Positions 1 through 64,000 of a stretch of 64,000 nucleotides of DNA are shown one piece after another. This stretch comes from an uncultured Verrucomicrobiae bacterium (GTDB taxonomy: Bacteria; Verrucomicrobiota; Verrucomicrobiia; Limisphaerales; Palsa-1400). Numbering within the stretch: position 1 is the first letter of the stretch; each line of letters opens with the position of its first letter. The position numbers were made by a program, and so were the translations under genes. Location of the stretch: positions 4,224,001-4,288,000 of the forward strand of contig OY969763.1 of NCBI GenBank assembly GCA_963702845.1, read 5' to 3'. The notes beneath the pieces were generated by a model, which was not told the origin of the DNA, did no database searches, and worked only from the letters and a program-made list of their open reading frames with translations.

Positions 1-1290
1 CCCTCGCGCTGCTCGGTGAGCACTTGGTCGACATGCACGGACCGCACGAGCATCAATCGTTGTTGCGACAACGCAGTCAGTTGGATGCGTTTGGATGGAT
101 TTGCCGGACTGTTGCCATTGCGCAAGGAATTCGAGTCGGCGGCCCGTTTATGCCGCACGATCGAAGGGGACAAGTCCACCTTGATCGTCGACGAGCAAAC
201 TTACGCGCAGCAACTGGATCTTCTTCGATTTCAAACGAACGAAATCAGCGCTGCGCGTTTGGAGCCCGGTGAAGGAGCGGAAGTCGAACAGGAGTTTCAA
301 CGGGCGAGCAATGCCGCGCGCCTTCTTGAACTTACCCAAGCCGCACTCGACGTCCTAAGCGAAGCGGATAACTCGCTGCTCACTCAATCTGCCGAGATCG
401 GCCGCAATCTTCAGGAACTGCAACGGATTGATTCCGGCGCGACTGAAGTGCTCGGCGCGCATGAACAAGTCACGTCGTCCTTGCGAGAACTCCAGGCGGC
501 ACTCGGCCATTACTCGGAACGCATTGACGTCGATCCCGCTCGCCTGCGCGAACTGGAAGCACGCGTCGACCTGTTGCACAGCCTGAAACGGAAGTACGGC
601 CCGAAGCTCGAAGATGTGATTGCATTTGGCGAGTCAGCGAAACAGAAGCTGCAAAATCTGGAACAGCGCGATGTCGAACTGGAGCGCCTGAATTCGCAGT
701 TGATGAAAGCCAAGAAGGAAGTCTTGCGAATCGGGCGCGAGCTAACGGCTCAACGCAAAAAGGCCATACCGAAATTTGCCAAAGCGGTGACCAAACAGTT
801 GAACGATCTCGGCTTTGCACAAAGCCAATTTGACGTAGCGCTCACATCGGCCTCCGACGGCGAAGATGCCATTGAATTTCAGTTCGCGCCTAACCCTGGC
901 GAACCGCCCCGACCGCTTCGCGCGGTTGCCTCATCGGGAGAACTTTCTCGCGTGATGCTGGCGCTCAAAACAGTCCTGGCTTCCGAAGATCAAATCCCGG
1001 TGCTCGTATTTGATGAGATCGACGCGAACGTCGGCGGCGAAACCGCCGGTGTTGTCGGCGAAAAAATGTTACAGATTGCGCACACGCACCAGGTAATCTG
1101 CATCACGCACTTGCCACCGGTTGCTGCCACAGCTTCGACCCATTTTGTTGTCTCCAAACGCCAACACGAAGGTCGCACGATTTCGGAAATTCATCTTCTA
1201 GAACGCGCTCAACGTGTCAATGAAATCGCCCGCATGCTCGGTGGCCAAAGCGAAGCCGCGCGCAAACACGCGCAATCGCTGCTGGGTTAA
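1..1290 (+). CDS. recN: DNA repair protein RecN (5'-truncated by window edge; apparent frameshift near 90-110)
   Basis: C-terminal ABC signature VASSGELSRVMLALK, Walker B VLVFDEIDANVGG, ITHLP and EIARMLGG motifs; upstream frame reads LVDMHGPHEHQSLL. Confidence 0.93.
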   Translation, partial: PSRCSVSTWSTCTDRTSINRCCDNAVSWMRLDGFAGLLPLRKEFESAARLCRTIEGDKSTLIVDEQTYAQQLDLLRFQTNEISAARLEPGEGAEVEQEFQRASNAARLLELTQAALDVLSEADNSLLTQSAEIGRNLQELQRIDSGATEVLGAHEQVTSSLRELQAALGHYSERIDVDPARLRELEARVDLLHSLKRKYGPKLEDVIAFGESAKQKLQNLEQRDVELERLNSQLMKAKKEVLRIGRELTAQRKKAIPKFAKAVTKQLNDLGFAQSQFDVALTSASDGEDAIEFQFAPNPGEPPRPLRAVASSGELSRVMLALKTVLASEDQIPVLVFDEIDANVGGETAGVVGEKMLQIAHTHQVICITHLPPVAATASTHFVVSKRQHEGRTISEIHLLERAQRVNEIARMLGGQSEAARKHAQSLLG

Positions 1291-1437
1291 AAACTTATTA
1301 AAATGTTAATAAGTCCGGGCTTTTTTTGCGCAAAAACAAATGTGGTGGTTAAAAAGTGACAGCGCTGCGTGCGCGACTCTAACCATTTTTTAATCCCTCA
1401 GCTGCCTTCGCATTTTCTTCTAGGGGAAATCACGAGT

Positions 1438-1453
1438 TGGCATTGCCGGTGCT
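1438..1453 (+). promoter_or_regulatory. Putative sigma54 (-24/-12) promoter of glnK-amtB operon 1
   Basis: TGGCATTGCCGGTGCT = GG-N10-GC, 57 bp upstream of the P-II ATG. Confidence 0.6.
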
Positions 1454-1455
1454 AA

Positions 1456-1848
<393 letters not shown>

Positions 1849-1875
1849 CGCAAACCAAAAACTAAAACTACCAAG

Positions 1876-3720
1876 ATGAAGAAATATCTAGCACTCGCAA
1901 CGATTCTGGCTGGCTTAACCATCGGCGCATTCGCCCAAGCGCCGGCAGACACCAATGCCGCTCCACCCGCTGCCGCGCCAGCTTCAAATAACGACCCCGG
2001 CGGCGGCGCCACGGGAACGATTGGCGACGTCGGTGGCTCCGGCGGATCTTATAGTTATCCTGGGTTTCAAGTCAGTGCTCCTACGCCGCTAAGCGACGAC
2101 GACAAAAAGGACACGAATAAAGTCGCCGCGTTCAACGATGCCACTAAAGCTGCGGCAGATTATACGGCGCAAACCAAAGTTGAACCGCTCGCGGTGAAAC
2201 TGGCTGACGCAGTCGGTCACAACCGCATCTCGATCAACTTCGTCTGGGTGCTGATCACCGGCTTCATGGTCATGTTCATGCAAGCTGGTTTCGCGCTGGT
2301 TGAAACCGGTCTTTGCCGCGCCAAAAATGCCGCGCACGTCATGACGATGAACATGCTGATCTATCCGCTCGGCATGTTGGGTTTTTGGTTGTGCGGCTTT
2401 GCATTCATGTTCGGTGGCGTTGGTACGCCCGGCGCCGGAACGCTCGGTTCCTGCACGAGCTTGAACCATGAAGTCACCTGGACGCTGTTCGGAAAACCTT
2501 TCGGTATCATCGGTTGGAAAGGCTTCTGCCTCTCCGGTGATACCTACGATGTCGGTTTGTTCACCCTGTTCCTCTTCCAGATGGTGTTCATGGATACCAC
2601 TGCAACGATTCCCACTGGAGCAGCTGCAGAACGTTGGAAGTTCTCCTCCTTCTGCCTCTACGGCTGTTTCATCGGCACCGTTATGTATCCCTTATTCGGC
2701 AACTGGGTCTGGGGCGGCGGCTGGTTGTCGCAGCTCGGTGTGAATTTCGGTTTAGGCCACGGCCACGTGGATTTCGCAGGGTCATCAGTTGTTCACTTAC
2801 AAGGAGGTGTCATTGGATTGATCTTCGCGTGGCTGATCGGCCCTCGTCTCGGCAAATACAATAAAGACGGCAGCATCAACCCCATGCCGCCGCACAACAT
2901 TCCTTACGCGATTCTTGGCACGTTCATTCTCGCGTTCGGTTGGTTCGGATTTAATCCTGGTTCAACTCTCGCCGGCACGGACATGCGCATGGCCGTCGTT
3001 GCAGTGAACACGATGCTCGCTTCTGCCTCGGGTTGCATGGCGTCGGTTGTCTGGATGTGGTGGTTCCGCACCAAAAAACCAGATCCGAGCATGGCCTGTA
3101 ACGGCATGCTCGCCGGCCTGGTCGCGATCACTGCGCCTTGCGCATTCGTCACCGCCGGTGGCTCATTAATCATTGGGTTGATTTCCGGTATCCTTGTCGT
3201 CGAATCAGTCTTCTTCTTCGACAAAATCAAAATTGATGATCCGGTTGGCGCGATCTCCGTCCACGGAATCAACGGCGCTTGGGGTTGCCTCGCGCTTGGA
3301 TTGTTCAGTGACGGCACCTACGGGCAGGGCTGGAATGGTGTGCACTGGTTCAAATTGCTCGACGGCACCTACAAAATTCTGGATCCGTCCGCCGCACCGA
3401 AAGGTGCGATCGAACAAGGCATCCTCGGCACCTTCTACGGTGGCGGCATGAGCCAATTCTGGGCCGAATTCGTCGGCGTCCTCACTTGCTTCATCACACT
3501 GTCGATCCTGTCGCTGATTGTTTACGGACTTGTTGCTCTGATAACAAAGGGCCAGCGCGTTTCCCCCGAAATGGAATTGGACGGTTTGGACGTTCCGGAA
3601 ATGGGTGTCGCTGCTTACTCCGGTATCGTGATGGACAAACAATCTGAAACTCCGATGTCGAAAGGCTACGGATCGTCACCTCTACCAGCAAAAGCTCCGA
3701 AGGATTCGGTCAATGCTTGA
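1876..3720 (+). CDS. amtB: Ammonium transporter (copy 1) with long N-terminal extension after a signal peptide
   Basis: FMQAGFALVETG, DFAGSSVVH, WFGFNPGS, DDPVGAISVHG motifs. Confidence 0.95.
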   Translation: MKKYLALATILAGLTIGAFAQAPADTNAAPPAAAPASNNDPGGGATGTIGDVGGSGGSYSYPGFQVSAPTPLSDDDKKDTNKVAAFNDATKAAADYTAQTKVEPLAVKLADAVGHNRISINFVWVLITGFMVMFMQAGFALVETGLCRAKNAAHVMTMNMLIYPLGMLGFWLCGFAFMFGGVGTPGAGTLGSCTSLNHEVTWTLFGKPFGIIGWKGFCLSGDTYDVGLFTLFLFQMVFMDTTATIPTGAAAERWKFSSFCLYGCFIGTVMYPLFGNWVWGGGWLSQLGVNFGLGHGHVDFAGSSVVHLQGGVIGLIFAWLIGPRLGKYNKDGSINPMPPHNIPYAILGTFILAFGWFGFNPGSTLAGTDMRMAVVAVNTMLASASGCMASVVWMWWFRTKKPDPSMACNGMLAGLVAITAPCAFVTAGGSLIIGLISGILVVESVFFFDKIKIDDPVGAISVHGINGAWGCLALGLFSDGTYGQGWNGVHWFKLLDGTYKILDPSAAPKGAIEQGILGTFYGGGMSQFWAEFVGVLTCFITLSILSLIVYGLVALITKGQRVSPEMELDGLDVPEMGVAAYSGIVMDKQSETPMSKGYGSSPLPAKAPKDSVNA

Positions 3721-3736
3721 TTAACCACCCCACCCT

Positions 3737-3774
3737 CCCGGTTGCGCTAAGTAAAACCAAATGGCGCAACCGGG
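3737..3774 (+). terminator. Stem-loop after amtB1 (no U-tract; stabiliser or weak terminator)
   Basis: CCCGGTTGCGC...GCGCAACCGGG inverted repeat. Confidence 0.4.
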
Positions 3775-3794
3775 GTCTGGGGCGGAGGTAAAAT

Positions 3795-4118
3795 ATGAAA
3801 ATGTTTGAAATATTCCAAATGTTCGGCGCAACGATCGTGGGCGGCGCAATCGGTTGGGGATTCGGCCTGCTCCAACAAGCCGCCACCCGCCACAATGAAC
3901 GACTCCAAACCACCGGCAAACTTAACAAGGTCTGGTCGCTGATGCCCGGCTCGATGACGCGCGTCGCGTTTCTCCTGGTCGCGCTCGCACTCGTTCAGGT
4001 CGTTTGCCCGTTATTTTTCACGAGCACTGCGCAATGGGGTGTCTCGGCTGGCGTGATCGCCGGTTACGGCTGGACGCTGTATCAGAGCATGCGCGCGCGC
4101 CTCGCCGCCCGTGTTTAG
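3795..4118 (+). CDS. Hypothetical small membrane protein (about 3 TM segments)
   Basis: GGAGG RBS upstream, hydrophobic segments, co-oriented within operon. Confidence 0.7.
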
Positions 4119-4155
4119 TCCACTCCACTTTTTAACCTCAACAAAAACTACATTA

Positions 4156-4374
4156 ATGAGCACTCCAAAGAGTGTAATTGATAATGCAAAGAAACAGGGC
4201 GCGAAGATGGTCGACGTGAAGTTCGTCGACACCTTCGGCACCGCGTTCTTGTTGAAAGGCGACGTGTTCACTGCCGACTTTTTGGAGATGTGGATCAGCC
4301 ACAAACGCAAAGAGCACGACGCCCTGCGTTTGCGCCCACATCCCTACGAATTCTTCCTCTACTACGATGTGTAG
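4156..4374 (+). CDS. Mini glutamine-synthetase derivative (72 aa; GlnA residues 1-29 fused in frame to the last 43 residues); functional small protein or internally deleted pseudogene
   Basis: [29 protein letters not shown] + [43 protein letters not shown] match both termini of glnA at 10338-11751. Confidence 0.75.
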
Positions 4375-4397
4375 TTCGTAGTTCAGGCGGAGTGCTA

Positions 4398-4432
4398 AAC
4401 GCCCCGACGCTGTTCGTCGGGGCGTTTCTTTA
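4398..4432 (+). terminator. Rho-independent terminator after mini-glnA
   Basis: AACGCCCCGACG-CTGTT-CGTCGGGGCGTT followed by T-rich run. Confidence 0.8.
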
Positions 4433-4446
4433 ATTTAATACCCCCA

Positions 4447-5850
4447 ATGAATTACAGCGTTAGCCCCTGGATGATCCTGCCGTTCGGGCTGTTGCTCGGC
4501 ATGATCGCGCTCGCGCCATTGTTCTTCTCGAGCTGGTGGGGCAAACATTACATCAAAATCGCCGTCGGCCTCGCAGCGGTAATGGTCCTCTACTATTTCT
4601 TCGGCTTGGGCGCAAAAATGCGCATCGTCGAAACGGCGCACAATTACATCAGCTTCATCGTTTTTATCGGGGCACTGTTCGTTGTTTCCGGTGGAATTCA
4701 CATCCGGGTGAAAGGCGAAGCAACGCCGATGGCCAACGTGCTCTTCCTTGCCATCGGGGCACTGGTGGCAAACGCCCTCGGAACAACCGGCGCATCCATG
4801 TTGCTGATCCGGCCCTGGATTCGAATGAACCGCCATCGCATCACCGGCTATCATGTCGTGTTCTTCATCTTCATCGTCTCGAATGTCGGCGGCTGCCTGA
4901 CCCCTGTTGGCGATCCGCCGTTGTTCATTGGTTACCTCATGGGCGTGCCCTTCTGGTGGGTGACAAAGCAATGCTGGCCGATGTGGCTGACAGGCGTCGG
5001 CGTTCTCCTTGCGATGTTCTACGCGCTCGACCTGCGCAATTACAAACATGCCAGCAAAGACGTTCGCGATCATCTCACTGCCCACGAAGAATGGCGCTTC
5101 GACGGCTTGCGCAATTTGATTTTCCTCGCGGTCATTTTCGGCGCTGTCTTTATCGAACGCATTCCGTTCCTGCGCGAAGCCTTGATGCTTGGCGCCGCTG
5201 CGGCTTCGTACCATTACACTCACGACACCGTTCACGAATCCAACGAGTTCACCTTTCACCCGGTCAAAGAAGTTGCAGTTCTGTTCCTCGGGATCTTTGC
5301 CACAATGATGCCAGCACTCGATTGGTTGCAGGCAAATGCCCGGCTTTTCGGCACTCCGACACCAACATTGATGTATTTCGGCTCGGGCGCGCTCTCGAGT
5401 GTTTTGGATAATGCGCCCACCTACTGGAGTTTCTTGAGCGCTTCCATCGCAACTTTGGTGAGTCCGGAAACCGTGGCCGGTGTTAAATCGGTCATCGCCT
5501 CCGGCGGCACTCACGCAATGGCAGGTTCGGATGTCGCTCAAACGTTCGCGGTGTTGCAGAAATTTCATCCCGTTGAACTCGCTGCCAAAAACCTCACGAC
5601 CGAACACATCCAAGTCGCGAATCTGCTAGGGAACCCGTCGAGCAAGCTTTACGTCATCGCCGTGACCGTCGGCTCGGTCTTTTTCGGTGCGAACACTTAT
5701 ATCGGCAATGGCCCAAACTTCATGGTCAAAGCCATCGCCGACCAACAGAAAGTGACGACACCGGACTTCCTCAATTACATTTTCAAATACACGCTGCCCT
5801 TCATGGCCCCGATGTTGCTACTGGTCTGGTGGCTATTCTTCAGACAGTGA
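4447..5850 (+). CDS. Putative sodium:proton antiporter / ion-transporter (IT) superfamily membrane protein
   Basis: Multiple TM segments; GTTGAS, SNVGGCLTPVGDPPLF, LSSVLDNAPTY, GANTYIGNGPNFMVK motifs. Confidence 0.8.
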   Translation: MNYSVSPWMILPFGLLLGMIALAPLFFSSWWGKHYIKIAVGLAAVMVLYYFFGLGAKMRIVETAHNYISFIVFIGALFVVSGGIHIRVKGEATPMANVLFLAIGALVANALGTTGASMLLIRPWIRMNRHRITGYHVVFFIFIVSNVGGCLTPVGDPPLFIGYLMGVPFWWVTKQCWPMWLTGVGVLLAMFYALDLRNYKHASKDVRDHLTAHEEWRFDGLRNLIFLAVIFGAVFIERIPFLREALMLGAAAASYHYTHDTVHESNEFTFHPVKEVAVLFLGIFATMMPALDWLQANARLFGTPTPTLMYFGSGALSSVLDNAPTYWSFLSASIATLVSPETVAGVKSVIASGGTHAMAGSDVAQTFAVLQKFHPVELAAKNLTTEHIQVANLLGNPSSKLYVIAVTVGSVFFGANTYIGNGPNFMVKAIADQQKVTTPDFLNYIFKYTLPFMAPMLLLVWWLFFRQ

Positions 5851-5888
5851 AGCGGTGGCCGGTTTTCATGCCGTTCGCATCTGAAATC

Positions 5889-7433
5889 ATGAGTCGCAAC
5901 GGCGTGGCAGTTTCAAAAATGAAGCTGTTCACGCACGGGTCGGCAACGTCTCAATACGCTGCTGCGACGGCGGCGGTCGCGGCTGCAACTGCCGGTGGTT
6001 TTATTTTCAATCCACTGATCGGCCCGCATTCGACCGCATTTATTTTCCTCCTGTTCGTGGTTGCGCTCGCGCTGTTTCTTGGACGCGGCCCAACGCTGCT
6101 GGCAGCGACTCTTAGTGCCATTTCCTGGGACTTTTTCTTTCTGCCACCAGTTTTTGCATTTCGCATCACGCACCTGGAAGACGCGATTTTGCTGGCGATG
6201 TATTTCGTCGTGTCGGTCGTGCTCGGGCAACTCACCACACGAATCCGCCGACAGGAAGCGATCGAGCGACGCCGCGAGGAAAGGGTCACGGCATTGTTTC
6301 TGCTAGCTCGAGATCTCACCGAGTCGAAAGACATCAACGAAATGCTCGAGAACGCCGCCAGTCATATCGAAAAGACCTTCGATGCCAAAGCCGCCGTTCT
6401 TCTCCCCGACCGCACCCAAAGGTTGAAACGTTACCCGTATCCCGCGGGCGCATTCACCATCGACGATCGCGATCGCCAGGTCGCCGCGCACGTTTTTGCC
6501 CACGGCAAACCTGCCGGCAGTTTCACCCAAAACATGCCCGTCATTGCGGCGATGTTTGTTCCGCTCGCGACGAGCAATGAAACCCTCGGCGTGATGGGCC
6601 TGAAGTTTTCTGACCCACTCGGTCCGAGCACCAACCAGAAAATTTTACTCGAGGATTTCAATCAGCAGATTGCCACGTCACTCGCTCGTCTGCGCCTGCG
6701 TGAAGTTTCGGAAAAAACAAAACTGCTCACCGAATCAGAGCGTTTGAGCAAGACTCTGTTGAATTCCGTTTCGCACGAAATCCGCACGCCAATAGCGGCC
6801 ATTAAAAGCGCTGTCACCAATCTCGCCGAAATCAAAGACGCTCCTCTGTCAGAGTCCCAGAAACAAATGGTCGGCGAAATCCAGGAAGCCACCGAGCGGC
6901 TCGACCGCGTCGTTGGGAATGTTCTCGAAATCACGCGTCTGGAAGCCGGTCGCGTGCAACCAAAAATCAATTTGTGCGACGTGCGCGACTTGATTCAAGT
7001 CGCGTTGAAAGACGTGAAAAACAAAATGTCGGCGCACAAAATCACCGTCGCAATCACGCCGGATTTGCCACTCGTGCAATTGGATTTCGTTCTCACCCAA
7101 CAAGCGTTGCACAACCTGCTTTCCAATGCCGCATTTCACACGCCGCCGGGCACCGCGGTGAACGTCGGAGCCCGCGTCGATGGCACGTGGCTCTTACTTA
7201 CCATCGCCGACAACGGCCCGGGAATCCCGCCAGAATGTATCGCGCGAATTTTCGATAAATTTTATCGCGGCCCCAGCGCATTGGCTGGCGGAATCGGACT
7301 TGGCCTTTCAGTGACTGAAGGCCTGATTCTGGCGCAAAATGGCAATATTCAGGTCGAAAACCGGCCCGATGGCGGCGCACTTTTTACCATTCGTCTCCCA
7401 ATCAACCGCAGCGCTGCTGCAATCAAATCGTGA
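5889..7433 (+). CDS. KdpD-like sensor histidine kinase lacking the N-terminal KdpD/Usp domains (4TM + GAF + HisKA + HATPase)
   Basis: WDFFFLPP membrane motif, LLNSVSHEIRTP H-box, NLLSNA, DNGPGIP, GIGLGL; start codon uncertain. Confidence 0.85.
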   Translation: MSRNGVAVSKMKLFTHGSATSQYAAATAAVAAATAGGFIFNPLIGPHSTAFIFLLFVVALALFLGRGPTLLAATLSAISWDFFFLPPVFAFRITHLEDAILLAMYFVVSVVLGQLTTRIRRQEAIERRREERVTALFLLARDLTESKDINEMLENAASHIEKTFDAKAAVLLPDRTQRLKRYPYPAGAFTIDDRDRQVAAHVFAHGKPAGSFTQNMPVIAAMFVPLATSNETLGVMGLKFSDPLGPSTNQKILLEDFNQQIATSLARLRLREVSEKTKLLTESERLSKTLLNSVSHEIRTPIAAIKSAVTNLAEIKDAPLSESQKQMVGEIQEATERLDRVVGNVLEITRLEAGRVQPKINLCDVRDLIQVALKDVKNKMSAHKITVAITPDLPLVQLDFVLTQQALHNLLSNAAFHTPPGTAVNVGARVDGTWLLLTIADNGPGIPPECIARIFDKFYRGPSALAGGIGLGLSVTEGLILAQNGNIQVENRPDGGALFTIRLPINRSAAAIKS

Positions 7434-8143
7434 ACATCGAAACGCCCATCAAATCAAAGGTCCTCATCGTCGATGACGAATCGCAAATGCGCCGTTTGTT
7501 GCGCGTGTCGCTCGAGCGAAACGGGTATGAAGTGTCCGAAGCGTCCAACGGCAAACAAGCTCTGGCCGAAGCAGTGCGTACGCAACCGGACCTTGTCGTA
7601 CTCGACCTCGGTTTGCCGGACAGTGATGGCATTGAAGTTTTAAAACGTTTGCGCGAGTGGACGCAGGCACCAATCGTTATCGTCTCCGTTCGCTATCACG
7701 AAGACGAAAAGATCAACGCTCTCGACAATGGCGCCGACGATTACGTCACAAAACCTTTCGGCACACGTGAATTGCTCGCCAGGTTGCGCGTGGCCGAACG
7801 TCACCGGAAAATTTCCACCGCCACGACGTCGTTTCATGCCGGTGCACTTTCCGTCGATTTCGAAACGCGCACAGTCAAACGCGGTGATCAAAAAATCAAA
7901 CTGACCGCCACCGAATATTCAATTCTGCGCCTGTTCATTCAGCACGCCGGGAAAGTTCTGACTCACGGTCAAATCCTGCGCGCGATTTGGGGAACCGAAG
8001 ACATGGAAAAAACTGGTTACCTTCGGGTCTACATGGCTTACCTCCGCGAGAAACTCGAAGAGAATCCTTCCGAGCCAACGCTGCTCGTGACAGAGCCGGG
8101 CGTGGGCTATCGATTGGTCATCGACGACCCAGCTCCTCATTAA
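7430..8143 (+). CDS. KdpE-like OmpR-family response regulator
   Basis: LIVDDE, LDLGLPD, GADDYVTKPF, LRVYMAYLREKLE, LVTEPGVGYR. Confidence 0.88.
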   Translation: MNIETPIKSKVLIVDDESQMRRLLRVSLERNGYEVSEASNGKQALAEAVRTQPDLVVLDLGLPDSDGIEVLKRLREWTQAPIVIVSVRYHEDEKINALDNGADDYVTKPFGTRELLARLRVAERHRKISTATTSFHAGALSVDFETRTVKRGDQKIKLTATEYSILRLFIQHAGKVLTHGQILRAIWGTEDMEKTGYLRVYMAYLREKLEENPSEPTLLVTEPGVGYRLVIDDPAPH

Positions 8144-8319
8144 AAAGGTGTTAAAAAAACGACAGTTCAAATCGTTCCAATTGTCGTTTTTTGCTCACCG
8201 CGGGCTTTCACACATCTTCCCCGAAAAAAATTTCAAATAATTAAAATCTTATTAAAACCGCGCCAGACTTGGTTTTAATACGATTTTAACATCCACCGAA
8301 CCTCACTGGCACGGTCCAC

Positions 8320-8335
8320 TGGTACTCCGGTTGCT
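8320..8335 (+). promoter_or_regulatory. Putative sigma54 promoter of glnK-amtB-glnA operon 2
   Basis: TGGTACTCCGGTTGCT = GG-N10-GC with TTGC -12 element, upstream of P-II copy 2. Confidence 0.6.
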
Positions 8336-8365
8336 ATCCCTTCTTCAAAGGCTAAAGCTTTGTAA

Positions 8366-8710
<345 letters not shown>

Positions 8711-8743
8711 CCCTCAACCACAGACTTTCTACTAATCAACCAC

Positions 8744-10249
8744 ATGAAAAACCTTGTCCTGAGCCTAACCATTGTTTGCGCGATCCTGATGCACGCCGTG
8801 CCGTCGTTTGCGCAAGCACCTGCTGCTACCAACGCGCCTGCTGCACCTGCGCTGAAAGATCCCTCGCTTGAACAGCGCATCACAGATCTCGAGGCCTATA
8901 TCAACAACGGCGCGCGTGTGAACGCCGCGGTAACAAACATCTCCACGAAAGTCGGCGGGCCTGGCCCCGGCCACAATGCCTGGCAAATGGTTTGCACGGC
9001 GCTCGTATTGTTCATGACCCTGCCCGGCCTCGCCCTGTTCTATGGCGGCTTGGTTCGCAGGAAGAACGTGCTCTCTGTGCTCGCGCAATGCCTCGGCATC
9101 GCGGGATTGGTGACGATCCTTTGGTGGTTGTTCGGCTACAGCATGGCGTTTCATGCCGGTAAGCCTTACATGGGAACCTTCGACTGGGCGTTTCTCAAAG
9201 GCGTCGATTCGAATCCGAACACCGATTACAGCGCGTGGGTCTCGCACAACGTCTTCTCCATGTATCAACTGATGTTCGCGATCATCACACCCGCGCTGAT
9301 CATCGGCGCGATTGCCGAACGCATGAAGTTCTCCGCGATTCTCCTGTTCGTCACCCTCTGGATGGTCCTCATCTACTTCCCGCTCGCGCACATGGTATGG
9401 GGCGTCGACGGATTGATGAACGGCGTTTGGAATGCAGACGCGAAGATTAAAGCCATCGACTTCGCCGGCGGCACCGTCGTCCACATGTCCTCCGGTTGGT
9501 CAGCGTTGATCTTGTGCATGATCCTCGGCAAACGCCTCGGCTTCGGCAAAGAACCGATGCCGCCACACAGCATGGTGCTTTGTATGGTCGGCACGGGAAT
9601 GCTCTGGGTCGGTTGGTATGGATTTAATGCGGGCAGCGCCGTCGCTGCTGACGTCATCGCGGCGAACGCGTTCACCACGACAACGATTGCAACCGCCGTC
9701 GCCTCGTTCGCATGGGCGATGGCCGAATACATCTTGCGGGGCAAGCCGAGTATTCTCGGTTTTTGTTCCGGCGCTGTCGCCGGCCTGGTAGTGATTACGC
9801 CAGCGTGCGGGTTTGTTGATGTCTCCGGCTCGGTAATTATCGGGATCTGCGCCGGTGTCATTCCGTTCTTCTTCGTCACCAAAGTGAAAGGTTGGCTCGG
9901 CTACGATGACGCGCTCGACACCTTCGGTGTTCACGCCGTCGGCGGAACCATGGGCGCGTTACTTACTGGGTTTCTCGCGACTGACAAAGTGAACGGTAAC
10001 TTGAGCTTGATCGCTGACGCGGCCTCAGCCAATCCCGCCACCAAAAACGGCCTCGCCAAACTCGTCGCCAACGGCGGCCTTTGGGTCGAACAACTCAAGG
10101 CCATCGGCGTGACTCTCGCCATGGCAATTATCGGCACCGTCGTTATCGCCTACATCGTCAAAGCCACCATCGGCCTGCGCGTCAGCGATGAAGTTGAAAC
10201 TGTCGGCCTCGACCTCGCCGAACACGGCGAAGAAGGCTATCACGGATAA
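8744..10249 (+). CDS. amtB: Ammonium transporter (copy 2, AmtB-type)
   Basis: PGLALFYGGLVRRKN, DFAGGTVVH, GWYGFNAGS, YDDALDTFGVH, GLDLAEHGEEGY. Confidence 0.96.
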   Translation: MKNLVLSLTIVCAILMHAVPSFAQAPAATNAPAAPALKDPSLEQRITDLEAYINNGARVNAAVTNISTKVGGPGPGHNAWQMVCTALVLFMTLPGLALFYGGLVRRKNVLSVLAQCLGIAGLVTILWWLFGYSMAFHAGKPYMGTFDWAFLKGVDSNPNTDYSAWVSHNVFSMYQLMFAIITPALIIGAIAERMKFSAILLFVTLWMVLIYFPLAHMVWGVDGLMNGVWNADAKIKAIDFAGGTVVHMSSGWSALILCMILGKRLGFGKEPMPPHSMVLCMVGTGMLWVGWYGFNAGSAVAADVIAANAFTTTTIATAVASFAWAMAEYILRGKPSILGFCSGAVAGLVVITPACGFVDVSGSVIIGICAGVIPFFFVTKVKGWLGYDDALDTFGVHAVGGTMGALLTGFLATDKVNGNLSLIADAASANPATKNGLAKLVANGGLWVEQLKAIGVTLAMAIIGTVVIAYIVKATIGLRVSDEVETVGLDLAEHGEEGYHG

Positions 10250-10337
10250 TTCCACCGTAGCCCTAAAGGTAGGGCGCTCGCTTCCGCGCGCGCCCTACCT
10301 CGACGGGCGAAAGCGGAAAACAAAACAGACAAACAAC

Positions 10338-11751
10338 ATGAGCACTCCTAAAAGCGTAATTGATAGTGCGAAGAAACAGGGTGCGAAGATGGTTGACGTG
10401 AAGTTCGTCGATACCTTCGGCACCTGGCAACATTTCACAGTCCCGATGGGCGAACTGACCGAAGAAGTCTTCGAAGAAGGTTTCGGTTTCGATGGTTCCT
10501 CAATCCGCGGATGGAAATCGATCGAAGCCTCCGACATGCTCGCCATGCCTGACCCGGCGACCGCCTTCATCGATCCTTTCTGCGCTGTCCCGACTCTGTC
10601 GCTGACCTGCACCATTGCCGAAACAGGAACGAAGGAAGCTTACAATCGTGACCCTCGTGGCATCGCACAACGTGGTGAAGCCTATCTCAAATCCACCAAG
10701 ATCGCCGACACCGCAGTGTTTGGTCCCGAAGCTGAGTTCTTCATCTTCGACAACGTCCAATATGATTCCAAAGCCAACGGCACCTTCTACTCGGTCGATT
10801 CCGAAGAAGGCGATTTGGAACACCGGCCGCGATGAAATGCCGAACCTCGGCTACAAGATTCGCTACAAGGAAGGTTACTTCCCTGTCGCGCCGACCGACA
10901 CTCAGCAAGACATCCGCACCGAGATGTGTTTGGTCATGGAACAACTCGGGATCAAGGTGGAACGTCAACACCACGAAGTCGCCACTGCTGGTCAGGCTGA
11001 AATCGATTTTCGTTTCGATACGCTGGTCAAGACCGCCGACACGATGATGCTTTACAAATACATCATCAAGAACGTCGCACGGAAACACGGCAAGACCGTC
11101 ACCTTCATGCCCAAGCCGCTCTTCGGTGATAACGGTTCCGGCATGCACACGCATCAATCGTTGTGGTCCAAGGGTAAGCCGTTGTTCGCTGGTAAAGAAT
11201 ATGCCGGCTTGAGCCAGATGGCCCTGTACTACATCGGCGGCATTTTGAAGCACGCGAAAGCCCTGTGCGCGATCTGCAATCCGACGACGAACTCCTACAA
11301 ACGCTTGGTTCCTGGCTACGAAGCTCCGGTTAACCTCGCTTACAGCGCGCGTAATCGTTCCGCTGCGATTCGTATCCCGACCTTCAGCGAAAGCCCGAAA
11401 GCCAAGCGCATTGAGTATCGTCCGCCGGATCCGGCTGCGAACCCTTACCTCGCCTACACCGCCCTGCTCATGGCAGGTCTCGATGGCGTGTTGAACAAGA
11501 TTGAACCGGGCGAACCGCTGGACAAAAACATCTACGAACTGCCTCCGGAAGAACTGAAGAAGGTTCCGAATGTCCCCGGCAGCCTCGGCGAAGCGCTGGA
11601 TTGTTTGGAGAAGGACAATGCATTCCTGCTCAAGGGCGACGTATTCACCGCTGACTTCCTGGAAATGTGGATAACTCACAAGCGCAAGGAACATGATGCG
11701 CTGCGTTTGCGTCCGCATCCTTACGAATTCTTCCTCTACTACGATGTGTAG
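10338..11751 (+). CDS. glnA: Glutamine synthetase type I (one apparent frameshift near 10810)
   Basis: [63 protein letters not shown] across two frames. Confidence 0.95.
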
Positions 11752-11774
11752 TTCGTAGTTCAGGCGGAGTGCTA

Positions 11775-11811
11775 AACGCCCCGACGCTGTTCGTCGGGGC
11801 GTTATTTTTTT
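11775..11811 (+). terminator. Rho-independent terminator after glnA
   Basis: Same hairpin as at 4398 followed by ATTTTTTT. Confidence 0.85.
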
Positions 11812-12133
11812 ATGGATAAACGTGCGTTGTAATCGAGCAATGCGGCGGGTTCGTCACAGCATTGATGATGTATTTCCCCATTCCCGGACATTCCGGCATT
11901 TTGTTTTTCGGCAAATACGGCAGAAGTTGATCAACCGGCGGAACAGCATCGGGCGCTTGCTTATGGTCGTTCGTCCATTTCACTTTCGCGCGTTGAATTT
12001 CATCTAACTGGGCGTGGCAAATCTCTCGGGTCGGATCGTCTGTCGGTGGTGACTCGCCAGTGAACAAAAAAGATATTCCCCAAACCCCAAGCGCCAGCCC
12101 CACGATCAGCAGGTTGCGCGTGAGCTTGTCCAT
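11810..12133 (-). CDS. Hypothetical membrane-anchored protein (pilin-like C-terminus)
   Basis: N-terminal TM, C..L..I..AK..W and MPECP.G.Y...PHCS pattern; abuts lptE stop. Confidence 0.6.
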   Translation of the reverse strand: MDKLTRNLLIVGLALGVWGISFLFTGESPPTDDPTREICHAQLDEIQRAKVKWTNDHKQAPDAVPPVDQLLPYLPKNKMPECPGMGKYIINAVTNPPHCSITTHVYP

Positions 12134-12637
12134 TTACCAACTCCCATCAGCGAGACTGGAAATGGCATTGCGTGCTAAATCTTCAGCCAGGAGCGGCACG
12201 GCCTGGCGTTCGGCGGCGGCAAGGTCGGTCCCGACACGAACAGTGGTGCGGCCATAAAGGGTGCGATTCAAATTGGTTTTGCCGGTGGAACGTTCGACAG
12301 CGGTAATGTCGGCGAACATCGTTAAGGTGTAGTCCTGCGGAGTTAAAACGTCGGTGGGATTAGCGGCCAATTCGCTGCGGTCGAACCTTGTGATTTTTCC
12401 GCTGAGCACAATGTCGCCGGTCCCTTGGGTTTCAAGACGGAAGGTGCCTTCCTGTTGGATGCGCTTGCGCAATGACAAGCTCACGTAATCCGTCAGACGC
12501 GGCTCCAATGTCTCATTGCGAAACGTTTCAACCGACACTGACCTGCTCCCGGCAACATCGCCGTTGGTTGGCCCCAACCTGTATCCAGCGCAACCGCACA
12601 GGGCGGCGACCAGAACGAGTGAGAGCATCGCGCGCAT
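12134..12637 (-). CDS. lptE: LPS assembly lipoprotein LptE family
   Basis: Lipobox LCGC-AGYRLG, FRNETLEPRL, follows bamD. Confidence 0.75.
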   Translation of the reverse strand: MRAMLSLVLVAALCGCAGYRLGPTNGDVAGSRSVSVETFRNETLEPRLTDYVSLSLRKRIQQEGTFRLETQGTGDIVLSGKITRFDRSELAANPTDVLTPQDYTLTMFADITAVERSTGKTNLNRTLYGRTTVRVGTDLAAAERQAVPLLAEDLARNAISSLADGSW

Positions 12638-13654
12638 TTATTTCGGGTTGGTACTCGGCGCTGTCGTCCCTTCGGCGCCACTCGTTTTTTTCTTCAACGC
12701 TTCGATCCGTTGACGTGCCTGGGTGCCCATTGGTGAGTTCGCGTCGATCGCGTAAGCCGCGTTATAATAAATCCGCGCCGCTTCCCACTTATTTCCTTTT
12801 TCGTAATACTGCGCAATGCGGAAATTGCCGCGCGCTTCTTCAGACTTCAACGAGGCAATGCGCCGTTGCGCATCCGGCACACGCGGATCATCGTCGTAAA
12901 GCGCCATAAAATCCGTGAATGTGGCGATCGCTTTTCCGGCAACACTCTGGTCGTAATCCGCCGTGCGCGCTTCCTTCTGATATGCCAATCCGGCCTTGAA
13001 CGTCGCGTCGGCAGCGACCTGCCGTTGATCCGCGTAGCGGTCAGCCGCGCGTTCATACGCTTTCACTGCCAGCGGATATTCTTTCTGCTTTTCACGGGCC
13101 GCGCCGACGTCCATTTGCGCCTGCGGAGCAATCGGGCTATACGGACCGTTCTTCACCACCTTGTCGAACAATCCCGCCGTTTTTTCCCACGACCGATAGA
13201 GCGGAACGTAACCAAACAGCCGATAGAACTGCCCATTGAGATAACGCACTGCGATATCGAATTGCCGTTTTTGCACATCCTGGTAGTCCGTGAACTTCGG
13301 ATATTTTTCCAGCACTTCCTGGTAAGCCTTGAACGCCTTCTCATCCTTGTGCTGCGCTTCATAGCAACGCCCGATCAGATACTGCGCTTGCGGCGCAAAG
13401 TCCGAAAGCTTGCGCATCTTCACCGTTCGTTTGGCCGCTTTCATTGCGAGCCCGTAATCCTTTTTGTCGAACGCCTCCTGCGCGACCTGCAACTGTTCGC
13501 GCGCGCTTTGCCGCTGCCACTTGCCTTTTTCCTCACCGGGCCATTCATAGGTGAAACCTTCCCCCTGCCGATAAATCAAAGGCGCGGGCGAACGAAAAGG
13601 AAACGCGATCAACGCGAGTAATAACAGGACGATACGAAACAAACGGCCACGCAT
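12638..13654 (-). CDS. bamD: Outer membrane protein assembly factor BamD (TPR)
   Basis: TPR helices, DYDQS...AIATFTDF, RIAQYYEK...AARIYY. Confidence 0.8.
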   Translation of the reverse strand: MRGRLFRIVLLLLALIAFPFRSPAPLIYRQGEGFTYEWPGEEKGKWQRQSAREQLQVAQEAFDKKDYGLAMKAAKRTVKMRKLSDFAPQAQYLIGRCYEAQHKDEKAFKAYQEVLEKYPKFTDYQDVQKRQFDIAVRYLNGQFYRLFGYVPLYRSWEKTAGLFDKVVKNGPYSPIAPQAQMDVGAAREKQKEYPLAVKAYERAADRYADQRQVAADATFKAGLAYQKEARTADYDQSVAGKAIATFTDFMALYDDDPRVPDAQRRIASLKSEEARGNFRIAQYYEKGNKWEAARIYYNAAYAIDANSPMGTQARQRIEALKKKTSGAEGTTAPSTNPK

Positions 13655-13787
13655 GTCGGTGACTTTAATTAACGGTCTACTACAAGTCAACGGTGGTGAG
13701 CCATTGAGAAAAACGTTCGTCGTCGCCAAACAAAAAAACGCAGCAAAGGAAACCTCTGCTGCGTTTTCAATTCTGTTTGTGGGCGAG

Positions 13788-15395
13788 TTACACCGCCATG
13801 CCGAGCAGAAACTCGATGTTCGAGTTGGTCTTCTTTAGCTTGCCGAGCAAAAGTTCCATCGCTTCGACCGGTGGCACGCCAGTGAGCGCGCGACGCAGCA
13901 TGACGACCTTGCCGTATTCGTCCGGATGATAGAGCAGTTCTTCTTTGCGCGTGCCGGACAGCTCGACGTTAATCGAAGGGAATATGCGGCGATCGACGAG
14001 GTGACGGTCCAAATGGACTTCCATGTTGCCGGTGCCTTTAAATTCTTCGAAAATGACTTCGTCCATGCGCGAACCGGTATCGACCAGCGCCGTCGCCATA
14101 ATCGTCAGCGAACCGCCTTCTTCGATGTTACGCGCCGCGCCAAAAAACCGCTTGGGCTTGTGCAACGCATTCGCATCCACACCGCCTGACAGAATTTTGC
14201 CCGAATGCGGCTGAATCGTGTTGTAAGCGCGCGCCAGACGAGTGATGGAATCGAGCAAGATCACGCAATCGCGTTTGTGCTCGACCATGCGCTTGGCCTT
14301 TTCGATGACCATTTCGGCGACCTGCACATGGCGCTCCGGTGGTTCATCGAACGTCGAGCTGATCACTTCCGCGCCTTTGCAGGAACGTTCCATGTCCGTG
14401 ACTTCTTCAGGTCGCTCGTCGATGAGCAGGATGAAGAGATACGACTCTGGATTATTCTTCAAAATCGCGTTCGCCAACTTCTGCATCAACACCGTCTTAC
14501 CAGTGCGAGGCGGCGCAACGATCAATCCGCGCGTGCCTTTGCCAACGGGGCAAACGAGGTCGAGGACACGCGTCGAAAGTTCTTCCGGGCCGGTCTCCAA
14601 CAGGAAACGCTTATGCGGGAACAACGGCGTCAGGTTATCAAAATGAGTCTTATCCTTCGCCTTGTCCGGATCTTCACCGTCGACCGCCTCAACCTTCAGC
14701 AACGCAAAAAAGCGTTCCTTATCTTTCGGCGGACGAATCTGGCCGGTGATCAAATTGCCGGTCTGCAAATCAAACCGGCGAATCTGCGACGGCGACACGT
14801 AAATATCTTCCGGGCACGGCAGATAATTGAAACTGCGCGAGCGCAAGAAACCGAAACCTTCCGGCAAAATTTCCAGCACGCCTTCAGAGAACAAAACACC
14901 GGAGCGTTCCGCGTTGCTCTGCAAGATGTGGAAAATCAGCTCGTGCTTGCGCATGGTGCCGAAGTTCTCGATCCCCATGTTTTTCGCCATGGTATTGAGG
15001 TCCGGCATGCTCATCGCCTGCAAAGCAGCGATATTGATCGACTGCCCCTTCGGCAAATCTTCACCGCGACCGCGATTACGATCGCGATTACGCTGTTCCC
15101 ACTCGCGCTGTTCCACGTCATCGGGCGGAAAATCGTGGCCGCGCATGTCTTTACCACGGGCGGGCTCTGCGGCGACCTGCTCAGACTTCATGCCGTCGGC
15201 TTGGACCGGCGCCGGCTCGTCGCGCGTAAACTCAGGTTCACGTTGGGGTTCGGATTGGCGTTCAGGCGCGCGTTCCACGACGGCCGGTTCGGCCACCGCT
15301 TGCGCGATCGATTCAGAAGCCTTTCGCTCCAGCACCTCGGTGCTGGCTGCTTTCGCGCCCTTCTTAGGGGTTTTTTTGGACGCAACTCTTGGCAT
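13788..15395 (-). CDS. rho: Transcription termination factor Rho
   Basis: [50 protein letters not shown]. Confidence 0.98.
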
Positions 15396-15554
15396 ATAAA
15401 AAAATTAAAATGTGTGGCCTACAACTGGCAGGGAAATATCGGTCTCCTGCGGGAAAAGATCCTATTGGGTCTTTCCGGATTCCTCTTTACGACTGTTGGA
15501 CAGTGACAGCTGGAAAAGTATTCAAATGTAAATGTGGGGGAACTCTACCTGCCG

Positions 15555-17732
15555 TCAATACGGCAGAGGATATCTGGCCGTAAGTTCACGCACACGTTCT
15601 CGCACCTTTCGAGCTGTGTCAAGATTCTTAATATCCAGCAAAACTTCGCTGATCATGTCCGCAACTGCGGCCATCTCAGGCTCTTTCATCCCGCGCGTGG
15701 TCACCGCCGGAGTGCCCAAACGTATCCCGCTGCCCTGGAAAGGCGATCTCGTTTCAAACGGGATAGTGTTTTTATTGACAGTAATCCCCGCTTCGTCAAG
15801 CGCCAACTGGCAATCTTTTCCGGTCAATCCGCGCGCGCCCACATCCACCAGCATCAGATGATTATCCGTTCCGCCGCTCACAATCCGGAAATGATTACGC
15901 GCCATCCCTTCTGCCAGTGCCTTCGCATTGGTCACGATCTGCTGTTGATACGTCTTGAACGCCGGCTGCAACGCTTCGTGAAAACAAACCGCCTTCGCCG
16001 CGATCACATGCATCAACGGACCGCCTTGAATACCCGGGAAAATATTCGAATCGATGTCCTTCGCGAATTTCTCGCGGCACATGATCAAACCACCACGCGG
16101 TCCGCGTAAAGTTTTGTGCGTAGTCGTCGTGACAAAATCCGCATGCGGAAACGGGCTCGGATGCAATCCCGCCGCCACTAACCCCGCGATGTGCGCAATG
16201 TCCGCCAGCAAATAAGCGCCCACATCACGCGCGATTTCGCCCATGCGCTTGAAATCAATAGTGCGCGGATACGCGCTCGCGCCGACCGTGATCATCTTCG
16301 GCTTATGTTCCTGCGCCATCTTGTGCAGCTGATCGTAATCGATCCGCTCGTCGTCCTTGCGCACGCCGTAGTGAACGATTTCAAAAAACCTGCCGCTGAA
16401 ATTCGCTTTGTTCCCGTGCGTGAGATGGCCGCCATGCGACAAATCCATCGTCAACATCTTGTCACCGGGCTTCAGCACCGAAAAATAACAAGCCATGTTC
16501 GCCTGGCTGCCCGAGTGCGGCTGCACGTTCGCGTGTTCAGCGCCGAAAATCTGCTTCGCGCGGCTGATGGCCAATGTCTCCACCACATCCACGTGTTCAC
16601 AACCGCCATACCAACGCTTGCCCGGGTAACCTTCGGCATACTTGTTCGTCAGCACCGAACCTTGCGCTTCCATCACTGCTGGACTGACAAAGTTCTCACT
16701 GGCGATCAGCTCGATATTTTCCTGCTGCCGTTGGCGCTCCAGAAAAATCGCATCGGCGATTTCCGAATCGACAAACTTCAATTTCAGATTCGTGGGAGTA
16801 GAGTGTGGTTCCATTTTCTTAACGCGGCGTTCGTGACGACCGCCTTCAAATTGTGCTGCTAAAAATGCCTGTAAAATATTGCGGGCCTTGTCTGGCGGAA
16901 CAACGCTCGCGCCCAGGCAAAGGACATTTGCGTTATTATGCCGACGACAAAGCGCCCCCATTTGTTCATCAAAAACCAGCGCCGCGCGAATTCCCGGCAT
17001 CTTATTTGCCGTGATACTCATGCCGACGCCCGTCGAACAAACCAAAAGCCCAAACTCAGATCTTCCGTCCGTGACCGCCTCCGCCACCATCCGCGCGTGA
17101 TCCGGGTAATCCGTTGATTCGCCCGAATTCGTCCCAAAATCCACAAAGCTGATCGACTTGCTATGAAGGTAATCCTTCAAAAATTCTTTCAGCTCAAACC
17201 CGGCATGGTCCGAGCCAATCGCAAACATCGCCTTCTCACTATGCTGCTGCTGATCGGTCGCATGCTCCGGCGTACCTGTTTGCTGCAAAAAATTCAGCAT
17301 CGAGATGATCCCCTGCTCGATCTGGTCGCGCGTATACGCATACGTATCAAACGAGCCGCCAATGGGATCACTGATATCCTTCTCAAAGTCATCCAGCGTC
17401 TCGTCGAACTCCCGCAGCAAAAATGTTTTCTCCGACGCCTGCGGATACAGCAGGTTCACCGTATCCACGTGGCTGTGCGTCATCCCGAAAATAAAATCAG
17501 CCTGTTCCACCAGATCTGCCGATAACATCCGGCTGCGCTGGTGCGAAATATCAATGCCCAACTCCCGTAGGGCCCGCACCGCGTTCAAGCTCGGTACCTG
17601 GCCGTCGCAGGCGCCCACGCCCGCCGAAAACACCTGATATTCATTCGAGCCCCGCGTCGCATGCCGAAACAGCCCCTCGGCCATGGGGCTGCGGCAAATA
17701 TTACCAGTGCATATAAACAGGATGGTCTTCAT
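15555..17732 (-). CDS. glyA: Triple fusion: LMW protein Tyr/Arg phosphatase + ribose-5-phosphate isomerase B + serine hydroxymethyltransferase
   Basis: [12 protein letters not shown] and [80 protein letters not shown] in one 725-aa ORF. Confidence 0.93.
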
Positions 17733-18082
17733 TCCTTCGACAAGCTGTCAAGTTGGGCTTCAGACAAAAAATCGTCAATCGCGAAAATTCGCGCTGCGTC
17801 AATGTAGAGGGCAAAACCCTCACCGACAAGAGCGATGCAATTTTCGTTCCGAAAACCCGTCTGCGAAAATATTTTCATCACGATGCGCCAGCCTTCTAAT
17901 GATTTCACAAAATCAACCTCCCGCCAAACCAACTCTCGTTTTTGCCGACAGGCGTTTTTCGATACGCCTTGTTCCCGGAGGCAAGTGTTCGCTAGTGTTT
18001 TCCCCGATGCGGCGCTACGATTGTTACTCGTAGTCTATTGTGAATCCCGCGCTCATCGGGGCATTCTCTTCAAAAAATAAAT

Positions 18083-18799
18083 ATGTCGTTGATCAGCAGT
18101 CTTGGTAACGCCGTGCGGAAAATGCGCCGTGAACTGGGCATTTCGCAGGAGGAATTGGCCGAACGCGCCGATTTACATCGCACCTACATTGCCGGGATCG
18201 AACGCGGTGGCCGCAACATCACCCTGCGCAGTGTTGATAAACTGGCCAAAGCGCTAAAAGTTTCCGTCGCCACTCTGCTTACCCTATCAGCCGGTGATCT
18301 GACCGACAATGCCACTGCCGCCAATCACAGCTCCCCGGCCATCATCGACATTTTGCTCATCGAAGACGATCCCGACGACGCCGAACTCACCGTCAACGCA
18401 CTCGCCGCAGGACGCCTTGCCAACCGCGTCCACATCGTGGGCGATGGCCCTCAAGCGCTCGACTTCCTGTTCGCGGCCGGCGAATACAGCAATCGTCGCG
18501 ACGCTTTGCCGCAACTCATCATGCTCGACTTAACTCTGCCGAAGCTCAACGGCCTGGAAGTACTGCAACGCCTCAAACGCGACCCGCGCACCCAGAACAT
18601 CGCCGTCATCGTCCTGACCGGCTCGACCAACGAAGCCGACATAGACGAGTGCAAGCGTCTCGGCGTCGAGCAATTCATCGTTAAGCCCGTCGAGTTCTCC
18701 GCCTTCAACCGCGTCGTCCAACAACACAGCTTCCCCTGGGCACTATTGAAACCCGCCCCACAACTCCGCTCACAACCTGACCCATCGGTCCCAAGGTAG
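18083..18799 (+). CDS. XRE-family HTH fused to C-terminal receiver domain
   Basis: SQEELAERADLHRTYIAGIERGGRN; ILLIEDD, MLDLTLPKLNG, IVKP. Confidence 0.85.
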   Translation: MSLISSLGNAVRKMRRELGISQEELAERADLHRTYIAGIERGGRNITLRSVDKLAKALKVSVATLLTLSAGDLTDNATAANHSSPAIIDILLIEDDPDDAELTVNALAAGRLANRVHIVGDGPQALDFLFAAGEYSNRRDALPQLIMLDLTLPKLNGLEVLQRLKRDPRTQNIAVIVLTGSTNEADIDECKRLGVEQFIVKPVEFSAFNRVVQQHSFPWALLKPAPQLRSQPDPSVPR

Positions 18800-19185
18800 A
18801 GCCCGCCGCTCCGCGCGGGCTGTCGGTGACAGCGGCAACAATATGCGAAAAATATCATCGGAATGTTGCAACCTCCTGCAACTTCCGCCTCCTTCCTGCA
18901 ATTAGTTGCAAAGCGGAGCGGTTTTGTAGCAGAAAATCCTGCAACTTTTGTCAAAGGCCGAACGTCGGTCTCGCATCACGCAGAAAATATCACGGGAAAG
19001 TCGCACATTGTCCCACATTCCCGCACATTGTTACACTTTTGGTGCGGATTAAGTCGCACTTTTAGTGCGGTTTTCAAAAAACGAACCGGGGAAAGTTGCA
19101 CATTCTGGACGGCCCCCCAGTGCCGGTAAAGACCGGCGTACGAAGGGATTATAATATGAAGCAACAGCATGTCAATTACGTGTAA

Positions 19186-19298
19186 TAACCCCGAAGGAGT
19201 TTAGGCACTCAGCCCAGCGGTTGCGAGGAACGAGCTACCCTGGGTAAAAACCAAAACGAAGTTTCACGTTCGCGGAGCGGCGACGAAGGAGTTAAAAT
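19186..19298. repeat. REP-like intergenic element (copy 1)
   Basis: AACCCCGAAGGAGTT...AGCCCAG...CTACCCTGGGTAA...GCGACGAAGGAGTTAAAA; similar to 60499-60620. Confidence 0.6.
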
Positions 19299-19533
19299 GT
19301 CTTCTGTTCGCAGGCCATTGGTGCAGCGATTTCCTGAAAACAAGACACAGTATGGAATGTAGCCAACATAGACGCTGCGCCATTGGTTTCTCTAGCTTCT
19401 CGACATGGCGAAAAACAGAACCGACCCGAGCTCGAACGATGAGTTCGCAGGCAAGAAATGGTTAATATGACTTTAGCATTAATTCACCCCTTTTGGTCGC
19501 TCCGCGCGGACCGCTTTTGATTAAACCAATTCT

Positions 19534-22500
19534 CTACTGCGCCTGGATTCGATAAAACTTCGCGGGCGGAACCGGCGTAATCGTGTCACTCAACTGTTGA
19601 ACATCTCCCGTCCCAAAAGTTGAGTACACTGAGCGCCAAAATACCGGTGGATTCAGGTTAGTGGCCATCAACAAGGAATAGAGCATGCGCGGTTGCGTTT
19701 GAATGTTGAACTGAAGCACATTCGAAACGAGCGCTGATTGAATCGTTGGTTGCACAATCGGCAAAATGTTCACCGTCACGCTCGTGCTGACGCCATTAGG
19801 ATTGTCACCATTGTATGCGGTGAAATAAGCATTATAAGTTCCGGGGTTCGTCCACGTTGTGTACGTCGTCCAATTTGCATTCGTCGGTCCTGAATCGAAA
19901 GACCACCTCACGGCCGAGGCGTGGCCATTCACAATCCCATTAAAGGTCAGCCCATGAGCTGCAACCGAGTTCGTGCCGAGTGGCGTTTGAATGCTTACCG
20001 ACAACGCGCCGACTAAATCGCTATCGATGACTTCATCACATCCCATCGACGGCGTGCTCGTCCAGGTCTCCCCATCCATGTCCGTCCCACTCACGTACAA
20101 AGCACTGCCGACCCCACGACCGGGCGATGTTGCAGAAAGGTGGAAGTTGTCGACGAAGACCGGGGCAAACGTCGCTGAGTTAATGTTACCTGCACCAGTT
20201 GGCAAAGGCTGCGTGCAACAATAGTTTAACGTCGAAGCAGCGTTATAATTGTCGAGGCCAAAGCCAAACGGGTAATCGTCCCAATTTCCAATGACGATGC
20301 AGTTGTAAGCACTGCAATTGAAAAGCCCGGCACCAAACGATGAGCTGGGTGATCCGAACCACCGCAAATAATTCTGCGACACCGTGCAGTTGATGACGCC
20401 GCAGGATTGAGCGCCGCCGCCCTGCAATTCTGCGACATTGCCGGTGACGTACGAATTCATGAGGGTTCCAGAAAAAATGCCCGCTCCCGTAACCGCGTTG
20501 TTATTCGTCAGGATACAATTGATCACCATTGCACTTGTCGCACCATACACTCCTCCTCCCGACGTCGCAGTCGCGGGCGCGCCAGAGGAACGCGTGGCGC
20601 CATTGCGTAGCGTAAATCCCATCAACTTCGCTCCTCCGCCAACCCACGCGCATCGCACGGCCAACGGACCGTCGGCAACGTATAGTGGTGGAAGTCCTGC
20701 GCCGGACGGGTCGAACATTCCTTCGATGATCGTCGAAGCGCTGCCATGAACGCTTGTGATGGTGACGGGCTTGTCAATGGTAACTCGATTGGTGATGACT
20801 CCGTCAACCGATCGGCCGCCTGTCGCATACACGCCGTTAGTTACAACAATGAAATCGCCCGGATCTGCAGCATCAATTGCGTCCTGAATCGTATTTGCCG
20901 CAGTCGCCCACGATGTAAAAGGGCTCACCGGGTTTGCGCAGTTAACATCCACGCAGCGGACTACTATTTGCGCCACGCTGCTGGTTGCCATGCCGAACGC
21001 ATTGCTTACAACAACCTGGTATGTGCCTGCAGACTGCGGATCCAAACTGACAATGAGATTAGTCGTGCTGGAATTTGCGAAAAATGGTCCGTCTAGCAGT
21101 GGCACGCCATTCAAAGTCCAGATGCCGGTCAGCGGAAATTGCCCAGTCGCCGGAACGCTCACACTCAGTTTGCCCGGTGCAATCGCTTGTAGCGAAATCT
21201 GCGGGACGATAACAGGCTGCGGCACCCACTCACTGCAACCGATTGATGGCGGATTGCCCCAAGGTCTTCCGTCGATGTCATTGCCAAACACCACCGCGTT
21301 CGTGCCTGCACCGATACATGGTGACCCGGTTGCTAGATGGAGTCCGTCCGGTAACAACTTCGGATCAACAGCAATATTTCCGGTTCCCGCCGGCAATGGC
21401 ATCGTGTCCGAATAACTGATCGTGTCCGAACTGTAGTTCGAGATCGCGAACGCATACGAGGTATTGTTGTAGATGATGCAGTTGATTGCGGTCGCTGCGT
21501 AAACCGCCGCACCGGCCTGCGAAAATCCTCCGCGACTCACGTTATTCAGTACCTGTACAATTGACGAGAAATCGGCCTTGAGCTGCAGAGCCATATCCCT
21601 GCGTTGAATTGCCAATCAGCGCGCAATTGGTTAACGAACACAAATCGGTGCCCCCTGCAGCACTTGAGGCATAATTGCTCGTCACCAAACACTGTCGCAG
21701 AATACAAGACGAAGCCGCTCCGCCATACGTTCCTGCGGTGTTCCCGAGGAGCTGACACGACAAAAGCTTCACCTGATAGGCTGCCCCACCCCAATAACCG
21801 GCAGAATTGGTCACTAAACTGCAATTAAATACCGTTGCTGAATTTGAACTCCCCCACACCGCTCCGCCATTGATCGTTCCGTAATTGGGCGGCGAACTGA
21901 ATGTGCGAGTCGCCCCTGCTGTCAGTGTGAACCCACTCAAAACGGCGGTATTTGTCAGCCAAACACAACGAAGCGCTGAAGGCCCGTTCGTCGCTCCACC
22001 ACCTTGAATGGTCGTGAAAGCCGGTCCGTTGACACTTTGCACAATTATCCCTTTATCAACCACTACACGGTTGGTGATGATACCGTCCGTCGATTTACCT
22101 CCGCTCGCATAAATGCCGTTCGTGACAAAAATCAACTCCCCAGCGGCTGCCGCGCTGATGGCATCCTGAATGTTCGTCGCTGCAGTATTCCACGTCGTGT
22201 AGGGCGCGTTCACGTTTGTCGATGCCGGATCGACATAATGCGCGACCACATTCACCACAGAACTGGTGACTGCTCCGCTCGAATTGCTCGCGACCAGTTG
22301 ATAACCTCCGACGTCATTCAACCCAATCCCGAGTGCAACTAGATTGGTCGTCTGTGTGCCTGCAAAATGGCCGTTGTCCTGCAGCAAAACCCCATCCTTC
22401 AACCATCCAAAATTCAACGCAGACTGTCCGCTGCTGTTTGCCGTAATTGTGAATCCAACCGGATCACTCGCGAGAGCCAGTCGCGGCATTGCGACGATAG

Positions 22501-23398
22501 GATTCGGCTTCCACTCAGCACATCCGACCGACGGCGGATTCGCCCACGCGTTTCCGAAGATATCCGTTCCAAAAGTGATGTTCGTTCCTGCGCCAATGCA
22601 GGGCGAACCGCTGGTCAAATGCACCCCGTCGACAAACAACTGTGGTGCATTCGTAAAATTTCCCGGCCCAGCGGTAACCGATGACACACAACAATAGGCT
22701 ATCGATGAGGAGAAGTTAGGTGATGAATTGTAGTAAATGATGGAGTTAATTGCGGCACAATTTTGTAAACCCTCGGAATTCGTCACGACGGTACAGTTCC
22801 TCAACACACACTGATAAGCAGCGTAGGTGAGGTTTGCATTCGTAGCTATCAACGAGTTCCGGACCGAGGCCTGATACACCGCACCATTGGCGCTGTTATT
22901 TGATATAATCACAGAATTTGCTACCACCGCCAAATTCGATGACGCTCCATAAACCGCCCCCCCGAACAAGGACTGGCCCGATCCCGTTCTGGTCGCCCCC
23001 CACTTCAACGTGAACCCAATCAACGCCGCATTATTTGTTATCCACGCACACCGCACTGCACTCGTGCCATTTGTCGGGCCCCAACCCTGGATCGTTGTCA
23101 CAAACGGCCCGCTCGCACTCTGCACCGTAATGGCCTTATTCAACGATACGCGATTCGTAATCACGCCATCCATCGACCTGCCGCCGCTCGCATAAACGCC
23201 ATTCGTCACCAAAACAACGTCACCGTCGCTCGACGCATCAATAGCATCCTGGATATTCGTCGCCGCCGTATTCCAATCGACAAACGGCGCAACAGGGTTC
23301 GTCCCGTTTGCATCGACAAAAAAGGTGTTAGCACTGGCGTTGAGGGCAAGTAATAGACATCCGGCCGACAGGAAAGTTCTTTGGATAAAAGCCCGCAT
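19534..23398 (-). CDS. Large secreted protein with three beta-helix-like repeat modules, Ig-like and PKD-like domains (frameshift near 21540-21600)
   Basis: Signal peptide; repeated W.TAA.TIQDAI.A...G..I.VTNGVYA.GG.S.DG.ITNRV and HL...SPCIGAG...DI.G..W..PPS.GC units over ORFs 21542-23398 and 19534-21615. Confidence 0.75.
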
Positions 23399-24152
23399 TG
23401 GTTGTTTGAGGTCGTTGCAGGCGCCAAAGTACCACGCGAGTTTTCACAGTGTCGAGCGCGAACCGTAGCAAATCTCATCTCAGAAGCTTCTGTGCCCCTG
23501 CGGTTTCACCGATCCATGTTTCGTCTGTGTTTTATCCGTGGCTAAAAACCCGTTCAGCAATCTTCATGCCTTGGCGCCTTAGCGGTTAGATTTAGTGCAG
23601 AAAAAGTGCTGTTTCTTTCCCTGTCTTCCCTCCTTTCCCTACATTTTTTGACACGTAGCTACTTTATGGCATCATCGGTCGTGTTATGCGATATATGCAA
23701 CATAAAGACAACGCGGGGATTCTGATTCCCGCACCGAACCAAGTGACCCACGACAGTTTTATGTCGATGGTGACTCCCGCTGGCTTGGTACGCACGCCTG
23801 CCCAATTTCGTCCATTTTCGACCGACGGGGGTGCCCACTTTCGTCCATTAACATCCACTTTCGACCAACAACGGCCGCCTACGTCCGCTAAAACCCAAAA
23901 AAATTATTTTTACCAAACGCTATGAACACTACTCAACAACTTGAAACCACCGACGTTCCATTCAGACCTTCGCGCCCATTGCGTCCTTCGCGAGACACCT
24001 CTTCGAGCAATTCCGTTGGACGTTGGATGTTGGATTGCGCACCGGACGATCCGGTCGGAAGTTCGACGTTCGCCTTCCCTTCCGCAACACCAACTAACGC
24101 CATCAAAACCGCTACAGTTGACAACCCCGGCTCTCGCGGCAAACTTCCGTGT

Positions 24153-25361
24153 ATGACTCGCAAGCTTTCCGTTTTAGCATTCGCGCTTTGCCTGGCCTCC
24201 TCCGTTCACGCCAATGATTGGCCCAATTGGCGCGGGCCCAATTACAACGGCATTTCGAGCGAGACCGGCTGGACCACAAAATGGCCGGCGGAAGGGCCCA
24301 AGCAGCTTTGGAAGGCGTCGGTCGGGACCGGGTTTTCGTCGATGTCAGTCGCGCGTAACCACGTCTATACGATGGGCAATGCGGCCGACCAGGACACGGT
24401 GTTTTGTTTTGATGCGGCGACGGGCAAGGTCGTTTGGAAACATTCTTACGCCTGCGCGCTCGATCCCAAATATTACGAAGGCGGGCCGAGCGTGACGCCG
24501 ACGGTCGCCGGCAATCGCGTGTTCACACTTTCGCGCAAAGGCGATGTGTTTTGTCTCGATGCCGACACCGGCAAAGTCATCTGGAATAAGAACGTTGCTA
24601 AAGAAGTCGGCGCTGAAATCCCGACTTGGGGTCTGGCCGGTTCGCCTTACTTTGAGAAAGGCCGCATTTACCTGGACGTTGGCTCGGCCGGCACCGCGCT
24701 TGACGCCAAGACCGGCAAAGTGATTTGGAAAAGCGGCCCTGATGCGGCCGGATATTCCACGCCACAACCCGCCACCTTCGACGGCAAAGAAGCGCTGGTG
24801 ATCATGGCCAAAAAGACGGTCGACGCAGTGTCTAAAACTGACGGGCACAAACTTTGGTCCTATCCATGGGAATCGAAGTATGACGTCAACGCCACCCAAC
24901 CGATCATCGACGGCGATAAAGTGTTCATTTCATCGGGCTACGATCACGGTTGCGCATTGCTGAACGTGAAAGGCAACAAACCGGAAAAGCTTTGGGAAAA
25001 TAAAAACCTGCGCAATCACATCAATTCCAGCGTGCTGCTCGAGCAATTCATTTATGGATTCGACGGCGACGCCAATCGCGGTGCCGGTTTTGTTTGCCTC
25101 AATATGAGCAGCGGCGACGTGAAATGGAAAAACGAAGATTACAAAACCGGCTCATTGATGGTGGCCAATCACAAACTGATTATTCTGAGTGATAAGGGCG
25201 AATTGGTCATCGCGGAAGTTTCCCCGGACGGGTTCAAGCCTTTGGCCCAGGCGCAGGTGCTCGGTGGCCGTTGCTGGACGCAACCGGTGCTTGCGAATGG
25301 ACGCATCTATTGTCGCAATGCGAAAGGCGATTTGGTTTGCCTCAACGTCAAACCGTCCTGA
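24153..25361 (+). CDS. PQQ-binding-like beta-propeller protein (secreted)
   Basis: Signal peptide then DWPNWRGP, repeated D..TGK..W, WTQPVLANGRIYCRN. Confidence 0.88.
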   Translation: MTRKLSVLAFALCLASSVHANDWPNWRGPNYNGISSETGWTTKWPAEGPKQLWKASVGTGFSSMSVARNHVYTMGNAADQDTVFCFDAATGKVVWKHSYACALDPKYYEGGPSVTPTVAGNRVFTLSRKGDVFCLDADTGKVIWNKNVAKEVGAEIPTWGLAGSPYFEKGRIYLDVGSAGTALDAKTGKVIWKSGPDAAGYSTPQPATFDGKEALVIMAKKTVDAVSKTDGHKLWSYPWESKYDVNATQPIIDGDKVFISSGYDHGCALLNVKGNKPEKLWENKNLRNHINSSVLLEQFIYGFDGDANRGAGFVCLNMSSGDVKWKNEDYKTGSLMVANHKLIILSDKGELVIAEVSPDGFKPLAQAQVLGGRCWTQPVLANGRIYCRNAKGDLVCLNVKPS

Positions 25362-25390
25362 TGCCAGCCCGCTAAAGCGGGCGAGTTGCA

Positions 25391-25999
25391 CTAATGAACT
25401 GATTCGACGCGCAAAGCCGCTTCGTAATCGGCCGCGACATCGATATCAATCTCGAGCCCGGGATCATCGACATCGGATGGTTCAATATGCTGGCCATGGA
25501 GAAAGTCGCTCAAGACCTCAGCTTTGGTATCGGCGAGCTGAGCCAAACATTCGCGCGGCAAAATGACTGGATGACAGAACGTCCCGTTATGGCGCGGCTG
25601 GCAAATGCTGTCGAACTCTTCTTCCGCGGTGTGGAGCAGTTTCTGCAACGTCGCCCGCTTGAGATGCGGCTGATCGCCGAGGATGATGGCAAAATGGCTC
25701 GTCTCCGCCGGCCATGAGGCGCGCGCCGCGCATTGAATGGAACTAAACATACCGTCGTCAGGCCGTGGATTTAAGATGCGCGCTCGTTCGGGAATATCGA
25801 GCCGGTCGAGTTCGTCCTGGATCGGGTCAGGTTTTGGTCCGCACACCACACGAACCTCAGCGCCCAATTGGCGCCATGTTTCGACCTGATGCGCGAGAAT
25901 GGTTGACCCATGCCACGGCAACAAAAGCTTTGGTTTACCCATTCGACGCGAACGCCCGGCTCCGAGGATGACAGCCGCGAGATGAAGACGCGTGTTCAT
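25391..25999 (-). CDS. MobA/MocA-like nucleotidyltransferase
   Basis: ILGAGRSRRMGKPKLLL, GMFSSI, LGDQP, HPVI, DID. Confidence 0.85.
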   Translation of the reverse strand: MNTRLHLAAVILGAGRSRRMGKPKLLLPWHGSTILAHQVETWRQLGAEVRVVCGPKPDPIQDELDRLDIPERARILNPRPDDGMFSSIQCAARASWPAETSHFAIILGDQPHLKRATLQKLLHTAEEEFDSICQPRHNGTFCHPVILPRECLAQLADTKAEVLSDFLHGQHIEPSDVDDPGLEIDIDVAADYEAALRVESVH

Positions 26000-26134
26000 G
26001 TGTCAACGATTGCACCTTTTTGAGCGGTGTAAAGACACCAACTGTCGACTGGTTCATTTCCATTGAAACGTGGATGAGACAGTGCCACTCTGCGGCAAAC
26101 CCAGGTAATGACGCCGGGCGAGAATGAGGTTTCT

Positions 26135-26671
26135 ATGCAACGTCCCAAAGTAGCAACGGTTTTCGGAATTCTAAATATCGCCTTCGCGGCGATGGGTGTC
26201 GTTGGACTGATTGTCAGCATCGTTGTCCTACGCGTCGCCGCCGCGAGTCATTCGAACTCAATACTCCAGCAAAGTCCGGTGCTTGCCGCCTGGACAAAAA
26301 TTTCGATGCCGATCGGTTTCGTCAGTTCGATCGTGTTGGCGATCGCCGGAACGGGTTTGCTGCTATTCAAAAACTGGGGGCGGATTCTTTCGATCATTTA
26401 TGCGATCTATGGGCTGGTATTCGGAATCGTTGGCCTCTTTCTGACGTTTTTCTTCATGTGTCTTCCGATGATCCAACAGGCTCAGCAGAATCCCGGCCCG
26501 GAATCGATTGGCAGGACTGCCGGGGCGATTGGCGGGATGATCGGCGGTGTCATCGGTCTGGCATATCCAGTGCTGTTGCTGATTTTCATGCTGCGGCCGA
26601 AAGTGGTTGAGGCATTCCGGGCGGCGGAAGCGGCGTCGTCGCAAAGCCAGAGTTATCCATCGGCGAGCTGA
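26135..26671 (+). CDS. Hypothetical 4-TM membrane protein
   Basis: RP..ATVFGILNI, four hydrophobic helices. Confidence 0.7.
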   Translation: MQRPKVATVFGILNIAFAAMGVVGLIVSIVVLRVAAASHSNSILQQSPVLAAWTKISMPIGFVSSIVLAIAGTGLLLFKNWGRILSIIYAIYGLVFGIVGLFLTFFFMCLPMIQQAQQNPGPESIGRTAGAIGGMIGGVIGLAYPVLLLIFMLRPKVVEAFRAAEAASSQSQSYPSAS

Positions 26672-26695
26672 CCGCTGATTACCGATTACTGATTT

Positions 26696-27428
26696 ATGGC
26701 CGGTCATAGTAAATGGTCGAAAGTTAAGCACATCAAAGGCCCGCTGGATGCGAAGCGCTCGAAGGTTTTCGCGAAGCTGAGCAAGGAAATTACGATCGCG
26801 GCCAAGATCGCCGGCGGCGATCCGGGGATGAACCCGCGCTTGCGAATGGCCCTGCTCAAATCGCGCGCGGCCAACATGCCCGCAGACAATATCGACCGAG
26901 CCATCCAGCGTGGGACGGGTGGTGGCGAAGCGATCAGTTACGAAGATTTGACCTACGAGGTTTATGGGCCACATGGCGTGGCAATTTTGGTTGAGTTGAG
27001 CACGGATAATCGCAATCGCACGGCGGCCGAGATTCGGAGTTTGTTGACCAAGAACGGCGGGACAATTGCGACCGCTGGTTCGGTCAGTCGTTTGTTCCAA
27101 CGCAAGGGCCAGATCATCATCGCACGGGAGGGCGCGAATGAAGATCAGTTGATGGAAGCCGCGCTGGAAGCGGGTGCGGAAGATTTTCGCAGTGATGAGC
27201 AGGGATTCGAAATTTTGACGGAACCGGCGCAATTCGAAGCGGTCAACAAAGCCGTCGAAGCGAAAGGCGTGAAACCGGCGCTTGGCGGAAGTGGCGTGGA
27301 TTCCGACATTAACGGTGCCGCTCAGTGACCCGAAATCGATTGGTGACGTGGCCAGGCTGATTGACCTGTTGGAAGAACACGACGACGTCAAAGAAGTGCA
27401 TTCGAACGAGGAAACGACGGCTTCGTAA
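26696..27428 (+). CDS. yebC: YebC/PmpR family protein (frameshift near 27285)
   Basis: MAGHSKWSKVKHIK, NMPADNI.RAI, TDNRNRT; C-terminus LEEHDDVKEVHSN in another frame. Confidence 0.9.
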
Positions 27429-27531
27429 AAGGGCAAGTTTGCTCTAAATCAAAGCGACTGAGCGAAAAATTAGCGTTTTTTGGCGAAGTTTCACCATCTA
27501 CCCTATTTTGCGACAAGCACCCCAAAGACGA

Positions 27532-27559
27532 TTGACTCCAGTCCTTCGTCTGTTAGATT
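27532..27559 (+). promoter_or_regulatory. Putative sigma70 promoter upstream of ppdK
   Basis: TTGACT-N16-TAGATT. Confidence 0.4.
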
Positions 27560-27720
27560 CGCCGCGATTGGAGAAAACCAACGGGGCTGGGCCAGCAGCA
27601 CAAATGCCCACCCGAACTGGAATTTCCGGCATTTTCGGAGGGACGATTTCACGAGGCCGAAGGTGTGCTTACGCAGTCGCGCTCGTGTGATTCGTCCCCT
27701 TTTTTAGAAAGAATACAATT

Positions 27721-30457
27721 ATGGCTAAATCGCAGAAATACGTTTACCTCTTCGGAAACAAAAAAGCCGATGGCAATGGCGCAATGAAACCGTTGCTCGG
27801 CGGCAAAGGCGCTAACCTGGCGGAAATGACCCGCATCGGTCTTCCGGTTCCTCCCGGCTTCACCATCACCACCGAGGTCTGCACATATTATTATGCGCAC
27901 GGCCGCAGCTATCCGAAGGAACTCTGGGGCCAATGCAAAACTGGCGTCCAGAACATGGAGAAGATTCTCAATAAACGTTTCGGCGATATGCAACGTCCCC
28001 TGCTCGTCGCGGTCCGCTCCGGCGCACGCGATTCGATGCCGGGCATGATGGATACGATTTTGAACCTCGGCCTGAACGATCAAACAGTTGTCGCGCTTGA
28101 AAAAGCCAGTGGCAACGTTCGTTTTGCCTGGGATTGTTACCGCCGTTTTATCCAGATGTATGGCGACGTCGTCATGGGCGTGCAAAAGCGCGCTGGTGAA
28201 GATCATGAACCTTTCGAAACTGTCATCGATGATTTGAAGGAAGAATTGTTCCCCGGCCAAAAGCATGTCGAAGACACGAAGATCGACGCCGATGGTTTGA
28301 AGGAATTGGTGAAGCGTTTCAAAGCGCTTGTCAAAGAACGCACCGGCAAAGCATTCCCGAATGATCCCTGGCAGCAATTGCAAGGCGCAGTCGGCGCTGT
28401 GTTCAATTCCTGGATGAACGATCGCGCGAACGTTTATCGCCAGAAATACAACATCCCCTCCGAATGGGGAACGGCGGTGAACGTGCAAGCGATGGTGTTC
28501 GGTAATACCGGGGACACATCGGGTTCCGGCGTCGCTTTCACCCGCGACCCTGCGTCCGGTGAAAAAGTTTTCTACGGCGAATTTCTCATCAACGCTCAAG
28601 GCGAAGACGTCGTCGCTGGTGTGCGCACGCCGAATCCGGTTTCTGAACTCAAGGCCGCGATGCCGGGGCCTTTCGCCGAACTCGAGAAGGTTCGCAAAAC
28701 GCTCGAGAGCCATTTCCGCGATATGCAGGACTTCGAGTTCACTGTCGAAGAAGGCAAATTGTTCATGCTCCAAACTCGTAACGGCAAACGCACCGGCCTG
28801 GCGGCTGTTCGTTTGGCGGTCGAGATGGAAAAGGAAAAGTTGATCACGTGGGAAGAAGCGATTGCGCGCGTTCCTGCGGAACAGCTCGATCAAGTGCTCG
28901 CGCCGGTGTTCGATCGCGCGGCAGTTAAGTCTGCCAAGGTGATCGCCAAAGGTTTGCCAGCCGGCCCTGGCGCTGCCACTGGTCGTATTTATTTCAATGC
29001 CGAACGCTCTGTTGAAGCGGCCGCCAAAGGACGAAAAAGTTCTGTTGGTTCGCGTCGAAACTTCGCCTGAAGATCTTCGCGGCATGATTGCCGCCGAAGG
29101 TATTTTGACGGCACGCGGTGGTGTCAGTTCACACGCTGCACTCGTCGCGCGTCAGATGGGTAAAGTTTGCGTTTGCGGCGCGAGCGCGTTGCACGTGGAT
29201 TATCACAAGAAGACGCTCGAAGTCGGCGGCCAAATATTCAACGAAGGCGACTTCCTCTCCATCGACGGCACTGCCGGTGAAGTTTACGCGGGCGAAATTA
29301 AAACCGCTCCGTCGGAAATCATCCAGGTGCTCATCGAAAAGACGTTGCAGCCGAAGGACAGCCGCACATATCAAAACTTCGCGACAATTGATGAAGTGGT
29401 GCGATAAAGCCACGAAACTGGCTGTCCGCACCAACGCCGATTCACCGGACCAGACCGCCAACGCGGTTGCGTTCGGCGCGAGTGGCATTGGCCTTTGCCG
29501 CACCGAACACATGTTTTTTGAAGGCAAACGTATTGATGCGATGCGCGAAATGATTCTGGCGGAGAACACCGACGATCGCAAAAAAGCGCTCGCCAAGCTC
29601 TTGCCATTTCAGCGCGAAGACTTCCTCGGCATCTTCAAGGAATTGAAAGGTTTGCCGGCGACGATCCGTTTCCTCGATCCGCCGTTGCACGAATTCTTGC
29701 CGCACGATCGCAAGGCACAGGAAGAACTCGCGTCGAAGTCATCGGCGTGTCTGCCGACAAGATCGCCAAGCGCGTGAGCGAACTGCACGAGTTCAACCCG
29801 ATGCTCGGTCATCGCGGTTGCCGTCTCGGAATTGTTTATCCTGAAATCAGCGAAATGCAGGCGCGCGCCGTGTTCGAAGCCGCTGCGGAAGTGCAGAAAA
29901 AAGGCATCAAGGTTAAACCAGAAATCATGATCCCGCTCGTTGGTTTCCAAAAGGAACTGCAACTGCAAGTCGAAGTGGTCCACCGCGTCGCCAAAGAAGT
30001 CGCGAAGGAAAAGAAAACGAAATTGAACTATCTCGTCGGTACGATGATCGAAATTCCGCGCGCTGCGTTGGTCGCGGACGAAATCGCAAAGGACGCCCAA
30101 TTCTTCAGCTTCGGCACCAATGACCTGACGCAAACGACGCTCGGCATGAGCCGCGACGATTCCGGTTCGTTCCTGCCTAAATACCAGGAACTCGAAATCG
30201 TTAAGCAAAATCCGTTTGCAACCATCGACCAAAATGGCGTCGGCAAACTGATGCAGATCGCCGTTGAACTCGGCCGCAAGACTCGCCCTGACATCAAGCT
30301 CGGCATTTGCGGCGAACACGGTGGCGAACCCGCCAGCGTGAAGTTCTGCCATCGCATCGGCCTGGCCTACGTAAGCTGCTCGCCGTTCCGCGTGCCGATC
30401 GCACGTTTGGCCGCCGCGCAAGCCGCCTTGGAAGATAAGAAAAAGGCGAAGAAGTAA
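27721..30457 (+). CDS. ppdK: Pyruvate phosphate dikinase (several apparent frameshifts)
   Basis: [79 protein letters not shown]. Confidence 0.96.
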
Positions 30458-30486
30458 ATTACCTGTCCGATCAGGACAAACGAGAT

Positions 30487-30517
30487 AGCCCGACGTGCAC
30501 ACGTCGGGCTATTTTTT
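30487..30517 (+). terminator. Rho-independent terminator after ppdK
   Basis: TAGCCCGACGTG-CA-CACGTCGGGCTA followed by TTTTTT. Confidence 0.8.
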
Positions 30518-30578
30518 GGTACAAAAATTTGCCGAAATTGTAATTGAGCGTTTTCCGTCCCAGCCCAAACTATCGACC

Positions 30579-31559
30579 ATGAACCTGACCAACTACACCG
30601 TTTCAAACGTTCGAACACGTTTGACCGGCCAACTATGGCCTCGTGGTTCGCAGAGTGGTCTGCCGACCTGGGGCACGTTTCTTTTCGGTTTGCCGTTTTT
30701 GGGGATGGGAACATGGATCGCGCTCATAGGTTTGGAAGTGGTTCATGTGAAGCCTTCCTCCATCCACGCCCCGTTATGGGTGCTGACCGTAGCTGGCCTG
30801 TCTTTTTTTCTAGGCGGCGTTTGGATGTGGACGATGGGCTGCAAACAACTCCGCGCCAATCTGCGTCGCAAAAGAGTAATATCACACGACTCCAGCGATG
30901 TCGCCCGCGCTGATTATGCGTGGGACGAAAAAGGATACATGCCACCGCGCTGGTCGACGCCGATAAAAATGGCGGCCATTGGATTGGCTGTGACGGCATT
31001 TCTGTCGATGTTCAACTGGTGGGCATTCATCCTCGGTGGGCCCGTATTTGTGAAGGTCATTGTAGGCCTGTTCGACGTCTTTCTAATCATGTTCTGGTGT
31101 CAGAACGTCATCGCTTTTTTACGTGCCATGAAATTCGGAAATTCCCAAATTGAGTTTACCCAGTTCCCATTTCACCTTGGCGAACCGGTCCTGCTGCGCT
31201 GGTTCACACCGTCTGGAATCAATCGCGCGGAAAGCGGAACCTTCAAATTGCGCTGCGTAGAACAGTGGTATGAAAGATCCGGTGGCGACCAAAATTCATC
31301 GGCGCAATTAATCCAGGAAGAACTTTGGAGCAGCACGGCATCGCTTACTTCGCCACAGGATGTTCCGCCTGGGAAAATCATCGAGTTGCGTTTTGATCCC
31401 CCTGGCAGCGCACTTCCAACCTGCATGAACGCAAAAAATACCAAACCGGTGTTTTGGGAACTAGTCGTAGCGTTCAAAGAGCGCGGTCTGGATTTCAATC
31501 AAACGTATCTCGTGCCGATTTACGCAAGGAAATCGGTCGCGCCGGTTATGGTTGCTTAA
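30579..31559 (+). CDS. Hypothetical membrane protein
   Basis: FGLPF.GMG and further TM segments, soluble C-terminus ending F..TYLVPIY. Confidence 0.65.
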   Translation: MNLTNYTVSNVRTRLTGQLWPRGSQSGLPTWGTFLFGLPFLGMGTWIALIGLEVVHVKPSSIHAPLWVLTVAGLSFFLGGVWMWTMGCKQLRANLRRKRVISHDSSDVARADYAWDEKGYMPPRWSTPIKMAAIGLAVTAFLSMFNWWAFILGGPVFVKVIVGLFDVFLIMFWCQNVIAFLRAMKFGNSQIEFTQFPFHLGEPVLLRWFTPSGINRAESGTFKLRCVEQWYERSGGDQNSSAQLIQEELWSSTASLTSPQDVPPGKIIELRFDPPGSALPTCMNAKNTKPVFWELVVAFKERGLDFNQTYLVPIYARKSVAPVMVA

Positions 31560-31871
31560 CGTTTAGTCCCGCAGCCAAACGATCAACGCCAACAATCCGG
31601 CAAAAATGGCGACGGTGTTCATCGTTTTGTAACTTCCAGTAATCGTCCGCGTCACTTCAGCAACTGCTGGTGAACTGACGAGTTCGTTTTTAAGATCGTC
31701 CAGCTTGTGCGTGATTTCTTTGGAAACCGGAAAAGTATGATCGATGCCGTTCATGTTCCAATATCTCTTCGTCCGGGCGTGATGCAATTGGGGAGTTTCC
31801 TTATTCTGCAACAGCAAGGTTCCCATGCGACGATTGCGTAACGTATAGCCTACCGCTACACTAGCCGTCGC

Positions 31872-32921
31872 GTGTATATCGGCTTCTACAATTTTTACCG
31901 CCAATACAATGGCAACCGCATGTTCACCGATCCATCCTCACCGATCGGTGACGATTTGCTGTATCCGCTGGTTCGCCTCGGTGAGTTCCTGCGCAACCAG
32001 GGGCATAAAGTTGCGACGCTCGATATGGACGCGCTGGATAAATTCGACGCTGCCGTTTTTTTCGACCATCCCACGTTCCTGAACCCGTATTTGCGCAAAC
32101 TGCGCCAGATGAAGAACAAGAAGCTTTACTTGTTCTTATGTGAAAATGCAGCGAACCGGCCGGATAATTATTGGCCTCGCAATCATCGCGATTTTGACAA
32201 AGTCTTCACGTGGAACCCACATCTCGTAGATAACAAAAAATATTTCCAATTCCATCTGACCACACGCGTGCCGGAAAACTTTCGTATTAGCCAGCAAGGT
32301 CGAACGAAATTCTGCGTCACGATCGCGAGCCAAAAATATAATCCGCACTCGAAAGAACTTTACACAGAACGCGTGCGTTCCATTCGTTGGTTCGAACAAA
32401 ACCACCCCGATCAGTTTGACTTGTACGGAACCGAATGGGACCGGCGCTACATTGTGGGACGTTTCGCGCGCGCCAATCTCTTCCTCCAGCGTTTCTACAA
32501 AATGACGGGGGAGACCTTCAAGAGCCGTCATTTTCCGTCCTGGCGCGGGACGGTGAAAAGGAAGCGGGACGTGATGCAGCAATACAAATTTGCGCTCACC
32601 TATGAAAACGCGGTATTTCCGGGATACGTCACCGAAAAAATATTCGACGGACTTTTTGCTGGTTGCGTGCCGGTATATTTAGGGGCGCCGGACGTGACAG
32701 ACTTTATTCCCGCCAACGTATTCATCGACCGCCGCAATTTCAAAAGCTACGACGAACTTTATCGGTACATGAATACGATGCCGACTCAGGAATACACCAA
32801 CTATCTGGCGGCCATCGAAAATTTCGTCCGAGGCGACGCGATCAGGCCGTTCACAGTTGAAGCGTTATGTGATCTGTTCCTGCATCACGTCACGCAACCA
32901 CAGCTTGAAGCTACGCGCTAA
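31872..32921 (+). CDS. Glycosyltransferase family 10 (fucosyltransferase-like)
   Basis: YKFALTYEN..FPGYVTEKIFDG..AGCVPVYLG signature. Confidence 0.88.
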   Translation: MYIGFYNFYRQYNGNRMFTDPSSPIGDDLLYPLVRLGEFLRNQGHKVATLDMDALDKFDAAVFFDHPTFLNPYLRKLRQMKNKKLYLFLCENAANRPDNYWPRNHRDFDKVFTWNPHLVDNKKYFQFHLTTRVPENFRISQQGRTKFCVTIASQKYNPHSKELYTERVRSIRWFEQNHPDQFDLYGTEWDRRYIVGRFARANLFLQRFYKMTGETFKSRHFPSWRGTVKRKRDVMQQYKFALTYENAVFPGYVTEKIFDGLFAGCVPVYLGAPDVTDFIPANVFIDRRNFKSYDELYRYMNTMPTQEYTNYLAAIENFVRGDAIRPFTVEALCDLFLHHVTQPQLEATR

Positions 32922-33261
32922 CTTTACTCGAACGCGCGCGAGCTTTGGAGCGCGGCATATTTCGTTGAGGACGCACCCTGGTCAACCGGCGCTTCGAGCG
33001 CACCTGGTTTTCCAGGATGTAGCTAGGGGACTTTTTTAGGCGGCGACGGTATTTCAGCTTTTGGCGCATTCGTTCGCGGGCTGCGATGGTGTGTTTCAAG
33101 CAATACACACCGATGGCCGGTTCACCGCAGGTCAAACAAATGCCGCGCACTTTCTTGCGCAGCATATGAATCTGTTGTCGTGACATGGGGCTTCCGTCGG
33201 CTTTCACCATACCGGTAAACTCGTCACTAATCTTCTTTCTGCTCCAACTACTCTTTTTCAT
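32911..33261 (-). CDS. Small basic hypothetical protein with CxxC...CxxH motif
   Basis: GGAGG RBS; GICLTCGEPA...YCLKH. Confidence 0.55.
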   Translation of the reverse strand: MKKSSWSRKKISDEFTGMVKADGSPMSRQQIHMLRKKVRGICLTCGEPAIGVYCLKHTIAARERMRQKLKYRRRLKKSPSYILENQVRSKRRLTRVRPQRNMPRSKARARSSKVSA

Positions 33262-33419
33262 GATCTCGCCTCCTCACGGAAATTGTACTGTCAATATAGA
33301 CGGGTACGTGAATTACGCGAGGGCTTACAGTCAATTATTTTTGCAAATGTTTCTACCCTTTGACTATCGGGGATAAGGACGATTTTGGCTATGATAAAGA
33401 ACACTACGTATCGCGATGC

Positions 33420-34289
33420 CTAGGTGGCGGGAGCGAGCTTTTGGAGGAGTAGCGCCAGCACGAACCAGATTGGGAATAAGAAAATCCACGGCTGCGTTAA
33501 ATCTGCCGCTGCCAGAAGATCGACGAGAACAATCCCGGCCAGCAATTTTGCGACAGTCTTGCCGACCTGCGGTTGGGCGCGCCCGAATGTGAGGCGCAAG
33601 CTCGCGACGATCCAAAACACGAGAAGCGCAATGAGCAGGATGGCGCGGGTTCGAAGTTCGGTGTCATCGGCGAGCAGCGCCAAAAACACTGGCGCGGCGA
33701 GGAGAACCGCCGGCCATACATTGACTGGCGCCCACAGCGCCTCTTTACGCGCGAGATAGCTCAAGCCAACGATGTAAAGCGCCAACGCGCATCCGCTCCA
33801 AACCGCGAGTCCTGTCACGCCATTGACCGCCACCGACGCCGCAACAACATAAACCAGACAACGACACAGGCCCATGATCACCGGCGCCAGTCCGATCAAT
33901 TTGTGGAACGCGTCGTAAACGAGGATCGCGACAGCAAGCACTAGCGCGAGCACTGCGGTTGATTGTCCCATCCAACACAACGACGCGATACCTGCGATCA
34001 TCAGGATCACGCCCCAGGTCCACACTTCTCGCAACGTGACCGCACCCGATGGGATCGGCCGGCTGGAGCGATGTTGCCGGTCGAAATCAAAATCGAACGC
34101 ATCATTCAAAAACATTCCCGCGACATAAAGCAGGCTCGTGCCGACGCACGCCCACGCGAGCAACGCCCATCGACCACCGCCGCCGAGCCACCAGCCAGCG
34201 AGACAATTCGACCAAACGGTGGGTAAATTGGAAACACGCCCCAGCACGAGTAATGTGCGGAGTTTAGATGGCGGCGTGTGAACCAACAT
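33420..34289 (-). CDS. UbiA-family prenyltransferase (EboC-like)
   Basis: GRVSNLPTVWSN, GMFLNDAFD..FD..HRSSRPIPSG, YDAFHK, MGLCR. Confidence 0.88.
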   Translation of the reverse strand: MLVHTPPSKLRTLLVLGRVSNLPTVWSNCLAGWWLGGGGRWALLAWACVGTSLLYVAGMFLNDAFDFDFDRQHRSSRPIPSGAVTLREVWTWGVILMIAGIASLCWMGQSTAVLALVLAVAILVYDAFHKLIGLAPVIMGLCRCLVYVVAASVAVNGVTGLAVWSGCALALYIVGLSYLARKEALWAPVNVWPAVLLAAPVFLALLADDTELRTRAILLIALLVFWIVASLRLTFGRAQPQVGKTVAKLLAGIVLVDLLAAADLTQPWIFLFPIWFVLALLLQKLAPAT

Positions 34290-34454
34290 TGGCCCAGCAG
34301 GAAACCAACAATCGCCTGCCGATCAAAGGGAAAACTTCACTGGACACGCAAACACAGTGCTTTCAGCCCAGAAATCTTTACTTCGCTGGACTATTGCTGT
34401 ACAAGAGCTTTTCGAAAGCAGCTCAGCCTAAACCAACCTTTCGACCTCATTCTG

Positions 34455-37400
34455 ATGAATCTTTGGCGTTCTGGGATGTTCCTCAAAAGCTGCGTGGCAG
34501 CGCTTTGCCTCGTTGCAACCGCCAGGGCTGCGGACAACTGGGACAATCGATTCGTCCCCCCGCCGGACACGGACGGAGAAGTGTTCACCATGGCGGCCGT
34601 GGGCAACCAAGTCTATGCAGGCGGCTCGTTTTCGACAGTCAACGGCGTCGACGCTCCCGGCATTGCAAAATGGAACGGCACGGCGTGGGAACCGGTCGGT
34701 GGCGGCGTGGATGGCGAGGTCTACGCAATTACAGTCAGCGGCAATAATGTTTACATCGGTGGTTCGTTCACTCAGGCCGGCGATGCGGATGCGCTAAATA
34801 TCGCGGTGTGGAATGGGAACTACTGGACGAACCTAGCAGCAGGACTCGACGACGGCAACAGCGATGCAACCGTCAATGCATTGCTCGTCAGCGGCACGAC
34901 TCTTTTCGCCGCGGGCTACTTCGAAATGTCTGACACCAACGCGATGACAAATATCGCGAAGTGGAACGGCACAACCTGGTCACCGGTCGGACTCGGGATC
35001 AACTATACCCCCACTGGTCCGGACGACACGCAAGTCGCCTACGTCAACGCCCTTGCCGGCAATGCCGCGAACCTTTTTGTGGGCGGGTTCTTCAATCTCG
35101 CGGGAACAAACAGTGTAACCAACCTTTCACAATGGACGGGCACGGTTTGGAACGATGTCGGCGCTGGTCTCGATTACGTCCCTTTACTGCCGGACGATGA
35201 CACGACCGCCGAAGTCGTTTCGCTCGCTCTCCAGGGCACAAATCTTTATGCGGGCGGAATCTTCAATATTTCCGGAGCAACGGAAGTCGACAATTTCGCC
35301 GTGTGGAACGGCAGCACATGGTCGATGCTCGGCGGGCCGGCAGACGACAGCGTCAATGCCATCATTGCGACCAACAACGCGGTTTATATTGGTGGAGATT
35401 TCACGACCATCGACAGCGTCGCTGCGAACGGAATGACGCGCTGGACAAACAGCCATTGGGAACCACTCAGCGCTGGATTTGACGGCGGTTCGGTCGATTG
35501 TCTGACAGTAACCAGCAGTAATTTGTTTGCTGGCGGTTCGTTCACCAGCGCAGGAGGCGTTACCGCACTGAACATCGCACGGTGGAACAACGTGAATTGG
35601 AACACTCTCGCGACTGGGTCTGCCAATGCGCCAATCGGCGACGTCAATACCTTGCTGCTATCCGGGTCGAACGTTTATGTCGGTGGCGCGTTTGATATGG
35701 CGGGACCAATTGCCGCAACGAACGTCGCTATTTGGAATGGAAGTTCGTGGACGAATGTCGGCGGCGGCGTTGATGGCGCGGTATTCGCACTCGCTGGCAA
35801 CAGCACCAATCTGCTCGTGGGCGGTTCGTTTGATTTTGCGGGAGTTGTCCCGGCAACGAATGTGGCACGATGGAACGGCTCCACGTGGAGCGCTCTTGGA
35901 AACGGGCTGGACGACACCGTATCCGCTATCGCAACGAACGGCACAAATATTTTCATTGGCGGAGCTTTCACCGCGACTGGAAGCAATCTGTTAAACCACG
36001 TCGCGCAATGGAACGGAATCAATTGGTCACCAATCAGTGGCGGCGTAGTCGACACCAATGGCGGCGATTACGTTTCTACGCTGGCTGTCAGCGGTACGAA
36101 TTTGTTCGTCGGCGGAAATTTCCAAATCGCCGGCACGGTCGCCGCACCGTTCATCGCATGTTGGAACGGCAACACATGGTCGGCATTGGGAACGAATGCG
36201 ATCGACGTTGTGACGTCACTTGCCGTGAGTGGCTCGAACCTTTACGCCGGGGGCACCTTCGCGTTCGCCAACAGCACCAACGCCGTCGCGCGCTGGGACG
36301 GCACAGCATGGGCGCCGGTTGGCGATGAGTTCGATGTCGCCGGACCGCAAGTTGCCGTGGTGGGTTCGAACGTGTTCGCGGCGGGCCAATTTACGGCCAT
36401 CGGCACCAACGCGCCAAATTACATCGCAAAATTCGATGGGCAAACATGGATACCGTTGGCCGGCGGTCTCGATGATGTTGCGTCATGTGTTGCCGCAGAC
36501 GGGACGAATGTCTTTGTGGGTGGCGCATTCACTTTCGCAGGTGATAGTCCATCGTATCACTTCGGCGTCTGGAACGACCGCACGCCAAATATCTGGCTGC
36601 CTCCGTTAGACGGCCAAATCGTGACGGCAGGATCGAATTTGACATTCAGCGCGAGCGTCGCAGGCACGCAGCCCATCAGCTACCAATGGTTCCTCAACGG
36701 CGTCGCCATCGCAGGCGCGACCAACAGCACTTTATCCAAAACAAACGTGCAATCTGCGGATATGGGCAATTATACGTTGCTCGTCTCTAATATCTATGGC
36801 GCGGTGTTGAGTGATCCCGCCAACGTGCAACTCTATTCGGTTGTCATATTCTCCGATGACTTCGAGTCGGGAACAGTTTCGAATTGGACAACGATTTCGA
36901 AAGCCGCGCCCCTCGTCATTTCAACAAATTCCCATGGCGGCCAGTACGCTGCGCTCGTAACCAATTCTCTCGCCAAGATGTATCACACTCTCGGCAGCGA
37001 AGTTGAAGGCCACTCGATGGCCACGTTTTGGATTTACGACGATCAAGGAACTCAAACGCGCTGGTTAGGCGATGTCCGCAACTACAGTGGCGGCGGTTTT
37101 GGCAGCGGCACGCTCCAGCAACAATTGGCGATAGGTTTGTATGCGACGAACTTTGGCACCGGCACAGGTGATTTGCAGGGTGAAGTTATCGACACGAACA
37201 GTTATCAGGGCCAGATCCTCGCTGGCGACAGCACCGGATTTTTCAATTTGGACGACATGCCGTTCCCACGCACCGACGGCTGGCACAAATTCCAGATCGA
37301 ACGACAGGATGATCCGACCACAATCGATTTCTGGATCGATGACGACATCTACCGCGAAATTTCTGGCGCGGCAGGAAAGACCTGGGATTCCACGACCATT

Positions 37401-39836
37401 GGTTCTGTCGGATCCGGGACCGTTGCCGGCAGCGTTTGGTTCGACGATATCAAAATCGAATACCTCGACCCGCCCGACATCCTGACCAACCCAGTCAGCC
37501 AAACCGTTGATGCTGGCGCGAACGTTACTTTTACTGTCGCTGCCACGGGCAACATCCGCAGTTATCAATGGATTAAGAACGGCGCTTTGATCGCCGGTGC
37601 AACCAAGTCCGCTTTCACCGTCACGAACGCGCAACAGAAAGCGACTTACAACGCTCTCGTCGCAAACGGCATCGGTGTGAGCGAAAGCGATGACGCGACT
37701 TTGACACTGAATGACAAACCCACAATTTTGGGCCATCCTCAAAGCGTGACCGTGCCGGCGGGCGCAAATTTCGCGTTGAGCGTCACCGCCACAGGCTCGC
37801 CGTCGAATCTCGCCTATCAATGGCGTAAGAACGGCACTGCCATCATCAACGCCGTCACCAGCGACCTCGTATTTCTCGATTGCACCAATTCCAGTGCTGG
37901 CAGTTACACCGTGGTCATCACCAATATTGCCGGGGTTGTCACCAGCGCCGTAGCTGTCGTGACCATCACCAATTCGCGACCAGTCATCACATCGCCACCG
38001 ACCAGCCAAAACGTGAACCTCGGCGGCAACGCTACTTTCTTTGCCGCTGCGGCGGGATCGCAACCGCGCACTTATCAATGGCGCTTTAACGGCACGAACA
38101 TCGCAGGTGCAACGAATAGTTTTTATCGACGCAACAGCGTTCAAGCGACAAACGCCGGATCGTATTCAGTTGTTGTTTCCAATTCATTTGGCAGCGTGAC
38201 CAGCGCGCTCGCCGTGCTCACGCTTAACTTCCCGCCGAGTATTACCACGCAGCCTTTAGGCCAGGCGGTAGCCGCCGGTACGAACGTCACCTTATCTGTA
38301 GTGGCAACCGGCACCGCCCAGCTCGAATATCAATGGTATGCTCAGCTCGTTGGCGTTTCTCCCGCCGTTCCAGTCGCGCTGGATGGCGAAACGAGCGATA
38401 CATTGACGATCTTTAGTCCGGACTCATCCGATGCCGGTACATATTCCGTCCTCGTTTACAACCTGGCCGGGCATGTGATGAGTTCCAACGCGACGCTCGT
38501 CGTGAACGGTCCGCCAGTGGTGCTCGACGATCCGCAGGACATCACGGTTTCCGCCGGATCGAATGCTGTTTTCGCCGTGAACGCGGTTGGCAAAGCTCCC
38601 GTCACCTATCAATGGACGCGCAACGGCGCGAACATCGCGCTCGCCACCAATACTGTCTACGTGCGGACGAATGTGCAGCCGGCCGACGTCGGGCTGTATG
38701 CTGTGACAATTGCTAACTCATATGGATCGGTCACCAGCGGCAGCGCGGTTCTATCGCTCGATTCATTCTCAGTGTTCTTCGACAATTTCGAATCGGGCCT
38801 GGGCAATTGGACGACTGTTTCCGGTGCGAGGGCGCTCACAAATTCAATCGCGCAAGTCCATTCCGGCACCAACAGCGCGGCGTGCAATAGTTCGGCCGGA
38901 AAGATGTTCCACAACCTGTCGTTCGCCGTGGAAGGCCATGCCCGCGCGACATTCTGGATCTATGACAACAATGGTTCCCTTTCCAACTGGTTCGGCGAAA
39001 TGCGGAGTTATGTGGGCAGCACCAATGGAAAACCTGCGCAAATCCTCGGTTCGGGTGTGTTCACGTATCCGTTCCCGACCAATGCCACCGGTCAGTTTAT
39101 CGGCCTCACACCAGACACGAACAATTACCAGGGTTACATCCTGAGCGGCTACGATAGCGGCTACTTCGATTTCGGCGATCCAAGCGCCCCATTACGCACC
39201 AATGGCTGGCACCAGTTCGTCATGGAACGCAATGCTGATGAAACCACGATCAGTTTCTCCGTCGACGGCAACGAACTCGCGGTTGTTTATGACACGACTC
39301 CCGCAAACTGGGATTCCGTGTTCATTGGTTCGGCTGGCAAAGGCAATACAAATGGCAGCGTTTGGTTTGACGACATCAAGGTCGAATACCTCGACCCGCC
39401 CGTGATTCTAAGCGACCCCGCAGACGCGTCGGTAAACCCCGGCCAGGGCGCGTTCTTCAGCGTCAGCGCGCGCGGCAATGTTAACGGATACCAATGGCTC
39501 TTCAACGGTGCTGCGATCGCCAATGCGACCAACACCAGTTATACCATAGCCGGCGCACAAACGAACAACGCCGGTTTCTACTCGGCCATTGCTATAAATG
39601 GCGTTGGTGCGACGCAGAGTAACCCGGGATTGCTTACGATTGTTCCATATCCACCGACGCTGACGTTCGCAGCATCGAGTGGTTCGCTGCACTTCTCAGT
39701 CGACCAAAACTCCACGATTTTCAGTTCAACGAACCTGGTCGACTGGGTGGCGATTGGAACAAATCTGACAAACCTGGACGTACCGCTTACAAACAAAGTG
39801 CGGTTCTTCAAAGCAGGCGTGGCCACCTACCCCTGA
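34455..39836 (+). CDS. Large secreted surface protein: beta-propeller repeats, multiple Ig-like domains and two sugar-binding-like domains
   Basis: Repeated YAGG.F...IA.WNG..W units, YQW..NG..I.GAT Ig motifs, duplicated F.D.FESG...WFDDIK.EYLDPP domain. Confidence 0.85.
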   Translation: MNLWRSGMFLKSCVAALCLVATARAADNWDNRFVPPPDTDGEVFTMAAVGNQVYAGGSFSTVNGVDAPGIAKWNGTAWEPVGGGVDGEVYAITVSGNNVYIGGSFTQAGDADALNIAVWNGNYWTNLAAGLDDGNSDATVNALLVSGTTLFAAGYFEMSDTNAMTNIAKWNGTTWSPVGLGINYTPTGPDDTQVAYVNALAGNAANLFVGGFFNLAGTNSVTNLSQWTGTVWNDVGAGLDYVPLLPDDDTTAEVVSLALQGTNLYAGGIFNISGATEVDNFAVWNGSTWSMLGGPADDSVNAIIATNNAVYIGGDFTTIDSVAANGMTRWTNSHWEPLSAGFDGGSVDCLTVTSSNLFAGGSFTSAGGVTALNIARWNNVNWNTLATGSANAPIGDVNTLLLSGSNVYVGGAFDMAGPIAATNVAIWNGSSWTNVGGGVDGAVFALAGNSTNLLVGGSFDFAGVVPATNVARWNGSTWSALGNGLDDTVSAIATNGTNIFIGGAFTATGSNLLNHVAQWNGINWSPISGGVVDTNGGDYVSTLAVSGTNLFVGGNFQIAGTVAAPFIACWNGNTWSALGTNAIDVVTSLAVSGSNLYAGGTFAFANSTNAVARWDGTAWAPVGDEFDVAGPQVAVVGSNVFAAGQFTAIGTNAPNYIAKFDGQTWIPLAGGLDDVASCVAADGTNVFVGGAFTFAGDSPSYHFGVWNDRTPNIWLPPLDGQIVTAGSNLTFSASVAGTQPISYQWFLNGVAIAGATNSTLSKTNVQSADMGNYTLLVSNIYGAVLSDPANVQLYSVVIFSDDFESGTVSNWTTISKAAPLVISTNSHGGQYAALVTNSLAKMYHTLGSEVEGHSMATFWIYDDQGTQTRWLGDVRNYSGGGFGSGTLQQQLAIGLYATNFGTGTGDLQGEVIDTNSYQGQILAGDSTGFFNLDDMPFPRTDGWHKFQIERQDDPTTIDFWIDDDIYREISGAAGKTWDSTTIGSVGSGTVAGSVWFDDIKIEYLDPPDILTNPVSQTVDAGANVTFTVAATGNIRSYQWIKNGALIAGATKSAFTVTNAQQKATYNALVANGIGVSESDDATLTLNDKPTILGHPQSVTVPAGANFALSVTATGSPSNLAYQWRKNGTAIINAVTSDLVFLDCTNSSAGSYTVVITNIAGVVTSAVAVVTITNSRPVITSPPTSQNVNLGGNATFFAAAAGSQPRTYQWRFNGTNIAGATNSFYRRNSVQATNAGSYSVVVSNSFGSVTSALAVLTLNFPPSITTQPLGQAVAAGTNVTLSVVATGTAQLEYQWYAQLVGVSPAVPVALDGETSDTLTIFSPDSSDAGTYSVLVYNLAGHVMSSNATLVVNGPPVVLDDPQDITVSAGSNAVFAVNAVGKAPVTYQWTRNGANIALATNTVYVRTNVQPADVGLYAVTIANSYGSVTSGSAVLSLDSFSVFFDNFESGLGNWTTVSGARALTNSIAQVHSGTNSAACNSSAGKMFHNLSFAVEGHARATFWIYDNNGSLSNWFGEMRSYVGSTNGKPAQILGSGVFTYPFPTNATGQFIGLTPDTNNYQGYILSGYDSGYFDFGDPSAPLRTNGWHQFVMERNADETTISFSVDGNELAVVYDTTPANWDSVFIGSAGKGNTNGSVWFDDIKVEYLDPPVILSDPADASVNPGQGAFFSVSARGNVNGYQWLFNGAAIANATNTSYTIAGAQTNNAGFYSAIAINGVGATQSNPGLLTIVPYPPTLTFAASSGSLHFSVDQNSTIFSSTNLVDWVAIGTNLTNLDVPLTNKVRFFKAGVATYP

Positions 39837-39843
39837 GGCGCCG

Positions 39844-40896
39844 CTATTCATCCAACAACTCCCGTTGCCAATGCATCAACCCTTTGCGATGCCCTTCGAA
39901 ATCCTGCGCCAACTGCAACATCGTCGCGCGACTCGCAATCAGCGTCGGATCAATTGCCAGCTCGACCGCATGTTTATCCCGGCGCTTCTGCAATGCTTCA
40001 AACCGCCGGCGCTCCTCCTCCGTCTGTCTACGTGGCATCGAGCGTAGCGGATGCGGGTGCTGTTGTGGTGGCAATGTCTGCGCAATCGTAATCGCATGAT
40101 GCAATGCATCGGCACGTCGCGATGAAAAATGTCGCGGCAAAGCAAACGAACGCTCTTCCGAAACTGCCCGGGCAATGTCCACCAGAGATTCGTGTGACAA
40201 AACAAAATACGGCGGTTTGTTCGCACGCACCGCCTCCGTTTCGCGCCACTGCCATATTTCCCGCATCACGGCCAACCCTGCTCGCGACAACGTGTGACTG
40301 CCTTTGACGCGCCAAACCGTTTCCGGATCAGGCGCCGACGGCAGCGCGCAATCCTGGATCAAGCGTTGGCAAGATTCTTCCAGCCATTTCAACCGATGCT
40401 TCTCCTTCAATTGAAACGCCAGCAAATCGCGCAATGGTTTCAAATAGTGCGTATCATTGCGGGCGTATTCTTCCATCCGCGATGTCAAAGGCCGACGCGC
40501 CCAATCAGCTTTTTGAGAACCTTTGTCGAGAGTGACATTGAGATATCTGGAAACGAGATTCGTCAGCCCGAACTCACGATCGCCAAGCAATCGCGACGCC
40601 AGCATCGTGTCGAAAATTCGGCTCGGCACGAACCCATGATTCTTCCGCAATAAACGCAGGTCGTAATCCGACCCATGCATGATCAGTTCATGCTGTTGCA
40701 AAACCGGCCAGATCGGCGTGAGGTCGATGCCACTGAGAGGATCGACCAGACGGTCAGCTCCTGGAACACTGATTTGCAGCAGGCAAAGCTTCTCCGGATA
40801 CGCGTGTAAGCTGTCCGCTTCGGTATCGAGCGCAACCCATTCGGCCGAACTCAGCTTCGGCAAAAAGTCTGCAAGGATCGGTTGGGCATCGATCAT
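39844..40896 (-). CDS. rnd: Ribonuclease D (3'-5' exonuclease + HRDC)
   Basis: ALDTEADSLH, LCLLQIS, HGSDYDL, FDTMLA, ADWARRPL, YARNDT. Confidence 0.9.
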   Translation of the reverse strand: MIDAQPILADFLPKLSSAEWVALDTEADSLHAYPEKLCLLQISVPGADRLVDPLSGIDLTPIWPVLQQHELIMHGSDYDLRLLRKNHGFVPSRIFDTMLASRLLGDREFGLTNLVSRYLNVTLDKGSQKADWARRPLTSRMEEYARNDTHYLKPLRDLLAFQLKEKHRLKWLEESCQRLIQDCALPSAPDPETVWRVKGSHTLSRAGLAVMREIWQWRETEAVRANKPPYFVLSHESLVDIARAVSEERSFALPRHFSSRRADALHHAITIAQTLPPQQHPHPLRSMPRRQTEEERRRFEALQKRRDKHAVELAIDPTLIASRATMLQLAQDFEGHRKGLMHWQRELLDE

Positions 40897-41016
40897 GTCA
40901 AATCAAAGGTAAAACACCCGATTGAAATGGGAAAGCGCTTTATAGAGGGTCTCGGAATATCGCAAAGCAGATTCAATTCTCGAGATCTTTCGCGTTTTTC
41001 GCGGCCTTTGCGAGAC

Positions 41017-41812
41017 TCATGTTTGTGATTTCGCATTCAACTTTCCTGCAACCTTACCACTCAACATCGACGGCGAACACTTCGCCAATCCCACCAGAAT
41101 CCGGTTCATCATTCCTGGAATAACAATCGGTTTACCATTCATCATCGCTCGATATCCGATTTCCGCCACCGTCTGCGCCGACATCGCTTTCATCATCCCG
41201 TGCCGCATCAACTTGCTTCGGTCCAAACCGGCGCGTTTATGAAATTCCGTCGCAGTGGTTCCCGGGCAGATCGCAGTCACCGTCACGCCAGAGTTCTTAA
41301 GTTCGACGCTCAGCGCCGCGGAAAACGAAAGAACAAACGCTTTGGTCGCGCCATAAACACCCAGCAGCGGATCAGGCTGATAGGCGGCGACGGAAGCGAC
41401 GTTCAAGATTTTCCCTTCACGACGCGCGAGCATTTGTTTCAGGAACAACTTGGTCAGTCACAACCACCGATTCCATATTCAACCGCAGCACCGCGATGTC
41501 CCTGTCCAACGCCGTGTCGGCAAACGCGCCATACACTCCAGAGCCCGCATTATTAATCAGCACTGAAACTGGAAAGTTTTCCCGCTGGAGCCGATCATAA
41601 ATCTGTCGTGGCGTTTCCACTTTCGCCAAATCCGCCACAATCACCTTAACGTCACGTCCAAATTTCTGTTTCAGTTCAGCCGCCACCGTGTTCAACCGCT
41701 GCTCGTCCCGCGCCACCAACGCCAGATCAAAACCATGCGTAGCGAGGATGTGCGCAAGCTCGTATCCGATTCCCGTCGAAGCTCCCGTGATCAGCACTGA
41801 TTTTGTTGTCAT
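41017..41812 (-). CDS. SDR family oxidoreductase (frameshift near 41460)
   Basis: ITGASTGIG, LINNAG, YGATKAFV. Confidence 0.88.
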
Positions 41813-41864
41813 AGCTGGATACTCAAACGCTATACTCAAGCGCGTATACTAACTAGGCCATTCT

Positions 41865-42920
41865 ATGAAACGCTTGTTCATCACAATCGCGCTTCTTCTC
41901 GTCTGCATCGCCGCGCGTGCCGATTCAATCGACGACAAAGTCCGTGCCGCCATGGATAGGCAACGCATTCCCGGCCTCTCCCTCGCGATCATCAAAGATG
42001 GCAAGATCATCAAAGCCGCCGGATACGGTTTTGCGAACGTCGAAAAGAAAATCCCGGCGACACCCAAAACGATTTACCCACTCGCATCCGTCACCAAACA
42101 ATTCATAGCCGCAGGAACTTTGCTCTTAGTTGAACAAGGCAAGGTGAAGCTCGACGATCCAGTTTCAAAATACCTGCACAACACACCCGCGGCATGGACC
42201 AACATCACCGTTCGCCGACTTCTGTCACACACGGCTGGTTTGAAACGCGAAGATTCGCTCGGGTTGTTTTCGAATCCGACCGACGCAGAATTGCTCGAAG
42301 CAATCACCAAGATGCCGCTGCAATCCGAACCGGGCAAAGAATGGTCCTACAGCAATGCCGGTTTCAATTTGTGGTCCTTCGCGTTGGCCGAACAGGTCAA
42401 TGAAAGCTGGGACAAATATCTCGGCGAAAAAATTTTCCAGCCACTACACATGGACAACACGTTCCACATTCCCGCTCAACCAACGGGCACAAATTTCGCC
42501 ATCGGCTATACGACCAATCGCTCTGGCGAGTGGCAACGCGCACCGAAAATGGACCGCACCTTCGCTTCCGGCGGCATCGCCTCAACCGTGCTCGACATGG
42601 CCAAATGGGACGCCGCGCTTTACACCGAACAAATCTTGAAACGGTCCAGTTTCGACCAACTCGTCACCCGCACAAAACTCTCCAGCGGCGAATTAGTGAA
42701 AATCAGGACTGCCTGGAGCTACAGTCTCGGCTGGGGCGTCGGCACCAACGCATTAGGCCACAACGTAATGTCCCACAACGGCAGCCGCCCCGGTTTTTCC
42801 ACACATATAGTGCGCTGCTACGAAGACAAACTTACCGTTGTCATCCTCTGTAACGAGTGGCACGTCGATACCGCGCTGCCCATCCTCGCGCGGCGAATTT
42901 TGACGGAATATCTTCCGTGA
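41865..42920 (+). CDS. Serine hydrolase, beta-lactamase/class C family
   Basis: SVTK, LLSHTAG, YSN, HNGS motifs; signal peptide. Confidence 0.88.
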   Translation: MKRLFITIALLLVCIAARADSIDDKVRAAMDRQRIPGLSLAIIKDGKIIKAAGYGFANVEKKIPATPKTIYPLASVTKQFIAAGTLLLVEQGKVKLDDPVSKYLHNTPAAWTNITVRRLLSHTAGLKREDSLGLFSNPTDAELLEAITKMPLQSEPGKEWSYSNAGFNLWSFALAEQVNESWDKYLGEKIFQPLHMDNTFHIPAQPTGTNFAIGYTTNRSGEWQRAPKMDRTFASGGIASTVLDMAKWDAALYTEQILKRSSFDQLVTRTKLSSGELVKIRTAWSYSLGWGVGTNALGHNVMSHNGSRPGFSTHIVRCYEDKLTVVILCNEWHVDTALPILARRILTEYLP

Positions 42921-42958
42921 TTGCTCGCTTACTAAATGGTGGGAGTTGCGATCGTCAA

Positions 42959-44434
42959 TTACGGCCCCTGCATCACCCGATATATCCGCATGCCGTCTCC
43001 TGAATTCGTATCAACGAAGATCGAGTCCGGGCCCATAACATTCGTCACCGCCAACGTGGTCCAGTTCGTCAGGTCGGTCGTAAATTGAATCGTGTAATTC
43101 CGATTGCTCATTCCGGCGAGATGCAATTGAAATTGCGAACCATCCAAAAACAGTGGCGCAATCAACCGCGGCGGAGGTGTCGGCAGTATATTGATCGTCA
43201 GGTTCGTCGTCGTTGTCTGCAGCAGGTTGTCCGTGACCTGAACCGTAAACGTGTATGCCCCCTCTTGCGTTGGTAAGCCGGTCAATTGATTAGGCTGATT
43301 TTGATTCGTCGCCAATCCCGGCGGCAATGTTCCACCTACGATGCTCCATGTGAACGGCCAGTAACCGCCGGAAGTGTACAGCCAGTCGCTGTATGGAAGT
43401 CCATTAGTGCCTGCGACCATGTTCGTGCCAATCTGCAGCGGCGCATTCGTGAAATACGTCAAAGTAATCGCAACGTTGGTGCTTGCCACAGTTACCGTGT
43501 TACTTTTGTAAATCTGACAGTCCAAATCCATCGCGTCCAGGGCGACGCAATCCGGATGCAACGACCACGACCCGTCGCACACATACAGCACCGCAATCCC
43601 GTTTGTATCGGTGCGTTGCGCGGTGGCAATGTATGCTGGAACACTTCCCAACAAATCCGCCGTCACCTCGATATTCGTGATCGGGAATCTAGTCGAAACA
43701 ATTGTCTCATCATAGTGAAAGTCAAAATGATTGGTTGGATAAATCGGATGAAACAAATTTGTTGGGCCAACGAAATTCGTTGGATCGTATATCGGACCGT
43801 AAATCACATTCGTATCATAGATGCCAATAATAATATTCGTATCGTAGGAGCTGGATATAACGTTGGTATTGAACGGGCCGTGTTTATTCGGATCATACAG
43901 ACCGATCCAATAGTTGGTGTCCGTCGAATCAAAGCTGTCGACGAGAACAGACCCGCCATTAAAAGTTATGGTACTTTTTGCTACCAACCCTCCGTGAAAT
44001 CCGTCCCTACCACCGTTCACGAGCGTCACTGTAATGCTTCCCGTAATTCGACGCGCCACCAAGTTGACATTTGTCACACTTGCACCCGAACTGATCGTTT
44101 CAAAAACTCGCGGACTAACTAACCCACGCGATAAGACGCCCACATCTGGATGGACATCCAATTGTAGAAAATAGCCGCCGCCGATGACGCCCATTTGAAA
44201 ATTACCATTGTCGTCCGTCAGTGCATTGAATTTGTTCGTGACGTCGTCCTGACCAAACGCAAACACGTTGATGTTTGTCAGCGGAACACCAAAATCATCC
44301 ACAACCCGTCCGGACAAAAACGCGTCCGTCGCCACAGGATCAGCATGCGACTGTCCTGCGAAAAGAAAACAAACACACATCGCGACCGCGAGGGCCGACG
44401 TACGTAGCTTTTCACTATGATTTTGCCAAATCAC
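42959..44434 (-). CDS. Secreted protein with carboxypeptidase-regulatory-like and putative Ig (He_PIG-like) domains
   Basis: SGRVVD..G.P, TD.NGNF, WSI.GGTLPPGL, G.YTFTVQVTD. Confidence 0.7.
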   Translation of the reverse strand: MIWQNHSEKLRTSALAVAMCVCFLFAGQSHADPVATDAFLSGRVVDDFGVPLTNINVFAFGQDDVTNKFNALTDDNGNFQMGVIGGGYFLQLDVHPDVGVLSRGLVSPRVFETISSGASVTNVNLVARRITGSITVTLVNGGRDGFHGGLVAKSTITFNGGSVLVDSFDSTDTNYWIGLYDPNKHGPFNTNVISSSYDTNIIIGIYDTNVIYGPIYDPTNFVGPTNLFHPIYPTNHFDFHYDETIVSTRFPITNIEVTADLLGSVPAYIATAQRTDTNGIAVLYVCDGSWSLHPDCVALDAMDLDCQIYKSNTVTVASTNVAITLTYFTNAPLQIGTNMVAGTNGLPYSDWLYTSGGYWPFTWSIVGGTLPPGLATNQNQPNQLTGLPTQEGAYTFTVQVTDNLLQTTTTNLTINILPTPPPRLIAPLFLDGSQFQLHLAGMSNRNYTIQFTTDLTNWTTLAVTNVMGPDSIFVDTNSGDGMRIYRVMQGP

Positions 44435-44610
44435 GTGCTCTTGACAGGCAGCTTACATGCCAATGTCATTGCTGATAAACTGCATGTGTGTCAGTCTTCG
44501 CATCCGGCGAATCGTCGATTACTCGCATGCAATCGAGCGCGAACAATCGACCAGAACTTGCTGGTAAATCCATTGCTGATCAAACCGGGTTCGTGTAGTA
44601 TTCGTGTGTT

Positions 44611-44835
44611 ATGCGGACCATTACAATTGATGACGACGCCTACAAGCTGCTCTCTAAATTAAAACAGCATGGGGACTCCTTTACCAAGGTAATCAAACGT
44701 CACATCAGAATTCCTGCTGACACCTGCGGCGAACTCCTCGAGCGTTTGGAATCAGGACCACTTCCTGATGTGGATGAAACGATGTTTGAAGTTTTGGAAA
44801 AGGGTAAAGGCCGGCGCTCTCCGCGCCGCTTATGA
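44611..44835 (+). CDS. vapB: VapB-family antitoxin
   Basis: MRTITIDDDAYKLL..LK..GDSF.KVI; overlaps PIN toxin start (ATGA). Confidence 0.8.
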   Translation: MRTITIDDDAYKLLSKLKQHGDSFTKVIKRHIRIPADTCGELLERLESGPLPDVDETMFEVLEKGKGRRSPRRL

Positions 44836-45209
44836 TCGCAGATACTACGTTTCTAAGCGATCTAACCAGAGAGCAGCGTAACGGAATTCGCGGCGCTGCC
44901 AGTTTGTTTTTCAACAAGCACCGAACTCAGAAAATCCGCACGTCGATTATCAGTGCAGGCGAAATCTCTTTGTTGTTTCGGCGGACGGATCACGCGTGGG
45001 AGTGGCTAACGAATTGGACGATTTACAGGCTGCACGCAGGCATCGTCAACGCTGCTACTGAAATTGATCGCCACTTGATCAAGACCGGCCAACGTTTGGG
45101 TGAAAATGACAATTGGATTGCAGGTTTTGCGGCTTACTATCGCGAACCGTTGGTAAGCCGTGATGCGCGCTTCGACGATGCGCCCGGCGTGCGCAGAATT
45201 TCATATTGA
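44832..45209 (+). CDS. vapC: PIN-domain VapC toxin
   Basis: IADTTFL, GE, ENDNWIAG.A, LVSRD..F. Confidence 0.85.
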   Translation: MIADTTFLSDLTREQRNGIRGAASLFFNKHRTQKIRTSIISAGEISLLFRRTDHAWEWLTNWTIYRLHAGIVNAATEIDRHLIKTGQRLGENDNWIAGFAAYYREPLVSRDARFDDAPGVRRISY

Positions 45210-45471
45210 TCGCGCAACCAATTAGTCAATCTCTTCCACTAGCAACATTGCCTGACGTTTCACTGCCGTCAGCCTGACGTTTATTTTCGGTCACAAACTC
45301 CTTTCCATCAACTGCTATGACACCCTGACGGCTTTTTATCCCCTGACTATTAGGTATACCAACTTCAAAACGTTCCAGGAAATACATGAAATACTTGTTG
45401 CATGGTGTTTCCGCCCTGCTATATTCCCCGCTCCGTTTCCCTTGGGGTTACGGGGATAAATTTACGTACCG

Positions 45472-45864
45472 ATGCCAACTATCAATCAACTCGTCCGTCA
45501 TGGACGCAATAAATTGCGCAGCAAGTCCAAAGCGCCGGCCTTGCAGAATTCGCCTTTTCGTCGCGGCGTGTGCATCCAGGTGATGACCCGTACGCCCAAG
45601 AAGCCAAACTCCGCCATGCGCAAAGTGGCGAAAGTCCGTTTGACCAACGGCTTTGAAATCATCGCCTACATTCCGGATGAAGGCCATAACTTGCAAGAAC
45701 ACTCCATCGTGCTCGTGCGCGGCGGCCGTGTTAAAGATTTACCCGGTGTGCGTTATCACATCGTGCGCGGCACCCTCGACGCCGCCGGCGTTGAAAAGCG
45801 CCGCGTCAGTCGCTCGAAATACGGCGTCAAACGCCCGAAGGCCGCTAAACCAGCCGCTGCGTAA
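45472..45864 (+). CDS. rpsL: 30S ribosomal protein S12
   Basis: [39 protein letters not shown]. Confidence 0.99.
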
Positions 45865-45922
45865 GTCATGGTGAAATACACCTAGATACACCTAAATACA
45901 CCTTTAACGAAATTTTTGGATT

Positions 45923-46396
45923 ATGTCACGTCGCCGTCGCGCAGTTAAAAGACCGTTAGTTGAAGATGCCAAGTTCCACAGTGCGTTGGTCACCCGTTTG
46001 GTGAACACCGTCATGATTGGTGGCAAGAAGACCACCGCCCAACGCATCGTCTATGGTGCCTTCGATGAAATTGCCATCAAGAACCCGAACACTAACCCGC
46101 TGGAAATCCTCCAACGCGCGGTTGACAACGCCAAGCCTCGCCTCGAGGTTAAGCCGCGTCGTGTCGGTGGTGCAACCTATCAGGTGCCGATGGAAGTTCC
46201 TGGCGATCGCCAGCTCTCGTTGGCCATGCGCTGGTTGGTAGATTTCGCCGACGCCCGCAAGGGACAAGCGATGAAAGAAGCTTTGGCAGCCGAAATCATG
46301 GAAGCCTTTCAAGGCCAGGGTAACGCCATTCGTAAACGTGACGAAGTGCACAAGATGGCTCAAGCCAACAAGGCTTTTGCGCATTTTCGTTGGTAA
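45923..46396 (+). CDS. rpsG: 30S ribosomal protein S7
   Basis: RRVGGATYQVP, HKMAQANKAFAHFRW. Confidence 0.99.
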   Translation: MSRRRRAVKRPLVEDAKFHSALVTRLVNTVMIGGKKTTAQRIVYGAFDEIAIKNPNTNPLEILQRAVDNAKPRLEVKPRRVGGATYQVPMEVPGDRQLSLAMRWLVDFADARKGQAMKEALAAEIMEAFQGQGNAIRKRDEVHKMAQANKAFAHFRW

Positions 46397-46494
46397 TTTA
46401 GTCAGCAATTTAAACCCGCCCCGACGGTTATGCCTACGGGGCGCTTTTTTTAACAGAGCCGTGCGCGCGAGCAAGCGGTTCAACTAATTTTAAC

Positions 46495-48698
46495 ATGCAG
46501 AACACGACAACAGAGAAAAAGCCCGCTAATTCGCCCGATCGTCAATACACGATGGAGCGCACACGCAACATCGGTATCGCCGCGCACATTGACGCAGGTA
46601 AGACAACCACCACCGAGCGTATTCTGTTTTATACAGGCCTGATCCATAAGATCGGCGACGTCGATGACGGCAACACCGTTACCGACTGGATGGAGCAAGA
46701 ACGCGAACGTGGCATCACGATTACCTCAGCCGCCGTCACCTGCTTCTGGACGCAAAAGAAAGAAGAAGGGCTCCAAAAGCTTTTCACCAGCGTCGGCCAT
46801 CGCGTCAACATCATCGATACTCCCGGACACGTGGACTTCACCGCTGAAGTCGAGCGTTCCATGCGCGTTCTCGACGGCGCAGTCGCAGTGTTCTGCGGCG
46901 TTGCCGGCGTGCAGCCGCAATCCGAAACCGTCTGGCGTCAGGCCACCAAATACAAAGTTCCGCGCATCGCGTTCATCAACAAGATGGACCGCACCGGCGC
47001 GAACTTTGAAAACGCCCTCAACGACATGCGCAAAAAGCTCAATGCGTATGCCTATCCCATTTTCCTGCCTATCGGCGCGGAAGACCAATTTGCCGGGGTC
47101 GATCGACGTCGTAAATCAAAAGGCTATCAGTTGGGGAGAAGGAGAAGTCAAAACGGAAGGTCTCTGCTTACGAAATCACCGAAATTCCCGACAATCTGAA
47201 AGAAAAGGCCAAGACCGCTCTCGCCGAATTGATCGACGCCGTCTCCAATAAAGACGATGAAATCGCTGAGTCTGGTCATGAACGACAAGCCGGTCGAACC
47301 GCTGGTGCTCAAAGCCGCGATTCGCCGTTTGACCTGCAAAATCGAATTTATTCCGGTCACTCTGCGGTTCCGCTTTCAAAAAGAAAGGCGTGCAAGTTCT
47401 CGTTGACGCAGTCATCGATTACCTGCCGAGCCCGCTCGACGTTCCTCCAGCGACTGGTATGGAACCCGGAACACCCGGAAGCGAAGGCACTGTGGTCGTT
47501 GAATCCGACGACAACAACAAATTCTGCTCCTCGGCGTTCAAACTTTGGACCGATCCTTACGCTGGAAAACTCGTGTTCTTCCGCGTTTACTCCGGTCAGC
47601 TCAAGAAGGGCGACACGCATTTACAATCCGCGCACGCGCAAACGCGAGCGCATCAGCCGCCTCATGGTTATTCAAGGCAGCGAACGTAAAGACATCGACC
47701 ATGTTTACGCGGGCGACATCGCCGCACTCGTCGGCGTCCGCAACATCACCACCGGTGACACCCTTTGTAACGAAGATTACGACGTCATCCCTCGAACCGC
47801 CGACGTTCCCAGAACCGGTTATCAGCATGGCCGTCGAACCGAAGACCAAAGCCGACCGCGATAAGCTCGGCGAAGGCTTGCAACGTTTGGCTGAAGAAGA
47901 TCCGACGTTCCGTTGCTTTACCAACGAAGAAACCAGCCAGCTCATCATCGCTGGAATGGGTGAGCTTCACCTGGAAATCATCATCGACCGTTTGAAACGC
48001 GAATTCAAAGTGGACGCCAGCACTGGCGCGCCGCAGATCGCGTATCGCGAAACCATCACCAAGGGTGCCGAAGGCGAAGGCAAATACATCCGCCAATCCG
48101 GTGGTCGTGGTCAATACGGCCACGCTGTCGTCACTATCGAGCCGAATGAAAAGGGCAAAGGCATCGAAATCGTCAACAAGATCGTCGGCGGCGCGATTCC
48201 GAAGGAATACGTCCCGGCAGTCATCGACGGCATCGAAGAAGCCTGTAAGAGCGGCGTTTATGCTGGTTACCAGGTCATCGACATGAAGGTCGAGATCATC
48301 GACGGCAGCTTCCACGAAGTCGACTCGAACGAATTGGCGTTTAAGATGGCCGGTATTTTCGCGCTCAAAGAAGCCTTCAAGAAAGGCCGGCTCCGATCAT
48401 TCTCGAACCGCTCATGAAGGTCGAAGTAACCACGCCTGACGAATATCAAGGCGACCTCCTCGGCGACGTCAACCGCCGCCGCGGGACCATCATCGGCATC
48501 GACGCCAAGGGTGGCCAAACCATCCTGAACGCGCACGTGCCGCTGGCCGAAATGTTCGGTTACGCCACCGCGATCCGTTCGCTTTCCAAGGGCCGCGCCT
48601 CCTACTCAATGGAACCATTGAGCTTCGAGCAAGTCCCGAACAGCGTCTTGACCGTGATCATGGATGCCGCCGGCAAAAAGCCCGCCGCCCGCTGCTAA
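46495..48698 (+). CDS. fusA: Elongation factor G (multiple apparent frameshifts)
   Basis: [63 protein letters not shown]. Confidence 0.96.
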
Positions 48699-48735
48699 AA
48701 TTTAGGAGACGAGGTAACGAGTCTCCGACTATTGC

Positions 48736-48765
48736 AAAACTCCCGCACGAAAGTGCGGGAGTTTT
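48736..48765 (+). terminator. Rho-independent terminator after fusA
   Basis: AAAACTCCCGCAC-GAAA-GTGCGGGAGTTTT. Confidence 0.8.
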
Positions 48766-48840
48766 GTCCTTTAGTGCAATAAGGGTTGAGCCGGAATTGG
48801 CTTCTCGCCCGGCGGTGCTCTTCATTAACATTCGGACGAC

Positions 48841-51219
48841 ATGGCCAAACGGCGTATACCCAGTCCGAAACCCAAAGCTCCGTCGGCCAAGCCGATTTTT
48901 CGTAGCGCTGGGATCTGGCTCCTGTCGTTAGGTGTGGTGGTAGCGGCCGTCTCTGAGGTTTGGTGGCTGAAAACGGAAAAAAAGGGGGCCTCAATTCTTG
49001 GTGCCGGAGCAGGCCTGTCCATCGAGAGTGATCAAAGTGTCTTTGCTCAATACGGCGGTTCGCCCAGTTGCCGGGATTGCCATGAGGAAGCGTTCGACGC
49101 CTGGGAAAAATCGCATCACGCGTTCGCCGAACGTCCGGTGAAAGCGGACCTGGATCGCAGGGCTTTTGATCCACCGCGCACTTTTCACCATGGCACGCAA
49201 GACTCGGCGTCGCGCTGGACCAACGACACGGCAATCGTCACGGCGCTGGGGCTTTCAGGAAAACCGGAGGATTGCAACGTGGCGAGGGTCATCGGTCACG
49301 ATCCGTTGCGTCAGTTCCTCGTTCCTGCAGCCGGGGGGCGTTTCCAGACGCTCGAAGCCACCTATGATCCGCGCTCGAACCAGTGGTTCAACGTTTACGG
49401 CGACGAGGACAGGCGGCCCGGTGAATGGGGACATTGGACCGGACGGGGGATGAACTGGAATTTCATGTGCGCCGGATGCCACAACACGCGGTTGCGCAGG
49501 AATTATGATGAGATGACCGACAGCTATCACACGACCATGGCGGAGATGAGCGTTGGTTGTGAATCCTGTCACGGTCCGCTCAAGGCTCACAATGAATGGC
49601 AACGGCAATACGGGAAGTCGCAGCCCGGCAAAGATCCCACGATCAAAAAGATGCCCCGGACTCAAATCCTCGACACGTGCGGGTTTTGTCATGCGCGCCG
49701 CGGCGATCTCACCGGCGATTTCAAACCGGGCGACTCGTTCTCTGATCACTTCGATCTGACGGTCGTGGATACCAGCGAACGTTATTATGCAGACGGCCAG
49801 ATCCGGGAAGAGGATTATGAGTATGGATCATTTGTCGGCAGCAAGATGCATCAACGTGGCGTGATCTGCACCGATTGCCACGATCCTCACACGGCAAAAA
49901 CCAAATTGCCCGGCAACTGGCTTTGCCTGCGTTGCCATAATGGCAGCGAGACTAACGCGCCTCTTATCAATCCGGTCACTCACAGCAAACATAAGGTTTT
50001 CGGCTACGACACCAACGGCGTCCTCGTTAATAGCGATCTGACAAACTACAAAACGAAGGAAATCGTTGAGACCGGAGGCGAATGTGTGAATTGCCATATG
50101 CCGCAGACTCCCTACATGCAACGACACTGGCGGCATGACCACGGCTTCACCATTCCGGACCCGTTGCTGACCAAAAATCACAACATCCCGAATGCCTGCA
50201 ACCGCTGCCATCAGGACAAGACCACGGATTGGGCGTTGGAGGCTTGCAATAAATGGTACGGAACGAAGATGAATCGCCCGACTCGAACTCGCGCCGAATG
50301 GATTGCTCGCGCCCAGGAGGGTGACCCCGCTGCGCGCGAAGGGTTGCTCGCGGTGTTGAAGAATGAGCCGGCCCCGTATTGGCGCACGACGATTCTCGGA
50401 TTGCTGGGCCCCTGGGCGACGCAACCGGACATCGCGACAGTCCTTATGGAGAGTCTCGATAATACGAGCGCTTTGGTGCGCAGCACCGCTGCCCGCGTGA
50501 TCGAGCCCGCCTTGTCGATTCCCGGTGTGAACGAGGCTGTGCATCGATGTTTGGATGATCCGTCGCGCAGCGTGCGGCTCGCAGCCGCATGGAGTTTGCG
50601 CGCCACGCTTGATACCAACTCAATCGTTGCCCGCGAGCTTGAACAAATGATGGACCGGAGTTCCGACCAACCGGGCGGCCAGATGCGCAAAGGTGATTTT
50701 TTTGCGGCACGACACGATCCGCAGACCGCCCTGCTCCATTACCAAAAAGCAGTTTTATGGGACCCTTATTCCACACCGTTTCGCTACCGGGTGGCGGTGA
50801 CGCTGTTCCAATTAAACCGCCCACGCGAAGCGATTGAAACTTTGCAGGAAGCCTGCCGGATCAACCCGAAGGACGGAGAAGCACATTACCAACTCGGCCT
50901 GGCCTGGAATGAAACCGGCGACATCCAACGCGCGCGCCAGGAGTTGGAAGCGGCCGTTCAAGCGAATCCCCGGCTGGCTCCGGCATGGTATAATCTCGGA
51001 CTGGCCCAAAATGCTTTAGGCGAAAGCACGGCCGCAATTGGGTCTCTCCAACGCGGCGAATCGGCAGACCCTCACGACGCTCGAATTCCCTACGCCCGCG
51101 CGACCATTCACGCGCGGTTGGGAGAGAGAAACGCAGCCATCGTCGCGGCGCACAAGGCGCTGGAAATCGATCCGAATTACTCCGAAGCCCGGCAGTTCGT
51201 CCAAGAGCTCGAAAAATAA
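48841..51219 (+). CDS. Multiheme c-type cytochrome (8 CxxCH) with HEAT and TPR repeats
   Basis: CRDCH, CAGCH, CESCH, CGFCH, CTDCH, CLRCH, CVNCH, CNRCH; C-terminal TPR motifs. Confidence 0.88.
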   Translation: MAKRRIPSPKPKAPSAKPIFRSAGIWLLSLGVVVAAVSEVWWLKTEKKGASILGAGAGLSIESDQSVFAQYGGSPSCRDCHEEAFDAWEKSHHAFAERPVKADLDRRAFDPPRTFHHGTQDSASRWTNDTAIVTALGLSGKPEDCNVARVIGHDPLRQFLVPAAGGRFQTLEATYDPRSNQWFNVYGDEDRRPGEWGHWTGRGMNWNFMCAGCHNTRLRRNYDEMTDSYHTTMAEMSVGCESCHGPLKAHNEWQRQYGKSQPGKDPTIKKMPRTQILDTCGFCHARRGDLTGDFKPGDSFSDHFDLTVVDTSERYYADGQIREEDYEYGSFVGSKMHQRGVICTDCHDPHTAKTKLPGNWLCLRCHNGSETNAPLINPVTHSKHKVFGYDTNGVLVNSDLTNYKTKEIVETGGECVNCHMPQTPYMQRHWRHDHGFTIPDPLLTKNHNIPNACNRCHQDKTTDWALEACNKWYGTKMNRPTRTRAEWIARAQEGDPAAREGLLAVLKNEPAPYWRTTILGLLGPWATQPDIATVLMESLDNTSALVRSTAARVIEPALSIPGVNEAVHRCLDDPSRSVRLAAAWSLRATLDTNSIVARELEQMMDRSSDQPGGQMRKGDFFAARHDPQTALLHYQKAVLWDPYSTPFRYRVAVTLFQLNRPREAIETLQEACRINPKDGEAHYQLGLAWNETGDIQRARQELEAAVQANPRLAPAWYNLGLAQNALGESTAAIGSLQRGESADPHDARIPYARATIHARLGERNAAIVAAHKALEIDPNYSEARQFVQELEK

Positions 51220-51287
51220 TCGCGTGTCACTTTGACAATATCTCAGCCCAGCGCTGGACGCTGCTGACGTGTTTCCGCGTGGAGAGA

Positions 51288-52346
51288 TTAATTCGGAGTT
51301 GGCTGCGATTGTTTAAACCGTTCCAGAAAATTCTCTGCGCGAATCGCGATGAATTCTTCGGGATCTTGTGCAGCGTACTCGAGTGCAGGAACGACATCAC
51401 CCGGCGTCGGGTAGTCGCGAATCAGAAATATCAACGCCTGGGCTCTGGTCCACCGGTCAACGGAGTGTAATCGGCGGGACAGAATGGGTAACGTGCGTTC
51501 CGGCGAAATTTGCAACATCGCCCGCAATGATGCCGATGCGATTTGCGAGCGCGGCGATTGGGAGGCGGCATTACTCAATGTTTCGAAAGCCGAAATTGCG
51601 TTGGTAGTGAAGTTGCCGATTTCCGTTGCGGCAATGGTGGCATCGTTTGTATTGCCGCGTTGGACAACTTCGACCAGCAACGGCAATGCATTGGCCTCTG
51701 TGCGTAGTTGCGTGCCTAGAATCTGGATTGCAACGGTACGCACCTCGGTGTCAGTGTCATTCAATCGATCCCTCACCAAACCCACTGCCTCGTCACGATT
51801 AGTGACAACGGCGGTTAAACTCGAAACGGCAAAACTGCGAATGGTGGCGTCACTGTTCGTAAGCGCGTGACAGATGACCGTGCTTGCCGCCGGGCCGATG
51901 CACGATAAGCAGCGGAAGGCGACCATCGCGTGCTGCGGTTCTTTGGCAATTTCCGCCAGCATTGGAACAGCGGAGGCTGCATTTGTTCCGAGCGCTTGAA
52001 ATCCCGCGACCGCCATGTCGCTCGGGTCGTCGCTTTGGTAGACTGGCCCGACGTAGATATTGAACTGTTGCGCCAAATCGAGCAGCAGCGAATGAAACGA
52101 CCTCTGTCTATCGGACGCGCGCACGAGCCGCAGCAAAACGGGAATGACCTCTTGCGGGCCCATTGCTTGAATGGCCATGCGTGCTTCGGTCAGTTTTTTG
52201 AGATGGCGAACCGGCTCGGTCCCCTGCTGCAACCAACTCGACAAGTTTCGTCCCTGGGACTCGGGCTCATGTGGACGCAGCAAAACAGCTACGCCAATCG
52301 CAACGCAGATCAGGAAAGCTATTCCAATCCAGTAGATGCGTCGCAT
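51288..52346 (-). CDS. HEAT-repeat membrane-anchored protein
   Basis: N-terminal TM, EP..QGRNLS.WL, repeated L.D.D..VR..A...L. Confidence 0.75.
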   Translation of the reverse strand: MRRIYWIGIAFLICVAIGVAVLLRPHEPESQGRNLSSWLQQGTEPVRHLKKLTEARMAIQAMGPQEVIPVLLRLVRASDRQRSFHSLLLDLAQQFNIYVGPVYQSDDPSDMAVAGFQALGTNAASAVPMLAEIAKEPQHAMVAFRCLSCIGPAASTVICHALTNSDATIRSFAVSSLTAVVTNRDEAVGLVRDRLNDTDTEVRTVAIQILGTQLRTEANALPLLVEVVQRGNTNDATIAATEIGNFTTNAISAFETLSNAASQSPRSQIASASLRAMLQISPERTLPILSRRLHSVDRWTRAQALIFLIRDYPTPGDVVPALEYAAQDPEEFIAIRAENFLERFKQSQPTPN

Positions 52347-52506
52347 GAAACGAATGTAAATTGAGACGGCTAAAATTCGAGCCGGAAATCCTTGCCGCTC
52401 GAATTGCAAGCAGGCGCGCGAATAAATTGAGAAAAACAGAAGTAGGGGTTTGCCTTACAAAAACTAACCAGTATCCTCTTTGAACAGTGAGTCCATATTT
52501 TAGTTC

Positions 52507-53352
52507 ATGTTCCAGTTTAATCTTTTTCGTCGCGGACAGTTAGATCTCGATCGCATTCAAGTCAGTGTGGTTGTTTCGACTGGTAGAACCGGCACGCGCT
52601 TCCTCGCCGGCGTGTTAAACCGGCCGGAACTCGGTTTAGTCGCAACGCACGAGCCGTCACCTTCGCTAGGCGATCTCGGAAACGACTTCATCACCGGCAG
52701 GAAATCGCTGGAACAGGTCAAAAGCATCATCTTGCGTGATCGCGCAAATATATTCCGCAGCATCGGAGACAAAATGTATCTCGAGTCCAATGCTGGATTG
52801 ATTTTTTTACTGCCAGCTCTGAAAGAACTCATCAGGAACTTCAAAGTAATACACGTGGTCAGGCATCCGATCGATTTCGTGCGGTCCGGTGTCAACCGCA
52901 TTTATTACTCCAACGGAAAAGTGTTCCAAACCTACGCGGAAGAGAAAAACTGGAAACTCAGGGCAGAGGATTTTGCCGATGCCGGGGAAGACTGGAGCGC
53001 GTTGGACATCTATGAGCGGTTCATGTGGGCGTGGGCATTCAAGAACGATTACGCCGCTCGTTTTGTTCGAGAAAATCCGACGATTGCGTTGCGTGTCCGT
53101 TTCGAGGATATCTTTCACTGTGCCAATCACAGCGGATTTCATTCGATATTGGATTTTTTAAACCGTAAGGAGTTGGCACCGAAATTTAATGCGGATGATT
53201 TTAGACAAGTGGTGAACGCCTCTGAAGCCGCATTTGCCGAACCGTTCGAGGCTTGGCCGCCGCATCGAAAAGCTTCGCTGCAACGAATTTGCGGTCCTCT
53301 CGTTGGCGTTGCGAATTATCAGTACACCATTCCAAACGGCCAGCTAGCTTAG
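52507..53352 (+). CDS. Sulfotransferase-family protein
   Basis: STGRTGTRFL 5'-PSB-like loop, HEP, IHVVRHP.DFVRS, VRFED. Confidence 0.7.
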   Translation: MFQFNLFRRGQLDLDRIQVSVVVSTGRTGTRFLAGVLNRPELGLVATHEPSPSLGDLGNDFITGRKSLEQVKSIILRDRANIFRSIGDKMYLESNAGLIFLLPALKELIRNFKVIHVVRHPIDFVRSGVNRIYYSNGKVFQTYAEEKNWKLRAEDFADAGEDWSALDIYERFMWAWAFKNDYAARFVRENPTIALRVRFEDIFHCANHSGFHSILDFLNRKELAPKFNADDFRQVVNASEAAFAEPFEAWPPHRKASLQRICGPLVGVANYQYTIPNGQLA

Positions 53353-53398
53353 ATTTGCTTCCAAGTTGGCGGTTGATTTCATTGTCCGCCGAAAAAAA

Positions 53399-53421
53399 TG
53401 GCGGGAGTGGCGGGGCTCGAA
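53399..53421 (-). mobile_element. tRNA 3'-end remnant, probable att junction of an integrated element extending rightwards
   Basis: Minus strand TTCGAGCCCCGCCACTCCCGCCA (T-loop, acceptor strand, CCA) with no tRNA body 5' of it. Confidence 0.65.
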
Positions 53422-53560
53422 ACCAATTGAACAAAACGCACGTTTTGCCAGTTATACGCAAGCTGCTACAGCTACCGTATTTAAGCAGACTGCATTTTTT
53501 TCACTCAGACGGTGACATGCACGTTTGCGCAACTTTTTAGTCAGGAATTGTCAGGAGAAA

Positions 53561-54277
53561 TTACTTTCCCATCAGCCGCGAAACGGTCGCCTCCGCCGCG
53601 CCGGCCACACTCGTTTTATTTTGGGCGTCGACTGTTCCACGCAATTGCCCGTGACGATGAGCAAAAAACCAGCCGCCAACGCTGAGCGCTACAGCGGAAA
53701 GAATCAGCAACTCGTTGCCGACGATCAGTGACGGCAAGATCATTAGAGCGACTCCCCCGCCGACCATCGCCAGGCTTGTGGTGATGCTGCCGACGATTGC
53801 ACGCAATGGCGGATAAAACAGCGAAGCCAGGCCAAACAAAAACAAGCCGAGCCCAACCCACACGACACCTTTCAAGCTCGCGAGCTTCGCACCGAATTCC
53901 CGCGCCGTATCCTTTTGCGCCGCACCAATCATCGTGCCCGCTTTTTCAATGACACGCGTTTTTTGCACCGTCGGCGCGGACAGCACGATCGTTTTCTCCT
54001 GCTTCACCGGCTCACCACCAGCCTGCGCTGCAGGCGTGACAATGATCTCCTGCACCCTGCTCTGCGCCGGGATCGGCAACTCAGTTTCCATCGTGCGCTC
54101 AAAATTCTGAGTGGCGCTTTGCGCCGGATTCTCGGGCTGCTTCAAATCCGCGACAAACTCGCGCGCTCCGTTTGTCGACACATTCGATTGGATGCGCGCC
54201 ACACCGGGCTTAAGCGGTTTAACTGTGCCGCAGGCGACAAGCGCCAGCGCGGCGAACAATATAATCAATCTTCTCAT
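53561..54277 (-). CDS. Phage-associated lipoprotein with C-terminal TM helices
   Basis: Lipobox LALVAC, three C-terminal hydrophobic segments; last gene of phage-like operon. Confidence 0.6.
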   Translation of the reverse strand: MRRLIILFAALALVACGTVKPLKPGVARIQSNVSTNGAREFVADLKQPENPAQSATQNFERTMETELPIPAQSRVQEIIVTPAAQAGGEPVKQEKTIVLSAPTVQKTRVIEKAGTMIGAAQKDTAREFGAKLASLKGVVWVGLGLFLFGLASLFYPPLRAIVGSITTSLAMVGGGVALMILPSLIVGNELLILSAVALSVGGWFFAHRHGQLRGTVDAQNKTSVAGAAEATVSRLMGK

Positions 54278-54287
54278 ACTCTCCTTT

Positions 54288-54614
54288 TTAATGGCCGGTG
54301 CGGCTCGCACCCTGAAATCTGCGAAGTTCGAAACTGCATTCCTGTAACGCGGCCGTATTACGATCCAGGCAGACGGCAAGTTTCAACGCCGTCTCATTTT
54401 GAGTGTTGATGATTTCCTGCAGCGCGGCGTGGTGTTCATGGCGCAGCTCCTTGTGGTCCGCAATCAAGCTCTGCAATTGCCGCACGAGCCAATAAATCAC
54501 CAGGCCGCACAACAACAGCAGCAGGCAAAACGCCGCCAAAAATAACCACCGGTCATTCATCGCCGCCGCATGATCCACCGCTTTCAAAAATTCAGTTGCG
54601 TTCATGTTCGTCAT
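54288..54614 (-). CDS. Single-TM coiled-coil protein (holin-like)
   Basis: One TM followed by heptad-rich tail; position in phage-like operon. Confidence 0.45.
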   Translation of the reverse strand: MTNMNATEFLKAVDHAAAMNDRWLFLAAFCLLLLLCGLVIYWLVRQLQSLIADHKELRHEHHAALQEIINTQNETALKLAVCLDRNTAALQECSFELRRFQGASRTGH

Positions 54615-54623
54615 CGTCTCCTT

Positions 54624-55208
54624 TCAAACTCGGACCAACTGCACCGCACCGCTCGCTCGACCAGGCAAATCGCCGAGCTTTGAGAGAAACGCTTGTGCCG
54701 CTTGAGAAATCGTCGGTCGCGTGTCGACCTTGCTGTATCGAGTCATCGAACTATTGCTGACGCTGCTCGAAGTTGTTCCGTCATTACTCGCGCTTGAGGC
54801 CGACGTCTGGGTCGTGTCAATTCCTTCGCCAAGCGGAGCGCCCGTTCGATCCAAAGCCAACAAGGCGCGCGCCATTTCACACGTAGCGTTAATCAAAGCA
54901 GCGGGAATCTGATCGCTCGCAAACACTGCGATGCCACTCGAATCAGGCGTCGCATCACGATCGGAACAATCAATCCTCGGCCACTGCAAAGCTTGCCCGG
55001 CAACGGTGCGAAGACCATGGAACCGATACTGCGAATCAATGACGCGAGTCGCGAACACGAGCGCTTTTTCCCTGTTCGCCGTCGTCGCGCCAGTCCAGAC
55101 CGTCGCGTACAAATGCCCATCGTGATAAGCATCGCCGTCGGCGGCGCTCGCGTAAGAATTCGCGCTCGCCAAACCGGTCCCATCTTCTTTTACGAGAACA
55201 AGCGCCAT
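54624..55208 (-). CDS. Phage head-completion/connector-like protein (DnaT-like family)
   Basis: MALV.EDGTG...ANSYAS, G.R....QALQWPR, IP.AL..A.CE.A. Confidence 0.7.
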   Translation of the reverse strand: MALVLVKEDGTGLASANSYASAADGDAYHDGHLYATVWTGATTANREKALVFATRVIDSQYRFHGLRTVAGQALQWPRIDCSDRDATPDSSGIAVFASDQIPAALINATCEMARALLALDRTGAPLGEGIDTTQTSASSASNDGTTSSSVSNSSMTRYSKVDTRPTISQAAQAFLSKLGDLPGRASGAVQLVRV

Positions 55209-55209
55209 A

Positions 55210-55527
55210 TTATCTATCCGGTAGCGTCACAATCTGTTTCAACCCAAGCCCCGCAATCGTGCGTTGCGGAAAGCCGGGATCCGTTGCGCCGTCGTAGTCC
55301 ACAACAACGGCATCAGGAAAAATCGCTTTGGCAGCAAGCAGCCGCTCAGGTCCCGTTCGAAAAAACAAAGCCGAGCACCAATAGTGCGTCGCCGGTGGCT
55401 TGCCGGTCGCAGACAAACCAATCGAAAACGTTTTCTCACCGCCATCGGAATCAAATTCTGATTTCGACAGAGCATTTGCTTGCGACTGATCCGCAGCGGG
55501 AATGATCACGAGATAGCGCACGCTCAT
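55210..55527 (-). CDS. Hypothetical phage protein
   Basis: Tightly coupled ORF in operon; GLS.TG..PATHYWC. Confidence 0.55.
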   Translation of the reverse strand: MSVRYLVIIPAADQSQANALSKSEFDSDGGEKTFSIGLSATGKPPATHYWCSALFFRTGPERLLAAKAIFPDAVVVDYDGATDPGFPQRTIAGLGLKQIVTLPDR

Positions 55528-56279
55528 AACTTCAAGTAGTTGTATTCCTCCTGGAAATACGCGCGCACGCCGGCCGCCTCATCGTCCGAGAGAAAACGAT
55601 CGTAAATAAGAATCTCCGCACAATCGCAATTGCCCGGATAGCCGTTGCTGCCCGATGCTCCCAACATCACTTGATAAGGCACCCCCGACCCGCCGCCACT
55701 CATCCCAACCTGCACGCCGTTCAAACAAATATTGATTGGGCTGCTCCCAGGAACCACGCGCGCCTCGACCAAATAAAAATCCGAATCATTGACAGATGCG
55801 GCTGCGCTCCATCCTTCGAAATAACAAAGCATCTGCCCATTGATATTGCCCATGGTCCAGTCGGCTGAAGCGGACGACAGAATCGCGCCGCTAAACACAT
55901 CGGCATCGGCCAACCTCCACAACGTGAAAATCGAAAATGCACCAGCAATTACGACCGGCGTTTCCATCCCATCATCGACCGTGTCGAATCGCGCAACTGC
56001 AAACGTCTTTCCCGCGAACGTCACAGTCTGAAAAGTCGGCTGTTGCGAAACCGTGATTTGCGAAACGTCATTTGCGTTGCCGCTCAGATCAGGCCAGAAC
56101 GCAATCGAATCATCATCACCCAAAGCCAGCGTGCTCGCTTTCAAACGCAACACGCAATCACCCGGCACATTCGCCAGCGCTGGCCCGCCCGCCGCCAAAG
56201 AATTGCGACGACGCCGACGCTGCTGCTGCATCGCAAACCACACGGCGGCTTTGGCCGGAACTGGAGACGCATCAATCAT
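55524..56279 (-). CDS. LamG/ConA-like domain protein (putative capsid appendage/receptor binding)
   Basis: WPDLSGNAND..Q....QP, FD..DD, AEILIYDR.LSD.E...V..Y. Confidence 0.6.
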   Translation of the reverse strand: MIDASPVPAKAAVWFAMQQQRRRRRNSLAAGGPALANVPGDCVLRLKASTLALGDDDSIAFWPDLSGNANDVSQITVSQQPTFQTVTFAGKTFAVARFDTVDDGMETPVVIAGAFSIFTLWRLADADVFSGAILSSASADWTMGNINGQMLCYFEGWSAAASVNDSDFYLVEARVVPGSSPINICLNGVQVGMSGGGSGVPYQVMLGASGSNGYPGNCDCAEILIYDRFLSDDEAAGVRAYFQEEYNYLKL

Positions 56280-56457
56280 CTGAGGTCGTCGGCGGGGCAT
56301 CTGTTTTCGTTTCAGGTTTCGCCAGTTGCGTAGGTGCGACAGGCGCGGCAACTTTCGCCGGCACGACCGCAGGAGCAGCCGTGCCGGCATCAGTAGGAAT
56401 CAGTGGACGGCGAACCCGCCGGATAATCGGATACAATTGGTCACGAGCCGGGTTCAT
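56272..56457 (-). CDS. Small Pro/Ala-rich hypothetical phage protein
   Basis: Start and stop overlap both neighbouring genes. Confidence 0.5.
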   Translation of the reverse strand: MNPARDQLYPIIRRVRRPLIPTDAGTAAPAVVPAKVAAPVAPTQLAKPETKTDAPPTTSDD

Positions 56458-56681
56458 ATGGCGTTCGCTCCAATCGCAACCTGCTTCCAATTCGTGCCGT
56501 CGGAAATTGCGAGGCACGCCACAGAACCAGTTCCGCCAGCGCTCAAATAAATCATGCGTCGCGGAAACTTCGCGGCAGTAATGCCAGCAGCGTTCGCAGC
56601 GGCAACATTTGTGAACGTCGGGATCTGAATGACCTCACCCGACCGAATCTTTTCAGAACCCCAGGGAATCAGCTTGCCCAT
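56454..56681 (-). CDS. Small phage protein (decoration/head-fibre-like)
   Basis: AGAAAGGA RBS; MIY.S.G......LAISDGTNWK motif; directly after capsid gene. Confidence 0.55.
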   Translation of the reverse strand: MGKLIPWGSEKIRSGEVIQIPTFTNVAAANAAGITAAKFPRRMIYLSAGGTGSVACLAISDGTNWKQVAIGANAI

Positions 56682-56751
56682 AAAATTTTCCTTTCTATTG
56701 GGGGAGCGCCACCCCGACACCATTTGGTGTGCGGGGTCGGCGCCCGGTTTG

Positions 56752-57762
56752 TTAATTGTTGTGAGTCACCGCGACGATGCGGACGTTTTTGTTTTCCCAA
56801 ACGCGGGTCCAGTTCGCGCCGGTTTCCAATTCGGCATTCGTGGGCGAATCGCCAGCAACAGAAGCGCTGGTAAACTTCACGCCACGCGGATGCAGAAGAT
56901 ACCGACGCCGATTGATCAGAATCGTATCGCTATCCAACGGAGCACGCGCAATCTCGACGCCTTCAGTGCCGATACCGCCTTGCAGCGGCGTCGAATCCAG
57001 TTTCGACGAGCCTTTCGCAAACGCGCCCTGGCCAAACAAGTAGGTCGTGTAGACCGTGCCATCAGTCGTGCCAGCCCGAGTGGGCAAGTTGTCATCGACA
57101 ACAACACGCCGACCTTGGAACACGCGCAAGAGCGGCTTGCCCTCGCTGTCCGGGATGAAGTCGATCAAGTCGAGCTTGCGCAACGCAGCTTCAGTTGCCG
57201 AGTGCATCGCAACGGCAGTGAGTCGATCAGCACGATCGCCCAACTTCGCGCAAGCATCCACGAACGTCGCACCAGTCAACTTCGTCGACGAAGCAGCGCC
57301 AGCCGCCGACTCCGAATGAATCGCGAGCAAATTGCCCGCCATCGAACCTGCCGCGAACATGCCCTTGAGACACGACACGACGAGGCCTTCATCCGTGCGC
57401 GCCCAATACTGCCCGACCAGGTCCACGATCGCCTGCATCACATCATCGCCCGAAATCACCTTTGCCAGGTGATTCACAGACCAAACCTGCGCATCGTTAT
57501 GAATGCGCGCGACATCTTGATCAGTGCCGATTTTATTAACCGTGAGCGGTGCCGAATCATTCAGCAACTGCCGCGTTGCCGTCAGGTCTTTCCAAAACGG
57601 CATCTTAACTTCGCGCCCACCTTCGGCCGCGATTGCATCGAACTCAGGCGATGCCTCGACAATACCGCACTCACCGAACGCCGCTAATTCAGCCGTGCGC
57701 TCGATTGCATATTTTTCAAACTCTGTGGGGATGATAATGTCCGCCACTGCTGTTTTTGCCAT
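56752..57762 (-). CDS. Major capsid protein
   Basis: KT.VADIIIP.EF..Y, GG..V.MPFWKDL, AMHSA, F.GRRVVVDD.LP, LLHPRGVKF, PTNAEL....NW.RV. Confidence 0.85.
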   Translation of the reverse strand: MAKTAVADIIIPTEFEKYAIERTAELAAFGECGIVEASPEFDAIAAEGGREVKMPFWKDLTATRQLLNDSAPLTVNKIGTDQDVARIHNDAQVWSVNHLAKVISGDDVMQAIVDLVGQYWARTDEGLVVSCLKGMFAAGSMAGNLLAIHSESAAGAASSTKLTGATFVDACAKLGDRADRLTAVAMHSATEAALRKLDLIDFIPDSEGKPLLRVFQGRRVVVDDNLPTRAGTTDGTVYTTYLFGQGAFAKGSSKLDSTPLQGGIGTEGVEIARAPLDSDTILINRRRYLLHPRGVKFTSASVAGDSPTNAELETGANWTRVWENKNVRIVAVTHNN

Positions 57763-57837
57763 AAACGTTTTTTCTCCGGTTTATCCTTCATTACGAAGGG
57801 GGTTAAGATCCGTGCGCGAAGCGCCTTGGCCGGCACG

Positions 57838-58650
57838 CTAGTGCCCCGACGCCTGTAAGCGCGCGGCGAGTTGCGGATCAGTTTTTTGCAGTCTCATTTG
57901 CTCCGTCAAATTCCAGCTTTCCTTGCGGAAGGGATTTTTGACGGACCGACCTTGTCGTGAGCCAGCGCCTCCACCGGAAGCGTCGCCAGCGGCACCGCCA
58001 CCAGCATTGGATTCGAACAAGTGAGGAGCGTCGGAAACTTGCGAATCCACCCACTCCTCTAAAGTCATCGGCGTCACGCCATCCTTGCCGTAACGCACAG
58101 TCTGGCCATCAGCCTCGAATGCGCGCGGCGCACCGTTCACCAACTTGAAAACATTTCGCGCGCGTGCGGTGATGTCCGTAAGCGCAGTTGCACGCAGCCC
58201 TCTCTTTGTCGCAGCGCCAACCACACCTTGATCAATCTGAATCGCAGTGAGCCGAGCATTAAGGGAATCACGCTCCGAAGTGAGAGTGGTGAGTTGCTTG
58301 TCCCAATCCGCTTTCAAACCCTTCACACGATTTTCAACAACCTTCTCCAACTCACCCGCCTTGAGTTGCTGCGCTTCTTCGAGTTGGCGTTTTTCGTCAG
58401 CGAGCTTCCGGAACTCATCCGGATCAATCCCGTCGAATCGGGTCTTTTGCTCTTCGATCTGTTTCAGCAACGCCAAATTGCTCTGGCGAAACTCATCCAG
58501 CCGGGCTTTGAGGGCATCGTGGCCGTGTGCTAACACTTTGTCGGCATCGCCGTCGGCTTCCAAAACCCAAGCGCCGTCGCGCTCGACATAATGCGCAGCC
58601 AACTCAGCCGGAATTTCGCTCTTCGAATTAAACTTAAACTTCAGTGCCAT
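57838..58650 (-). CDS. Phage capsid scaffolding protein
   Basis: Coiled-coil, APHLF..NAGGGA.G, KNPFRKESWNLTEQ; between portal and capsid. Confidence 0.75.
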   Translation of the reverse strand: MALKFKFNSKSEIPAELAAHYVERDGAWVLEADGDADKVLAHGHDALKARLDEFRQSNLALLKQIEEQKTRFDGIDPDEFRKLADEKRQLEEAQQLKAGELEKVVENRVKGLKADWDKQLTTLTSERDSLNARLTAIQIDQGVVGAATKRGLRATALTDITARARNVFKLVNGAPRAFEADGQTVRYGKDGVTPMTLEEWVDSQVSDAPHLFESNAGGGAAGDASGGGAGSRQGRSVKNPFRKESWNLTEQMRLQKTDPQLAARLQASGH

Positions 58651-58662
58651 AATCGTTCGTAG

Positions 58663-60360
58663 TTATGCCGCAATCGGTTGGTTCGTCGGCACAGCAGCAG
58701 CGGCAGATGCCGGAGCCGACGTTTGTCTTGGTTTTTGCCCCGGGTCGCTGGGACCGGAATCGGAAGTGCGACTCGCACCGCTGGGACCGGATTGGGAACC
58801 GCGACTCGAGGTGATGAGCGCCACCTCGTCTTCATTCGAGCGCCCATCCGGCAAAATTTCTCCACGCCGGAAAAGCTCCAGCATCGTGTCCTGGCTGATT
58901 GCACCCGCTTGCCATGCAGCGACGATCTCGCGCAGCTCATTACTATCCATCCCGGCCGTCGTGAAATCCGTGTTCAGCGACATCACAACAACGTTGTCAG
59001 TCAGCGCTTCGGGAGTTTCTTCGGTGGAATTCCACCAGTAAACCCAGCGCAAAACCTGCGTCAGCGACTCGCTCAAACTCGTCGCCACATTCGCCAGCAC
59101 GCTGTTCTCACCGCTCTGCCGCAGCTCGATCGCTTGCGCCGTTTCACCCACGCGCTTCTGCGACTCCAACAATCGCGAACCAAGCACAGCCAAAAGCTTT
59201 TCATCACGATCCATCGCGCGCTCGAAAGTGGTGAGCCCTTGGCCCGTAAATTCCAGGAAGCCAGCAGTTGCCCCCGGCGCTTCCGAATGCCAGGCAGTGC
59301 TTGAACCGATGCGCAGCGGCTCACTTTTATCGAAACCACTCACCCACGCCGTCGGCAATGCGGTAAAATGCATGCCGTGCTTGTAATCGGCATTGAGCCG
59401 GTAGTGATCCAGATTCACTGCGATCAAATCAGTCAGCGGCAACTTATCGACAGCCGGCAAAGAATTGCGCGGTCCATGAAAAACAAACGGGATCAGCGGC
59501 AGCGGTTTACCAAGGCGTAGAGGCGTGCGCGTTTCAACCAAGGTCCATTCAGCCTTGCTGCCTTTTTTCGACGCAGAGCCTTGGCCGCGTGCTAACGCCT
59601 GCCAGATTTCAACTTGATACGCGAACGAAGCCTTCCGTGAATTCGGGTCGCGGGTCGTGGAACGACCAAGCTCTTGTGTTGTTCCAATCTCAGGACCGGA
59701 ATCGGAGGTGCGACTCGCACTCGCACTGCGGACCAACTTGAGCACACGAATCTGCTCCACAACCTCAGGAGCAAATTCATCTACGCCAACGCCGCCGGCT
59801 GCAATGTGGCCGTGTGCTAACACTTCCGACAACACGATCAACGTTGGCAAGTTGCGACCATTTACACGTTCCACTCGCCAATTGATGATTTGCTCAGCCT
59901 GATACAGCGAGACATAGGCGCGGTTTTCAAAATCCCCTTCCCAATCAACCAACGTCCCGGCTCGGCCTACGCCGATAACCTCAGTGACCAAATCCTTTGC
60001 GTAGCCAGTCAGCGACGTGCCCAGCATATCGCAGTCGTTAACGAACTGCCCGAGCGCGGAAGCGAGCGCAGATGGAGCCCCTCCGGATGGTGCCCGTCCG
60101 GAAGGACCTTCAGGAATTTTGACAAAAGGCGCGCGACGAAATATTAACCCGCTGTAGCCATCGAGCGTTCGGCCCGTCGCATTGAAGAACGAAGCGCGAT
60201 CGCGATAAGCTTTGAATTCGTCATCCGATTGCGAATCCAACTTTGGCAAATAACGCTCGCCCGCAGCTTTGACGGCATCCTCACCAGCCAAAATATCGCG
60301 CGCACGAATCCATGCGGATACGCTTGCGTCATATTCGATGTGTGTAGAGTTAACCGGCAC
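58663..60360 (-). CDS. Phage portal protein (DUF4055-like)
   Basis: GE.AVK..GE.YLP, Y..RA.FFNAT.RT, Y.AEQIINW, IPFVF.G, LPL..L..VNL.HY...ADY..G.HFTALPT, W..GAISQ.T; GTG start inferred. Confidence 0.85.
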   Translation of the reverse strand: MPVNSTHIEYDASVSAWIRARDILAGEDAVKAAGERYLPKLDSQSDDEFKAYRDRASFFNATGRTLDGYSGLIFRRAPFVKIPEGPSGRAPSGGAPSALASALGQFVNDCDMLGTSLTGYAKDLVTEVIGVGRAGTLVDWEGDFENRAYVSLYQAEQIINWRVERVNGRNLPTLIVLSEVLAHGHIAAGGVGVDEFAPEVVEQIRVLKLVRSASASRTSDSGPEIGTTQELGRSTTRDPNSRKASFAYQVEIWQALARGQGSASKKGSKAEWTLVETRTPLRLGKPLPLIPFVFHGPRNSLPAVDKLPLTDLIAVNLDHYRLNADYKHGMHFTALPTAWVSGFDKSEPLRIGSSTAWHSEAPGATAGFLEFTGQGLTTFERAMDRDEKLLAVLGSRLLESQKRVGETAQAIELRQSGENSVLANVATSLSESLTQVLRWVYWWNSTEETPEALTDNVVVMSLNTDFTTAGMDSNELREIVAAWQAGAISQDTMLELFRRGEILPDGRSNEDEVALITSSRGSQSGPSGASRTSDSGPSDPGQKPRQTSAPASAAAAVPTNQPIAA

Positions 60361-60498
60361 GTGCGCATTTGTAGCACACGTTTTTCCGAAAGCTTTTGAA
60401 GGCAACTAGACGACACGAACCAACGCGAATCTCCGTACACTCTTCGCGAACCAACGCGAAAATTTTTGGCGAAAAAAAGTTTTGACAGGGTTTCAGAC

Positions 60499-60620
60499 AA
60501 CCCCAAAGCGGGTTGAAGCATCCAGCCCAGGTGTTGAGGAGGGATGCGGGGCTCTACCCTGGGTAACCCGCCTCAACCGCAGATTCACTTTGCCGAAGGC
60601 GCGACGAAGGAGTTAAAAAC
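60499..60620. repeat. REP-like intergenic element (copy 2)
   Basis: AACCCCAAAGCGGGTT...AGCCCAGG...CTACCCTGGGTAA...GCGACGAAGGAGTTAAAA; similar to 19186-19298. Confidence 0.6.
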
Positions 60621-60649
60621 CCATCTTCAGCAAGAGCCGCAACCTGCGC

Positions 60650-60709
60650 TAAAACGCTTGTTCGCGGATTAAAAATATGCGCACTGTTGGCGCAGATTAA
60701 TTGTTCGGT
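60650..60709 (+). repeat. Repeat A copy 1 (putative recombination/att-promoter module)
   Basis: TAAAACGCTTGTTCGCGGATTAAAAATATGCGCACTGTTGGCGCAGATTAATTGTTCGGT. Confidence 0.85.
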
Positions 60710-60721
60710 GAAGGAGATCCT

Positions 60722-61051
60722 ATGAAGAAAATCTTGCTGTCTGTTTCGTTGATCGCCATGTGCATCTTGATGATCGCGGCCGAGTCTACGCAATCCACAG
60801 TCGACGAGAAGACCGCTCGGAAGCTGGCGGCTGAGCAGTATAATCAATTGTTCCTCGGTGCGTATTTGCTTCTAGGCTCGAACTATATTCAGTTTCCAAA
60901 GCTCGACCCAACATCCTTCGACACGGTTAAGGTCAAAGATGGATGCTGGCAGGTGGTTATGGATCCACCACAAGGCTGGTATGTCGATTCGAAGGTGTCG
61001 CTGGATGGTAAGTGGGTACAAATCACCCGTGCTGGTTTCTCTCCGGATTGA
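60722..61051 (+). CDS. Cassette-like gene 1: secreted hypothetical protein
   Basis: AAGGAG RBS, signal peptide. Confidence 0.7.
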   Translation: MKKILLSVSLIAMCILMIAAESTQSTVDEKTARKLAAEQYNQLFLGAYLLLGSNYIQFPKLDPTSFDTVKVKDGCWQVVMDPPQGWYVDSKVSLDGKWVQITRAGFSPD

Positions 61052-61166
61052 GACGACAAATTTCACGCGGGGACTGCGGCGGCAACGAAGGCGTTCTCGG
61101 TGGATGCGGGTTTCGGCACCACCACCGTCTTCATGACCTCCATCGCGCCAAACCTGCGCGCCACCT

Positions 61167-61221
61167 TTAAAACATTGTTCGCGGATTAAAAATATGCGAA
61201 CTGTTGGCGGATGTTAACTGG
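61167..61221 (+). repeat. Repeat A copy 2
   Basis: TTAAAACATTGTTCGCGGATTAAAAATATGCGAACTGTTGGCGGATGTTAACTGG. Confidence 0.85.
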
Positions 61222-61236
61222 TAGACCTGCGCTAGC

Positions 61237-61782
61237 ATGAAGAAAGCGATTCCATTCGTTGCCTTGATCGTTGCTGGCATCTGCATGGTGGTAGCCGTTT
61301 ACTTTTGCCACTTCTATTACACCCGCGAATTGGAGAGCCGCCTCAATTACTTCGACCACCGGCTTGCCACTCTCGAAGCTCACAAGTCTCGACAGCTTAC
61401 CCCAGTCCGCGTTTGGGCAGTGATTTCCACCAGTGACAAGCCAGCCGACGAGGGTCTTCGGTTTTATCTTTCTTCGGAGAAGCACCGGGACGATTTCTTC
61501 GAGGCCATTGGCGCGAAAGGCGGCCCTCTGGTTCGACCAGAGCTTCGCTTGCCCGCTGGCTCGATCACCAACTGTACGTATGATATTCAGGTTGGGAGCC
61601 AGTTTGGTATTGTGGCTGATGCCTGGCTGTCGCACGCCGCGCCATATCAGGATTTGGCCGCATTCGACGAGTTTCGCGTCTACTCTCCGAATAGGACGAA
61701 CATCGTGAGACTAATTGCACGACCCAAACCCGGTGCTTCCGTCCAGATGCGGTTTAATATTGTGCTGTTGTGTGAGCAGTAA
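61237..61782 (+). CDS. Cassette-like gene 2: membrane-anchored hypothetical protein
   Basis: 181-aa ORF with N-terminal TM, starts just after repeat A. Confidence 0.65.
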   Translation: MKKAIPFVALIVAGICMVVAVYFCHFYYTRELESRLNYFDHRLATLEAHKSRQLTPVRVWAVISTSDKPADEGLRFYLSSEKHRDDFFEAIGAKGGPLVRPELRLPAGSITNCTYDIQVGSQFGIVADAWLSHAAPYQDLAAFDEFRVYSPNRTNIVRLIARPKPGASVQMRFNIVLLCEQ

Positions 61783-61794
61783 TTTGACGACGGA

Positions 61795-61952
61795 TCAGCT
61801 CGTCCATTTCCAATCGCGGATCTCCGGCATGTCGTCGCCGTGCTCGCGGATGTAATGTTTGTGTTCCATGAGTTTGTTTTGGATGGCCTGTTTGGCGTAG
61901 GCGGCCCGCGCGCCCAGTTGCGGCAGGCGGTCGATCACGTCGGCGAAGAGAT
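61795..61952 (-). pseudogene. xfp: 3' fragment of phosphoketolase (Xfp C-terminus)
   Basis: HLFADVIDRLPQLGARAAYAKQAIQNKLMEHKHYIREHGDDMPEIRDWKW matches the XFP C-terminal pattern. Confidence 0.8.
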
Positions 61953-62070
61953 GCGTTTTGTTGCGCTTGATTCGCAGCGGCAGCAGAACAATAGTCTGCT
62001 CAACCAATATGAACCAACCGTTCGTATATCAAAATGACCGCGATACCCCGTCGCATAATCATTGTTAGGC
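61953..62070 (+). repeat. Repeat B copy 1 (118 bp, ends in GTTAGGC)
   Basis: Near-identical to 63247-63364. Confidence 0.9.
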
Positions 62071-62082
62071 GGATTTCAAGTT

Positions 62083-62382
62083 ATGCGCTTTATCGGATAC
62101 GTTTTGCTGTTAGTTGGTTTTTTGTGGCTGGTTGTTTGGTGCGCTGGCTCGGTTGTGCCGTTGATTCGGAATATCGGGATTGGACATTTCAAGCAGTATT
62201 CTCCCACAAAGACATATTCTGGCAGTGAAGTTTGCGATGGGATTCGTAGTGCGCTCATTGAGTATCAGGACAATGCGCACGGAGTTGTTTTGCCAGCCAC
62301 GCTAATGCTGGGTGGCGGAGTTTTGCTGGATTTAGCTGGCCGCCGGAAAATCAAACAAGGAGATGAGAAGCGATCCGCCTAA
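62083..62382 (+). CDS. Cassette-like gene 3: 2-TM hypothetical protein
   Basis: Flanked by complementary GTTAGGCGGAT / ATCCGCCTAAC; stop codon lies within GCCTAAC. Confidence 0.7.
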   Translation: MRFIGYVLLLVGFLWLVVWCAGSVVPLIRNIGIGHFKQYSPTKTYSGSEVCDGIRSALIEYQDNAHGVVLPATLMLGGGVLLDLAGRRKIKQGDEKRSA

Positions 62383-62402
62383 CCATGCGCGGCGCGCCAC
62401 CT

Positions 62403-62457
62403 TTAAAACCCTTGTTCGCGTCTTAAAAATATGCGAACTGTGGTCGTGTATTAATTG
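62403..62457 (+). repeat. Repeat A copy 3
   Basis: TTAAAACCCTTGTTCGCGTCTTAAAAATATGCGAACTGTGGTCGTGTATTAATTG. Confidence 0.85.
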
Positions 62458-62477
62458 TAGGTTGTTGCCGCCCTTTT

Positions 62478-62762
62478 ATGCCAAAGCCAGATCACATTTT
62501 GAGTTTCGCGACGGACACGGACGGCGATCAGTTGTTCATTCACGCCGACGCTAAGGGCTTGGACCATTTGATTCGTTCGCTTACGCATATCCGGAAGAAG
62601 CTCGACGAAAATTATTGTGACCACGACCACCTAATGACTGACGCTTGGGGAGGCAGGGAGCTTTCAGAGCGGAGCATGCCAGACGGCATTCATTTGATTC
62701 ATCACGTCAAGATTTATGGCTGGACTGCAGAGTGGGTCCAGAAACATGGGTTATCGTCCTAA
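62478..62762 (+). CDS. Cassette-like gene 4: Imm32-like immunity protein
   Basis: IHAD.KGL..L...L, DHDHLMT.AWGG.ELS, LIHHVKIYGW. Confidence 0.65.
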   Translation: MPKPDHILSFATDTDGDQLFIHADAKGLDHLIRSLTHIRKKLDENYCDHDHLMTDAWGGRELSERSMPDGIHLIHHVKIYGWTAEWVQKHGLSS

Positions 62763-62798
62763 CGGATGACGCCCGCGCTGATGGCGTAACACGTCGTT

Positions 62799-62852
62799 TT
62801 AAACCCTTGTTCGCGGATTAAAAATATGCGAACTGTTGGCGCAGATATAATT
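62799..62852 (+). repeat. Repeat A copy 4
   Basis: TTAAACCCTTGTTCGCGGATTAAAAATATGCGAACTGTTGGCGCAGATATAATT. Confidence 0.85.
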
Positions 62853-62866
62853 ATCAAAACAGCAAA

Positions 62867-63181
62867 ATGAAGGTAGCTGAATACATATCCAGGACTGCCG
62901 GTTGGCTTCTGATTGCTGCAGTGCTTGCGATCGGCTTTGGCTTTATGTTTGGCGTGCCACAGTCGGGACTATATCGACGTGTCTTTGATTTCCTTTTTGT
63001 CGACTTGTCCTATGAACTCTTAAAGACTGGCGTCCCACAGTCAATTGTCTCAACTGCAGGACACATTCCGCACTTTACCGTTGTAGGGGTGCTTTTATTC
63101 TTTGTGCTGCCGGCAATTTGTTGTTTCGTTGTAGCCGGGCGACTCCACAGGCAACTTGGGCTAAACGATAAACGCCCGTAA
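62867..63181 (+). CDS. Cassette-like gene 5: 2-TM hypothetical protein
   Basis: ORF begins 15 bp after repeat A. Confidence 0.6.
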   Translation: MKVAEYISRTAGWLLIAAVLAIGFGFMFGVPQSGLYRRVFDFLFVDLSYELLKTGVPQSIVSTAGHIPHFTVVGVLLFFVLPAICCFVVAGRLHRQLGLNDKRP

Positions 63182-63189
63182 GAGCGGCG

Positions 63190-63243
63190 CTACGCGCTCC
63201 ATTTCCAATTGTGGATCTCCGGCATGTCGTCGCCGTGCTCGCG
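63190..63243 (-). pseudogene. xfp: Second, shorter phosphoketolase 3' fragment
   Basis: Minus strand reads REHGDDMPEIHNWKWSA*. Confidence 0.7.
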
Positions 63244-63246
63244 AGC

Positions 63247-63364
63247 GCGTTTTGTTGCGCTTGATTCGCAGCGGCCGCAGAACAATAGTCTCCTCAACCA
63301 ATATGAACCAACCGTTCGTATATCAAAATCACCGCGACACCCCGTCGCCTAATCATGGTTAGGC
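63247..63364 (+). repeat. Repeat B copy 2
   Basis: Near-identical to 61953-62070, ends GCCTAATCATGGTTAGGC. Confidence 0.9.
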
Positions 63365-63378
63365 CGCTGCGACATATC

Positions 63379-63954
63379 ATGCGAACATTCCGAAATTTGT
63401 TTATCCTCATGGGCCTTCTCTCATTTCTCTTCAGCGGTTGCATCAAGCGGCCAGAGGCACAGAGCCCAGCGAGTTCCAACAGATCGTCCGGGGAGGTGTC
63501 GTTCGAGAGGACAACGGGACTGCGTGACAAGGTCATTGCCAACTCAAAAGACCAAGCCAGCCTCCGCGAACTCGTGAGTCTGCTGGATGACAGCTCCGCC
63601 CTTAACAGGGCCAATGCGGCGGGATGCCTGCGTCAGCTTGGGCATAATAGAGTGACGCGAGATCAAGTTGCGCCGATCGCCGTTCCGGCGTTAGCTAGTC
63701 GAATCGACTCCGTAGGTCGCGAAGCACCGATTGCTCTGGGCGCTTATGGATCGCTTGCGGCGCCCGCGGTGCCTCAGTTGATACGAGCAGTCGAGCAGTA
63801 TCCAACGCAAGATACAGGGTGGTTTGCCGCAGAAGCGTTGGGTGACATCGGCCCCGCTGCGAAGGACGCAATTCCAGTACTCACGGCCGTTAAAGACAAG
63901 AAGTGGATCGGCGAATACGCGGCGAAGGCGTTGCGGAAAATCAACGGCATATAA
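63379..63954 (+). CDS. Cassette-like gene 6: HEAT-repeat lipoprotein
   Basis: Lipobox LFSGC; ALG..G..A..AVP.L repeats. Confidence 0.75.
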   Translation: MRTFRNLFILMGLLSFLFSGCIKRPEAQSPASSNRSSGEVSFERTTGLRDKVIANSKDQASLRELVSLLDDSSALNRANAAGCLRQLGHNRVTRDQVAPIAVPALASRIDSVGREAPIALGAYGSLAAPAVPQLIRAVEQYPTQDTGWFAAEALGDIGPAAKDAIPVLTAVKDKKWIGEYAAKALRKINGI

Positions 63955-64000
63955 CGTAACCAGAGTCCTACAGCGGACGGCGGGTTGACCTGAGTTTGCA

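Follow-up and report, generated by a model that had tools for sequence, protein, structure and literature searches.

The genome of an uncultured Verrucomicrobiae bacterium (assembly GCA_963702845.1, contig OY969763.1) contains a 72-codon open reading frame, here called the mini-ORF, which consists of the two ends of the glutamine synthetase (GS) gene glnA and nothing in between. We consider it likely that the mini-ORF is what remained of a redundant GSI copy after a recent in-frame deletion, a selectively neutral leftover that is probably still transcribed. The analysis covered a stretch of 64,000 nt (positions 4,224,001 to 4,288,000 of the contig), which is referred to below as the window, together with the rest of the genome and its relatives. 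The evidence comes from the glnA gene that occupies the same position in a related genome, from the shared history of the glnA copies, and from similar remnants elsewhere. The features discussed are collected in Table 1.

Table 1. Features of the mini-ORF locus and of the other glutamine synthetase genes. Positions are those of the window unless a genome contig is named.
Feature	Position	Strand	Remarks
Sigma-54-like -24/-12 element upstream of operon 1 glnK	1438..1453	+	2 mismatches to the consensus
glnK (PII), first gene of operon 1	1510..1848	+	112 aa; 87% identity to second glnK
amtB, long form with N-terminal extension	1876..3720	+	614 aa; PF00909, 348.6 bits
orf107, hydrophobic membrane ORF	3795..4118	+	107 aa; no Pfam family
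Mini-ORF	4156..4374	+	72 aa plus stop
N segment of mini-ORF	4156..4242	+	glnA codons 1-29
C segment of mini-ORF	4243..4374	+	glnA codons 428-470 plus stop
Run shared by mini-ORF locus and full1	4345..4426 = 11722..11803	+	82 identical bases
Intrinsic-terminator-like hairpin and T-rich tail	4397..4437	+	stem-loop 4397..4427; 13 pairs, 9 G-C, loop of 5
CitMHS_2-family transporter, right edge of syntenic slot	4447..5850	+	467 aa; PF16980, 435 bits
full1, full-length GSI glnA after second glnK-amtB	10338..11751	+	one extra base at ~10809..12
Run shared by full1 and full2	11437..11600 = G000:C1:3402748..3402911		164 identical bases, near 3' end
full2, further full-length GSI glnA	G000:C1:3401646..3403062		behind intact glnK; missed by the initial annotation
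GSII-type glutamine synthetase, intact	G000:C1:3170878..3172059 (L008 1093..2274)		393 aa; PF03951 and PF00120 over cut-offs

Structure of the mini-ORF

Translation of the mini-ORF from its ATG start gives GlnA residues 1-29 joined in frame, with no linker, to the last 43 residues of the protein (AFLLKGD...FFLYYDV), as the initial annotation had described. The deletion junction falls between positions 4242 and 4243 (residues FGT/AFLL), and the stretch that is absent amounts to 398 codons, 30-427 of the 470-codon gene. The C half retrieves the glnA loci of its own genome at an E value of 1e-25 with 95% identity, while the N half matches the two full-length loci, full1 and full2, at 6e-12 and 3e-11 with 93% and 90% identity. 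The leader in front of the start codon is A-rich and also glnA-like. Judged by these matches, the mini-ORF is a descendant of a glnA gene. The start, stop and terminator with which it had been credited are all present, the terminator as a 13-pair hairpin. Inspection of the DNA of the mini-ORF and of full1 revealed no clear repeat, or microhomology, at the ends of the deletion.

Relative to the GSI GlnA paralogues, the retained residues 1-29 and 428-470 are nearly identical, with two residue differences to full1, whereas the loss of most of the protein means that the product cannot be an enzyme. The Pfam model of the N-terminal beta-grasp domain (PF03951) has no match in the mini-ORF, and that of the catalytic domain (PF00120) reaches 17.7 bits, below its 24-bit cut-off, and only over the last 34 of its 344 positions (311-344). 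The beta-grasp domain is thus mostly gone and the catalytic domain almost entirely, and therefore no glutamine synthesis is expected. The C-terminal 43 residues align to the C-terminus of GlnA and presumably correspond to the segment known as the thong in the enzymes of E. coli and Salmonella.

Ancestry of the locus

A homologue of orf107 is found in 10 of the 40 other genomes compared, always directly after a homologue of the long amtB. In eight of these ten the order is amtB-orf107-transporter with no glnA sequence in the spacer (G035 was counted in neither class). The remaining genome, G003, belongs to another genus of the same family, and there orf107 is followed by a glnA gene of at least 309 codons that runs to the end of the contig; a second G003 contig starts with the last 141 codons of glnA and continues into the transporter homologue. 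The two contigs appear to abut. Because G003 has glnA between the same neighbours, we infer that the slot once held a full-length gene and that the mini-ORF is its internally deleted descendant. Intact 470-codon glnA homologues are present in loci of 16 relatives. A clean deletion in another full glnA, which the initial annotation had offered as an alternative to its own preferred reading, is accordingly the account that we favour.

Paralogous copies, proposed gene conversion and frameshifts

Besides its GSI copies the genome has an intact GSII-type gene, and so the organism possesses a second class of GS. Identity between full1 and full2 is about 90% along most of the two genes. The 82-base run that the mini-ORF locus shares with full1 takes in the final 27 coding bases and the stop codon together with the 3' UTR and the terminator stem. 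The three GSI loci look like a mosaic in the alignments, and the shared runs can be read as gene conversion among paralogues, the 82-base tract being a recent event. The orf107-transporter spacers of the eight relatives contain a different hairpin, and G003 keeps this native hairpin after its glnA; because the native spacer hairpin differs, the terminator of the mini-ORF seems to have been copied from the full1 locus. The 164-base run common to full1 and full2 lies just upstream of the 82-base run.

Both full-length copies are frameshifted in the assembly, full1 by one extra base relative to four homologues and full2 by four, while the full1 orthologue of a genome of the same genus (G001) reads in one frame. 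Counting five in the full glnA copies and one in a short-chain dehydrogenase (SDR) gene, all six frameshifts are +1 insertions. Several of them sit where the paralogues differ and look as if both alleles had been placed side by side. A genome-wide load of indels was considered as the cause and rejected, since the genome has 165 stop-to-stop frames of at least 1000 aa and the neighbouring genes are intact. With moderate confidence, then, the glnA frameshifts are probably artefacts of consensus building or polishing, and the genes not pseudogenes. If the frameshifts were real, there would be no intact GSI partner for a peptide made from the mini-ORF, and the idea of a modulator, discussed below, would be weaker still.

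The dehydrogenase gene (41017..41836, minus strand) is split into two overlapping ORFs that match adh_short positions 1-118 and 119-190, and the split looks like the effect of one extra base near 41440.

These insertions bear on whether the mini-ORF itself might be a product of assembly, or a deletion variant present in a minority, so that its junction would not represent the main genome. Such an origin would be in keeping with the five +1 insertions in the two full glnA copies and the one in the SDR gene, with the tandem appearance of paralogue alleles at several of them, and with a completeness of 89.76% for a single contig of 6.03 Mb. Against this, the mini-ORF differs from the two full copies at 31 and 38 bases, and its unique flanks match the slot of the relatives on both sides, which a collapse of the other copies could not produce. 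Joining the N and C segments by mistake would moreover need shared sequence, of which there is none, and a genome with so many long open frames is not indel-ridden. We regard an artefact or minority variant as highly improbable.

Synonymous and non-synonymous differences

The N segment differs from full1 at 8 of its 87 bases, giving seven synonymous codons and one non-synonymous (S10N). The C segment has 23 base differences, all within its first 102 bases, with 20 synonymous codons and one non-synonymous (S versus T, codon 48). The sum, 27 synonymous codons and two residue changes, is exactly what had been estimated before.

At many of these sites the state in the mini-ORF is the one common to full-length genes of other genera, and it is full1 and full2 that are derived. 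In a comparison with homologous segments, 22 for N and 22 for C, the mini-ORF has just two base states of its own, AAT at codon 10 (the non-synonymous S10N) and CCA at codon 61 (synonymous), a count that is too low because third positions are near saturation. In a maximum likelihood tree, from an alignment in which the two segments of the mini-ORF were placed by hand on gap-free ends, the mini-ORF is sister to full1 plus full2 with a bootstrap value of 63 and a terminal branch of 0.106. Parsimony on this tree assigns seven synonymous changes and one non-synonymous change to the branch of the mini-ORF and nine synonymous changes to the stem of full1 and full2, and leaves 13 sites ambiguous; a non-synonymous flag at codon 33 is an artefact of single-base scoring within a Leu codon.

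On these counts the branch of the mini-ORF was mostly under purifying selection, and it includes the time that the sequence spent as a full-length gene. The synonymous excess is largely history shared with the full-length genes, which favours the earlier suggestion that the synonymous bias is older than the deletion. As a rough estimate, if non-synonymous sites outnumber synonymous ones about three to one and no more than two non-synonymous changes are seen, neutrality would allow only about two synonymous changes after the deletion; therefore either the deletion is recent or the peptide has been under selection. We favour a recent deletion, on the strength of other lines of evidence and not of the substitution data. 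If the deletion were old, the excess on the branch of the mini-ORF (at least seven synonymous changes versus one or two non-synonymous) would mean purifying selection on the peptide. The main value of the case lies in the warning that even a strong excess of synonymous differences from the parent gene is no proof that a fragment is under selection.

Uniqueness of the junction and other glnA remnants

The reading favoured by the initial annotation was that the mini-ORF encodes a catalytically dead modulator or inhibitor of GS. In its developed form, a micro-protein that combines the crown helix and the thong peptide would dock on GSI or GlnK and act as a dominant-negative modulator under nitrogen limitation, disturbing the stacking of hexamer rings or the docking of GlnK. 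Frame, start, stop and terminator are intact within a nitrogen operon, and the non-synonymous count is very low, all of which would suit a functional peptide. The structural premise, that the thong lies at ring-ring contacts, is in print: in the solved GS structures described in PMC10651883, the two hexamers touch through what are called thong interactions, and GlnK1 docks at a crown built by the N-terminal helices. Protein fragments can inhibit their parent proteins in bacteria, as in the engineered dominant-negative fragments of E. coli reported in PMC9245647.

The comparative evidence points the other way. Across 41 genomes, nothing but the mini-ORF itself gives a contiguous match over residues 1-72, and its junction, FGT/AFLL, was found nowhere else among 40 relatives, 30 genomes of the family and 400 of the order. 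No match better than a C-terminal-only one was obtained in any of the 30 other family genomes or the 400 other genomes of the order, in a search where fusions of short parts fall below the threshold. The two genomes of the same genus, 73% and 67% complete, lack the whole slot in their assemblies, so that the comparison of the junction rests on less close relatives. In a collection of 5.8 billion proteins the protein forms a cluster by itself, and a degenerate pattern of the junction had no matches in metagenome_contigs and genome_contigs, from which records of the genome itself were possibly excluded.

Remnants of a similar kind exist in relatives and are out of frame. One of them, on contig G002:C311 from the same genus, consists of the first 20 codons of glnA and, in a different frame, its last ~10 codons; the same 3' UTR and terminator come next. 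By its downstream flank (81% identity over 400 bases) this locus is the orthologue of full1. Since only 10 bases of the contig precede the ATG, the remnant could be an assembly product. On contig G022:C452, 50 N-terminal codons are followed by an out-of-frame middle fragment, again after amtB. One in three of the genome-resolved remnants is thus in frame, as expected by chance. These two remnants resemble the mini-ORF in parent gene, in type of lesion (the 5' end plus a later part) and in post-amtB position; they differ in that the mini-ORF is in frame and keeps an ORF of 72 codons.

A protein search with the mini-ORF returned 439 proteins at E <= 0.001, and 11 of the 120 listed were inspected, picked for coverage or long contigs. 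Three of these 11 join the two ends of GlnA in frame at other junctions: P0002 (N41+C38), P0041 (N57+C24) and P0071 (N24+C~31), the last with a second variant, P0121, that differs by two residues beside the junction. That such fusions recur in metagenomes could be counted in favour of a micro-protein, but each has a junction of its own, two stand alone in their clusters and the third shares its cluster with one other member; the junction pattern of P0071 had no matches in metagenome contigs. Nor do they show an excess of in-frame events, because a protein search finds in-frame fusions only. Residues 1-29, finally, are only part of the N-terminal domain, and their independent folding seems doubtful. 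With a junction that is unique, a synonymous history that is shared with full-length genes and out-of-frame remnants in relatives, we found no support for a modulator or inhibitor of GS and hold it to be unlikely.

Operon context

The genes glnK, amtB, orf107 and the mini-ORF form a co-oriented row, in which the mini-ORF is the fourth and last, 37 bases behind orf107. It does close the glnK-amtB operon 1, as had been noted, although orf107, previously unmentioned, intervenes. The sigma-54-like element in front of glnK is a candidate for the promoter from which the mini-ORF would be transcribed. Sigma-54-like matches in the window as a whole number 36 against a chance mean of 38.7; because this count is at chance level, only the position of the sites is suggestive. 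A similar element, at 8320..8335, stands directly before the second glnK. No sigma-70-like or sigma-54-like site was found between amtB and the mini-ORF.

The terminator hairpin ends 20 bases before the start codon of the transporter. A strong hairpin 20-50 bases ahead of the start of the CitMHS_2 transporter is seen both here and in the orf107-transporter spacers of relatives, and the transporter may rely on read-through of the hairpin or on a promoter within the upstream gene.

This arrangement invites an explanation at the RNA level, in which the glnA leader and the borrowed terminator would end the glnK-amtB-orf107 transcript and insulate the transporter, the open frame being incidental. 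The terminator is an exact copy of that of a full glnA and stands in place of the native hairpin of the eight relatives and G003, it ends close before the next start codon, and the region from amtB to the mini-ORF is free of promoter-like sites of the two types sought. A terminator, on the other hand, needs no open frame of 216 bases ahead of it, and a search of the first part of the window (1..13000) against Rfam at E <= 1 gave nothing at the mini-ORF or at the leaders or tails of glnA, and no element like a glutamine riboswitch. We think a role of this sort very unlikely. The same search matched Hammerhead_HH9 at 682..746 (plus strand), inside the first long ORF, at 24.2 bits (E 0.027), far below the gathering score of 52; this is most likely a chance match.

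Discussion

We propose the following sequence of events. The lineage would have kept two or three glnA copies that exchanged sequence by gene conversion, and spare copies would repeatedly have been lost through illegitimate internal deletions. A third GSI glnA, in the slot between orf107 and the transporter, would have lost codons 30-427 in one deletion, which stayed in frame by a one-in-three chance. The low number of non-synonymous differences would then date from the time when the gene was complete and working. What is left of it is probably co-transcribed with the operon and may be translated. What speaks against a mere remnant is that the ATG, the glnA-like leader, the frame and the terminator have all been kept, in the setting of a nitrogen operon.

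On this reading, the mini-ORF shows an unexceptional process at an early stage, the loss of the middle part of a redundant paralogue. The case documents the concerted evolution and repeated decay of a multi-copy glnA in a verrucomicrobial family, and it also flags assembly errors in paralogous genes.

A modulator, if it existed, would be a natural, genetically encoded inhibitor made from the interface segments of the enzyme itself and a directly testable case of a bacterial micro-protein. Small regulators of GS are known from several lineages. The cyanobacterial inactivating factors IF7 and IF17 are examples; like sP26 and GlnK1, they are not known to be related in sequence to GS, and they are conserved in their own lineages. 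The mini-ORF shares with these regulators a link to nitrogen metabolism and a small size, and differs from them in being pure GlnA sequence and unique to one genome. The statement of the initial annotation that small proteins regulate GS in other lineages is borne out by sP26 of Methanosarcina mazei (bioRxiv 10.1101/2020.05.06.080432) and by the GlnK1-GS complex (PMC10651883), as these sources describe them.

A further parallel is offered by the microProteins of plants and animals, described in PMC9638782 as small proteins, derived from paralogues, in which an interaction segment is retained and which titrate the complex of the parent. The mini-ORF likewise is small, derives from a larger oligomeric protein and lacks the functional domain, and it may keep interface segments of its parent, the thong and the crown; the evolutionary retention that characterizes microProteins is what it does not display. 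Limited word searches of the literature found neither a natural bacterial microProtein of GS nor an N+C mini-protein of GlnA. By analogy, sP26, IF7/IF17, microProteins and dominant-negative fragments may serve in principle as precedents for a modulator.

One could go a step further and suppose that in-frame N+C mini-proteins such as this one, P0002, P0041 and P0071/P0121 arise time and again from spare glnA copies in these Verrucomicrobia and are transiently kept as dominant-negative micro-proteins. A peptide made together with GlnK and AmtB when nitrogen is scarce would then cap GSI or GlnK and tune the assembly of the dodecamer. This would be a bacterial counterpart of the plant microProteins on a much-studied enzyme; we judge it distinctly unlikely.

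Finally, we note some observations on glnA 3' ends in the group. On many contigs from related genomes the final 16-40 codons of glnA come first or are all that is present of the gene (G006:C62/C110, G008:C137, G023:C45/C342, G034:C155/C174, G027:C251/C476 and G035:C233/C76), at contig starts where the coordinates show it; a near-identical glnA 3' end in multiple copies seems to break short-read assemblies in this group. On G018:C184 (L029) and G028:C59, the N and C matches to glnA are in different frames or too close together, which suggests that frameshifted or shortened glnA copies occur elsewhere in the family and order. Among the metagenome proteins inspected, P0014, P0030 and P0118 have the last ~40 residues of GlnA behind unrelated N-terminal sequence, which includes pieces resembling a receiver domain and a transporter; they could be rearrangements at the 3' end of glnA or chimeric assemblies.

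Follow-up and report, generated by a model that had tools for sequence, protein, structure and literature searches.

The repeat array and its surroundings

The window, a 64,000-nt stretch of contig OY969763.1 from an uncultured Verrucomicrobiae bacterium, carries at its right end (60650-64000) six small genes, each preceded by one of two repeats. Comparison of the repeats gave the order A,A,B,A,A,B with one gene to each module, as the first-pass annotation had described; there are four copies of repeat A (55 nt; at 60650, 61167, 62404 and 62799; 82-85% identity to copy 1) and two of repeat B (118 nt; at 61953 and 63247; 95% alike). The six ORFs, 94 to 191 aa long and all on the same strand, start 15-21 nt past the crossover G, and the genes called Imm32-like and HEAT at first pass were recovered by Pfam (gene 4, Imm32, E 4.7e-08; gene 6, HEAT_2, E 2.1e-09). 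No Pfam family matched genes 1, 2, 3 or 5. The features are listed below, the repeats being entered as putative attI copies.

53393..53424, minus strand: copy of the tRNA-Asp 3′ end (32 nt, 94%), left island boundary
56752..57762, minus strand: major capsid protein (Gp13-like; PF20036, E 6e-08)
58663..60405, minus strand: portal-like protein (DUF4055); the array starts ~245 nt upstream on the opposite strand
60650..60709, plus strand: attI copy A1, crossover G|TTCGGT at 60703
60722..61051, plus strand: gene 1, 109 aa, N-terminus hydrophobic, inverse core absent
61063..61147, minus strand: 3′ end of a putative kinase-like host gene, 99% identity, fused to the A flank
61167..61226, plus strand: attI copy A2, degenerate core G|GTAGAC at 61220
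61237..61782, plus strand: gene 2, 181 aa, N-terminus hydrophobic, inverse core absent
61803..61953, minus strand: tail (3′ end, 151 nt) of xfp, the phosphoketolase gene of the host; identity with the intact gene 98.7%, XFP_C E 2e-11
61953..62070, plus strand: attI copy B1, attI proper at ~62010-62064, crossover G|TTAGGC at 62064
61967-61995, plus strand: promoter-like site of B1, TTGATT-17-AATAGT
62083..62391, plus strand: cassette 3, 99-aa membrane protein; perfect inverse core GCCTAAC at 62377-62383, then a truncated attC
62404..62463, plus strand: attI copy A3, core G|TAGGTT at 62457
62478..62763, plus strand: cassette 4, Imm32 gene (94 aa); its end, TCCTAAC at 62757-62763, is inverse-core-like
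62799..62858, plus strand: attI copy A4, core decayed
62867..63181, plus strand: gene 5, 104-aa membrane protein, inverse core absent
63190..63243, minus strand: second xfp 3′ end, shorter (54 nt), its junction class differing from that of the first
63247..63364, plus strand: attI copy B2, promoter-like site at 63261-63289, crossover G|TTAGGC at 63358
63379..63954, plus strand: gene 6, 191 aa, HEAT-repeat protein, N-terminus lipoprotein-like
63954..64000, plus strand: left half of a decayed attC, by-eye likeness to the attC at genome 4836674, without model score

Similarity between copies had been said to end at or near a GTTRRRY-like word; the cores GTTCGGT (60703) and GTTAGGC (62064 and 63358) agree with this, and those of A2 to A4 are degenerate (GGTAGAC, GTAGGTT and TATCAAA); that of A3 may have lost one T. 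Inverse cores in the window are perfect for gene 3 only and absent for genes 1, 2 and 5. If a cassette is taken as a single ORF with a core on one side and, on the other, an attC or an inverse core that complements the first, gene 3 is a clear case and genes 4 and 6 are partial ones, while in genes 1, 2 and 5 this structure has been lost.

The array extends ~1.75 kb to the right of the window, where complete attC sites are present, and includes about eight attI-type sites in a single 5-kb array. In this right-hand part (L001 4000-5746) a shortened attI with an Imm53 gene comes first. It is followed by attI A5, whose cassette has a complete attC, and then by a pair of cassettes, the second of which also has its attC in full. 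The complete attC sites at genome 4288912 and 4289656, just past the right edge, make up a CALIN as defined (at least two attC within 4 kb, no intI nearby) with our own attC model. The DNA preceding the repeats contains 3′ ends of host genes, a feature absent from the earlier description. These spacers, fused to attI, are tails of xfp (intact gene at genome 2198661-2201087) and of a gene of ~723 aa (intact copy at 2343933-2346104) that appears kinase-like from its sequence.

The array lies between the terminase and portal genes (DUF4055 we take to denote portal function) of an island with a tRNA-Asp duplication at its borders; the intact tRNA-Asp and a 451-aa tyrosine integrase are found beyond the window, ~47 kb farther right. 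This supports the earlier description of an array grown by accretion in a phage-like island. The genome possesses five related islands, and A/B occur between terminase and portal in all five. The further suggestion that the array is phage-carried stands as regards this location, but the module is not phage-specific: among 91 related portal loci there is no significant attI and a single attC, and a phage origin of A/B is not supported. Neither attI pattern has a match in IMG/VR viral contigs. The terminase-portal gap of the prophage would be a tolerant landing place and not the source of the array.

Relationship of A and B to integron attI sites

We propose that A and B are two subfamilies of the integron attI of this bacterial lineage. 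Although originally described as two separate repeats, they align over their last ~55 nt and form a single family. In four of the five IntI-positive genomes of the bacterial family the start of intI is preceded by CGAAC-N5-GTTGTATATTAATTG|TT, which is the 3′ end of A; the fifth has an attC remnant in place of attI. The attI beside intI stubs (L156, L163) can be aligned to both A and B along ~55 nt, and the intI-adjacent site is linked to B copies by blastn at E 9e-06. In the GTDB collection the exact intI-adjacent pattern has 12 matches, all in records titled Verrucomicrobia/-ota, eight of which adjoin intI (two full-length, six 5′ stubs) and four are without intI. The search of relatives proposed at first pass was less productive with A itself, the exact A pattern giving 0 matches in GTDB genomes and A as a DNA query giving only two marginal matches in 60 relatives.

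The covariance model for attC was trained on 14 sites, 13 of them from this genome elsewhere or beyond the window and none of them A or B. It scores the integron attC of relatives at up to 83 bits and the complete attC just beyond the window at 53-63 bits, both of the latter having belonged to the training set; the best match within 60650-64000 is 9.3 bits (E 2.5). A and B are not attC because the model scores them too low, which agrees with the earlier reading of the spacers as repeated attI/promoter-like modules and not attC. The promoter part of that reading is suggested for B alone: 23 of 29 B copies contain a promoter-like site, and no promoter was found for A. A consensus promoter scan of the plus strand (60400-64000) gave no site. 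The possibility that the 5′ part of B is the remnant of an intI-borne promoter found no clear support, 4% of random windows scoring equally. Bottom-strand folding of A/B (z -2.3 to +0.2) did not discriminate, as two real attC gave -1.8 and -0.4.

An attI normally lies next to intI with a Pc promoter; this is not the case for A/B, and no intI was found in the genome. The IntI sought at the suggestion of the first-pass annotation was not found: the best TIGR02249 score in the genome is 86 bits against a cut-off of 265, and tblastn of the genome with the family's IntI returned two Xer-like genes of 28% identity only. No complete integron, which would include an intI gene, was thus found in the genome. 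Nor were convincing intI remnants found upstream of A/B or within 500 nt of any site (best E 0.005). The assembly, rated 89.8% complete, shows frameshifts in EF-G.

A reading of A/B as a phage promoter/operator module, for which PeSL elements (promoter-type modules of T4-type phages) offer a comparison, or as Xer dif-like half sites, would make the integron likeness incidental. It would explain the position between terminase and portal in five of five islands and the inverted repeats within the modules, and B reads GTCGCATAA-6 nt-TTA, which resembles a XerC arm. Against it are the homology to the intI-adjacent site, upon whose appearance dif/XerCD sites were dropped as candidates, the inverse cores specific to each cassette, and the rarity of both sites at related portal loci. 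In addition, the right arm of A/B differs with the cargo and is not conserved past TTRRRY, unlike Xer dif/pdif sites, in which conserved XerC and XerD arms flank 6 bp, and no canonical dif was found. We regard this reading as largely refuted and highly improbable.

Cassettes, attC sites and host-gene tails in the genome

About 75 attI copies (47 A, 30 B) are distributed genome-wide and not restricted to this island. The 47 A sites were matched by the A profile at E≤0.1; they are not due to chance, because the reversed genome yields a best E of only 1.7. Per-site analyses were based on 74 sites (45 A, 29 B). At 23 of these the 6-mer after the crossover (G|) is perfectly complemented at the gene end, compared with a permutation mean of 3.6 and a maximum of 10 in 5000; among variants other than TTAGGC, 16 of 60 are complemented where 1.4 are expected. 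Because of this excess of complementary gene ends, many genes behind A/B can be read as true integron gene cassettes. The A sites are weak cassette heads. A complete attC follows the gene at 15/29 B and 6/45 A sites (21/74 in all), GTT stands at the core in 26/29 B and 23/45 A, the full GTTRRRY in 14/29 B and 8/45 A, and an inverse core with at most one mismatch in 21/29 B and 8/45 A.

The alternative of generic repeats, raised at first pass, is correct in that the sites occur genome-wide, but the downstream DNA is almost always different: it is common to one pair only among the 74 sites, and one further site precedes a dispersed repeat. One block of A, cassette, xfp tail and B is duplicated between two arrays at 98%. 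The genome has at least 49 attC-like sites, from 150 of 2902 candidates scored with the covariance model; this replaced a regular-expression scan whose 491 candidates were mostly false.

Of 24 non-native xfp-tail matches, six start exactly at the native G|TT and three more within 1-5 nt. Those starting at or near G|TT have differing upstream DNA, and two lie behind model-scored attC; in most of the others the upstream DNA is attC-like by eye. The right junctions fall into at least five classes, mostly into the same B upstream DNA. The G|TT start is absent in 15 of the 24 copies, including both in the window, and in all kinase-tail copies. Because six phosphoketolase tails begin exactly at G|TT, the attI itself seems to have moved like a cassette.

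Proposed origin of the stacked attI sites and comparison with known integrons

The array is probably a stack of attI sites loaded by IntI, the stacking having arisen because attI itself became mobile. The genes behind A/B would mostly be cassettes inserted by IntI at G|TT, in keeping with their homology, position and complementary ends. The starting point may have been a mini-integron on the chromosome, placed tail-to-tail with xfp or the kinase-like host gene, where short-homology joining, as read from the junctions, would have fused the host-gene tail to the DNA upstream of attI, perhaps through a circle or tandem duplication as intermediate. The resulting unit, "TT-core, host tail, attI-G," would have a crossover point at each side, and since these two points bound it IntI could cut the unit out and reinsert it elsewhere, at attC or attI. 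A new entry site and, with B, perhaps a promoter too would come with each insertion; subsequent deletions would have removed most attC hairpins.

Alternatively, the sites are attI, each loaded by IntI, but were stacked and dispersed by homologous or short-homology recombination among the available repeats (A, B, the xfp tails and the five related prophages), without attI being moved by IntI. The right junctions of the host tails are indeed short-homology joins and not G|TT, the left G|TT start is missing in both window xfp tails and all kinase tails, the related islands offer long homology, and the block of A, cassette, xfp and B was duplicated whole. Homology cannot, on the other hand, place six xfp units at the exact crossover behind unrelated DNA, and duplications alone do not yield an array in which nearly every site has a different gene. 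We consider this explanation unlikely. We judge it still more improbable that insertion sequences targeting attC mobilised attI-cassette units via adjacent deletion or circles. In two relatives (G226 and G289) the spacers from truncated attC to the next attI usually start with an IS1182 end inserted after GC in attC, and the present genome has four IS1182-type ends and six IS110 copies, at least two of them inside attC. Four IS1182-type ends are few against ~75 sites, and the array in the window shows neither IS ends nor a transposase, so this explanation would apply to the relatives only.

Under the preferred reading, in which attI became mobile, the array would now be frozen, unless an outside IntI arrives, because no IntI is found; attI-gene-attI units could then persist although class 1 IntI excises such units at ~100%. 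A few attI copies need no loss of IntI, since genomes with full intI (G013, G015, G025 and G027) also have several attI-like sites (3-6 pattern matches). According to bioRxiv 2022.09.11.507474, insertion of attI1 donors into the E. coli genome did not exceed background, so that lone attI copies would have to have dispersed by some other route.

Among known systems the nearest is that of the rare delta-attI-type and attI1-ORF-attI1 cassettes of class 1/2 integrons (PMC12901181, crediting Partridge et al. 2000, 2009). There, as here, an attI-derived site replaces attC after the gene and creates a second attI within the array, and IntI1 excises and inserts attI-type cassettes (PMC12901181). In the window this arrangement, with attI directly after the ORF, would fit gene 3, whose truncated attC is fused to A3, and also gene 4; at the other genes a host-gene tail of 54-151 nt intervenes. 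The delta-attI-type fragments mostly measure 14-18 nt, apart from one of 244 nt and one record in which attI1 is complete, and 96 such cassettes occur beside intI among 1,685 class 1 integrons (PMC12901181), whereas the sites in the present genome measure ~55-115 nt, stand before nearly every gene of the array, reach ~75 copies and are accompanied by host-gene tails, with no intI found. Cassettes and attC without a neighbouring integrase are also known as CALIN/SALIN, half of the CALINs being in IntI-less genomes; these are defined on attC only, attI not being searchable for most integrons (PMC4889954; bioRxiv 10.1101/2022.09.11.507474). In contrast, the repeated unit here is attI and most attC are truncated; the window part, without a complete attC, would be missed. 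Phage-borne integrons and CALINs likewise place a cassette array amid terminase and capsid genes, and in Shewanella phage M16-3 the integron and the CALIN each start with attI (PMC9892861), with one attI per array and an intact IntI; here ~8 attI-type sites share 5 kb without IntI. Complete integrons of the same family (L023-L026, L134) have a homologous attI and the same attC family (80-83 bits), but consist of intI and one attI heading attC-separated cassettes. The "multi-att gene-capture array" of the first-pass annotation is thus retained as regards repeated attI with one gene each, as an integron derivative and not a separate capture system.

Tandem attI arrays recur in G226, a member of another family, with 25 attI in the 10 stretches examined, often 370-1170 nt apart, and integrase matches that are C-terminal and Xer-like only. 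Within the family, attI-like matches occur in 26 of 30 genomes, with a maximum of 11 in one genome. Of 35 N-terminal intI pieces, 26 stop at residues 66-93 (of 314), just past an antisense TTGATT-17-CATCCT (intI nt 182-210); four stubs read TTGACA, TTGACG or TTGACT at this promoter-like position. A single site-specific breakpoint was rejected, as 28 out of 36 distinct stubs have their ends scattered across nt 212-252 (40 entries less three duplicates and one internal piece, chosen mainly among longer matches). The attI-like matches and the stubs ending past the antisense promoter-like site would fit a distributed integron in this Verrucomicrobiota order, which we put forward tentatively: a promoter and attI platform, often with a 5′ intI stub, would be the selected mobile unit, copied to chromosomal and prophage sites and giving each captured gene its own entry site and promoter, with IntI acting in trans in some strains or episodes only.

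Integron models assume a single attI per platform, with expression declining along the array; in this case almost every gene comes with an attI of its own (~75 in the genome), and such an arrangement is reportedly unstable under an active class 1 IntI. The parts and the chemistry are already known. The genome supplies dozens of natural variants of attI, a class of site beyond the reach of searches with current tools. If the proposal is true, host DNA beside an integron can be packaged in cassette fashion, and clusters of cassettes without an integrase could arise, and perhaps stay expressed, in this way.

Layout of the array and of its island

Four copies of A (55 nt, 82-85% identity) and two of B (118 nt, 95%) were located where the first-pass annotation had placed them (window 60650..64000), in the order A, A, B, A, A, B. 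As described there, a gene starts just past each repeat: six ORFs of 94-191 aa begin 15-21 nt after the similarity ends. Pfam assigned gene 4 to Imm32 and gene 6 to HEAT-repeat proteins, as had been proposed, and found no family for genes 1, 2, 3 and 5. The array goes on to the right of the window: a shortened attI with an Imm53 gene is followed by a fifth A copy (A5), which has a cassette and a complete attC, and then by two further cassettes. In all, the array comprises roughly ten genes, together with eight attI-type sites, within 5 kb. Its right end falls under the definition of a CALIN. The proposed multi-att gene-capture array is borne out as a multi-attI cassette array, since A and B are homologous to intI-adjacent sites and are not attC; it resembles an integron platform with cassettes in its working, yet falls short of a complete integron.

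The array occupies the gap between the terminase and portal-like genes of a 47-kb island with a tRNA-Asp duplication at its bounds, in line with the phage-like island suspected earlier.

Feature of the island
Window 53393-60405, genome to 4324352: island at tRNA-Asp, 47 kb, with integrase, primase-polymerase, terminase, portal, scaffold, capsid and DnaT-like genes

The island's own tyrosine integrase is found ~35 kb right of the window; no tail gene was evident among those long ORFs that were scanned on the stretch from the capsid gene to the island's left boundary. Four related islands exist elsewhere in the genome, and the terminase-portal gap holds A or B in all five. Because no significant attI (and one attC) was found among 91 related portal loci of other genomes and viral contigs, we conclude that the islands were colonised by attI from this host's pool.

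Two more attI clusters, of 5 and 3 sites, are present in the same island (L002:2661-7650 and 14184-15150; genome 4306661-4319149); they are accompanied by several complete attC sites, and a WYL-domain gene is close by. Short repeats occur within the portal and scaffold genes (window 58514-59825), namely D3 (28 nt) and D6 (25 nt), three copies each, and the word GGCCGTGTGC..ACAC is found again elsewhere in the island.

Identity of A and B and cassette signatures of the genes

Comparison with integrons of the same family makes it very probable that A and B are attI sites. Five of 30 family genomes possess an integron integrase match, four exceeding the TIGR02249 cut-off. At the start of intI, on the opposite strand, four of these five carry CGAAC-N5-GTTGTATATTAATTG|TT or a close variant, followed in two cases by a cassette with full attC; the fifth has an attC remnant in its place. 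The 3′ end of A matches this sequence. Another attI form, adjoining intI stubs at loci L156 and L163, aligns to both A and B over ~55 nt (blastn E 9e-06 against the B copies). The exact attI pattern occurs at 12 loci in GTDB, two adjoining full intI, six a 5′ stub, and four without intI.

A covariance model trained on 14 attC sites of this genome gave attC from integrons of relatives scores of up to 83 bits and detected at least 49 genomic attC sites (E≤0.022), including the 14 training sequences. Nothing in the window part of the array exceeded 9.3 bits, which speaks against the alternative that A and B are ordinary complete attC.

It is established that a cassette entering attI supplies the bases after the crossover point (G|), and that these bases pair with the inverse core where the cassette's own gene ends (PMC12901181, PMC4889954). 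The post-crossover 6-mer is perfectly complemented at the gene end at 23 of the 74 sites where the crossover could be anchored (45 A, 29 B); permutation gave 3.6 on average and never more than 10 in 5000 rounds. Without the common TTAGGC the figures are 16/60 and 1.4. An inverse core with at most one mismatch accompanies 21/29 B sites, a strong signal, and 8/45 A sites, a weak one, and complete attC follows 21 of the 74 genes. Within the window the pair is perfect for gene 3 and partly preserved for genes 4 and 6, while genes 1, 2 and 5 show no trace of it.

No IntI was found in the genome, its assembly being rated 89.8% complete: the best TIGR02249 score was 86 bits (cut-off 265), tblastn of family IntI returned only two Xer-like genes (28% identity), and no convincing intI remnant was seen in the 500 nt upstream of any A or B site. 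The window (positions 4224001-4288000) sits in a single 6.03-Mb contig whose cumulative GC skew comes back to about zero. The EF-G gene (window 46495-48800) is broken across several frames, which suggests assembly indel errors; such indels could explain some degenerate crossover cores too.

Copies in the genome and in relatives

A profile search located A at 47 genomic sites (E≤0.1; best reversed-genome match E 1.7), and blastn gave 30 matches to B. The two constitute one family, the final ~55 nt of each aligning. A broader profile including relatives' sites gave 71 sites at E≤0.5 and none in the reversed genome. The first-pass annotation had allowed for a generic genome-wide repeat without a variable downstream gene; the repeats are genome-wide, but downstream DNA is common to one pair among the 74, and a dispersed repeat follows one further site.

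Many lone A sites occur beside terminase 3′-end remnants (genome 397788, 2361395, 2817001, 3667419, 4294505, 5419668), and these are probably relics of the prophage-like island family. The palindrome CGAACAGCGGGTTG-N8-CAACCCGCYGTTCG (L001:4050-4100; genome 1298098, 1329755, 1826879, 2347852, 2655975) resembles two attI 5′ halves facing each other, and at 1826879 is joined back-to-back to an A site. A tRNA-SeC is predicted at genome c2718603-2718699.

With three mismatches allowed, the attI pattern was found in 26/30 family genomes, 1-11 times each (some double counts; controls 0-2) versus 37 here; with two, 10 of 300 other genomes in an order-wide sample matched. G226, from another family, has 25 attI sites in ten stretches around matches, often spaced 370-1170 nt apart, with a perfect inverse core at 10; the query used found no IntI in this 93% complete genome. 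Spacers in its tandem arrays open with the end of an IS1182 element that has inserted into attC; this is another way of arriving at the same architecture.

In attC, IS1182 elements and short MITE-like derivatives insert behind a GC and are accompanied by a GCGC-like duplication (L145:3517-4950, L156, L162, L163); four IS1182-type ends occur in the present genome. It also has six copies of an IS110-family transposase (98-100% protein identity; genome 2186404-2187555, i.e. L032:4404-5555, 4307515-4308666 in L002, and four more), and the two examined lie inside attC sites, oriented opposite to the cassettes.

Among N-terminal intI pieces in the family, 26/35 end at residues 66-93, and 28 of 36 5′ stubs examined end at nt 212-252 (L127, L128, L151, L152, L156-L161, L167-L184), just past an antisense (cassette-strand) promoter-like TTGATT-17-CATCCT, a candidate Pc of this integron family. 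TTGATT is altered toward TTGACA in four stubs, and the stubs may have been kept for the cassette promoter. Genome G289 contains tandem stubs, at least two followed by B-type attI. In 23/29 copies of B itself, TTGATT-17-AATAGT or a variant stands ~69 nt ahead of the crossover, its homology to the intI-borne sequence not being significant; no promoter was found for A.

Origin of the stack

The spacers in front of B1 and B2 come from the 3′ terminus of the host's phosphoketolase gene (xfp), and the one in front of A2 from that of a kinase-like gene (~723 aa). Each of these genes, in its intact copy, has its end facing an attI-cassette unit tail-to-tail. Outside the native locus the xfp tail gave 24 matches. 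Their right ends can be sorted into at least five classes, most entering DNA upstream of B via a few shared bases; such junctions would mark a native locus joined head-to-tail. Six of the 24 left ends coincide exactly with the native G|TT and three more lie within 1-5 nt; the DNA upstream of these nine differs, and includes a model-scored attC in two cases. Since these tails start at or near G|TT behind differing DNA, the core-to-attI piece may have been moved by IntI as a cassette having attI as its site. The remaining 15, including both window copies, and all kinase tails start later, and need either further deletions or stacking via ordinary recombination among shared repeats. On balance we favour IntI-mediated movement with reasonable confidence.

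The nearest precedents are the delta-attI and attI1-ORF-attI1 cassettes that PMC12901181 describes for class 1 and 2 integrons, though closer cases may stand in its Table S1; the comparison also took in CALINs in general (PMC4889954), those borne by phages (PMC9892861), and attG/SALIN (bioRxiv 2022.09.11.507474). A full-text literature search covering few subscription papers found, among the papers listed, no description of dozens of dispersed or tandem attI per genome, or of such sites in this lineage.

According to PMC12901181, attI-type cassettes are excised and inserted by IntI1, attI1-aadB-attI1 being excised at 100%; extrapolating from that integrase, the persistence of attI-gene-attI units here would fit the absence of IntI. 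Donors carrying attI1 gave no insertion at genomic secondary sites in bioRxiv 2022.09.11.507474, and the isolated attI copies therefore probably travelled within larger pieces or prophages.
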